Source: an uncultured Methylococcales bacterium
GTDB taxonomy: Bacteria; Pseudomonadota; Gammaproteobacteria; Methylococcales; Methylothermaceae
Length of the DNA stretch: 32,000 bases
Direction: 5' to 3'
Assembly (NCBI GenBank): GCA_964445885.1
Contig: CAYUPV010000005.1
Span: 1-32,000 of the forward strand
Part shown: positions 1 through 32,000 of the stretch, one piece after another
How the letters are laid out: every line of letters begins with the position of its first letter
How positions within the stretch are numbered: the first letter of the stretch is position 1
Notes under the pieces: model-generated
Told to the model about the DNA's origin: nothing
What the model saw: only the letters and a program-made list of their open reading frames with translations
Databases searched by the model: none
Made by a program: the position numbers and the translations under genes

Positions 1-1033
1 GACCCGTTCCAGTGTGCGCCTCATGAATGCCATGCATGTGGACCTGAGGGTGGTGGCCAACGAAAGCTTTGGTGCTGCGCTGCAATACTTCACCGGCTCG
101 AAGGCCCATAACATCGAGGTACGCACCATGGCGGTCAAGCAGGGACTGAAGATCAATGAATATGGCGTTTTCCGCGCTGACGAGCGCCTGGCGGGGAAGA
201 CCGAGGAGGAGGTCTATGGCTGTGTCGGGCTGCCCTACATCGCCCCGGAACTGCGGGAGGGCAGGGGAGAAGTGGCGGCGGCCATGGAAGGCCGCCTGCC
301 CGATCTGGTGACGCTGGAAGACATCCGCGGTGATCTGCACAGTCATACCCGGGAGACCGATGGCAACGATACCCTGGAGGCCATGGCTGAGGCGGCCCAA
401 ACTTTAGGTTATGAGTATCTGGCCATCACCGATCACTCCAGACGGCTGACCGTGGCCAAGGGTCTGGATGAAAAACGTCTGCGGACACAGATGGAGCAGA
501 TCGACCGGCTCAACGAATCCTTGAAAGGCATCGTACTGCTCAAGGCCATCGAGGTGGACATCCTGGAGGACGGCAGCCTGGATTTGCCCGACAGCGTGCT
601 CAGGGAACTGGATCTGACGGTGTGCTCGGTCCATTACAAGTTCAATCTGTCGCAGAGGAGACAGACCGAAAGGATACTCAGGGCCATGGACGATCCGTAT
701 TGCAACATCATCGCCCATCCCACCGGCAGGCTCATCAACAAGCGCGACCCCTATGACGTCGACGTGGAAACCCTGATGCAGGCCGCCAGGGAACGGGGCT
801 GCATCCTGGAGATCAATGCCCAGCCCGAACGCCTGGACCTGAACGACGACCATTGCCTGCTGGCCAGGGAAATCGGGGTGAAGCTTGCGATCTCCACCGA
901 TGCCCACAGCGCCGAGGGGCTGAAGCTGATGCGCTATGGGGTGGCCCAGGCCAGGAGGGGGTGGTTGGAGAATGGCAATATCATCAACACCCGGCCATTG
1001 AAAGAGATGCTGAAAATGCTTCGAAGAGAATAA
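1..1033 (+). CDS. polX: DNA polymerase/3'-5' exonuclease PolX, C-terminal part including the PHP phosphoesterase domain; the 5' end lies upstream of the window
   Basis: The frame stays open back to base 2 (TRSSVRLMNAMHVDLRVVANESFGAALQYFTGSKAHNIEVR is the PolX thumb-end motif). The track start at 14 is an internal GTG. PHP metal-binding motifs are present: GDLHSHT, ITDHS, EVDI, AHPTGR, STDAHS. Confidence 0.8.
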   Translation, partial: TRSSVRLMNAMHVDLRVVANESFGAALQYFTGSKAHNIEVRTMAVKQGLKINEYGVFRADERLAGKTEEEVYGCVGLPYIAPELREGRGEVAAAMEGRLPDLVTLEDIRGDLHSHTRETDGNDTLEAMAEAAQTLGYEYLAITDHSRRLTVAKGLDEKRLRTQMEQIDRLNESLKGIVLLKAIEVDILEDGSLDLPDSVLRELDLTVCSVHYKFNLSQRRQTERILRAMDDPYCNIIAHPTGRLINKRDPYDVDVETLMQAARERGCILEINAQPERLDLNDDHCLLAREIGVKLAISTDAHSAEGLKLMRYGVAQARRGWLENGNIINTRPLKEMLKMLRRE

Positions 1034-1140
1034 AGCGTGTTTCCATTCGATGGTGAGGGATGGTGGATCTAAGAACGAATGTCGGAATATGAACTGGGTT
1101 TATTCGGCCAAAATCGGACGACGTGGATCGTTCAGTGGTT

Positions 1141-1174
1141 AAGGAGGAAAGGGAAGGGGAACCAGCCCCTCCCC
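1141..1174 (-). terminator. Candidate intrinsic terminator of the HtrA-family protease gene
   Basis: The minus strand reads GGGGAGGGG-CTGGTT-CCCCTTCCC (9-bp stem with one G-U pair), starting about 7 nt after the stop codon. It is followed by TTTCCTCCTT, a weak, interrupted T tract. Confidence 0.4.
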
Positions 1175-1181
1175 GGTAGGG

Positions 1182-2612
1182 TCAGCGTTCCAGCACCAGG
1201 AACAGTGAGAAGTTGCCCCGCTGGATGCGAAGCAACAGACGGTTGGGTGACTTGCTGGCGACGCTGAAGAATTCATCCACTGATTTGACCGGCTTGCGGT
1301 TGACCGAGAGGATGACGTCGCCTTCTCTCAAGCCTGCCTGCCAGGCGGGACTGCCGAATTCGACCGAGGCCACCATCACGCCCTTGACTCGGCCATACAA
1401 CGGATGATCCGGTGAGATTTTGGAAAATTGGGCGCCTTCCAGGAGCGGAATCTCACCTGATACCGCACCACTGGGACCGGCCTTGCCGATCTTGGCGGTC
1501 ACCGTGAGCCGTTTGCCATCGCGGATCAGGTCGATTTTGACCTTCTCTCCCACTCGTTTCAGGCCGACCATGTTTCTCAGCTGCGAGGAATTCCTGATTG
1601 GTTTGCCGTCGAAACTCACGACCACGTCACCGGCTTTGATACCAGCCTTATCGGCGGCGCTTCCCTCGGTTACACCGGCAATCAGTGCACCTTCGGTGGT
1701 CTCCAGTCCCATTGCTTTGACCAGTTCAGGTGTCAGATCCTGGACCTGCACCCCCAGCATGCCGCGCTTGATCCCGCCGTGTTCCACGATCTGTTCCATG
1801 ACCCCCCGTGCCATGTTGACGGGGATGGCGAAACCGATCCCCACGTTTCCACCCGATGGAGCGACGATGGCGGTGTTGATACCCACCAGATGTCCGCGAA
1901 GGTCCACCAGCGCACCACCCGAGTTGCCGGGATTGATGGAGGCGTCGGTCTGGATGAAGTTTTCATACCCTTCGATTCCCAGGCCGGTCCTGCCCAGGGC
2001 ACTGACTATCCCGGAAGTGACGGTCTGACCCAGACCGAAGGGGTTACCGATGGCGACCACGAAATCGCCCACCTGGAGTTTGTCTGAGTTTCCTATGGGC
2101 AGGGCGGTCAGATGATCCGTTTTTACCTTGAGTACCGCGATGTCCGTTTCCGGGTCGGAGCCCACCAGTTTGGCCTTCAAACGGCGCTTGTCCTTGAGGA
2201 CGACGTAGATGACTTCGGCATTCTTGATCACATGGTGGTTGGTGAGGATATAGCCATTGTCCGTGTCCACGATGACCCCGGAGCCGACACTTTGTGTCCG
2301 TCGTTCGCGGGGCATCGGCGGCACGCCGCGGAAGAAATAGCGAAAGAAGGGGTCGTTCAGCAGGGGATTGTCCTGTACGATCACCTTGCCAGAGGCCGCG
2401 ATATTGACGACCGCCGGGAGTACGTTCTTGAGCATGGGTGCCAGGGTGGGCACCTGACTGGTTTCCGTTTCGGTCGGCGGGGGGGCGGCCTGCTTTTCCT
2501 GTCCCCCCAGTCCTTTCAGCCAGGGAATGATATCCGCCTGGGCCGATGAGGTCAGCAGACATACCAGTACCATGACACGCAACAAGAGACCGCTTTGAGT
2601 CAATTTCATCAT
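1182..2612 (-). CDS. degP: Periplasmic Do/HtrA-family serine endoprotease (DegP/DegQ/MucD type) with two PDZ domains
   Basis: The catalytic triad contexts are present: TNHHV, DIAVLKV, GNSGGAL. There are two C-terminal PDZ-like segments and an N-terminal signal peptide (MMKLTQSGLLLRVMVLVCLLTSSAQA). I place the start at the ATG at 2612, preceded by AGGAAAGG, rather than the track start at 2654. Confidence 0.9.
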   Translation of the reverse strand: MMKLTQSGLLLRVMVLVCLLTSSAQADIIPWLKGLGGQEKQAAPPPTETETSQVPTLAPMLKNVLPAVVNIAASGKVIVQDNPLLNDPFFRYFFRGVPPMPRERRTQSVGSGVIVDTDNGYILTNHHVIKNAEVIYVVLKDKRRLKAKLVGSDPETDIAVLKVKTDHLTALPIGNSDKLQVGDFVVAIGNPFGLGQTVTSGIVSALGRTGLGIEGYENFIQTDASINPGNSGGALVDLRGHLVGINTAIVAPSGGNVGIGFAIPVNMARGVMEQIVEHGGIKRGMLGVQVQDLTPELVKAMGLETTEGALIAGVTEGSAADKAGIKAGDVVVSFDGKPIRNSSQLRNMVGLKRVGEKVKIDLIRDGKRLTVTAKIGKAGPSGAVSGEIPLLEGAQFSKISPDHPLYGRVKGVMVASVEFGSPAWQAGLREGDVILSVNRKPVKSVDEFFSVASKSPNRLLLRIQRGNFSLFLVLER

Positions 2613-2753
2613 CCTTTCCTTTAGGAAGTTAACCACAAACAAGAAAAACCCCAATCGTTTGCACTTTCATCCGCCACTCATGGCCAATCGGGGGGCGCAG
2701 TTATTCTGCTACAATATCGCTTTTCTTGCCACTGCCAAACCATCTGCACCGCC

Positions 2754-3686
2754 ATGCCCGCGCTCAGACTGAGAAAACTCCAGAAAGTTTACGAAAACGG
2801 CTTCGAAGCCCTCAAACGGATCGATTTGGAAGTGCGGCAAGGAGATTTCTTCGCCTTGTTGGGACCCAACGGCGCGGGTAAATCCACCACCATCGGTATT
2901 GTAACCTCTCTGGTCAACAAGACTGCGGGCAGAGTGGAAGTGTGTGGTCAAGATCTGGACCATGACAGGGAAGGGGCCAAACGTTGCATCGGTCTGGTGC
3001 CGCAGGAGATCAATTTCAACCAGTTCGAGAAAGTGGGGCAGATCGTTCTCAATCAGGCCGGCTATTACGGGGTACCACGCCGGCTGGCCAGGCAGAAAAT
3101 GGAGAGTGTGCTCAGACAACTGGAATTGTGGGACCGCCGCGACCAGGTCTCGCGCCGCCTGTCCGGAGGCATGAAACGTCGTCTGATGATTGCCAGAGCA
3201 CTGGTCCATTCGCCTCAACTACTGATTCTCGATGAACCCACCGCCGGCGTGGATATCGAGATCCGCCGATCGATGTGGGAATTTCTGCGGCGCCTCAATG
3301 CCCAAGGGACCACCATCATTCTGACCACCCATTATCTGGAGGAGGCGGAACAACTGTGTCGGAATGTGGCCATCATCGATCATGGTCGCATCATCGAATC
3401 CACCTCGATGGCGAAACTGCTCGATGAACTGGAATTCAACGAAGTCTTTCTCGACCTGCGTCAACCAACGGAAACGATACCGGATATTCCGGGCTACCGG
3501 ATCGAAGTGATCGACGACCGCCTCTGGATCGTGGCGGTTCCAAGACAGTTGGGATTGAATCCGCTGTTTGCCGGGCTCTCTCAGGCAGGAATCGAGGTGA
3601 CCAACATTCGCCCCCGCAGCAACCGCCTGGAGCAGTTGTTTTTGCAGCGAGTCCAGGGAAAGCAGCAACTGGAACCAGCCGCCTGA
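2754..3686 (+). CDS. ABC transporter ATP-binding protein (ABC-2/YadG-like exporter ATPase)
   Basis: Walker A is GPNGAGKST, the ABC signature is LSGGMKRRL and Walker B is LLILDEPT. Its stop lies 1 bp before the start of the permease gene. Confidence 0.9.
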   Translation: MPALRLRKLQKVYENGFEALKRIDLEVRQGDFFALLGPNGAGKSTTIGIVTSLVNKTAGRVEVCGQDLDHDREGAKRCIGLVPQEINFNQFEKVGQIVLNQAGYYGVPRRLARQKMESVLRQLELWDRRDQVSRRLSGGMKRRLMIARALVHSPQLLILDEPTAGVDIEIRRSMWEFLRRLNAQGTTIILTTHYLEEAEQLCRNVAIIDHGRIIESTSMAKLLDELEFNEVFLDLRQPTETIPDIPGYRIEVIDDRLWIVAVPRQLGLNPLFAGLSQAGIEVTNIRPRSNRLEQLFLQRVQGKQQLEPAA

Positions 3687-3687
3687 C

Positions 3688-4455
3688 ATGGGCAAGCGCT
3701 GGACCGCCTATCGAACCCTGGCTGGCAAGGAAATCCATCGGTTCCTGCGCATCTGGCCGCAGACTCTGTTGCCACCGCTGGTCACCACCTCATTGTATTT
3801 TCTGATCTTCGGTGCCCTGATGGGACCGCGTATCGGTCCCATGGGCGGGGTGAGTTACATCGATTACATCGTCCCCGGGATCATCCTCATGGCGGTGATC
3901 AATCACTCCTATGCCAATGTGGTGTCGTCGTTCTTTTCCGCCAAATTCCAACGCCACATCGAGGAAATGTTGATCTCTCCCATGCCCAACTGGGTCATCC
4001 TGGCCGGCTATGTCACTGGGGGTATGTTCAGGGGGTTGGTGATCGGCGGCCTGGTCCTGGGCGTGGCGCTGTTATTCACCGATCTGCATGTCTCTCATCC
4101 CGGACTGGCCGTGGCGACGGCGGTTCTGACTGCGCTGTTGTTTTCCCTGGCCGGGTTGATCAATGCCACGTTTGCCAACAGTTTCGACGATATCTCCATC
4201 GTCCCCAACTTCATTCTGACGCCCCTGGTCTATCTTGGCGGGGTGTTTTATTCCGTGAATCTGCTGCCGCCACCCTGGCATACACTCTCACTTTTCAATC
4301 CGATCCTGTATATGATCAATGCCTTTCGCTTCGGATTTCTGGGGGCTGCGGATGTGGCCGTGGAAACCGCATTCCTGTTGGTGAGCGGGATGATTCTGAT
4401 CCTTGGAGGGCTCGCCTGGTGGCTGTTGTATCGGGGCGTGGGGATCAAACACTAG
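3688..4455 (+). CDS. ABC-2 type transporter permease (YadH-like)
   Basis: The 255-aa protein has about six hydrophobic segments and is directly coupled to the upstream ABC ATPase gene. This is the typical ABC-2 permease size and pairing. Confidence 0.85.
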   Translation: MGKRWTAYRTLAGKEIHRFLRIWPQTLLPPLVTTSLYFLIFGALMGPRIGPMGGVSYIDYIVPGIILMAVINHSYANVVSSFFSAKFQRHIEEMLISPMPNWVILAGYVTGGMFRGLVIGGLVLGVALLFTDLHVSHPGLAVATAVLTALLFSLAGLINATFANSFDDISIVPNFILTPLVYLGGVFYSVNLLPPPWHTLSLFNPILYMINAFRFGFLGAADVAVETAFLLVSGMILILGGLAWWLLYRGVGIKH

Positions 4456-4458
4456 TGC

Positions 4459-5181
4459 CTAATCGAGCCGATCACTTGCAAAGAGTTTTTCCAGTGCCTG
4501 CCTGTCCAGAATCCGGATCCATTTGCCGCGAACCTCCAGCCATCCGTTCTTCTCGAATTGTTTGAGGGTACGGCTGACGGTGGCCAGGGCCAGGTCGAGA
4601 TAGTTGCCCAATTCCTGACGGGTGAAACCGATGGAGAATTGTTCGCCAGAAAAGCCGCGGAAGGCATAACGTTCGGACAAATCCAATAAAAAGGCCGCCA
4701 GTCTTTGTTCCGCCGGTTTTTTGATAAACAGCGTCTGGGTTCTTTGATTGCTGATGGCATCGCTGGCATGACGCAGGATCTCATCGAGCAGGGTGGGTAT
4801 CCGGAAACAGATCCGGTGCAGCTGATGAGCGGGTAGTTCACAATAACTCAGTGTATCCAATGCCTGGGCAGAGCAGCGGTGTTTCTGCTGAGCAATGGCG
4901 CCAAACCCCAGGATCTCCCCCGGCAACAGGATCTGAACGATATGCTCCTCGCTCTGTTCGTTGTGATATACCAGTTTGGCCATGCCGGATTTGATGGCGA
5001 TCAGGCCCTCGAAGGCGTCTCCATTACGAAACAGGAACTCCCCCTTGTGTAGTACCTTGCGGCGTTGCACTACATCTTCGAGTTGACTGATCTCTTCCTT
5101 GGTCAGGCCTCGGGGGAAACAGACACTGTTGAATCCACAATTTTGACAGGTGACTTGGAATCCTGGCTGTGTTGGGGTCAT
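4459..5181 (-). CDS. fnr: FNR/ANR-type oxygen-sensing Crp/Fnr family transcriptional regulator
   Basis: The N-terminal cysteine cluster CQNCGFNSVC (C-x2-C-x5-C) plus a later Cys in SYCELP parallels E. coli FNR C20/C23/C29/C122. A cNMP-binding-like fold and a C-terminal HTH (FTRQELGNYLDLALATVSRTLKQF) are present. I place the start at the ATG at 5181, because the upstream extension in the track is AT-rich promoter DNA. Confidence 0.85.
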   Translation of the reverse strand: MTPTQPGFQVTCQNCGFNSVCFPRGLTKEEISQLEDVVQRRKVLHKGEFLFRNGDAFEGLIAIKSGMAKLVYHNEQSEEHIVQILLPGEILGFGAIAQQKHRCSAQALDTLSYCELPAHQLHRICFRIPTLLDEILRHASDAISNQRTQTLFIKKPAEQRLAAFLLDLSERYAFRGFSGEQFSIGFTRQELGNYLDLALATVSRTLKQFEKNGWLEVRGKWIRILDRQALEKLFASDRLD

Positions 5182-5309
5182 GCGCTTGTTGTCATCTTTG
5201 ATTGGGGTGAAATGATACACGAGTATTTGAGTCGGAAAATCCAAAATACTGGCCTTGAAGATATTTATACCGTTATAATTTAGATTATTAATAAAAACCA
5301 CCCTCAAAC

Positions 5310-6140
5310 ATGGCCGATACACAGCTGTTATACCGCTTCAACCAATTGAGATCCTCGCTCGATCGATTCCTGACCCAGCTCCTCAGTGAAAATCATCGAG
5401 CCTGGGTGTTCGACCTCAACAAACATGAATACCTCGATCATGTTGCCCGTACGACACTGACAGACGTACTGGAGCGGCTCGAATATCAGGATGAGAGGGA
5501 TGGTCGTGTGACTGATATCTGTCCTGGAATCGTTGGCGCCTCAGGCAAATTGCTGAGGCTGGCTGGAGAACTCAATCGCCGGCGTGACGAATTCAAACAG
5601 GCGGTGCTGGCGGCAAACAGCAAAGATCGGGAACAGGCCCGTCGAATCATGACTCACCACGGGTTTCCACGGTTGCACTTCAAGCAGCTTTATCGCCATC
5701 TGCCAGTTTTATTGAAAAAGCCGGATTCGATCCGCTTCACCTGGGGAACGACCCGTTCGATCAAAAAAATCACCCGCCAGGCAGCCTACCAGAGATTGGC
5801 GAGACTGGGGGGTGAAGATCCATCTCCAGGGTATCACAAGCAACTGGAACTGTTGGCACAGCATCCCAAAGAGGAACCGATCGCCATCGTCCAGGATCTG
5901 AAGCCCCATATCAAGGCCAATGTGTGTTGGATCCAGCAGAATGGGAAGGAAAGGAATATCACCCGCAGGATGATCAGCGCTGCGTTGGCCATCCTGATTC
6001 CCATGGACCCGGGCGAAGCCTTGCCCGATTATTCCGCCGCCTTTCCAGACAGCAGGAAGCCCAGGAAACCACGCTCGGATGTGAAGATCGAAAGGGAAGC
6101 GTTTTTGCCATCCATCAGAGGGCATCGTTATTGCGAGTAA
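5310..6140 (+). CDS. tus: Tus-family (DNA replication terminus site-binding protein)-like protein, 276 aa
   Basis: Collinear motif matches to E. coli Tus as recalled from memory: ICPGIV/RLPGVL; THHGFPRLHFKQLYRHLPVL/HRHLPGLITLNAYRTLTVL; PDSIRFTWGTTRSIKKI/PATLRFGWANKHIIKNL; KPHIKANVCW/KVQPIARVWY; SAALAILIPMDPG/PTPLIALINRDNG; LPSIRGHRY/IPRLHLYV. The gene ends 16 bp from a dif site. Confidence 0.6.
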   Translation: MADTQLLYRFNQLRSSLDRFLTQLLSENHRAWVFDLNKHEYLDHVARTTLTDVLERLEYQDERDGRVTDICPGIVGASGKLLRLAGELNRRRDEFKQAVLAANSKDREQARRIMTHHGFPRLHFKQLYRHLPVLLKKPDSIRFTWGTTRSIKKITRQAAYQRLARLGGEDPSPGYHKQLELLAQHPKEEPIAIVQDLKPHIKANVCWIQQNGKERNITRRMISAALAILIPMDPGEALPDYSAAFPDSRKPRKPRSDVKIEREAFLPSIRGHRYCE

Positions 6141-6156
6141 TGCCTTACCGTTTGCA

Positions 6157-6184
6157 ATTTAACATAATATACATTATACGAAGT
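6157..6184 (-). other. dif: dif, the XerC/XerD chromosome dimer resolution site
   Basis: The minus strand reads ACTTCGTATAA-TGTATA-TTATGTTAAAT. E. coli dif is GGTGCGCATAA-TGTATA-TTATGTTAAAT. The XerD arm matches 11/11, the central hexamer 6/6 and the XerC arm 7/11. The site is intergenic, and KOPS octamers switch strand here. Confidence 0.85.
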
Positions 6185-6271
6185 TCATTGCCGATTTCAG
6201 TGCCTGGTAGAGTTCATTCGCGGCTTGTGCGCCATTTGTTACCTCAATCCTCCGCTTGTCGTCACTCATGC

Positions 6272-7360
6272 TCAACATCGATTGAGCGGTAAATAGGGAG
6301 CTGGATCCACAATGGGGCTTCTGTCCATCACCAGGTCGGCCAGTAGTCTGGCGGCGGCTGGAGCCATGACCACACCATTGCGGAAATGCCCGCAATCGTA
6401 ATACAGATTCTCCAGCTGAGGATGAGGCCCGATATAGGGAATGCCATCCGGCGCGGCAGGTCTCATACCAGCCCAATGAAGTTCCACTGGGAAGTCAGCC
6501 AGCCTTGGCAGGGTTTCCACGGCAAACCGGTACAAGACATGGTAGGCCTGTGCGGTGGGTCGTTTGTCGAAATCGGCTTCCTCGACGGTACTGCCGACCA
6601 GGATACGACCGTCGTTTCTTGGGATCAGGTAATGCTCCCCCTGTTGAACCATCGTCTGTAACAGACCGGGTTCGGCTCTGAACATGATTATCTGCCCCTT
6701 GACCGGGCGAATTTCGGGCTGCCAATAACCACTTGGCCCCAGTAAGGCAGACCAGGCCCCTGCGGTGACCACGAAAAGATCCGCTGTCAGATTTCCCTCC
6801 GGGACAACGACCGAGTCGATATGGTTGCGCTGTAGCTTCCAGTCGATAACAGGATGTCGTTCCAGGATTTCGACGCCAAGCTGAACAAGTTCCAGACGCA
6901 GCGCCTTCAGCAATCTGGGATTGCGGATCTGCGCAATTTCGCTCAGCCAAAGATGTCGATTTGTGGCTGGAATCCGGAGACCTGGCTGGATCTCTTCAAT
7001 CTTGTCGCGGTCCGGCGTTTCATAGTGAACTTGATGTTCCTGGCACCAGACCACGGCCGATTCACAATCCGGGAGATCCAGCCACAAGAGACCGCAACGA
7101 TTCCACTGAGAATCGATCCCGGTCTGTTTTTTGACCGAATCCGCTAACTCAGGATAGATTTTCTGACTCCAGGAAGACAATCTTTGGATCGGTAGTGGCT
7201 GGCGCCAGGGATATAACGGGGACAGAATTCCTCCTCCTGCCCATGAGGCCTCTCGACCAACCTTGCCGCGTTCGATGATTCTGACCCGGCAACCGCCGGC
7301 AACCAGTTCTCTGGCACAAAGTAGACCGCTGATACCGGCACCTATGACGATGCATTCCAT
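6272..7360 (-). CDS. thiO: FAD-dependent oxidoreductase, glycine oxidase ThiO-like
   Basis: There is an N-terminal dinucleotide-binding motif, IVIGAGISGL. GREASWAGGGILSPLYPWR matches the Pseudomonas-type ThiO/DAO-family signature as I recall it. At 362 aa the size also fits. Confidence 0.65.
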   Translation of the reverse strand: MECIVIGAGISGLLCARELVAGGCRVRIIERGKVGREASWAGGGILSPLYPWRQPLPIQRLSSWSQKIYPELADSVKKQTGIDSQWNRCGLLWLDLPDCESAVVWCQEHQVHYETPDRDKIEEIQPGLRIPATNRHLWLSEIAQIRNPRLLKALRLELVQLGVEILERHPVIDWKLQRNHIDSVVVPEGNLTADLFVVTAGAWSALLGPSGYWQPEIRPVKGQIIMFRAEPGLLQTMVQQGEHYLIPRNDGRILVGSTVEEADFDKRPTAQAYHVLYRFAVETLPRLADFPVELHWAGMRPAAPDGIPYIGPHPQLENLYYDCGHFRNGVVMAPAAARLLADLVMDRSPIVDPAPYLPLNRC

Positions 7361-7598
7361 TAATCAATAGCCTCCTGTTTTACAAAGGGTTTTGTCTTCC
7401 AGAAGATTGATCTGCACATGGAAAAGCAGAATTCCAAACTTTTTGTATGGACAAAAAGCGTTTCGACGGTAGACATGGGCTTCATAATTTGCTTAAAATT
7501 CACTACGTCGATTGCATCGACGGAATCAGATTGTAACCGATCTGGAAATCCCGGTTTTCGGGGTACATAAAAACTAACCAACTGTTGAGGTAGGAGAA

Positions 7599-7763
7599 AT
7601 GGCAGACGAAAGTCAAGAAAAAGACAATTTCTGGCTGATCATTGGTGTGCTTATTGCCGCTGTGGTTGTAGGCGTGATCCTGCTCAAGAAGCGGGAAATG
7701 TCAACGGTGTCATATCAAGCCTGGGACGAAGTCCGGGCGCAGGAAAAAGCCAAAGGTCAATAA
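7599..7763 (+). CDS. Small single-pass membrane protein (54 aa), not in the ORF track
   Basis: The ATG is preceded by GAGGTAGGAGAA. It translates as MADESQEKDNFWLIIGVLIAAVVVGVILLKKREMSTVSYQAWDEVRAQEKAKGQ: an acidic N-terminus, one 20-residue TM helix and a KKR stop-transfer. A strong terminator follows 27 nt downstream. Confidence 0.55.
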   Translation: MADESQEKDNFWLIIGVLIAAVVVGVILLKKREMSTVSYQAWDEVRAQEKAKGQ

Positions 7764-7789
7764 TCCGCCTTTTGGTCAAAGTCAGGAGA

Positions 7790-7822
7790 AGCCCTGCCAG
7801 AGTTTAGGCAGGGCTTTTCTTT
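7790..7822. terminator. Bidirectional intrinsic terminator between the small ORF (+) and ychF (-)
   Basis: AGCCCTGCC-AGAGTTTA-GGCAGGGCT forms a perfect 9-bp GC-rich stem followed by TTTCTTT. It lies between convergent genes. Confidence 0.8.
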
Positions 7823-7838
7823 GCCCGGGTGGTTTCCG

Positions 7839-8930
7839 TCAGACGTTGAAACGGAAATGAACCACGTCCCCTTCCTGCATCAGGTACTCCTTGCCTTCTA
7901 ACCGCCATTTTCCCACCTCCTTGGCCCCCTGCTCTCCGCCATAGCCGATGAAATCCTCGTAGGCGATGACCTCGGCGCGAATGAAGCCCTTTTCAAAATC
8001 CGTATGGATGACACCAGCCGCCTGAGGTGCGGTGGCACCGACACGTACGGTCCAGGCCCTGACTTCTTTCACCCCAGCGGTGAAAAAAGTCTGCAGATTG
8101 AGCAAGCGGTAAGCCGCACGCACGACCCTGTCGAGTCCAGGTTCCTTCAATCCCATTTCATCCAGGAACGCGGACTTGTCTTCGTCCTCCAGTAAAGCGA
8201 TCTCAGCTTCCATGGCGGCACTCACGGGAACCACCTGGGCACCCTCCTCGGCTGCGTATTCCTGCACTTTTTCCAATAAAGGGTTGGCGTCGAAGCCGTC
8301 TTCGAGGACATTGGCCACGTACAGCGTGGGTTTGGCGGTCAACAGGTGAAGGGTTTTCAACCTGGCGCGTTCCTCTTCGTTCAGGGCCAGGCTGCGCACT
8401 GGTTTGCCGCTATCCAGGTGCCCGGCGATGCTTTCCAGCAATGCCTTTTGCGCCAGTGCTTCTTTATCTCCGGATTTGCTGGCTCGAAGTACCCGCTGCA
8501 GGACTTTATCGACCGTTTCCATATCGGCCAGCATCAATTCGGTGTTGATGATTTCGATATCGCGCACTGGATCGACCGAACCGGCAACGTGGGCGACGTC
8601 TTCGTCCTCGAAGCAACGAACCACGTGGGCGATGGCATCGGTCTCGCGGATGTGTCCCAGAAACTGGTTACCGAGCCCTTCGCCTTTGGAGGCCCCTGCC
8701 ACCAGGCCCGCTATATCGACGAATTCGATCGTGGTAGGTAAGGTTCTTTGCGGTTCGACGATCTCCGCCAGGTTGCCCAGACGGGGATCTGGAACCGGCA
8801 CCACGCCCACATTGGGATCGATGGTGCAGAAAGGATAGTTCTCCGCCGCGATCTCAGCGCGGGTCAGAGCATTGAAAAGCGTGGATTTACCCACGTTGGG
8901 CAATCCGACGATACCACAGTATAAAGCCAT
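7839..8930 (-). CDS. ychF: Ribosome-binding, redox-regulated ATPase YchF
   Basis: The protein is 363 aa, with the G1 motif GLPNVGKST and the conserved YchF C-terminal TGS-like end ([18 protein letters not shown]). Confidence 0.95.
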
Positions 8931-9002
8931 GTATGTTTGATTTTTTTGATGATGTAAAGGAAACGAGATTCTACGGGAATCCCTTTAACGGACCAAATTA
9001 AA

Positions 9003-10445
9003 TCAGTCCGGTTCCTGGAATCTCTGGATGTCGTCCTCGCCCAGATAGGCTCCCGATTGGACTTCGATCAATTCCAGAGGAATCCTGCCGGGATTTTCCA
9101 GACGATGTCTCACTCCCACAGGGATATAAGTGGACTGGTTCTCGGTCAGGAGGAAGGTTTCCTCCTCCCGGCCCCTGGTGATATGGGCGGTACCCTTGAC
9201 GACGATCCAGTGTTCGGCCCGGTGGTGATGCAGCTGGGTCACTACGTGCGCCCCCGGCCGGACTGTCAGGCGGTTTACCTGATAACGCTCACCCTTGCTG
9301 ATGTTCTCGATGGTTCCCCATGGGCGGTGGATCCTGAGGTGGTGGTGGTGCTCATGGCGTCCGTTCGTCTTCAGGAATTGGGCCACCTCCCTTACTTTCT
9401 GGGCACTATCCTTGTGGGCCACCAGGATAGCATCAGCGGTCTCGGTGATGATCAGATCGGACACCCCCAGGGCTGCCACGAAACGTTCGCCTGCATACAC
9501 CAGGGAGTTGCTGACGTCATTCAGATAGGCATCGCCGTGGACTATATTGCCACGTTCATCCGTGTCCTCCACTTCCCACAGGGCAGGCCACGAGCCCAGG
9601 TCCGACCAACCGGCATCCAGCGGCAGTACGACCGCGGTCGAATCCTGACCTGCGATTTTCTCCATGACTGCATAATCGATGGAATCGGAAGGACAGTGCT
9701 CGAATGCCGTCTGGTCCAGACGGAAAAAGTCGCTGTCCCGCAGCCCCGCCACGACGGCTTTTTCACACGCTTCGAGGATATCGGGTCTGAAGCGGCCAAT
9801 GGCCTTCAGCCAACACTTGGCACGCAGGACAAATATGCCGCTGTTCCACAGATAATCGCCGGATTCCAAATATCCCTGTGCCGTTTCAGCATCGGGTTTC
9901 TCCACAAATGCTTCCAGGATCCTTGCCCGCCCCTCCAGCGCATTTCCGGCACGGAGATAACCGAAACCGGTTTCAGGACGGGTGGGTACGATGCCGAAGG
10001 TGACGACATGTCCATGGTCGGCCCAATGGATGGCCTCCGCCAGAGTGGCACAGAAAGCATCACAGTCGCGTACCACATGGTCTGAAGGCATGACCGCGAG
10101 CACTGGGTCATTGTGACCACCAACCGCCACCAGGGCCGCACAGGTGAGTGCGGGTGCTGTATTCCGTCCGTTGGGTTCGAGAAGGATGGTGTCAGGTCGC
10201 CTGCCGAGTTCCCGCAGTTGTTCCGCCACCAGAAAACGGTGAGATTCGTTACAGACGTACAGGGGGGGCTGTAATTGAATGTCTTGCACCATTCGACCCA
10301 ATTGATCGACCCTCAGGACGGTCTGTTGCAGCAGACTATGATCGCCACCGAGGCTGAGAAACTGCTTTGGATAAGCCTCGCGCGATAACGGCCACAGTCG
10401 CGTTCCAGAGCCACCTGACAGGATGACGGGCTTGAATTGGATCAT
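9003..10445 (-). CDS. manC: Bifunctional mannose-1-phosphate guanylyltransferase / mannose-6-phosphate isomerase (type II PMI-GMP; AlgA/XanB/ManC family)
   Basis: The N-terminal nucleotidyltransferase motif is GGSGTRLWPLSR. The C-terminal cupin isomerase region includes RPWG...HHHRAEHWIVV.G. At 480 aa the size fits. Confidence 0.9.
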   Translation of the reverse strand: MIQFKPVILSGGSGTRLWPLSREAYPKQFLSLGGDHSLLQQTVLRVDQLGRMVQDIQLQPPLYVCNESHRFLVAEQLRELGRRPDTILLEPNGRNTAPALTCAALVAVGGHNDPVLAVMPSDHVVRDCDAFCATLAEAIHWADHGHVVTFGIVPTRPETGFGYLRAGNALEGRARILEAFVEKPDAETAQGYLESGDYLWNSGIFVLRAKCWLKAIGRFRPDILEACEKAVVAGLRDSDFFRLDQTAFEHCPSDSIDYAVMEKIAGQDSTAVVLPLDAGWSDLGSWPALWEVEDTDERGNIVHGDAYLNDVSNSLVYAGERFVAALGVSDLIITETADAILVAHKDSAQKVREVAQFLKTNGRHEHHHHLRIHRPWGTIENISKGERYQVNRLTVRPGAHVVTQLHHHRAEHWIVVKGTAHITRGREEETFLLTENQSTYIPVGVRHRLENPGRIPLELIEVQSGAYLGEDDIQRFQEPD

Positions 10446-10451
10446 TTCGAT

Positions 10452-11774
10452 TTACCTGCGGCCGATACCGAAATACTCGAATCCCTGCTGGCGGACGAAT
10501 CCCGGATCGTAAAGATTGCGGCCATCGAAGATCACGGGCTTGCGCAGCAGTCGTTTCATGGTATCGAAATCAGGACTGCGGAAGAGGTTCCATTCGGTCA
10601 CCAGGGCCAGTCCATCCGCCCCTTCGAGGGCGACCATGGGGTCATTGACCAGTTGCAGCTCCTCTCTTTCGCCATAGATCCGTCTCGCTTCGTTCAAGGC
10701 CACCGGATCGTAGGCCTGCACTCTGGCGCCCGCCTGCCACAGGGACTCCATCAACACCCGGCTGGGTGCTTCCCGCATATCGTCGGTGTTGGGCTTGAAG
10801 GCCAGGCCCCACAGCGCGATCGTTTTGCCCTCCAGTTCCCCACCATAATAGTGATGAAGTTTTTCGTACAAGCGCCTTTTCTGCCGATCATTGACGTTTT
10901 CCACCGCGCTGAGCAACTCGGCCTGGTAGTCCATTTCCCTGGCAGCGCGTTCCAACGCTTTCACGTCCTTGGGAAAACATGAACCCCCGTATCCACAGCC
11001 TGGATAGATGAAGTGATAACCAATTCTTGGATCGGAGCCGATTCCGATCCGCACTTGTTCGATATCGGCCCCTACCCTTTCCGCCAGGTTGGCCAGTTCG
11101 TTCATGAAACTGATTTTGGTGGCGAGCATGGCGTTGGCTGCATATTTGGTCAGTTCAGCCGAACGGATGTCCATCGCGACCAGGCGTTCGTGATTGCGGT
11201 TGAAGGGCGCATAGAGGGCTTTCAGCAGTTCTGTGGTGCGGGGGTTGTCGGTGCCAACGACGATACGGTCAGGCTTCATGAAATCATCGATGGCGGCGCC
11301 TTCCTTGAGAAACTCGGGATTGGACACCACGTCGAATTCGACCTGAGAGCCTCTTTGTTGCTGGATTTCCTCGATCGTTGCCCTCACTGTGTCGGCCGTG
11401 CCCACCGGAACCGTCGACTTGTCGACGACGATGCGGTATTCGGTCATCCGCTCGGCAATGGCGCGGGCCACCGCGATGACATATTGGAGATCCGCGCTGC
11501 CATCCTCATCTGGTGGCGTTCCCACCGCAATAAACTGAAACAGTCCATGGGCGACCGCCTCGTCCGCATCCGTGGTGAAAGACAATCTGCCCGCGTCACG
11601 GTTACGGTTGATCAGGCTATCCAGCCCCGGTTCATAAATGGGGACCTCGCCTCGGTTGAGACATTCGATCTTGTCGGCGTCGATATCGATACACAGCACT
11701 TCGTTACCCACCTCGGCCAGGCAGGCACCCGTCACCAGACCCACATAACCGCTGCCGTAAATAGTCACCTTCAT
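10452..11774 (-). CDS. ugd: UDP-glucose 6-dehydrogenase
   Basis: The Rossmann motif is [14 protein letters not shown] and the catalytic Cys context is [10 protein letters not shown]. The protein is 440 aa. Its start ATG overlaps the metZ stop (ATGA). Confidence 0.9.
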
Positions 11775-12967
11775 TGGCTCAACCCCCTTTCAAGATCGGA
11801 AATGATGTCTTCGATATCCTCCAGGCCCACCGAGAGTCGGATCAGTCCGTCCGCAATACCAGCCTTGATTCTTTCCTCGGGGGAAAGACGGCCGTGGGTA
11901 GTGGAAGCCGGATGAGTGATCGTCGTTTTCACATCCCCCAGATTGGCGGTGATAGAAACCATTCGGGTGCTGTCTATCAGCCTCCAGGCTGCCTGTTGTC
12001 CGCCCTTGACCACGAAGCTGACGATACCACCCGCCCCACTCTGCTGCCTTCCGGCCAGCTCATGTTGTGGATGGGATCGCAGTCCGGGATAAAACACCCG
12101 TTCGATTGCCGGTTGCGATTCAAGCCAGCGGGCCAGCTCAAGCGCATTGTCGCAATGGGCCCGCATCCTGAGTGACAGGGTCTCCAGCCCGGTCAGGAAC
12201 ACCCAGGCATTGAAGGGGCTCATACTGGCCCCACCGGTACGCAGGAAAGGGTAGATCTCCTGCTCCAGCAGTTCCTGATTGCCGACCACGGCTCCACCGA
12301 CACAGCGGCCCTGCCCATCCAGATACTTGGTGGCCGAATGGACCACGATGTCGGCCCCCAGCTGCAACGGCTTCTGTAATGCCGGGGTGCAGAACACATT
12401 GTCCACTACCAGCAGGGCACCGTTTAGGTGGGCCAACTCGGCCAGAGCCCCGATATCCGCGACTTCTGTCAAGGGATTGGAAGGGGTCTCGAGAAACAGG
12501 AAACGGGTGGAAGGCCGGATCGCGCTCTGCCAGGCTTGTAAGTCGGTCAGCTCGACAAAGTCAGTCTCGATGCCGAACTTGGTCATGAAATTTCGCAGCA
12601 GCAGAATCGTATTGCCAAACACCGAGCGGGAACAAAGCACATGATCGCCGGCTTTGAGCATCCCCATGCACAGGCTCATGATGGCCGCCATGCCCGAGGC
12701 GGTGGCGATACATCGCTCCCCGCCTTCCATAAGGGCCAGACGCTCCTCGAACGTACGCACCGTGGGGTTGGTGAAGCGGGAATAGATATTGCCATGCTCT
12801 GTGCCGGAAAAACGGTCATGAGCCTGCTGCGCACTGCCGAAGACATAGCTGGAGGTGACAAAGATCGGATCGGAATGTTCGTTTTCCGCCGTTCTGGTCT
12901 GGCCTGCGCGGATGCTCTGGGTTTGCAGGCCATAGTCCTGCCAGGGTAAGGATTTTTTGTTAGACAT
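11771..12967 (-). CDS. metZ: O-succinylhomoserine sulfhydrylase (Cys/Met-metabolism PLP enzyme)
   Basis: The PLP-lysine context is [11 protein letters not shown]. The N-terminus QSIRAGQ...[13 protein letters not shown] is typical of MetZ. The position directly downstream of purF matches Pseudomonas-type synteny. Confidence 0.8.
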
Positions 12968-12974
12968 TGGCTAG

Positions 12975-14483
12975 TTAGATGGAATTGTGAAGATCGATGT
13001 TCAGATTGTCATTGTCCTGTTTTTTCTTGGCTCTGTCGTTGCGTCGCTGGCTCAACTGGTCCAGATATTCGGGAGTGATGTCCGCCGTGACGTAGTGACC
13101 GCTGAAGCAACTGGTCTCGAATTGCCCCAAATTGGGATTGCCACGGCGGACCGCCTCGGTCAGATCCTCCAGATCCTGGTATATCAACCAATCAGCGCCC
13201 AGGATTCGTTGCACCTCCTCTTCGCTGCGACCGTGGGCGACCAGCTCCGAGGAAGCCGGCATGTCGATGCCATAGACATAAGGATAGCGCACCGGAGGCG
13301 AGGCGGAAGCAAAATAGACGTTCCTGGCACCGGCTTCACGGGCCATCTGGATGATCTGTTTGGAGGTGGTGCCACGGACGATGGAATCGTCCACCAGAAG
13401 GACGTTCCGGTCCTTGAATTCCACGTCGATGGGATTGAGCTTGCGCCTCACCGAACGCTGACGCATTTGTTGTCCCGGCATGATGAATGTGCGGCCGATA
13501 TAGCGGTTCTTCATGAACCCTTCCCGGTATTTGACACCCAGACGGTTGGCCAGCTCCAGGGCAGCGGTACGGCTGGTATCAGGAATGGGGATGACGGCAT
13601 CGATGTGGTGATCGGGATTGAGACTCAGGATCTTTTCCGCCAGTTTCTTGCCCATCTGCAGGCGGGCCTTGTAGACCGAAATACCATCGATGACCGAATC
13701 GGGGCGGGCGAAATAGACGAATTCGAAGATACAGGGGGCATGGGTCACCGGCTCGACACATTGGCGGCTATGGAGCCGGCCGTCTTTTTCGATGAAGACC
13801 GCCTCGCCCGGCCTGATGTCCCGAACCCGCTCGAATCCCAGCACATCGAGGGCGACGCTCTCAGACGCAATGATGAATTCCGGTCCGGAAGCGGACTCCC
13901 GTCTGCCGATCACCACCGGGCGGACACCGTAAGGATCGCGGAAGCCGAGCACCCCGAAACCGGTAATCATGGCTGTCACTGCATAGGCTCCCCGGCATCG
14001 ACGATGGACTTCAGTGACCGCGTGAAAGACATCGTTGACGTCAAGACGCAACTTGCCGAGTCGCTGCAACTCATGGGCAAACACGTTGAGCAGGACTTCG
14101 GAATCCGAATCCGTATTGATATGGCGTTGATCCTGGAGAAACAGTTCCTGTTTGAGGATCTCCGCATTGGTGAGATTGCCGTTGTGGCTCAGAGTGATGC
14201 CATAAGGGGAGTTGACATAGAAAGGCTGGGCTTCGGCGGAACTGGTACAGCCGGCGGTGGGGTAGCGCACATGACCGATACCCATGGTGCCGCCCAGATG
14301 CTGCATGTGCTCGGCCTGAAACACATCCCTCACCAGGCCCCTGTCCTTGCGTAGGAAAAAGCGCCCACCTTCGTAGGTGACGATCCCGGCGGCATCCTGC
14401 CCCCGGTGCTGAAGGACGGTCAACGCCTCGTATAACGCCTGATTGACGGGAGAATGGGCAACGATACCAACGATTCCACACAT
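12975..14483 (-). CDS. purF: Amidophosphoribosyltransferase
   Basis: The start MCGIVG supplies the N-terminal nucleophile Cys, so I place the start at the ATG at 14483 rather than the track start at 14573. The PRPP-binding loop is [13 protein letters not shown]. The protein is 502 aa. Confidence 0.95.
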
Positions 14484-14523
14484 AAATCTATTAATTCCGC
14501 TTTGCTTTAAAGGTAAGACGGAG

Positions 14524-15015
14524 TCAGGGGGCATGCACCACGTGCAGGTAACCTTGAGGATGGAAGTGCCCAAGAACCTGGGCCCAGTCTTCCAGGGGAG
14601 GTATCAGCAGGGACTCCCGCCACCAGGGTTCGTTGGAGATACCAACACCCTGGGCCAGGAGAATCAATACCAGTATCAACAAGACCCCCCTTGCTGCACC
14701 AAAGGCCAGCCCCCCCAACCTGTTGAGAAAACTGAGAGGAGAACGCTCAATCAAGGTGGCAATAAGATAGCCCACAATTTTGCCGACCACCAGGGTTGCC
14801 ACGAATAGACCGATCAGAGTGACTGCCAAGCGCAATCCTGGATGAGCGATGATGTCATACAGATATAACGACAAAGCCGGATAGTAATGCAGGGTCACCC
14901 AAACTGCCGCGATCCAGCTCAGCAGGGAAAAGGTTTCCTGCACCAACCCACGTATCAGCCCCAACACTGCTGAGACTACAATCAGCACCAGGATTGTATA
15001 ATCGATCCAGATCAC
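14524..15015 (-). CDS. cvpA: CvpA-family inner membrane protein (colicin V production protein)
   Basis: The N-terminus (M)[12 protein letters not shown]...LIRGLVQE parallels E. coli CvpA MVWIDYAII...LIRGFVRE. There are four hydrophobic segments. The start codon is GTG. The gene sits upstream of purF, as in other Gammaproteobacteria. Confidence 0.85.
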
Positions 15016-15189
15016 ATACCTGCTCCAGCCGCAATGGCTCGGCTATTGTAACAAAGACGGCATTTGCCCTGATAATGTGAACACATCAGATCGATCAATG
15101 TCCTGTGAATTAGGTTGCTGGGGTTCACGAATAGTCTCGAACAGTTAATCGCATCTTATCCTGGCAGCAAACCCGACACCAGTTCGGTC

Positions 15190-15240
15190 ATTGTTGGGTT
15201 TCGCTTCGCTCACCCCAACTTACGATTTTTGATCGTAGGC
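15190..15240. repeat. Intergenic double-hairpin element (REP-like)
   Basis: Hairpin 1 is GTTGGG-(TTTCGCTTCGCTCAC)-CCCAAC at 15193-15219. It is followed immediately by CTTACGAT-TTTTG-ATCGTAGG at 15219-15239. The element lies just downstream of the rarA stop. Confidence 0.4.
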
Positions 15241-15253
15241 CGGGGTTGACCAG

Positions 15254-16567
15254 CTATTTCTTCCGGCTGTCCAAATCCCTCAAATGGGCCAGTTTGGTGG
15301 CAATTTTGATTTCCAGTCCCCGGTCAACCGGTTGGTAGTAACGGGCAGGCTTCATATTTTCCGGGAAATAGCATTCCCCTGCCGCATAGGCTTCCGGCTC
15401 ATCATGGGCATAGCGATAACGTTTACCATAGCCCAGTTCTTTCATCAGTTTGGTAGGGGCATTGCGCAAATGTACCGGAACCTCCAGGCTACCGGTGCTC
15501 GCAGCATCTCCTTGAGCCGCTTGATAAGCGCGATAGACAGCATTGCTCTTTGGCGCACAGGCCAAATAGACCGCGGCTTGGGCCAGCGACAGTTCCCCTT
15601 CGGGTGAACCCAGACGCTCTTGGGCCTGCCAGGCGTTCAAGGCCAGCTGCAGAGCGCGAGGATCGGCATTGCCGATGTCTTCGGAGGCAATTCTGACCAG
15701 ACGACGGGCAATATAAAAGGGATCGCAACCTCCATTCAGCATCCTGCAAAGCCAGTATAGAGAGGCATCGGGATCGCTGCCGCGTATGGTTTTGTGAAGG
15801 GCTGAAATCTGATCGTAGAAGTCGTCTCCCTGGCGGTCGAAACGCCTCACGCTGCCCCCGGACAGAACGTCGCGGGCCAGCTCTTCAGTGATGCGGGCCC
15901 TTCCAACCTCATCCACCGCCAACTCTACCATGATTTCCAACAGGTTCAGTAATCTTCGGGCATCCCCATCGGCGGCATCAACCAACCAATGACGGACCGA
16001 TTCGGGCAGATCCACCTCGATATCAGACAACCCGTCGGGATGAGTCAGCGCCCGGTCGATCACCTTTTCCAGGTCGTCTTGAGCAAGGGATTTGAGAACA
16101 TAGACCCGAGTCCGCGACAACAAGGCATTGTTCAAAGCAAAGGAAGGGTTTTCGGTGGTAGCGCCGATGAAGTGAATGACTCCATTCTCAATATGTGGCA
16201 GGAAGGCATCCTGTTGTGCTTTGTTGAACCGGTGGACCTCATCCACGAATAAAATCGTACCCCTTCCCTGCTGTTGGAAAAGTTTGGCCTTTTGTATTGA
16301 TTCTCGGATTTCTTTTATATTGGATAGTACAGCAGATAACGATATAAATTCGACATCCCCCGTTCCCGCTATCATTCTGGCCAAGGTGGTTTTTCCCGTT
16401 CCGGGAGGCCCCCACAGAATCATGGAATGGAGGTGCCCTGCCTGAACGGCTTCATGCAACGGCTTGCCGGGAGACAACAAGTGGTTCTGGCCGATGAAAT
16501 CCGTCAGGTTGCGGGGACGGAGGCGGTCTGCGAGGGGACGGAACCTCGATGTGTCAGTCTCGTTCAT
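15254..16567 (-). CDS. rarA: Replication-associated recombination protein A (AAA+ ATPase RarA/MgsA)
   Basis: Walker A is GPPGTGKTT and Walker B is ILFVDEVHRFNK. The C-terminal MgsA domain is conserved. The start overlaps the lolA stop (TGATG). Confidence 0.95.
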   Translation of the reverse strand: MNETDTSRFRPLADRLRPRNLTDFIGQNHLLSPGKPLHEAVQAGHLHSMILWGPPGTGKTTLARMIAGTGDVEFISLSAVLSNIKEIRESIQKAKLFQQQGRGTILFVDEVHRFNKAQQDAFLPHIENGVIHFIGATTENPSFALNNALLSRTRVYVLKSLAQDDLEKVIDRALTHPDGLSDIEVDLPESVRHWLVDAADGDARRLLNLLEIMVELAVDEVGRARITEELARDVLSGGSVRRFDRQGDDFYDQISALHKTIRGSDPDASLYWLCRMLNGGCDPFYIARRLVRIASEDIGNADPRALQLALNAWQAQERLGSPEGELSLAQAAVYLACAPKSNAVYRAYQAAQGDAASTGSLEVPVHLRNAPTKLMKELGYGKRYRYAHDEPEAYAAGECYFPENMKPARYYQPVDRGLEIKIATKLAHLRDLDSRKK

Positions 16568-17193
16568 CAGCCTCTGAAGACATCGACACCCGGAGGCGGC
16601 ACGAACTTGAAAAGTTCGTCTTTCAGCGGAGGATTGATCTCCATTTTGGAAAAACGAATTCGCGTCAACTGGCCGAAGTTATCCGCCAACTCCATCAAAG
16701 CCAGCTTGCCATCCTGCATTTCGACCCGAAGTTTACGGAACACATCATTTTCCTCCTTGGGTACCAGTTCCACCCAGGATCCTCGTTCGTCTCTACCCGC
16801 CCTTTTCACCACGAAGCGTTCTGACAATTTCAGCTGACCACTGAGCAACAGTGCCGGAGCCGAACCTAAAGCGGAGTCAATGGTCCTGACGGTGACCTGC
16901 TCCAGATCGGGATCATAAAACCAGACCTCGGTCCCGTCGGCCACGATCTCCTGCGGATAAGGATCTGCGTAGGTCCAACGGAATCTGCCCGGTCGCTTGA
17001 GATAGAATTTACCACGACTTAGCTGCGTCACCACCCCTTTGTCATCCAGGGTCTGCTGAACGAAATCCGCGGAAAGTGTACTTACTGACGAAAGGAAGCT
17101 TTCCAGCTCTTCGTCCGGGGCAGAGGCTGCCACAACACTATTGAGCCAAAGCGCCAACACTATGAAGAAAACTTTCCAGGTGTTTAATAACAT
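16567..17193 (-). CDS. lolA: Outer-membrane lipoprotein carrier protein LolA
   Basis: There is a signal peptide ([22 protein letters not shown]). The LolA-typical segment is FVQQTLDDKG...SRGKFYLKRPGRFRW. The gene has the ftsK-lolA-rarA synteny. The ATG at 17193 overlaps the ftsK stop. Confidence 0.9.
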   Translation of the reverse strand: MLLNTWKVFFIVLALWLNSVVAASAPDEELESFLSSVSTLSADFVQQTLDDKGVVTQLSRGKFYLKRPGRFRWTYADPYPQEIVADGTEVWFYDPDLEQVTVRTIDSALGSAPALLLSGQLKLSERFVVKRAGRDERGSWVELVPKEENDVFRKLRVEMQDGKLALMELADNFGQLTRIRFSKMEINPPLKDELFKFVPPPGVDVFRG

Positions 17194-19619
17194 CAATCCT
17201 CCACTGGCGGGGGTGCCAAAACCGTCCGTGAGCCGTTTCCTTCTGCCGGACTGACCACACCTGCCCGCTCCATTTCCTCGACAATCCGTGCCGCTCGGTT
17301 GTAACCGATTTTGAACTTGCGCTGCACACTCGAAATGGAGACCCGCCGGGTTTCAGTGACGAAATGTACCGCCTCGTCATATAGAGCATCGGCTTCCCCC
17401 TCAGGTTCCCCTTCATCTATCTGGCCCTCGCTTTCGTCTTGGAAGCGAGTGATCTCATCGATATATCGGGGGCGACCTGTCTGCTTCAGGTATTCCACCA
17501 CTCTCAGGACCTCGTGATCATCCACAAAGGCACCATGAGCCCGTAGAGGGAATCCGGTCCCTGGGGGGAGAAAAAGCATGTCCCCACTTCCGAGCAGGGT
17601 CTCGGCGCCGCTTTGATCGAGAATCGTGCGGGAATCAACCTTGGAGGAGACCTGGAAGGCAATCCGGGTGGGAACGTTGGCTTTGATGAGGCCGGTGAGG
17701 ACGTCCACTGAAGGTCTCTGGGTCGCGAGAATCAGATGCAGACCGGCGGCACGGGCCTTCTGGGCCAGGCGGGCGATCAGTTCTTCGACTTTCTTGCCCA
17801 CCAGCATCATCATGTCGGCCAGTTCGTCGATGACGACCACAATCACCGGTAGGGGTTCCAGGGTCGGCCAACTACTCCCTTCTTCCAATTCGTTGGCGCG
17901 GAAGAAGGGGTCCTTGATCGGTTCTCCCCGTTCGATGGCTTCTTGCACCTTGCGGTTGTATCCGGCCAGGTTGCGTACCTTGAGCGCAGACATCAAGCGA
18001 TAGCGTCGGTCCATCTCCGCCACACACCATCTAAGCGCTGAGGCGGCCTCTTTCATGTCAGTGACGACCGGACTCAGGAGATGGGGAATGCCTTCATACA
18101 CTGACAATTCCAACATCTTCGGATCAATCATGATCAGGCGCACTTCCTGGGACGTTGCCTTGTAGAGCAAACTCAGAATCATGGCATTGATCGCTACCGA
18201 CTTACCGGAGCCGGTGGTGCCAGCCACCAACAGATGCGGCATCTTGGCCAGATCGGCCACCACGGGACGGCCTGAAATGTCCTTGCCCAGCACCAGGGTC
18301 ACCGGGGATTTGGCTTGCTGATATTCCCGGCTGGTGAAGATCTCGCGCAAGTAGACCGTCTCACGCTCTCGATTAGGAATCTCCAGCCCCACAAAGGACT
18401 TGCCCGGAATCACCTCTACCACGCGCACGCTGGGGACCGACAGGGACCGGGCCAAATCAGTCGCAAGGTTGGAGATCCGGCTGCCCTTGATACCTGGTCC
18501 AGGCTGAATCTCGAAGCGGGTAATCACAGGACCGGGATGCACTTCCTTCACCTTGGCCTTGACCCCAAAGTCAGCCAGAACCGCCTCCAGTTGTTTGGAC
18601 ATGAAATCCAGATCCGAATTGGAATACCCCTGCCCATGCATCATCGCTTCCTCGAGGAAATCGAGGGAAGGCAGGGCGGGCTCCACTGGGATATCCAGCT
18701 CGACCGTGCGGGGGGCTGCTTTCTTGCGGATAATAGGTCCGTCAGCGTCCTTAGGTGTTCGTCCCACAGGTGTCGAGCTCAATCCTTTGCCATCGGGAGC
18801 CACCAGACCGTCGGGGCGGGCTGCTGGTGGATTTGGAGAGGCTTTCGAAGCGCTACCGGGGTCGAGCCTGTCATTATCCAGCTCTGGAGGCAACGCGACT
18901 TTGGGCTCGCGCCGACGAGGCGAGACAACGGCAGTGGGAGCACGCGTCACCTTCGATGTCTCAATGGTTTTCCTTCGCGTCCACCATCGAAGTGTCCACC
19001 GATGTGCGGTCTCCCACCCCAGCAGCACATATTTTCCTATCTTTTCCATCAGCTCGAGCCAGGACAGTCCGGTGAACAGCGTCACCCCGGCAAGGAAAAT
19101 CACCAGCAGCGCCAGGGTCGCTCCCAAGACCCCGAAGCGCCCCATCAACCACTCCCCTATTTCTCCTCCAAGGATACCGCCGGTGGTTTCGGGTATATCC
19201 ATCATCGTGCGCTTGACATGGATGTAACAAAGGCTGGATCCTGCCAGCAAGGTGGTGAAAAAGCCGCCCCAGCGAAGTCCCAGGATGCCCCAGTCCCGAC
19301 GCGAATGGAGCGGGTGCCGATACACCAACCAGCCATGCCATACGATCATCACCGGGAACAAATAGGCCATCACACCCACGAAGGAAAGGGAGAGATCCGT
19401 GATCCAGGCGCCGAACTGACCGCCAGCATTGGCCAGAGGACGTCCGCTTCCGGTGTGACGCCAGCCGGGGTCCTCAAGATCGAAGGTAAAGAGAGAGAGC
19501 AAAAGATAGAGGCCGACAGCAAAATAGCAGAACAACCAGACTTCACGAAGCCCGTGGGTGACACGTTCCACGGCCTCGTTGACAAAGGCTTTTTTGGTTT
19601 GTGACAAGGGAATCGACAC
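17193..19619 (-). CDS. ftsK: DNA translocase FtsK
   Basis: The protein has N-terminal TM helices, a Pro-rich linker and a motor domain with Walker A GTTGSGKS. The C-terminal gamma winged helix ([23 protein letters not shown]) is the domain that reads KOPS. Confidence 0.95.
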
Positions 19620-19797
19620 TGTGGTTCTTGGATTAACTATTCATTGTTGTTGAATATGGAGGGAATGGCAAGATCACGCCTGCGATAATTCTTAACGTTA
19701 TTGGGTCAGCCTCTGCCAATAGGGATGGAGGCACTTTACCTGGGTAGGCACAGCCAGCGATACTATTGACCATTTTCAACTTCCAAAGGGAGCATAG

Positions 19798-20760
<963 letters not shown>

Positions 20761-20775
20761 CCTGCGCCTGGCTTC

Positions 20776-21468
20776 ATGCTGAAGTTACTCGATCCCAAAC
20801 AGCCCCAAGACGACTTCCCACCGGTGGAGCAGGCCCTGGCCGAGCCGGATGGTCTGCTGGCCGTGGGCGGGGATCTGTCCCCTCCCCGGCTACTCAAGGC
20901 TTACCGACATGGGGTTTTCCCGTGGTACAACCCGGGAGAACCCATTCTGTGGTGGTCACCGGATCCCAGACTGATATTGTTTCCTCAACGCCTCAAGATT
21001 TCCCGCAGTCTGAAAAAAACTCTCAGAAAGGAATCATTTTCTCTGACTTTTGACCGGGCTTTCGCCGAGGTGATCGATGCCTGTTCAGCGCCACGCAAAG
21101 GCGTGGGCGGCACCTGGATCACTCCCGAAATGAAAATAGCCTATCTTCGCCTGCATGCTTTGGGTCATGCCCATTCCGTGGAATGCTGGCATGCAGGAAG
21201 GTTGGTGGGAGGACTTTACGGTGTCGCGATTGGGCGGGTGTTCTTTGGCGAATCCATGTTCCATCGTTGCAGCAATGCCTCCAAAGTGGCCTTCGTCCAC
21301 CTCACGCAATCGTTACAACGCTGGAAATACGCGCTCATCGACTGCCAGGTACGGACCGAGCATCTGCTCAGTCTGGGAGCGGAAGAAATCCCGCGATCCG
21401 AATTTATCCGGCTGAACCGGCGCTGGTGTAACGAAACCTGTACCAATGAGGCATGGAGGCAGTCATGA
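20776..21468 (+). CDS. aat: Leucyl/phenylalanyl-tRNA--protein transferase
   Basis: [25 protein letters not shown] and GESMF motifs are present. The protein is 230 aa and the gene is followed by bpt. Confidence 0.9.
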
Positions 21469-22208
21469 ACGGGCCGGAAATTTATCTCAGTCATCTCCAT
21501 GGCTGTGACTACCTGCCGGGAGAAACCGCCCAGATCCTTTTTCTGGCAGTAGATCAGACACTTTCAATGACTACCTATAGCCGACTGGTGGCCCAGGGCT
21601 TCAGAAGGAGCGGAAGGTTGGTCTACCGTCCGCACTGCCCAGCCTGCCAGGCATGTATCCCCGCACGTATCGCAGTGGATCGCTTCTCACCCGACCGCAG
21701 CCAAAGGCGCTGCTGGAAGCGCAATCAGGATCTGAAGGTCATCGCCCGTCCTCCGGAATTCCAACAGGAGCATTACGATCTCTACCTGCGTTACCTCAGG
21801 GTCCGCCATCCCAGCGGCAACATGGTGGATTCCACAGCCGAAGAGTATCTGGATTTTTTGACCTGCCATTGGTGCGAAAGCCTGTTTTATGAATTCCGTC
21901 TTGGCAAGCGATTAATGGCCGTGGCAGTGACTGATCTCCTTGAGGATGGCCTTTCTGCCGTCTATACCTTCTTCGATCCCAGCCACGTCAGTCGCAGCTT
22001 GGGAACGTTTGCCATCCTGAGCGAAATCGAGGCCGTCAGAAGAATGAAGCTGCAGCGGTTATATCTGGGGTATTGGATCGAAAATTGTGTCAAAATGACT
22101 TACAAACGCGGATTCAGGTCACTGGAAATCCTGCAGGACTCTCATTGGGGGGCTCTTTCTGCAGAACGTGGCTTAGCAACCGATCAATCACTCATCGAAG
22201 AAGTCTAG
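21465..22208 (+). CDS. bpt: Arginyl-tRNA--protein transferase (bacterial Bpt/ATE family)
   Basis: The N-terminal CDYLPG and the C-terminal YLGYWI motifs are present. I prefer the ATG at 21465, which overlaps the aat stop (ATGA), over the track start at 21453. Confidence 0.85.
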
Positions 22209-22217
22209 AGGCTGATT

Positions 22218-23480
22218 ATGTCCATCCAAAATGCTTTCTATGCTCAATCCGGTGGTGTCACCGCCGTCATCAATGCCTCTGCTTGCGCAGTCATCGAAAC
22301 AGCGCGAGGTTTTCCCGACAGTATCGGCAAAGTCTATGCAGGAAGGAACGGTATCGTGGGCGCATTGACTGAAGATCTGATCGACACCAGCCAGGAGACG
22401 GAAGAATCCATTGCGGCGCTACGTTATACGCCCGGCGCGGCGTTCGGTTCCTGCCGCTACAAACTGAAGGGACTCGAGGAAAACCGCACCCACTACGAAC
22501 GTCTGATCGAAGTGTTTCGTGCTCACAATATCGGATATTTCTTCTACAACGGCGGCAACGACTCCGCCGACACCTGTCACAAGATCTCCCTGTTGTCGGA
22601 GACGCTGGGATTCCCTATCCGCGCCATCCATATTCCCAAAACGGTGGACAACGACCTTCCCATCACGGACAACTGCCCAGGTTTTGGCTCTGCCGCCAAG
22701 TATGTTGCCCTCTCGACTCTGGAAGCCAGCATGGACGTTGCTTCCATGAGCGCCACCTCCACCAAGGTCTTCGTGTTCGAGGTCATGGGTCGTCATGCTG
22801 GCTGGGTTGCGGCATCCGGAGGTCTGGCAGCCACCGAGGCACTGCCCATCCCCGTGGTCATTTTGTTTCCCGAAATCCCTTTCGACCAGACCCGGTTTCT
22901 GAACAGGATCAAAGAGGCAGTGGAGCAATATGGATATTGTTCGGTCGTGGTATCGGAAGGGGTTAAACGTCCCGATGGGAAGTTTCTGGCCGACGCAGGA
23001 TATCAGGACGCCTTCGGTCATACCCAGTTGGGGGGAGTCGCCCCTGTCGTGGCAAGAATGGTCTACCACGATCTAGGCTTTCGCTGCCACTGGGCAGTCG
23101 CCGATTACTTGCAACGTTCGGCCAGACACATCGCCTCGGCCGTCGATATGGAACAAGCCTACGCGGTCGGCCGGGCCGCAGTGGAAATGGCCGTGTCGGG
23201 TGGCAATGCTCTCATGCCCATCATCGTGCGGATTTCAGATGATCCTTATCAATGGACGATCGACAATGCTCCACTGGAAAAAATAGCCAATGTGGAAAAG
23301 AAGATGCCCGAAGAGTTCATCAGTGAGGATGGGTTCGGAATCAGCGAAGCCAGCCGCCGCTATCTTGGTCCGCTGATCTTTGGAGAAGCCTACCCTCCCT
23401 TTAGCAAGGGTCTTCCCCAATACGTCCGATTGAAGAACCGGCCCGTTGAGAAACGCTTGCATACCTCCTTCGAAATCTGA
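22218..23480 (+). CDS. pfp: 6-phosphofructokinase, probably pyrophosphate-dependent (Pfp type, 420 aa)
   Basis: This is a PFK-family protein. It has GGNDS where ATP-dependent enzymes have GGDGS, and PKTVDND where ATP-dependent enzymes have PGTIDND. The Asp and Lys at these two positions are the described PPi-specificity signatures. Confidence 0.75.
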   Translation: MSIQNAFYAQSGGVTAVINASACAVIETARGFPDSIGKVYAGRNGIVGALTEDLIDTSQETEESIAALRYTPGAAFGSCRYKLKGLEENRTHYERLIEVFRAHNIGYFFYNGGNDSADTCHKISLLSETLGFPIRAIHIPKTVDNDLPITDNCPGFGSAAKYVALSTLEASMDVASMSATSTKVFVFEVMGRHAGWVAASGGLAATEALPIPVVILFPEIPFDQTRFLNRIKEAVEQYGYCSVVVSEGVKRPDGKFLADAGYQDAFGHTQLGGVAPVVARMVYHDLGFRCHWAVADYLQRSARHIASAVDMEQAYAVGRAAVEMAVSGGNALMPIIVRISDDPYQWTIDNAPLEKIANVEKKMPEEFISEDGFGISEASRRYLGPLIFGEAYPPFSKGLPQYVRLKNRPVEKRLHTSFEI

Positions 23481-23484
23481 AAAC

Positions 23485-23514
23485 AAAGAGGCCGCGGATT
23501 CCCGCGGCCTCTTT
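23485..23514. terminator. Bidirectional intrinsic terminator between pfp (+) and the dynamin-like gene (-)
   Basis: AAAGAGGCCGCGG-ATTC-CCGCGGCCTCTTT is a perfect GC-rich hairpin flanked by A and T runs. It lies between convergent genes. Confidence 0.85.
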
Positions 23515-23542
23515 CATCCAAACCAGACACCCCCAATGGAGC

Positions 23543-24970
23543 CTAGGAAATCACTTCCTCCGCCACAGGTTCTTTTTTCTCCTCGAAAGGCTTCCCGGAA
23601 GGATTGGTCAACTGATCGTTGAGGCGCTGGATAAGGATATCCGCACGATTGATGATATCTTCCAACTGCTTTTGAACCTTGTCACTCCAGCCCTTGGTCT
23701 TGCCTGTACCAAAGAACCGCCAGTTCGCACAATGATTGAATGCACGCACCAGATTGAACCGCAATCCCAATTGCCTCTGGCGCTTTGCCAAACGGCTGCG
23801 ATAGTACATCTTGAAAAGGCTGGAGACGATCAAATGAAACAGTCCCAACACCACCATTCCAGCTGCCACGGCAATGGCATCGGCCATCGGGTTGAGCCAG
23901 AATCCGGTCACCAGACCAGCATATACGATCCCCGCAACCAATGCAGCGAATACCATGGTATCCAGACGCAGGGTCCAGTTCCGCCAACCTGAGAGGGCAT
24001 TCATCAGGATCGGAATCGCCTGGTTCTTGAGTTCTTTGGTTGTCAGATCCAGGGTATTGAGGATCCGGTAGGCCCGTTTGACTTCCACCTGTTTCATGCG
24101 TTTGTGGATTTCATCCAGATCTCGATCACGACGGGCTTCCAGACGTTGTTTGACGTACTCGTGCTCGGCATTCAATTCGACGTCAGGGGCAAAAATGGTG
24201 TAAAAATGAGTGACATTGAGCCCTCTTTCAGCCATTGCACTCTTCCAGGCAGCCACGACCTCGGCCAGGCTGTCCTCACGGGCCGTGACGTCGATCTGGT
24301 TGAGAATGTAGATGAATTTTTCCGAATCGTAACGGTCGACGGAGGTCTTCACCAGATATTCCAGGGTGTCACGCATGGCGCCGGGTTCCGGTCGCCGGGC
24401 ATCGAAGAAAATCAGCACCAGATCCGACACATCGATGATGTGTTTGGTGATCCTCAGGGTTGAACTGCGTTGGGCATCGGCATCGAAGCCCGGGGAATCG
24501 ATGAGGATCTTGCCTTTCAGGTGTTCGCTGTTGCAGGTTTTGAGCTGCAGATAGGCGTTGATCCGCTTGCCTTCGCCTGCAAGGGCCTCATCGATTTCCC
24601 GGCTGATCTGGTAGAACGGAAATCTTGGATCGACATCGAGGGCCAGCCCGGGTAAGGTTCTGGCCTCCGGATCCGGGCTGTAACACAGTACGGTAAACTT
24701 GTCATCGACCGCCTGAACGCCAGCGCGTTGAACCTTCTGTCCCAGAAAATGATTGATGAAAGTGGATTTCCCGGCGGAAAACAGCCCCAGAATGGAAATC
24801 AGGGGCCACCAGGGAATCTGTCGTGCCGTGGATTGATCGGGTCTGAGCAATCCCAGATCATTGGCAACGTTGTCAAGGGCCTGGAAATTCTTCGCCACAT
24901 CCACCAAAAGAGGATTTTCTTCGACGAGATGCTTTTCCAGATTCTGTACGTAGATTTGACTTGCCTGCAT
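23543..24970 (-). CDS. Dynamin-family (bacterial dynamin-like) GTPase with a C-terminal transmembrane hairpin
   Basis: G1 is GLFSAGKST, G3 is LIDSPGF and the G4-like motif is LNQID. A coiled-coil-like stalk follows. Two adjacent hydrophobic helices are present (MVFAALVAGIVYAGLVTGFWL and AIAVAAGMVVLGLFHLIVSSLF), followed by a basic tail. Confidence 0.7.
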   Translation of the reverse strand: MQASQIYVQNLEKHLVEENPLLVDVAKNFQALDNVANDLGLLRPDQSTARQIPWWPLISILGLFSAGKSTFINHFLGQKVQRAGVQAVDDKFTVLCYSPDPEARTLPGLALDVDPRFPFYQISREIDEALAGEGKRINAYLQLKTCNSEHLKGKILIDSPGFDADAQRSSTLRITKHIIDVSDLVLIFFDARRPEPGAMRDTLEYLVKTSVDRYDSEKFIYILNQIDVTAREDSLAEVVAAWKSAMAERGLNVTHFYTIFAPDVELNAEHEYVKQRLEARRDRDLDEIHKRMKQVEVKRAYRILNTLDLTTKELKNQAIPILMNALSGWRNWTLRLDTMVFAALVAGIVYAGLVTGFWLNPMADAIAVAAGMVVLGLFHLIVSSLFKMYYRSRLAKRQRQLGLRFNLVRAFNHCANWRFFGTGKTKGWSDKVQKQLEDIINRADILIQRLNDQLTNPSGKPFEEKKEPVAEEVIS

Positions 24971-25153
24971 AATGGTAGGGGGTTCCTGTCAATCGGTGTC
25001 CATCATAAGTTAAAGGCAACTGAGCGATCCCTCGTTGCCCGGTGCGGGCCAATATACTATGGTTGGCCGATTTTAGGGCAACTACTGCCTTGAAAGCAAA
25101 AATAATTCGACTTCTTTGACCCTATAACCGACAAAAAAATTCATAATTCATCC

Positions 25154-26062
25154 ATGAGCTCATCATCACACGGCCACAAGGCCATCCTGTATGCATTTCT
25201 ATCCAACTTGGGTATCGCCCTGGCAAAAACCTGGGCGGCTCTGTTCACAGGCTCGGGAAGTCTGCTGGCCGAAGCTATCCACTCATTTGCCGACTGCGGC
25301 AACCAGGTTCTGCTGTATGTGGGACTTCGGCAGTCGCAGCGACCTGCGGATCCTGAGCACCCTCTGGCCTATGGGAAGCTGAGCTATTTCTGGAGTTTCG
25401 TCGTCGCCATCCTGCTGTTCAGTGTCGGGGGATTGTTTTCCATCTATGAAGGATGGCACAAGCTGGCCAATCATGAACCGCTGAATCTACCCTGGGTAGG
25501 CCTGTTGATCCTGGCATTCTCTGTCGTCCTGGAAGGGTTGAGTCTGCGTGGTTGCCTGAACGAAATCGCATCGTTACGTGGAACCCGATCCTTATGGGCA
25601 TGGCTGAGGACCACTCGCAATGCGGAGCTGGTGGTGGTCCTGGGAGAAGATGCCGCTGCCCTGGTGGGACTCACCTTTGCATTGAGTGGCTTGGGACTGG
25701 CCACCCTCACGGGTGATACCGGCTACGATGCCATGGGTTCCATTGCCGTTGGGGTCGTTCTGGTGACGGTCTCCATCTTCGTCGCCAGCCATATCAAAAC
25801 CTTGATCGTGGGACGCTCCGCCGAACCGGAAGCGGAACAGGCCATCAAAAAGGTCATTACCGAAGAGCCTGACATTACTCATTTGTTGAACCTGATTACC
25901 TTGCAATTCGGTCGGGACATCATGGTGGCGGCCAAGATCAGCATGCCTCCCGATCTTAGCGTTGGAGAAGCCATACCCAAGGTCAATGCACTCGAGAAGA
26001 AAATCAAACATACCATTCCACAAGTGCGATGGTGTTTCGTGGAAATCGACAACCAGGACTGA
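25154..26062 (+). CDS. Cation diffusion facilitator (CDF) family metal efflux transporter
   Basis: There are six TM segments. TM2 carries HSFADCGNQ, a metal-site context. The C-terminal cytoplasmic domain (ITHLLNLITLQFGRDIMVAAKI) is typical of CDF proteins. Confidence 0.85.
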   Translation: MSSSSHGHKAILYAFLSNLGIALAKTWAALFTGSGSLLAEAIHSFADCGNQVLLYVGLRQSQRPADPEHPLAYGKLSYFWSFVVAILLFSVGGLFSIYEGWHKLANHEPLNLPWVGLLILAFSVVLEGLSLRGCLNEIASLRGTRSLWAWLRTTRNAELVVVLGEDAAALVGLTFALSGLGLATLTGDTGYDAMGSIAVGVVLVTVSIFVASHIKTLIVGRSAEPEAEQAIKKVITEEPDITHLLNLITLQFGRDIMVAAKISMPPDLSVGEAIPKVNALEKKIKHTIPQVRWCFVEIDNQD

Positions 26063-26108
26063 CTTTAGGGGGCCTGTCCCTCAGAAGGGAACGGCCAGAT
26101 CGTTGAGT

Positions 26109-26864
26109 TCAACTCGGACTGTAGTTCAGGGTATCCATCAAATCAATCATGAACTCCACTTCTTCCTCATCGACAAGATCCCACCCCGTCAAGCCCAGGC
26201 TCTTCAATACCCCTTTGCCCTTGATATCCTGCTCCATTGTGGTGAGCACCCGACGCATTGTTTCCACTTGGGTTCCCAGACGAGGACCGGCCATGAGAGA
26301 GTGATGAATCACCTGAATCTCACTACGCACCAACGGATGCAGCTGACTTCGGATGGGACGACTGAGTTCGTCAAAGGCCTTCTCAAGGAAGATGCCAACA
26401 TCGCACTCACCTTGCAAAATCGCTTTCGCCACCAGGACATAATTGTCGCACTGGCGAAGTTCTATGTTTCCTTGGTGGAGTCCGGCGGGTTCGAGCATGA
26501 TCATGCCCATCAGATGAACATTGGGGTCATCGGTGCTGGCGATCCTGATCCCGGAAGTTAACGATTCTACTGTCTGCATATCACTGTCGGCACGTACGGA
26601 GATCACCGCTTCATCCGCCCCACCCTTGGGCTTGACCAAGGCAGTGAATCCCTTGTCCCGCACCAACATTGAAGCATCGTAAGGATTGGCATAGATAAGA
26701 TCGAACCGGTCTTCCTCGATCGACCGGTGCAGTTGCTGGAAATTGTCCAGCAACTGCAGATGGAAAGGCTGGTCGAGGGCCCGTTGCAACCAGGTGTTGA
26801 AAATGAACCACCCGGAGAGATAATCGGGACTAAAATCCGGACTTACGCTGAATTGATAAGTCAC
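26109..26864 (-). CDS. PhnD-like (phosphonate/phosphite ABC substrate-binding fold) protein without a signal peptide, 251 aa
   Basis: The periplasmic-binding-protein type 2 pattern is present: FSVSPDFSPDYLSGWFIF..WL, DLIYANPYDA, RIASTDDPNVHLMG, DVGIF. There is no hydrophobic N-terminus. I place the start at the GTG at 26864, which overlaps the PAS gene stop (GTGA) and is preceded by GGGAGG. Confidence 0.6.
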   Translation of the reverse strand: MTYQFSVSPDFSPDYLSGWFIFNTWLQRALDQPFHLQLLDNFQQLHRSIEEDRFDLIYANPYDASMLVRDKGFTALVKPKGGADEAVISVRADSDMQTVESLTSGIRIASTDDPNVHLMGMIMLEPAGLHQGNIELRQCDNYVLVAKAILQGECDVGIFLEKAFDELSRPIRSQLHPLVRSEIQVIHHSLMAGPRLGTQVETMRRVLTTMEQDIKGKGVLKSLGLTGWDLVDEEEVEFMIDLMDTLNYSPS

Positions 26865-27361
26865 GCACCTGCCTCCCGCTCTTTTTCCCGCATGGAGGCA
26901 TACAGAAGAATACACTCCTCTACCTTACGCCGATCAGGCTTCCGCCTGACGGAGGTGTAACCCTTGATCCGTTCATTTCGGATATTGGGGATCACGGTGG
27001 CCTTGACCCAATAATAGGCGCCATCCTTGCGCAGGTTCTTGACGTACCCCTGCCAGATCTTCCCCTGCTGCACCGTTCCCCATAAATCCCGGAAGGCCGC
27101 CCTGGGCATGTCCGGATGGCGCAGAATGGAGTGAGGCGCCCCGACCAGTTCCTCCTCTAGATAACCCGACATCTCGACGAAGGAACGATTGACGTGGGTG
27201 ATGATTCCTTCGGTATCGGTCCTGGAGACGATCAGACGTCCATCGGGATAAGGGACTTCCGTCTCTGTGACCAGGACTCTACGTGCCCCCAGCCCATAGA
27301 GCTGGATAACCTGTTGCCGATATTCGCCGACAATCTCTTCGGTGTGCATGTCGCTGATCAT
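26861..27361 (-). CDS. Stand-alone PAS domain protein, Aer-type (probable flavin-binding redox sensor)
   Basis: IVSRTDTEGIITHVNRSFVEMSGYLEEELVGAPHSILRHPDMPRAAFRDLWGTVQQGKIWQGYVKNLRKDGAYYWV is collinear with the E. coli Aer N-terminal PAS as I recall it (PHNMVRHPDMPKAAFADMW...PWSGIVKNRRKNGDHYWV). The RBS GGAGAT lies upstream. Confidence 0.8.
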   Translation of the reverse strand: MISDMHTEEIVGEYRQQVIQLYGLGARRVLVTETEVPYPDGRLIVSRTDTEGIITHVNRSFVEMSGYLEEELVGAPHSILRHPDMPRAAFRDLWGTVQQGKIWQGYVKNLRKDGAYYWVKATVIPNIRNERIKGYTSVRRKPDRRKVEECILLYASMREKEREAGA

Positions 27362-27379
27362 GAGCGATCTCCGGCAAAA

Positions 27380-27742
27380 CTAGATCAACTTGGAGATACT
27401 TTCAGCCGCTCGTTTGACATCAAGAAAAATCAAACCCAGTTTAGCCCTGGGTTTTGCCAGTACGGTCAATACGGCTTCTTTACCGGCATGGGTCATGAGC
27501 ACGTACCCCTGATTACCTTTGATCAGGACTTGTTCCAGCTCGCCTCGGGCAAGTTCCTGGGAGGTACGATCCCCCAGCGACAGCATCGCGGCACTCATGG
27601 CACCGACTCTGTCTTCATCCATCATGGCAGGAAGCACTGCGGCCATCATCAGGCCATCCGTCGAGATCACACCCGAGGCCTCGATATCGGCCGAAGTACC
27701 GTTCAATTCCGTCAGGATGGATGTCAGCATATCTGCGCGCAT
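27380..27742 (-). CDS. Roadblock/LC7 domain protein (MglB/CvnB-like)
   Basis: The 120-aa protein shows the canonical Roadblock pattern: L..L.......ASGVISTDGLMMAA..P....DRVGAMSAAMLSLG......L..G.LEQVLIKG.QGYVLMTHAG...VLTVLA. The RBS GGAGGTG lies upstream. Confidence 0.8.
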   Translation of the reverse strand: MRADMLTSILTELNGTSADIEASGVISTDGLMMAAVLPAMMDEDRVGAMSAAMLSLGDRTSQELARGELEQVLIKGNQGYVLMTHAGKEAVLTVLAKPRAKLGLIFLDVKRAAESISKLI

Positions 27743-27773
27743 GATTCACCTCCAAGGCGCTGTAAAAGTAAAG

Positions 27774-28424
27774 TTAAGCCGGTACAGACACCGGAGCGTA
27801 ACGGGTCATCAAGGTCCAAACAAGATGAACAAAATCTGGATGATTGAAATGAGGGATTCCGGTCATCACCAAAGCAAAACAGTACTTGCCGATATGCAGG
27901 GGCCACACCCCCAAGCGAGTATGACCACTGGCATCCACCAGCCCCCATGCCTGGCTCCCCAAATTCAGATTGTTGAGCAGCAGCTTTTGGTGACGTTGCT
28001 GGAGGTTCATGAGATCAGCACTCAACGCCGCCAGCTCTTCTGCCGTTTCGTGGGGAAATCCACTGGAGCCGAGATAGAATCCCTGTTGATCGGCCAGCAG
28101 GGCCTTGCCATTCTCAGCAAGATTCGAGAGCAATTCAGGAAGGATATCCTCCAGCGGTTGATTCATCACCTGTAAAGGGCTATCCAGCGCTTGTAACCAG
28201 CGCATGGACTGGATGCGGCGCAACAATGCATGTGCATCTTCCAGAGTATCCTCCCCGCACCATTGCTTCAGAGTCTCCGGGCTCATCCGGGGGGTTTCCG
28301 AATAACCCAACAAATGACACAATAATCGCCTCGGAGGATCGAGTATGGGGTCCGCCACGGCATAATAGGCTCCCCCAGGGGTCGGTATCAAATACTTTAG
28401 CTCAGGAAGCGGCGAATCTGACAT
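27774..28424 (-). CDS. Hypothetical protein, 216 aa; the C-terminal half is possibly a second, divergent Roadblock/longin-like domain
   Basis: Residues from about 90 to 210 (LEDILPELLSNLAENGKALLADQQGFYLGSSGFP.ETAEELAALSADLMNL...GLVDASGHTRLGVWPLHIGKYCFALVMTG) follow the alpha-beta-beta-alpha-beta-beta-beta-alpha Roadblock pattern by eye. The strong RBS GGAGGAAAACG lies inside the 3' end of the GTPase gene, giving a 23-bp overlap. Confidence 0.45.
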   Translation of the reverse strand: MSDSPLPELKYLIPTPGGAYYAVADPILDPPRRLLCHLLGYSETPRMSPETLKQWCGEDTLEDAHALLRRIQSMRWLQALDSPLQVMNQPLEDILPELLSNLAENGKALLADQQGFYLGSSGFPHETAEELAALSADLMNLQQRHQKLLLNNLNLGSQAWGLVDASGHTRLGVWPLHIGKYCFALVMTGIPHFNHPDFVHLVWTLMTRYAPVSVPA

Positions 28425-28971
28425 CGTTTTCCTCCACCTCTAAACCAGGATCCAGATGGAACAGCAGCGCCTGCACCAACAGAGAAACATCGTTGCGACT
28501 ACGAGCGTCCACTTCCAATAGTGGCGCCCGGACACCCAGGTTTTCGATTTCCCTGTGATAAGCATCCAACGTCGGCTCGGCCTTGAGATCCATTCGGGTC
28601 ACACCGATCGCCAAGCCGGATTCATCGATGAACGAACGGAAACGATTGAGGAAAAACCGAAGATCCTGAAAAGGATCGGTGCGACTGTTGTCGACCAGCA
28701 GAATCAAACCGATCCCCCCGTTGCTCAGGATCTCCCACATGAAATCGAAACGTTCCTGTCCGGGGGTGCCATACAGATGCAGCTTCTCCCCTCCTTCCAG
28801 ACTCATGACGCCATAGTCCATGGCAACGGTGGTCTCTGGTTTGAGATTCTGCGCCATGTCACTGGCAAAGGCATCCGTTCGCACTGGCGGTTCATCGCTC
28901 AGACTGGCAATGGCAGTTGTCTTGCCTGCACCGACCGGACCTGTAAAGATCAGCTTATTGTATTTCGCCAC
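28402..28971 (-). CDS. Small Ras-superfamily GTPase of the MglA / conservon (COG2229-like) type, 189 aa
   Basis: G1 is GPVGAGKT. Switch I is ETTVAMDYG. G3 is LHLYGTPGQERF, with Thr replacing the usual Asp as in MglA LYTVPGQ. The G4 variant is VTRMD. The start codon is GTG, preceded by GGAGGATAAGGAA. Confidence 0.8.
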   Translation of the reverse strand: MAKYNKLIFTGPVGAGKTTAIASLSDEPPVRTDAFASDMAQNLKPETTVAMDYGVMSLEGGEKLHLYGTPGQERFDFMWEILSNGGIGLILLVDNSRTDPFQDLRFFLNRFRSFIDESGLAIGVTRMDLKAEPTLDAYHREIENLGVRAPLLEVDARSRNDVSLLVQALLFHLDPGLEVEENDVRFAAS

Positions 28972-28977
28972 GGTTCC

Positions 28978-30093
28978 TTATCCTCCCCTCAATCTCCGCA
29001 TGATTCTGTGCAACAGGCCTCCGGAATGCCTGGCCGGCTCTGGCATTGGAGGTGGTGCAGGTTCCTTATCGACCCGCTCAATCAGACCCACTGCCCGCGC
29101 CGCACTGATGAAGCCGAAGACATCCGCTGGCGGCAACTTGAGAACTTTCACCGCCGCCAGAGGCGTCATGGGGCGTTGATATAACAGCGATGCAATCTGC
29201 AATGCCGGTGCCGGACACCACAGTCGTGTCAGATTGGGCCAGCGTTTCAGGCGAATTGGCTGCGAAGCCTTGACGCCTCTGGGAAGCCGGCCGGCAGAAT
29301 TCCACCATGACACCTTCCAGAGAAACGCATTCATTCTCTGACTGGGTTCAGGAATCCCCTGCATCCCAACCTTGGGGTCAGGGGTGATCGTAGGGCCGGA
29401 AGCCAGTTCACCCGTCAATTGAGAAAACCTTCTGATCGGCAGGTGGCAAAATGCCTGGAGTTTCTTGTCATCGGAATCCACCCAGACCAATCGCTTATGA
29501 GGGAAGACATAGATGGGTTCCCAGCCCGTATCAATTCGCAAAGTGATTCCAGTGGTCACCGCCTGACGATAGGCTTTGATCAGCAACCCCTGCAGATACT
29601 CGACCGGTTCGTAATACTTGGCCGAGAAAGAAGTCACTGAATGGACAATCCTTTCTTGTGCCTTATGCTTGGCGGCGACATTCATAGCCGCCTCGTGCAG
29701 CCGCTTTCCCTGTTTCTCCTTCTTCGCAACCACGATCTTGAGATCCTGTTGCTGATTCAGCTGCTCCAATTGATGTTGCGGATTCCGTACCTTCTCCAGG
29801 GTATCGGCCAGGATCCGGGTCTGCAGGGGTTTTTTGAGCCAGATACCCTCTTCGTATGAGGGTTCATTGATCGCCAGGAGAATGACTCGCTGGTCCGGGC
29901 GTTGTTGGCGCTGATGACGCAGCAGATCTTCAGAACCATAGCCATCGAGATCGATGATACAGACATCGGCTTGGTCGGCCTCCACCAGCATCCCGGAATG
30001 ATAGTCCTTTTCCACAAATTGCAGCAGGAGATCATGGAATCGGGTTGACTGTCCCAGAACTGCGATTTTCAAAGGCGTCTTATTCATTGTCAT
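28978..30093 (-). CDS. Atypical receiver (pseudo-REC) domain protein with an uncharacterised central region and a winged-helix-like C-terminus, 371 aa
   Basis: The N-terminal (beta-alpha)5 pattern is KIAVLG / DVCIIDLD / RVILLA / LKKPL. It lacks the acidic pair after beta1 (LGQS instead of DD) and the T/S after beta4. A Gln-rich linker follows. The C-terminal PALQIASLLYQRPMTPLAAVKVLKLPPADVFGFISAARAVGLIERV resembles an HTH or winged helix. The ATG abuts the upstream gene stop (TGAATG). Confidence 0.55.
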   Translation of the reverse strand: MTMNKTPLKIAVLGQSTRFHDLLLQFVEKDYHSGMLVEADQADVCIIDLDGYGSEDLLRHQRQQRPDQRVILLAINEPSYEEGIWLKKPLQTRILADTLEKVRNPQHQLEQLNQQQDLKIVVAKKEKQGKRLHEAAMNVAAKHKAQERIVHSVTSFSAKYYEPVEYLQGLLIKAYRQAVTTGITLRIDTGWEPIYVFPHKRLVWVDSDDKKLQAFCHLPIRRFSQLTGELASGPTITPDPKVGMQGIPEPSQRMNAFLWKVSWWNSAGRLPRGVKASQPIRLKRWPNLTRLWCPAPALQIASLLYQRPMTPLAAVKVLKLPPADVFGFISAARAVGLIERVDKEPAPPPMPEPARHSGGLLHRIMRRLRGG

Positions 30094-30777
30094 TCAAAGA
30101 CCTTGTGCTTTAAACCATTCAGCCGTCTCCCGCCATGCGGAATCCGAAATCCCTTTCGCTTCGAGATGCCCATAACTACACCAAAATCTTTCGGCTTCAT
30201 TGGTTGCCTGGTAAATCTCCAGCAACTCTTGACGAACCACCGTGATCTCCGGCGTTTGGATCAGTACGTCCTCCAACATTTCCATGGCCTGGTCTAATTG
30301 TCCGGCCTCGAGACATTCCTTAGCCACCACCACCTGATCATAGGAAGAACTTTTATCACCTGGGAGCTCATTCAGGAACAGCACCTCTCCCCAGACCCCC
30401 TCTTGAAACAATGAGCTGGGTGAGAAGGGGATACTCTGTAAAGTCAACTGCCCAACAAGATATCGGTGCAGCGTTTCTTGATATTCGGTTGGCAGCCATT
30501 TTCGGGCAGCCATAAGCATCCGCTGTTGTAGCGGCCGTCCTCTGTTTTTCAGTATCCATAACAGGTCAACCAGGGATCCGAATACCGCCTCGCCATTATG
30601 GAAGGCAGCCGCCTTGATCCGACAGACATGGAGGGCCAGATTTTCGGGCTTTCGCCCTACCTGCCTGGTCAAAAAGTCGTAGGATTGCTGTTTTAGGCTT
30701 TCAGGTACCTGCAAAGCCAAAAAGTCATCTAGATGAAACGCTGGCTCTGCCCGCCAGACATCTGGACTTATCGCCAT
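30094..30777 (-). CDS. Hypothetical helical protein with a TPR-like C-terminus, 227 aa; first gene of the GTPase operon
   Basis: This is the only plausible part of track ORF 30094..31767. From MAISPDVWRAEP onward the sequence is protein-like, with a TPR-like VVAKECLEAGQLDQAMEMLEDVL. There is no in-frame ATG, GTG or TTG between 30777 and the U32 stop. No clear SD precedes the ATG, so the start is uncertain. Confidence 0.55.
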   Translation of the reverse strand: MAISPDVWRAEPAFHLDDFLALQVPESLKQQSYDFLTRQVGRKPENLALHVCRIKAAAFHNGEAVFGSLVDLLWILKNRGRPLQQRMLMAARKWLPTEYQETLHRYLVGQLTLQSIPFSPSSLFQEGVWGEVLFLNELPGDKSSSYDQVVVAKECLEAGQLDQAMEMLEDVLIQTPEITVVRQELLEIYQATNEAERFWCSYGHLEAKGISDSAWRETAEWFKAQGL

Positions 30778-30796
30778 AGGACACTGGACATGTTGT

Positions 30797-30827
30797 TTTA
30801 TACCTTGATAAGCATAGCAGCTGTCAA
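30797..30827 (-). promoter_or_regulatory. Candidate sigma70-type promoter for the GTPase operon
   Basis: The minus strand reads TTGACA-N19-TATAAA in the 145-bp gap after the U32 gene. The spacer is long, and the -10 element ends only 19 nt before the ATG, which would imply a very short leader. Confidence 0.3.
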
Positions 30828-30922
30828 CAAGATAAATAGGGAGGGAGAGGAAATTCGATATAGTTGTGAATCCTGGCCACCTTTGGGAGGGTAATGCCCA
30901 CCTGGAGCCAGGTTTGAAGCCT

Positions 30923-32000
30923 TTATAGGTAGCGCGCCAGCAGATCGAATCTACTTGCCTTGACGACCGGCAGCCGGATCTGCCACCCTCCCCCAGGTGC
31001 CTCCTCAAGAGGCCTGCCTTCCATGTCTTCCATATACTCCACCGTTTGATCGAAGTTGCCCTTAGGGGAGATCCATTCGATCCGATCGCCCAGGCATAGC
31101 TTGTTCTTGACCAGAACGCTTGCCATACCGGATTCAGCATCGAAGTCATCGACTTCGCCGACGAACTGTTGTCGATGGCTACGGGAGGCCTCTTGGAGAT
31201 AATTCTGGTATTCGTGACTGTGATGACGCTGATAAAAACCATCGGTGTAACCACGATTGGCAAGGTTCTCAAGGATTCCCAACAATTGGGGATCGAAGCG
31301 CTTTCCCGCCAACGCGTCGTCGATGGCCTGCCGATAGACCTGGGCGCTACGGGCCACATAATAATGTGACTTGGTCCTGCCTTCGATTTTGAGGCAGTTG
31401 ACCCCGATCTCCACCAGCCGTTGCACGTGCTCGACGGCGCGAAGGTCCTTGGAATTGAGAATATAGGTACCGTGTTCGTCCTCAAGAATGGGCATGTATT
31501 CTCCGGGACGACCAGGATCGCTGAGCAGATATTCCTTGTCGGCAGCCGGATGGCGCTCGACGCCTCCCGCATCGGCAGGCTGGACTGCATATTTCCAGCG
31601 GCAGGCATTGGTGCAGGTCCCCTGATTGGGATCACGGCGGTTGAAATACCCCGACAACAGGCATCTGCCAGAATAAGCGATGCAAAGAGCACCATGGACA
31701 AACACTTCCAGCTCCATGTCGGGGCAGCGCTGACGTATCTCCTGGACCTCTTCCAGGGACAGTTCACGCGACAGGATCACCCGCTCGATACCGATTCCCT
31801 GCCAGAAGCGGACCGCCGCATGGTTCATGGTATTGGCCTGGACCGACAGGTGAATCGGTATCCCGGGCCAGGTTTCCCGTACCAGTAGAATCAACCCTGG
31901 ATCCGCCATGATCAGAGCATCGGGTCCCATGGCGATGATAGGCTCAAAATCCCGAATGAAAGTCTGGACCTTGCTGTGATGGGGCAGGACATTGCCCGCC
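30923..32000 (-). CDS. Peptidase U32 family protein (YegQ/TrhP-like); the N-terminus lies beyond the window end
   Basis: U32 core motifs are present: VQANTMN, ERVILSRELSLEE, EVFVHGALCIAYSGRCLLS, QGTCTNACRW. The frame stays open upstream of the track start, with 31931-32000 encoding ...GNVLPHHSKVQTFIRDFEPIIA. Confidence 0.85.
   Translation of the reverse strand, partial: AGNVLPHHSKVQTFIRDFEPIIAMGPDALIMADPGLILLVRETWPGIPIHLSVQANTMNHAAVRFWQGIGIERVILSRELSLEEVQEIRQRCPDMELEVFVHGALCIAYSGRCLLSGYFNRRDPNQGTCTNACRWKYAVQPADAGGVERHPAADKEYLLSDPGRPGEYMPILEDEHGTYILNSKDLRAVEHVQRLVEIGVNCLKIEGRTKSHYYVARSAQVYRQAIDDALAGKRFDPQLLGILENLANRGYTDGFYQRHHSHEYQNYLQEASRSHRQQFVGEVDDFDAESGMASVLVKNKLCLGDRIEWISPKGNFDQTVEYMEDMEGRPLEEAPGGGWQIRLPVVKASRFDLLARYL

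Follow-up and report, generated by a model that had tools for sequence, protein, structure and literature searches.

A Tus-like gene adjoining dif in Methylothermaceae and candidate Ter sites of a putative, dif-centred replication fork trap

The Tus-Ter system of Escherichia coli (a type II fork trap; PDB 1ECR and the 2I05/4XR-series) comprises ten Ter sites with an inner gap of 270 kb, with dif between sites of opposing polarity. Transcription of tus leads away from dif, and the gene maps outside TerB at a distance of ~95 kb from dif. Its promoter region contains an asymmetric site, and the G6 end of TerB is the non-permissive one. The type I or “ancestral” fork trap was described for non-Enterobacteriaceae Enterobacterales, Edwardsiella tarda and Dickeya paradisiaca (Toft et al., 2021, PMC8707476). 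This trap is narrow, coincides with dif and the GC-skew switch, and consists of a minimal dyad, two Ter sites in opposite orientation; one innermost site adjoins tus. The proteins belong to canonical Tus, and the Ter cores resemble those of E. coli. Plasmid Tus homologues (IncC and other large conjugative plasmids; R1/R6K Ter sites) are PF05472 members with 26-29% identity to E. coli Tus and are tied to unidirectional plasmid replication. The RTP-Ter system of Bacillus subtilis is a functional analogue whose clustered fork barriers are polar and oppose each other across the terminus, but RTP is an unrelated winged-helix dimer, and no homology to it was detected or is claimed here. Reviews up to 2023 limit Tus-Ter to Enterobacterales, Aeromonadales, Pseudoalteromonas and plasmids, and from this narrow range infer trap-free termination in most bacteria and a recent domestication of plasmid tus genes (PMC6549158, PMC10331603), which in the published view took place on just three occasions.

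The locus described here lies in a stretch of 32,000 nucleotides from an uncultured Methylococcales bacterium (contig CAYUPV010000005.1), referred to as the window. It shares with the E. coli system the protein family and fold and an asymmetric site (here a candidate) in the tus promoter region, and its two candidate sites, inverted relative to each other around dif, may correspond to the opposite-polarity sites of E. coli. The dif-facing end of the candidate site corresponds in position to the G6 end of TerB. However, the host belongs to the Methylococcales, the candidate sites are two and ~11 kb apart, their sequence is different and does not contain the GTTGTAAC core, and tus is located inside the putative trap, 16 bp from dif, and transcribed towards dif. 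The locus resembles the type I trap in the candidate dyad of two opposed sites, one of them adjoining tus, as well as in its narrowness and its location at the GC-skew switch and dif. In contrast to type I proteins, the window protein is part of a deep clade of its own, in which the motif differs, and tus is inverted, so that it lies between its own candidate Ter site and dif. Unlike plasmid-encoded homologues, the window gene is chromosomal, has family-wide synteny and is located at the terminus.

A divergent Tus-family protein at the replication terminus

The gene, dif and the region preceding the gene are as follows:
5310 to 6140, + strand: tus-like gene for a 276-aa divergent Tus-family (PF05472) terminus-site-binding protein (ORF call, Pfam, hhalign, Foldseek)
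6157 to 6184, - strand: dif, the XerC/XerD chromosome-dimer resolution site, ATTTAACATAATATACATTATACGAAGT (24/28 vs E. coli dif)
5179 to 5309, no strand assigned: divergent crp/fnr-tus intergenic region, which holds the left candidate site and presumably the tus promoter (upstream-region alignment)

The 276-aa ORF of the first-pass annotation was found exactly at the position given there, with ATG as start codon and a stop codon ending at 6140, and the Tus homology proposed for its product was borne out by Pfam, profile-profile and fold comparison. In the profile search that had been recommended, Pfam PF05472 (InterPro IPR008865) matched the window protein with 45.3 bits (E 7.7e-12), twice its gathering score (GA 22), over an alignment spanning residues 81-165 only; it also matched 24 of 27 relatives at E <= 0.01. 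Since the listed homologues of E. coli Tus were near-identical Citrobacter and Escherichia proteins, unfit for a diverse profile, the diversity was taken from plasmid tus genes. Comparison of the family alignment with this reference set by hhalign (E. coli, Citrobacter and four plasmid Tus; aligned span 14-294 of 311) yielded a probability of 97.6%, an E-value of 4.7e-12 and 252 aligned columns, and comparison with E. coli Tus alone yielded 67% and 5e-5. By profile-profile comparison, the homology covers nearly the full length and extends beyond a single motif. The fold comparison, which had been recommended as well, was performed with an AlphaFold (AF2) model (pLDDT 89.6). Its predicted fold, two alpha/beta domains with DNA-binding interdomain beta-strands, matched Tus alone: Foldseek against the PDB retrieved the E. 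coli Tus entries 4xr2, 4xr1, 4xr0 and 1ecr (E 2e-16 to 2e-14, TM 0.65-0.70), and the next PDB match had an E-value of 0.07.

The identity of the window protein to E. coli Tus is 17-19%. No Tus was retrieved among PDB sequences by phmmer with the protein or by hmmsearch with the family profile, so that the homology is visible only via Pfam, profile-profile and fold comparison. The NCBIfam Tus equivalogs TIGR02648 / NF002810 were far missed (29.6 bits vs 323 and 24.1 vs 178.3), which places the protein in the PF05472 family, not among equivalog-level orthologues, and bars an automatic transfer of function. At the residue level, the proposed RF.W....I.K block (IRFTWGTTRSIKKI vs LRFGWANKHIIKNL in E. 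coli) was reproduced by both MAFFT and hhalign, and its DSIRFTW is identical in an IncC-plasmid Tus; DSIRFTW and the Y-R landmark are common to plasmid Tus and the window protein. The conserved landmarks, given as window/E. coli residues, are Y128-R129/Y156-R157, F143/F170, W145/W172, G73/G96, K198/K235 and A203/A240. The window gene resides on the chromosome and encodes a Tus-family protein of high divergence, whose similarity to Tus is far beyond chance.

The dif site, read on the - strand, shows the canonical order of XerC arm, spacer and XerD arm. The XerD arm and the central hexamer are identical to those of E. coli, and all four mismatches lie within the XerC arm; a search of the window for E. 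coli dif at <=3 mismatches consequently yielded no match. As tus stops at 6140 and dif starts at 6157, the distance of 16 bp claimed earlier is exact, and dif directly follows the tus stop codon in 8 of 10 related Methylothermaceae loci. Outside this family, the tus-like gene is usually >10 kb from dif. The cumulative GC skew of the window reaches its maximum at ~4.5-6 kb and then declines, the pattern expected for a terminus, and dif coincides with this local switch. Downstream of tus, 74 of 80 measurable related loci have negative skew on the strand that carries the gene, skew over 10 kb being a noisy proxy for replication direction, and in P. salmonis tus is located at 49.7% of the 3.08-Mb chromosome. 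The gene order in the window is ABC transporter, Crp/Fnr, tus, dif, DAO/ThiO-like, ychF, manC, ugd, metZ, purF, (cvpA), rarA, lolA and ftsK, the latter 11 kb away. The Crp-family gene lies on the - strand (its M. caldicuralii orthologue has 235 aa). The synteny is non-enteric, as had been noticed from the sequence, and the genome is from the Methylothermaceae (Methylococcales). The gene is located at the replication terminus.

A gene that touches dif might also be cargo of a dif-integrating Xer element (IMEX) or a recently captured plasmid module instead of a resident gene. The lower GC content at 4.5-6 kb (0.50 vs ~0.56), the frequency of plasmid tus genes and the published argument for domestication of tus from plasmids (PMC6549158) point in this direction. 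However, the window contains a single dif-like site, with no second dif or flanking pseudo-dif found, and no integrase, replication or transfer genes are located near tus. Moreover, the order crp-tus-dif-thiO is common to Methylomarinovum and other Methylothermaceae at 54-72% protein identity, which is consistent with vertical descent, and in other orders, too, relatives of the window type are carried by the chromosome close to the terminus. A mobile origin of this kind is thus highly improbable.

Candidate Ter sites in the window and in related loci

Two candidate sites flank dif:
5264 to 5278, + strand: left candidate Ter site / tus operator, TTTATACCGTTATAA, with a core conserved upstream of tus
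16334 to 16348, - strand: right candidate Ter site, AGATAACGATATAAA on the + strand, 14/15 vs the family 15-mer

The left candidate site is located 32-46 bp upstream of the tus ATG, overlaps a TATAAT-like hexamer and turns its ATAACGG end towards tus and dif. The right copy is inverted relative to the left one, and both therefore turn the same end towards dif; the two inward-facing copies, spaced by ~11 kb, delimit a putative trap. At <=2 mismatches, the 15-mer has two matches in the window and 0 in 100 shuffles. The right candidate site falls within the codons F-I-S-L-S of rarA/mgsA, and these codons are rare (ATA 6.8% of Ile, TTA 4.5% of Leu, TCT 8.3% of Ser); the joint probability of this synonymous choice is ~1.5e-5 under the average codon usage of the window. 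A further sequence, TTATACCTTGAT at 30798 (+), has 2 mismatches to the 12-mer and was set aside as a chance match, its polarity being wrong as well. The E. coli Ter core GTTGTAAC and the consensus AGNATGTTGTAACTAA had no match at <=3 mismatches in the window. The candidate site is AGATAACGGTATAA-like, and its resemblance to E. coli Ter is weak and gapped. The first-pass annotation had suggested a divergent fork-trap protein but could name no Ter sites for it; a specific candidate motif has now been found, by which that suggestion can be sharpened, and we infer that the protein binds to it.

The motif has the asymmetric consensus AGAT(A/G)A(C/T)G(G/A)TATAA and adjoins tus in three clades whose tus-like proteins are just 32-39% identical. 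In the Methylothermaceae, it takes the form (A/T)(G/T)(A/T)TAACGG(T/C)ATAAAT, and the core TTTATRCCGTTA is found upstream of tus in all ten loci with upstream sequence. In Reinekea/Saccharospirillum, the motif is inverted relative to tus and located just 5' of the ATG (8/8 loci). The Competibacteraceae have a variant that differs by two bases and lies upstream of tus in most loci: 73 copies were found in 41 loci, with 1-3 per locus, all 73 in the same orientation and 52 of them outside any open frame >=150 aa, and these one-orientation arrays lie on one side and reach 8 kb from tus. In 1.5 Mb of related loci, each of the 20 perfect matches to the 11-mer is a site assigned to the tus system; 18 lie within 85 bp upstream of tus, and the others are the distal copy of the Methylothermaceae locus L004 and one copy in L009. 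Three loci (the window, L004 and L008) have an inverted pair around dif, and the positions are not orthologous: L004 has a perfect copy at the same rarA position, and L008 has a copy in a non-orthologous lolA/cvpA intergenic spot. In L009, an additional same-orientation copy is located on the tus side, 9.8 kb further outward. A right-hand inverted copy within the 10-kb flank was found in these three Methylothermaceae genomes only; the site maps of related loci cover +/-10 kb around tus, and in most genomes the opposite cluster therefore did not appear. In Berkiella, Legionellales, Piscirickettsia and Neptunomonas, no such motif could be made out upstream of tus, and their sites, if any, would differ from it.

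Over 10 bp, ATA(A/C)CG(G/T)TAT, the motif comes close to a palindrome, which makes a dimeric regulator conceivable; Tus, by contrast, binds an asymmetric site as a monomer. A divergently transcribed Crp/Fnr-family gene also adjoins, and the motif could be bound by another factor, or be a promoter or structural element, while the Tus-like protein uses different Ter sites. However, the two asymmetric positions show conservation, as do the flanks AGAT and TATAA. The motif follows tus amid different neighbours, such as a LysR gene (L002) or a co-directional unrelated gene (Saccharospirillum), and its two-base change occurs exactly at the change of the protein clade. It bears no likeness to FNR or CRP boxes (TTGAT-N4-ATCAA or TGTGA-N6-TCACA) and is present where no crp gene is adjacent; a Crp/Fnr box was rejected on these grounds. 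A fixed promoter element was likewise rejected, since the motif flips relative to tus and is also found between convergent genes and inside rarA. Recognition of the motif by a factor other than the Tus-like protein thus appears quite improbable.

Site polarity, the lock pocket and the proposed fork trap

The orientation of the site relative to tus is flipped in the Methylothermaceae, yet a fork moving outward from the terminus meets the AGAT end first in every clade. This polarity relative to the terminus corresponds to the arrangement of TerB and tus in E. coli. The conservation of the motif, its asymmetry and its conserved polarity are observed features of these loci.

The first-pass annotation had also aligned THHGFP of the window protein with HRHLPG of E. 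coli Tus and placed this HxxxP segment near the cytosine-lock pocket. P120 indeed pairs with P148, but H116 and H117 vary among relatives, and the segment gave no support for a conserved pocket. In the better-supported alignment (MAFFT and hhalign differ over residues 110-132), G149, which is invariant in canonical and plasmid Tus, pairs with R121, an arginine invariant in the window family. The E. coli stretch F140-H144 maps to an indel-rich, unreliably aligned region of this family. As judged from these alignments, the E. coli lock pocket (I79, F140, H144, G149) is not demonstrably conserved. Moreover, the tus-proximal site in the window and in several relatives, TTATAACGG or AAATAACGG, does not contain the AG that would match the G6/C6 lock pair.

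We propose that the window Tus-like protein binds, as a monomer, the asymmetric ~15-bp site AGAT(A/G)A(C/T)G(G/A)TATAA. The promoter-region copy (5264-5278) probably confers autoregulation too, like TerB for E. coli tus, and the inverted copy lies in rarA, 10 kb past dif, with the AGAT end of both copies towards dif. If the AGAT end is the non-permissive face, in analogy to the G6 end of E. coli Ter that faces dif, each site would let the fork of its own replichore pass and would stop a fork that has already moved past dif, and termination would be confined to the ~11 kb interval containing tus and dif. The face that blocks forks is here assigned by analogy with TerB alone. Taken together, the divergent Tus and the candidate sites probably constitute a dif-centred polar fork trap (probability of roughly 0.6), in which motif binding and fork arrest are the inferred steps.

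The same observations could be accounted for by a Tus-fold protein that binds the motif but does not arrest forks, acting as an autoregulated terminus-organising factor or as a XerCD/FtsK accessory at dif. The overlap of the proximal site with the presumptive tus promoter, the abutment of tus on dif with ftsK 11 kb away, the lock-pocket residues that are not demonstrably conserved, and the frequent absence of the AG end from the proximal site are consistent with such a role. However, a pure operator leaves unexplained the one-orientation arrays up to 8 kb from tus, the inverted rare-codon copy inside rarA, and the polarity relative to the terminus that is kept despite the flip relative to tus. 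Since tus is usually >10 kb from dif outside the Methylothermaceae, a dedicated Xer accessory role is unlikely family-wide. We consider binding without arrest to be unlikely overall, though still a serious alternative to the polar fork trap.

Distribution of the family and its significance

Relatives of the window protein occur in Competibacteraceae, Saccharospirillum, Reinekea, Piscirickettsia, Berkiella/Legionellales and others, and the family of Tus-fold proteins comprises ~1,150 representative clusters at 50% identity. Many gammaproteobacterial lineages beyond the published range carry it at the terminus or close by, accompanied in the clades described above by the conserved, polar and clustered motif. 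Several orthologues are automatically named “DNA replication terminus site-binding protein” in databases, and the homology is thus not wholly new to them. The new element of this analysis is the candidate Ter site for a window-type Tus. These data suggest a much broader distribution of Tus-type fork traps than the published one. In a wider reading, which we put forward tentatively and at slightly below even odds, an old, vertically inherited, non-enteric fork-trap family with its own Ter consensus would exist in Methylococcales, Competibacteraceae, Oceanospirillales, Piscirickettsiaceae, Legionellales/Berkiella and Cellvibrionales-like bacteria, and the trap of the Methylothermaceae, with two sites ~11 kb apart and both tus and dif within, would be the most compact yet seen. 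If this holds, the published view of a recent, threefold domestication of tus from plasmids would be overturned. The broader family may be able to arrest forks without a C6 lock, and the lock-bearing canonical Tus of enteric bacteria might then be one of its derived branches.

If the motif is a Ter site, the phylogenetic range and the age of fork traps would need revision, and a minimal, dif-centred trap of two sites would offer a natural test case for the purpose of fork traps. Finally, comparison of E. coli Tus with a family apparently without the Gly149/His144 pocket would reveal whether the cytosine lock is indispensable or arose as a refinement in enteric bacteria.

Relationship of the window protein to Tus

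The tus-like reading frame has the position and length that the first-pass annotation had given (5310-6140, forward strand, ATG start, 276 aa). Its product matched PF05472 (Ter protein) with an E-value of 7.7e-12 and 45.3 bits against a gathering score of 22, with only residues 81-165 aligned, and scored an order of magnitude below the cut-offs of the NCBIfam Tus equivalog models. Searching the PDB chains by sequence, with the single protein as well as with the family profile, returned no Tus, which indicated that the relationship to Tus is distant. A 27-sequence alignment of the protein's own family (A1) was used as input for an AlphaFold model (mean pLDDT 89.6). Comparison of this model with the PDB by Foldseek revealed four E. 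coli Tus entries (4xr2, 4xr1, 4xr0, and 1ecr; E 2e-16 to 2e-14) with TM of 0.65-0.70 across about 313 columns and 17-19% identity; besides these entries, no match fell below E 0.07. The hhalign comparison of A1 with a profile of E. coli, Citrobacter, and four plasmid Tus proteins (A3; the plasmid ones 26-29% identical to E. coli Tus) gave a probability of 97.6% and an E-value of 4.7e-12 over 252 columns, almost the full length. The RF.W block proposed in the first-pass annotation was recovered among the corresponding residues, and the IncC plasmid Tus has exactly the same stretch, DSIRFTW. By profile, profile-profile comparison and fold, the window protein is a member of the Tus family; it is not an equivalog-level orthologue of Tus. 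Among the plasmid records, PLSDB NZ_OL790696.1 is a 4.8-Mb E. coli record with the chromosomal tus (99.7% identity), evidently a chromosome or a mis-typed replicon.

Residues of the window protein and corresponding residues of E. coli Tus
R66: K89
G73: G96
Y128-R129: Y156-R157
F143, W145 (RF.W block): F170, W172
K198: K235
A203: A240

A second block, THHGFP against HRHLPG, had been assigned to the cytosine-lock pocket. Of its residues, P120 is indeed aligned with P148, but free variation is seen at H116 and H117 among the relatives, and MAFFT and hhalign disagree over the THHGFP stretch. In the better-supported alignment, the F140-H144 segment of E. coli Tus falls in an indel and Gly149, invariant in canonical and plasmid Tus, is aligned to R121, invariant in the window family. 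The alignments therefore do not demonstrate that the E. coli lock pocket is conserved, and at the sequence level the pocket is probably absent. In the window, the candidate Ter site proximal to tus reads TTATAACGG instead of AGATAACGG and thus is without the G·C pair that would match GC(6).

Distribution of the family and its location at the terminus

The exact window protein was found in metagenome contigs only. Its closest relatives (54-72% identity) belong to the Methylothermaceae (Methylomarinovum, Methylohalobius, Methylothermus, and MAGs) and the next tier (32-39%) to Candidatus Competibacteraceae. When 1.84 billion representatives were searched exhaustively with a profile, 1,157 clusters matched at E <= 1e-3, of which 300 reached E <= 1e-30. 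Scanning one genome per species revealed 80 tus loci, with hosts including Competibacter/Contendobacter, Saccharospirillum, Reinekea, Piscirickettsia salmonis, Neptunomonas, Berkiella/Coxiellaceae/Legionellales, and Francisellaceae MAGs; Sinobacterium is an additional host. One Competibacteraceae-type locus, L047 (JAAUTD010000051.1), lies in a MAG labelled Synechococcaceae cyanobacterium SM1_2_3 and is most likely a binning contaminant, not a cyanobacterial Tus. Some proteins of the family are already auto-named "DNA replication terminus site-binding protein" in databases, and a literature search found no paper on this divergent family. Resident tus has been assigned to Enterobacterales, Pseudoalteromonas, and Aeromonadales only (Galli et al., 2019, PMC6549158; echoed by a 2023 review, PMC10331603).

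Features of the window around tus
5206-5222: aaatgatacacgagtat, copy of a second conserved box
5264-5275, forward: TTTATRCCGTTA, candidate Ter motif upstream of tus
6157-6184: ATTTAACATAATATACATTATACGAAGT, dif site, 24/28 to E. coli dif
15254-19619, reverse: rarA-lolA-ftsK cluster
16334-16348, reverse: right candidate Ter site, AGATAACGATATAAA on the forward strand, inverted relative to the left copy, 14/15 to the family 15-mer

As had been claimed, a dif-like sequence begins 16 bases past the tus stop. Its XerD arm and 6-bp spacer are identical to those of E. coli dif and all four mismatches lie in the XerC arm; a dif search at 3 mismatches missed the site for this reason. The cumulative GC skew climbs to about 5 kb and declines from about 6 kb on, as expected of a replication terminus. 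The GC content is 0.50 at 4501-6000 (the crp-tus-dif segment) compared with about 0.56 in the flanks, a dip owed in part to AT-rich intergenic regions and dif. The DNA translocase FtsK activates XerCD at dif, and rarA encodes a replication-fork-associated ATPase. Their cluster lies just 9-13 kb away from dif, so that the XerCD-activating translocase is encoded beside the terminus, and the putative right Ter site lies within its rarA.

In eight of ten Methylothermaceae loci, dif lies about 10-125 bp past the tus stop, and inserted genes place it 2.8-3.7 kb downstream in the two Methylohalobius loci (L010, 13619-13646; L012, 4520-4547). The central hexamer is altered in L010 (GTGTAT/ACACAT, not TGTATA), as is the spacer in the related locus L008 (CTTTAT). 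An ABC transporter and Crp/Fnr upstream of tus are common to the window and the complete M. caldicuralii genome, where tus is located at 1.48 of 2.69 Mb; in P. salmonis it is located at 49.7% of the chromosome record. Three observations contradict the reading of tus as part of a dif-integrated element: there is only one dif, synteny is conserved, and mobility genes are absent. Downstream of tus, GC skew on the tus strand was negative in 74 of 80 measurable loci. It turns from positive to negative at tus in Methylothermaceae and many Competibacteraceae, and is negative on either side in Reinekea, Saccharospirillum, and Piscirickettsia, which places their terminus upstream of tus. In the Competibacteraceae locus L072, a dif matching at 26/28 precedes tus by 8 kb. 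The window gene, which abuts dif, is a resident and divergent member of the Tus family.

A candidate Ter motif and its polarity

Alignment of upstream regions revealed TTTATRCCGTTA 20-70 bp ahead of the tus start in all ten Methylothermaceae loci with upstream sequence. The same 14-mer in opposite orientation (AGATAACGGTATAA) occurs 2-6 bp before the tus ATG in 8/8 Reinekea and Saccharospirillum loci, where protein identity is just 32-34%. The motif is almost palindromic across ten bases, and its two asymmetric positions as well as the AGAT and TATAA flanks are conserved. The 11-mer had 20 perfect matches in 1.5 Mb of related loci; apart from a distal copy in L004 and another copy in L009 (both Methylothermaceae), all of them (18) lie no more than 85 bp ahead of tus. 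That the motif belongs to another factor was also considered.

A second conserved box, AATGATACACGA, occurs in the crp/fnr-tus intergenic region of Methylothermaceae (window, L001, L004, L005, L006, L009), some 45-60 bp ahead of the Ter-like motif. The box may represent a regulator site or a coding part of a Crp-family N-terminal extension; the length of the Crp-family gene differs between gene callers (235 versus 280 aa).

Competibacteraceae carry the two-base variant AGATGATG(A/G)TATAA, with 73 copies at <=1 mismatch in 41 loci, all 73 on one strand: upstream of tus, directly after its stop, and at about +3.6, +4.5, +6.5, and +8 kb. No open frame of >=150 aa covers 52 of these copies, and the 10 kb upstream contain no copies of opposite polarity. 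The arrays look like a one-sided Ter cluster. Single-orientation TTATAYCATCATCT arrays were seen in L002, L016, L024, L028 (9922, 10888, and 18167, all reverse strand), L036, L044, L061, L065, and about 30 other Competibacteraceae-type loci. Three Saccharospirillum loci (L031, L032, L034; 11393-11403, reverse) have a 1-mismatch TTATGCCGTTG with the orientation of the promoter-proximal site, about 550 bp past tus; this copy could be a second, weak site or have arisen by chance.

The G6 end of E. coli Ter is the non-permissive face and is turned to dif; TerB lies just upstream of tus, reading AATAAGTATGTTGTAACTAAAGT on the coding strand. In Oceanospirillales and Competibacteraceae, where the terminus is upstream of tus, the AGAT end comes first on the tus strand, as does the G6 end of TerB. 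In Methylothermaceae the site is reversed relative to tus and dif is downstream, so that a fork leaving dif again meets the AGAT end first. Thus, polarity is conserved relative to the terminus and orientation relative to the gene is variable, as would be predicted for a polar replication barrier and not for a promoter element. E. coli AG-ATGTTGTAACTAAA and Competibacter AGATGATGGTATAAAA agree at 11/16 positions with one base deleted after G6, a likeness that is suggestive only.

A putative two-site trap in the window

At <=2 mismatches to the family 15-mer, the window has two matches and 100 shuffles had none. The right one lies inside rarA/mgsA as codons TTT-ATA-TCG-TTA-TCT (F-I-S-L-S). In the window, ATA serves for 6.8% of Ile, TTA for 4.5% of Leu, TCT for 8.3% of Ser, and TTT for 33% of Phe, and the joint probability of this synonymous choice is about 1.5e-5, so the rare codons argue for selection on the DNA sequence itself. 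A perfect 15/15 copy is found in locus L004 at this rarA position. In L008, an inverted copy is equally far from dif and lies in the intergenic spacer between lolA and cvpA, a non-orthologous position. L009 has an additional copy of the same orientation on the side of tus, 9.8 kb farther outward, which resembles a back-up Ter. The other Methylothermaceae loci showed no right-hand copy within the available flanks.

The order in the window is left site, tus, dif, about 10 kb of housekeeping genes, and right site. The AGAT-type ends of both sites point inward, so that the two would delimit a putative 11.1-kb trap. The window protein would bind the candidate motif, may repress its own promoter via the proximal copy, and would block forks reaching the AGAT face. 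Weak points of this proposal are that no canonical Ter occurs in the window, that the pocket residues are not conserved, and that the proximal copy has no counterpart of the GC(6) pair. That the protein is a non-arresting terminus-binding or autoregulatory one is a serious rival, which the copy next to the promoter would fit and the polarity toward the terminus would not, and we regard it as rather unlikely. A Tus-family fork-trap protein is the preferred reading.

The first-pass finding is upheld and goes beyond an isolated homologue. The analysis shows that the protein belongs to the Tus family and has its fold, that the gene is located at the terminus, and that a conserved motif is polar and arranged as in a trap. 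The window gene is part of a large undescribed terminus-associated clade across non-enteric Gammaproteobacteria. For this divergent clade, there are now a concrete candidate Ter consensus and a putative compact two-site geometry.

Follow-up and report, generated by a model that had tools for sequence, protein, structure and literature searches.

A Group 3 MglA-type small-GTPase operon with a likely cytoplasmic redox-sensor extension in a Methylothermaceae methanotroph

The 32-kb stretch of DNA that was analysed (hereafter the window) carries seven co-directional genes, g1 to g7, on the minus strand between positions 26109 and 30777, preceded by a possible regulatory element:

30797..30827, minus strand: possible promoter/operator, TTGACA-N19-TATAAA upstream of g1, putative in function
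g1, 30094..30777, minus strand: first gene, 227 aa; helical, with a TPR-like motif at the C-terminus
g2, 28978..30093, minus strand: 371 aa; receiver-like plus winged-helix protein, the "DUF" of Group 3 MglA systems
g3, 28402..28971, minus strand: 189 aa, GTG start; MglA-family (Group 3) small GTPase
g4, 27774..28424, minus strand: 216 aa; first MglB-like partner, its start overlapping g3 by 23 nt
g5, 27380..27742, minus strand: 120 aa; canonical Roadblock/LC7 (MglB-like) protein
g6, 26861..27361, minus strand: 166 aa; stand-alone Aer-type PAS protein
g7, 26109..26864, minus strand: 251 aa, GTG start overlapping the g6 stop; cytoplasmic PhnD-fold protein

All of the open reading frames given in the initial annotation are present, and the junctions listed there were reproduced from the sequence: 0 bp at g1/g2 (TGAATG at 30096-30091), +6 at g2/g3, -23 at g3/g4, +31 at g4/g5, +18 at g5/g6 and -4 at g6/g7 (GTGA at 26864-26861). 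Public gene calls made independently for this same contig agree on all seven products (227, 371, 189, 216, 120, 166 and 251 aa). Longer in-frame, upstream-extended frames are listed mechanically for g1 (557 aa) and g7 (268 aa); we favour the short forms because the N-termini of their homologues agree with them. Ribosome-binding sites of the GGAG type, previously ascribed to most starts, are clear at five of the seven (g3-g7); none of this type was found upstream of g1, and the start of g2 is coupled via TGAATG. The consensus scan for promoters (spacer of 16-18 nt) returned 6 sites where 4.7 were expected, and that for terminators 7 where 5.8 were expected. As both values are at chance level, we deduce the single-transcript status of the genes from their junctions and conserved synteny, and not from sequence signals. 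The TTGACA-N19-TATAAA motif went unreported by the promoter scan with its 16-18-nt spacer; its first base, 30827, is the right end assigned to the cluster in the initial annotation. Inside this motif, at 30809-30822, lies the 14-nt element AGCTGCTATGCTTA, which occurs once in the window (0.04 occurrences expected) and is invariant in the loci of the two nearest species (L004, L005), whereas the remaining intergenic region is not conserved.

The g3 protein matches PF03029 (7.6e-11) and the Ras domain (6e-5), and its closest solved relatives are Rab1 proteins (2.6e-5). The motifs GPVGAGKTT, TTVAxDYG, GTPGQERF, TxMD and VDAR are kept across 72 homologues; this set, which combines the motifs of Groups 2-5 with those of Group 3, marks g3 as an MglA-family GTPase. 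GTP binding is putative for Group 3 proteins, and the lack of the usual Lys in their G4 motif counts against it. For g4, the sequence match to Robl_LC7 is only 0.003; however, its AF2 model (pLDDT 91, pTM 0.88) found MglB from T. thermophilus as the top Foldseek match (1j3w, 8.8e-5), followed by M. xanthus MglB, the CvnB-like structure 3kye and LAMTOR proteins. Since the predicted fold thus confirms the weak sequence match, we assign a Roadblock domain to g4, to which the model shows a helical domain fused that resembles the C-terminal one of g2. Its neighbor g5 is recognized directly (Robl_LC7, 5.6e-16), has a median identity of 81% to 61 homologues from several orders, and contains an STDG motif, the counterpart of the conserved Asp-Gly pair in MglB proteins coupled to Groups 2-5. 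Hence, both g4 and g5 are Roadblock proteins of the MglB-like kind, and the proposal of one conserved unit built on these and an MglA-family GTPase with a TxxGQ motif is borne out by junctions, domains and synteny.

No family was assigned to g2 by Pfam or NCBIfam; its homologues number 2507 cluster representatives. The N-terminal receiver-like domain of the protein is followed by a disordered linker and a C-terminal domain of alpha/beta plus winged-helix type, and a basic amphipathic helix forms the C-terminal tail. Foldseek searches with its AF2 model (pLDDT 85) retrieved receiver domains with E-values down to 3.5e-5, the CikA pseudo-receiver among them; these hits cover the receiver part only, and the winged helix is read from the helix-helix-helix-strand pattern of the model. 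In the family alignment, D50 and K88-P89 are invariant, with G14 at the position of the acidic pair, which the receiver-like domain consequently lacks. The C-terminal tail (G[LF]LxRILxRL) has a median hydrophobic moment of 0.85, and this conserved basic amphipathic helix suggests tethering to the membrane or to a partner. The domain search detected a weak TPR_19 match in g1 (0.003), and its family profile matches a kinesin-light-chain TPR (5e-4) and the C-terminal TPR of FimV (4mal, 2.7e-3). Conserved blocks in the g1 family alignment are HVxRI, LYGALLDLF and GQIDxAxxLLE, and g1 adjoins g2 in most related loci.

A DNA-binding role for the DUF was proposed by Wuichet and Sogaard-Andersen (PMC4316618), and g2 could accordingly be viewed as a transcription factor whose winged helix is controlled by GTP-bound g3 to govern a redox-responsive regulon. 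The modeled helix-helix-helix-strand arrangement is indeed typical of winged helices, and TrmB, HTH_29 and SmtB-type domains are weakly matched by the sequences of some family members, but the presumed recognition helix of g2 (xVFxFISAAxALGLIE) is hydrophobic and Ala-rich and has no conserved basic or polar residue, which is untypical for the reading of DNA. The occurrence of a similar helical domain in g4, where it is joined to a Roadblock domain, points to a use in protein-protein contacts, and the amphipathic basic tail that follows the Pro-rich linker of g2 is better suited to membrane or partner binding. The conserved 14-nt element upstream of g1, with its CAGCTG palindrome, could be an autoregulatory operator, yet it is common to the closest relatives only. 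We consequently regard a transcription factor function of g2 as quite unlikely, and treat this protein as a scaffold in what follows.

The PAS protein g6 (PAS_3, 1.5e-14) aligns with the PAS domain of E. coli Aer (8dik) at 4.1e-36 and 44% identity over 121 ungapped columns that include RHPDMP; it also matches the FAD-PAS domain of MmoS (7e-27) and NifL (5e-14). A HAMP or MCP domain was not found in g6. Judged by these relatives, g6 probably binds FAD. The g7 protein matches the Phosphonate-bd family PF12974 (2.6e-39) but scores only 17.8 bits against TIGR01098, below the cut-off of 112, and its closest solved relative, ArrX, is reached at only 1.5e-3. Its homologues all begin with MxYxFTVSPDF and have no signal peptide, and three of them bear an N-terminal STAS domain; on these grounds we consider g7 to be cytoplasmic. 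An acidic TDDPD segment of g7 occupies the position at which PhnD has Ser/Thr-rich anion-binding residues, and a phosph(on)ate ligand is therefore disfavored; g7 may be an adaptor as much as a small-molecule input. Domain, fold and homologue comparisons thus uphold the initial annotation of g2 as receiver-like plus winged-helix, of g6 as an Aer-type PAS and of g7 as a cytoplasmic PhnD-fold protein.

All seven families occur together in 40 of 80 species-representative loci (the core in 58) and, when the search starts from g7, in 34 of 36 well-flanked metagenome loci; the set is shared by many genera, with the gene order kept across orders of Gamma- and Betaproteobacteria. This conservation of gene order argues against a chance juxtaposition. 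It also bears on whether a Group 3 MglA operon (g1-g5) might simply lie next to an unrelated PAS/binding-protein pair (g6-g7) devoted to solute uptake or regulation. The pair stands alone on a few metagenome contigs (L112, L129, L130), is present as a tandem duplicate in one locus (L090) and is missing from some core loci. However, g6 and g7 are adjacent in the same order and on the same strand in 43 of the 80 species loci, from several orders; within the 80, g6 is never seen alone and g7 is always accompanied by g6; the gap between g5 and g6 is as short as 18 bp here, and related loci have other sensor genes inside the cluster. The Pfam family of g7 comprises ABC-transporter binding proteins, but g7 has no ABC permease or ATPase neighbor in addition to its missing signal peptide and its low TIGR01098 score. 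Moreover, in L012-L015 the PhnD-like domain is found at the opposite end of the cluster as a STAS fusion. Two unrelated units are in our view highly improbable. The position of the sensor is modular: beside PAS plus PhnD, we found protoglobin genes inserted in 15 loci, CZB genes in 11, and also a STAS-PhnD fusion beside a SpoIIE phosphatase. At least one sensor gene of the PAS, protoglobin or CZB kind is present in 39 of 44 well-flanked core loci. Five core loci have none nearby (L045, L046, L076, L079, L082), and together with the solitary g6-g7 pairs they mark the link between core and sensor as frequent, not obligatory. That a haem sensor can be coupled to a Roadblock domain is illustrated by HGbRL, a natural globin-Roadblock fusion (PMC4476040).

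Collectively, we read the cluster as a Group 3 MglA-type small-GTPase signaling operon extended by its own cytoplasmic sensor, and assign a probability of roughly 60% to this reading together with the following mechanism. The PAS protein g6, through the redox state of its flavin, and g7, as an adaptor and/or ligand sensor, would report the redox or O2 status of the cell to the g4/g5 Roadblock pair; this pair would, by analogy with MglB, set the GTP/GDP state of g3, and GTP-bound g3 would act through the pseudo-receiver scaffold g2, tethered by its C-terminal helix to the membrane or a partner, with g1 as a TPR-like adaptor. We infer this flow from sensors via Roadblock proteins and GTPase to g2 from the MglB/MglA and Ragulator/Rag systems. 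Phosphotransfer would not be involved: neither the cluster nor the window as a whole contains a HATPase or HisKA gene, in line with the initial annotation, which had seen no histidine kinase, and the receiver-like domain of g2 lacks the acidic pair, so that we understand the module as kinase-free GTPase signaling with exchangeable redox-sensor inputs. Its cellular output could possibly be transcription, polarity or pili, or membrane processes. The joining of a GTPase and Roadblock proteins to an oxygen/redox-type sensor suggests a testable answer to the question which signal Group 3 switches sense.

The same parts might alternatively serve cell polarity or a surface behavior that depends on type IV pili, as MglA does in Myxococcus and Bdellovibrio, with the redox sensors providing an energy-taxis-like steering and g1, as a FimV-like TPR protein, and the tail of g2 providing pole or membrane targeting. 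The receptors Aer, HemAT and TlpD use PAS, globin and CZB inputs in aerotaxis and energy taxis, and the sensors of the cluster are of precisely these cytoplasmic kinds. Three of the four loci from Crenothrix and Methylobacter (L031, L038, L041) have an MCP gene upstream of the cluster. In favor of this reading are also the weak matches of the g1 family profile to the FimV C-terminal TPR and to PilW/PilF-type TPRs, and the sole genetic results for a Group 3 system, which connect an orphan mglB with soft-agar flares and gut colonization in Snodgrassella (PMC11112851). Nevertheless, the window contains no pilus, flagellar or chemotaxis gene, as the initial annotation had noted for the immediate neighborhood, and the TPR matches of g1 are weak. 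The Snodgrassella result, moreover, concerns an orphan MglB, and its link to pili was argued and not demonstrated. Since g3 also departs from the Group 1 GTPases and RomR and RomX are not present, as outlined below, we deem a polarity or pilus output unlikely, and retain the kinase-free redox switch as our preferred reading.

The initial annotation had compared the cluster with the actinobacterial conservons and the Myxococcus polarity module, a comparison that stands at the level of logic but not of membership. The g3 protein has neither the arginine finger nor the TVPGQ motif of Group 1 MglA proteins, and RomR and RomX are not present. The statement in the initial annotation that the cluster could be assigned to no named system has to be revised, as g2-g5 match the "Group 3 MglA system" (DUF>MglA>MglB>MglB) described computationally from beta- and gamma-Proteobacteria (Wuichet and Sogaard-Andersen, 2014; PMC4316618); this system is thus named and catalogued, although not biochemically characterized. 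In the table of that study, methanotrophs and Acidithiobacillus appear with this gene order, the latter with a 188-aa MglA, and locus L082 shows both this order and an MglA of 188 aa; Phyre2 had likewise predicted a receiver-like/wHTH architecture for the Group 3 DUF (PMC4316618). The additions to this core, g1, g6 and g7, appear to be undescribed. The core itself, by motifs, gene order and architecture, is a Group 3 MglA system: the receiver-like/winged-helix protein comes first, then the GTPase and the Roadblock pair, and g3 shares with the Group 3 GTPases the TT, GTPGQ, TxMD and DAR motifs as well as the Lys-less G4.

Seven genes on the minus strand of the Methylothermaceae contig form a tightly packed unit. 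On re-reading the DNA, the junctions that an initial annotation had claimed for the seven genes were recovered exactly, namely TGAATG (0 bp), +6, -23, +31, +18 and GTGA (-4 bp), and the GGAG-type ribosome-binding sites that it had noted at most starts are present at five of the seven (g3 to g7).

Features of the operon region (window coordinates)
30809-30822, minus strand: 14-nt element AGCTGCTATGCTTA (also L004 9266-9279 and L005 5310-5323, two related loci)
30094-30777, minus strand: g1, ORF of 227 aa, TPR-like protein
28978-30093, minus strand: g2, ORF of 371 aa, receiver-like protein ("DUF")
28402-28971, minus strand: g3, ORF of 189 aa, GTPase
27774-28424, minus strand: g4, ORF of 216 aa, Roadblock-like protein
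27380-27742, minus strand: g5, ORF of 120 aa, Roadblock protein
26861-27361, minus strand: g6, ORF of 166 aa, Aer-type PAS protein
26109-26864, minus strand: g7, ORF of 251 aa, PhnD-fold protein

Publicly available annotation of a metagenome contig with identical sequence (JGI 3300023444) predicts the same seven products, preceded by a U32 peptidase gene and followed by a gene for a CDF transporter in convergent orientation. A mechanical ORF list contains longer forms of g1 (557 aa) and g7 (268 aa) that are in-frame extensions upstream; the N-termini of homologues favor the short forms. Consensus scans of the region for promoters and terminators stayed at chance level, and hence say nothing either way on internal termination, and no structured RNA in the region was matched in Rfam; the reading of the cluster as a single transcript consequently rests on its junctions and its synteny. 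At the extreme end of g4, ahead of the 31-bp gap to g5, a 6-bp G+C-rich hairpin (27779-27794, minus strand) precedes a run rich in T; the terminator scan gave seven such matches, this one included, against a chance expectation of 5.8. Upstream of g1, a TTGACA-N19-TATAAA motif at 30827-30797 explains the right-hand coordinate that the initial annotation had assigned to the operon. Inside this motif lies the 14-mer AGCTGCTATGCTTA, which includes CAGCTG and is identical in three species (the window, L004 and L005) whose proteins are just ~60% identical and whose surrounding intergenic DNA is unconserved. It was not found in any more distant locus, and it may represent a promoter or an operator.

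Two other genes in the window deserve mention. The CDF transporter gene adjoins, both in the window and in the Methylothermaceae loci L004, L005, L006 and L008, a gene for a dynamin-family GTPase of 475 aa (23543-24970, minus strand; Dynamin_N, 5e-14) with a segment of hydrophobic residues at about 345-395 and weak PADLOC matches to LeoBC (1.8e-8) and LeoA (3.9e-4). Next to a gene for a Crp/FNR-type regulator (4459-5322), a 276-aa ORF (5310-6140, plus strand) gave a Pfam match to Ter, the family of the replication terminus site-binding protein Tus, at 7.7e-12 that covers no more than positions 102-184 of the profile. As Tus-like proteins are known mainly from Enterobacterales, such an ORF is unexpected in a member of the Methylothermaceae.

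The center of the operon is formed by a GTPase gene with two Roadblock genes directly downstream, to which it is thereby coupled. The g3 protein is a Ras-superfamily GTPase (PF03029, 7.6e-11; Ras, 6e-5) with Rab1 as its nearest solved relative, and the motifs GPVGAGKTT, TTVAxDYG, GTPGQERF, TxMD and VDAR are kept over 72 homologues. In g3 itself, the G2 motif ETTVAMDYG and the G3 motif YGTPGQERF are each at least 90% conserved among these homologues, and with two Thr residues in G2 there is no intrinsic arginine finger; G4 (GVTRMD) is devoid of Lys, G5 reads VDARS, and TxMD and VDAR are conserved family-wide. The g5 protein is a canonical Roadblock protein (Robl_LC7, 5.6e-16) and is unusually conserved, with a median identity of 81% across orders. 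Profile searches of the PDB with g2, g4 and g7 yielded marginal matches only; a structural model of g4 (pLDDT 91) comprises a helical N-terminal domain followed by a Roadblock domain, with Thermus MglB (1j3w) as the top solved match at 8.8e-5, and further fold matches to Myxococcus MglB, a CvnB-like Streptomyces Roadblock protein (3kye) and LAMTOR proteins.

These attributes correspond to the Group 3 MglA systems, which are defined by TT in G2, GTPGQ in G3, a G4 motif lacking Lys (a deviant [NT]KxD) and DAR in G5, by one or two MglB genes coupled to the GTPase gene, and by hosts among the beta/gamma-Proteobacteria (Wuichet and Sogaard-Andersen, 2014; PMC4316618). The associated DUF protein, for which no Pfam model exists, was described as receiver-like at its N-terminus and of winged-helix type at its C-terminus, with a variable linker in between, and the order DUF>MglA>MglB>MglB was tabulated for Methylomonas, Methylomicrobium and Acidithiobacillus, the last with an MglA of 188 aa (PMC4316618). 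Core loci in the same table include Metme_1347 of Methylomonas methanica and MEALZ_2464 of Methylomicrobium alcaliphilum. The Acidithiobacillus locus among our relatives (L082) carries homologues of g2 to g5, and its g3 counterpart has 188 aa. GTPase motifs, two Roadblock genes, gene order, DUF architecture and a beta/gamma-proteobacterial host are all found for the window operon. By matching published motifs, gene order and architecture, we thus assign the g2-g5 core, at the level of sequence, to the Group 3 MglA systems. The initial annotation had therefore recognized the parts and their logic correctly, but its statement that no named system fits does not hold, given the DUF>MglA>MglB>MglB order and the motif set. 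The system so named is computationally defined yet experimentally uncharacterized: our literature search for a characterized Group 3 version retrieved just the 2014 survey and a study on Snodgrassella, and no biochemistry.

The g2 protein matched no Pfam or NCBIfam family, and its own family counts 2507 cluster representatives when E<=1e-3 is required and 804 at 1e-30. Its model (pLDDT 85) consists of a receiver fold, a disordered variable linker (residues 112-154) and an alpha/beta domain. The receiver fold is borne out by Foldseek, with TM-scores of ~0.6 to single-domain receivers and the CikA pseudo-receiver among the matches, and the residues typical of receiver domains, an Asp where beta3 ends and a Lys where beta5 ends, are present: D50 and K88-P89 do not vary among the aligned family members, and the conservation of D48 is 90% or higher. 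After beta1, at the position of the Mg2+-binding acidic pair, g2 has LG and then no acidic residue, G14 being kept in at least 90% of the family; judged from the strand order in the model, this position should correspond to D12/D13 of CheY. Since LG replaces the acidic pair, the N-terminal domain is best called a pseudo-receiver.

In the literature, g2-type proteins have been proposed to bind DNA. The alpha/beta domain ends, according to the model, in a helix-helix-helix-strand unit (residues 297-340), and the structure search with the C-terminal fold of g2 gave no solved winged helix. The presumed recognition helix is hydrophobic and lacks conserved basic residues, and the conserved amphipathic tail of the protein points instead to tethering to a membrane or a partner. 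Every family member ends, after a Pro-rich linker, with G[LF]LxRILxRL, the most amphipathic segment of g2 with a net charge of +4 to +5, and we infer that this tail is a helix that binds a membrane or a partner protein. Long family members possess duplicated receiver-like domains or long acidic linkers; in some the receiver-like domains form a tandem pair, and in others the acidic linkers extend over 200-300 residues (examples of long members are P0177 and P0195). All of these long members retain the C-terminal amphipathic tail, and none of them contains a Pfam domain or a fusion to g1, g4 or g7. The g1 protein is helical, and its C-terminal motif weakly matches TPR proteins, at 0.003 as a single sequence and at 5e-4 and 2.7e-3 with the family profile, the latter match being to the C-terminus of FimV.

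The last two genes encode a candidate sensor pair. Over 121 ungapped columns that include the RHPDMP motif, g6 aligns with the PAS domain of Escherichia coli Aer (PDB 8dik) at 4.1e-36 and 44% identity, and the FAD-PAS domains of MmoS and NifL are further matches; g6 is hence predicted to be an FAD-type PAS protein. Within its 166 residues only PAS-family matches were obtained, with no HAMP or MCP part and no membrane anchor, so that this stand-alone protein must signal to a partner other than that of Aer. The g7 protein matches PF12974 at 2.6e-39 (135.5 bits; cut-off 27), its nearest solved relative is ArrX, at a marginal 1.5e-3, and its family shares the start MxYxFTVSPDF, with neither a leader peptide nor a hydrophobic N-terminus. 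The missing signal peptide, together with STAS fusions in relatives, identifies g7 as a predicted cytoplasmic PhnD-fold protein. A role in transport was ruled out by the lack of a signal peptide, by the absence of ABC permease or ATPase genes within or beside the cluster, and by the score of the NCBIfam transporter model TIGR01098, which at 17.8 bits lies below its cut-off of 112.

When a g2 profile was run against the GTDB species representatives, 222 loci were retrieved, and the ORFs of the best 80 were searched with the window proteins. Among these best 80, the core g2-g3-g4-g5 is present in 58 and all seven families in 40, almost always in the order seen in the window, and g6 and g7 occur together in 43, with g6 never found alone. 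A reciprocal search that started from g7 in metagenome contigs detected all seven families in 34 of the 36 loci with enough upstream sequence. The co-occurrence on which the initial annotation had made its claim depend is thereby substantiated, and synteny over 80 genome and 80 metagenome loci rules out a chance juxtaposition. The closest homologues stem from Methylothermaceae, and related loci were found in Methylococcales, Chromatiales, Thiotrichales, Acidithiobacillus, Rhodocyclales and Neisseriales. Among the carriers are Methylothermaceae, Methylocaldum, Crenotrichaceae, Chromatiaceae, Thiodiazotropha/Sedimenticola, Thiothrix, Competibacteraceae, Halothiobacillaceae, Methylophagaceae, Alcanivoracaceae and Dechloromonas.

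The sensor part of these operons is modular. Protoglobin genes (Pfam, 2.8e-23) are located after g5 or between g4 and g5 in 15 loci, and genes for the zinc-binding CZB domain (3e-14) lie within or directly after the cluster in 11.

Examples of stand-alone protoglobin or CZB genes (coordinates of the respective locus)
L026, 12399-12962
L009, 12631-13203
L044, 12807-13163
L023, 11882-12241

Four Methylococcales-type loci (L012-L015) have no PAS gene and carry upstream of g1 a gene for a 393-aa STAS-PhnD-like fusion, which is preceded by that for a large SpoIIE-phosphatase protein in which a kinase-like ATPase domain is also present (e.g., L013 3-2758); these are partner-switching components attached to the GTPase operon. 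At least one sensor gene of the types listed here is present in 39 of the 44 well-flanked core loci. In a few contigs (L112, L129 and L130) the g6-g7 pair stands without nearby GTPase genes, and in L090 it occurs as a tandem duplicate; the pair therefore behaves like a unit of its own, joined to the GTPase operon in most but not in all cases.

Several loci exhibit peculiarities of their own. PAS-GGDEF-EAL genes lie near the cluster in 15 loci, a proximity that is suggestive at best and on which we do not build, as such genes are abundant and the loci phylogenetically clustered. In six loci from Denitromonas/Zoogloeaceae (L056, L058-L060, L070 and L071) a g2 homologue is present, and no GTPase or Roadblock gene was detected; a protein of 900 aa with TIR-like, CHAT-like and LysM-like segments, as judged by eye, is encoded on one side of the g2 homologue in L058-L060, L070 and L071, and a large putative PAS-GGDEF-EAL protein on the other side in L056, L058, L059, L070 and L071. 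The copy in a Methylomarinum MAG (L024 11543-15704) ends after g2 and continues with several transposase-like genes, so that it looks as if disrupted by insertion sequences. Between the PAS and PhnD-like genes of a Dechloromonas phosphorivorans MAG (L044 13700-15000), ~1.3 kb of extremely G+C-rich, low-complexity DNA can be read through in several frames, with products rich in Pro, Gly and Arg, and the PhnD-like ORF is cut short at 217 aa; this stretch may be an assembly artefact of the long-read contig. A MAG labelled as the betaproteobacterium Methyloversatilis universalis (L021) has gene lengths and scores nearly those of the Methylocaldum loci L017/L018, which hints at misbinning or at a recent transfer.

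What the parts are, that they are linked and that the sensor slot is modular is established, and on this basis a tentative mechanism can be outlined. The flavin PAS and the PhnD-fold protein would report redox or oxygen status, and, to judge from the STAS fusion, the PhnD-fold protein may be the common transducer, to which the respective input domain would bind. By analogy with MglB and Ragulator, the g4/g5 Roadblock pair would respond to this signal by altering the nucleotide state of g3; GTP-bound g3 would then work through g2, and g1 would serve as the TPR-like adaptor. Phosphotransfer is argued against by the missing acidic pair and the absence of a kinase. As to the output, a possible role in polarity or pili is suggested by the kinds of sensors used in Group 3 loci, by the weak FimV/PilW-type TPR matches and by the data on an orphan mglB of Snodgrassella, mutation of which improves gut colonization and for which a link to pili was argued (PMC11112851); against it, the genes in the window are housekeeping genes only.

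To the general reading that we draw from these data, we would give a chance of roughly three in ten: Group 3 MglA operons may constitute a widespread, kinase-free pathway in which soluble O2/redox sensors act directly on a Roadblock heterodimer and thereby set the nucleotide state of a Ras-like GTPase, which would in turn control a membrane-tethered pseudo-receiver scaffold. The sensors would be a flavin PAS with a PhnD-fold adaptor, a heme protoglobin, a zinc CZB protein, or a STAS partner-switch. To our knowledge, the input signals of bacterial Ras-like GTPases are largely unknown save for Myxococcus (Frz) and the actinobacterial conservons (a kinase-like sensor). As the operon itself carries exchangeable O2/redox sensor genes in methanotrophs, sulfur oxidizers and their relatives, it provides a concrete and testable hypothesis for such an input, for which Methylomicrobium, Methylomonas, Thiothrix and purple sulfur bacteria of the Allochromatium type are tractable organisms. 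Many beta- and gammaproteobacteria possess Group 3 systems, Neisseria and Xanthomonas among them (PMC4316618). If correct, the pathway would add a third general type of architecture to the two-component and chemosensory systems, and functions would follow for three unannotated families: g2 with its ~2500 cluster representatives, g1, and the cytoplasmic PhnD-fold proteins.

Among the known systems, the Group 1 MglA/MglB/RomR-RomX/MglC module of Myxococcus xanthus shares with the window a GTPase with Thr for Asp in switch II, a Roadblock regulator, a receiver-domain partner and a second Roadblock paralogue. SgmX and the TPR partner in Bdellovibrio are known effectors of the TPR type for such modules. 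In contrast to Group 1 MglA, g3 has Thr-Thr in G2 and GTPGQ in place of TVPGQ and no intrinsic arginine finger, which rules out a Myxococcus-type module; moreover, the partners are encoded in one operon and not dispersed as in Myxococcus, a Frz-type chemosensory input is missing, the receiver-like domain of g2 lacks the acidic pair, and the 32-kb window contains no motility, pilus or chemotaxis genes. The conservons (CvnA-D, Mfp) likewise have an operon-encoded PF03029-type GTPase without Lys in G4 and with DAR, a Roadblock protein and a further small partner, and their GTPase is taken, as is that of the window, as the output of a sensory system. Counterparts of the CvnD-type GTPase (g3; PF03029, 7.6e-11) and of CvnB (g5; Robl_LC7, 5.6e-16; 3kye among the g4 fold matches) are indeed present. 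However, the window has two Roadblock proteins and a proteobacterial host, and the sensors in Group 3 loci are a soluble PAS, globin or CZB protein, whereas that of conservons is a membrane kinase. HisKA/HATPase domains as in CvnA are absent from the seven proteins and the neighboring genes, and DUF742 (CvnC) gave no match at E<=1 in the seven proteins and none in 34 g2-family members; the lack of a kinase and of DUF742 rules out membership in the conservons. An anti-phage defense system was dismissed as well, none of the seven proteins having a PADLOC match.

The periplasmic binding proteins PhnD, AioX and ArrX belong to the same PF12974 fold family as g7, and AioX and ArrX illustrate that the PhnD fold can be used as a sensor rather than as a transport component; g7 differs from all three in being predicted as cytoplasmic, in lacking ABC partner genes and in its marginal similarity to solved members. 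Wiring of a heme sensor to a Roadblock domain has a precedent in the globin-Roadblock fusion of Methylacidiphilum (HGbRL; PMC4476040). In the eukaryotic Rag-Ragulator/GATOR system, too, Roadblock dimers regulate small GTPases, soluble small-molecule sensors feed in, and a scaffold is tethered to a membrane; this likeness appears to be one of logic only, with homology limited to the Roadblock and GTPase folds, and the pathway proposed here, if true, would give prokaryotes an equivalent, as far as the logic goes, of nutrient sensing by Rag-Ragulator. With regard to Group 3 itself, the published description covers three to four genes, names no input and no further conserved neighbors of the core (PMC4316618), and our literature search returned no description of PAS, PhnD-like, TPR-like, protoglobin or CZB components of these systems. 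The extended, sensor-bearing form thus appears to be undescribed, and it is strongly conserved: beyond the Group 3 core, the window operon contributes TPR-like, Aer-type PAS and cytoplasmic PhnD-fold genes as part of a conserved unit, into which its relatives have swapped protoglobin, CZB, or STAS-PhnD plus SpoIIE.
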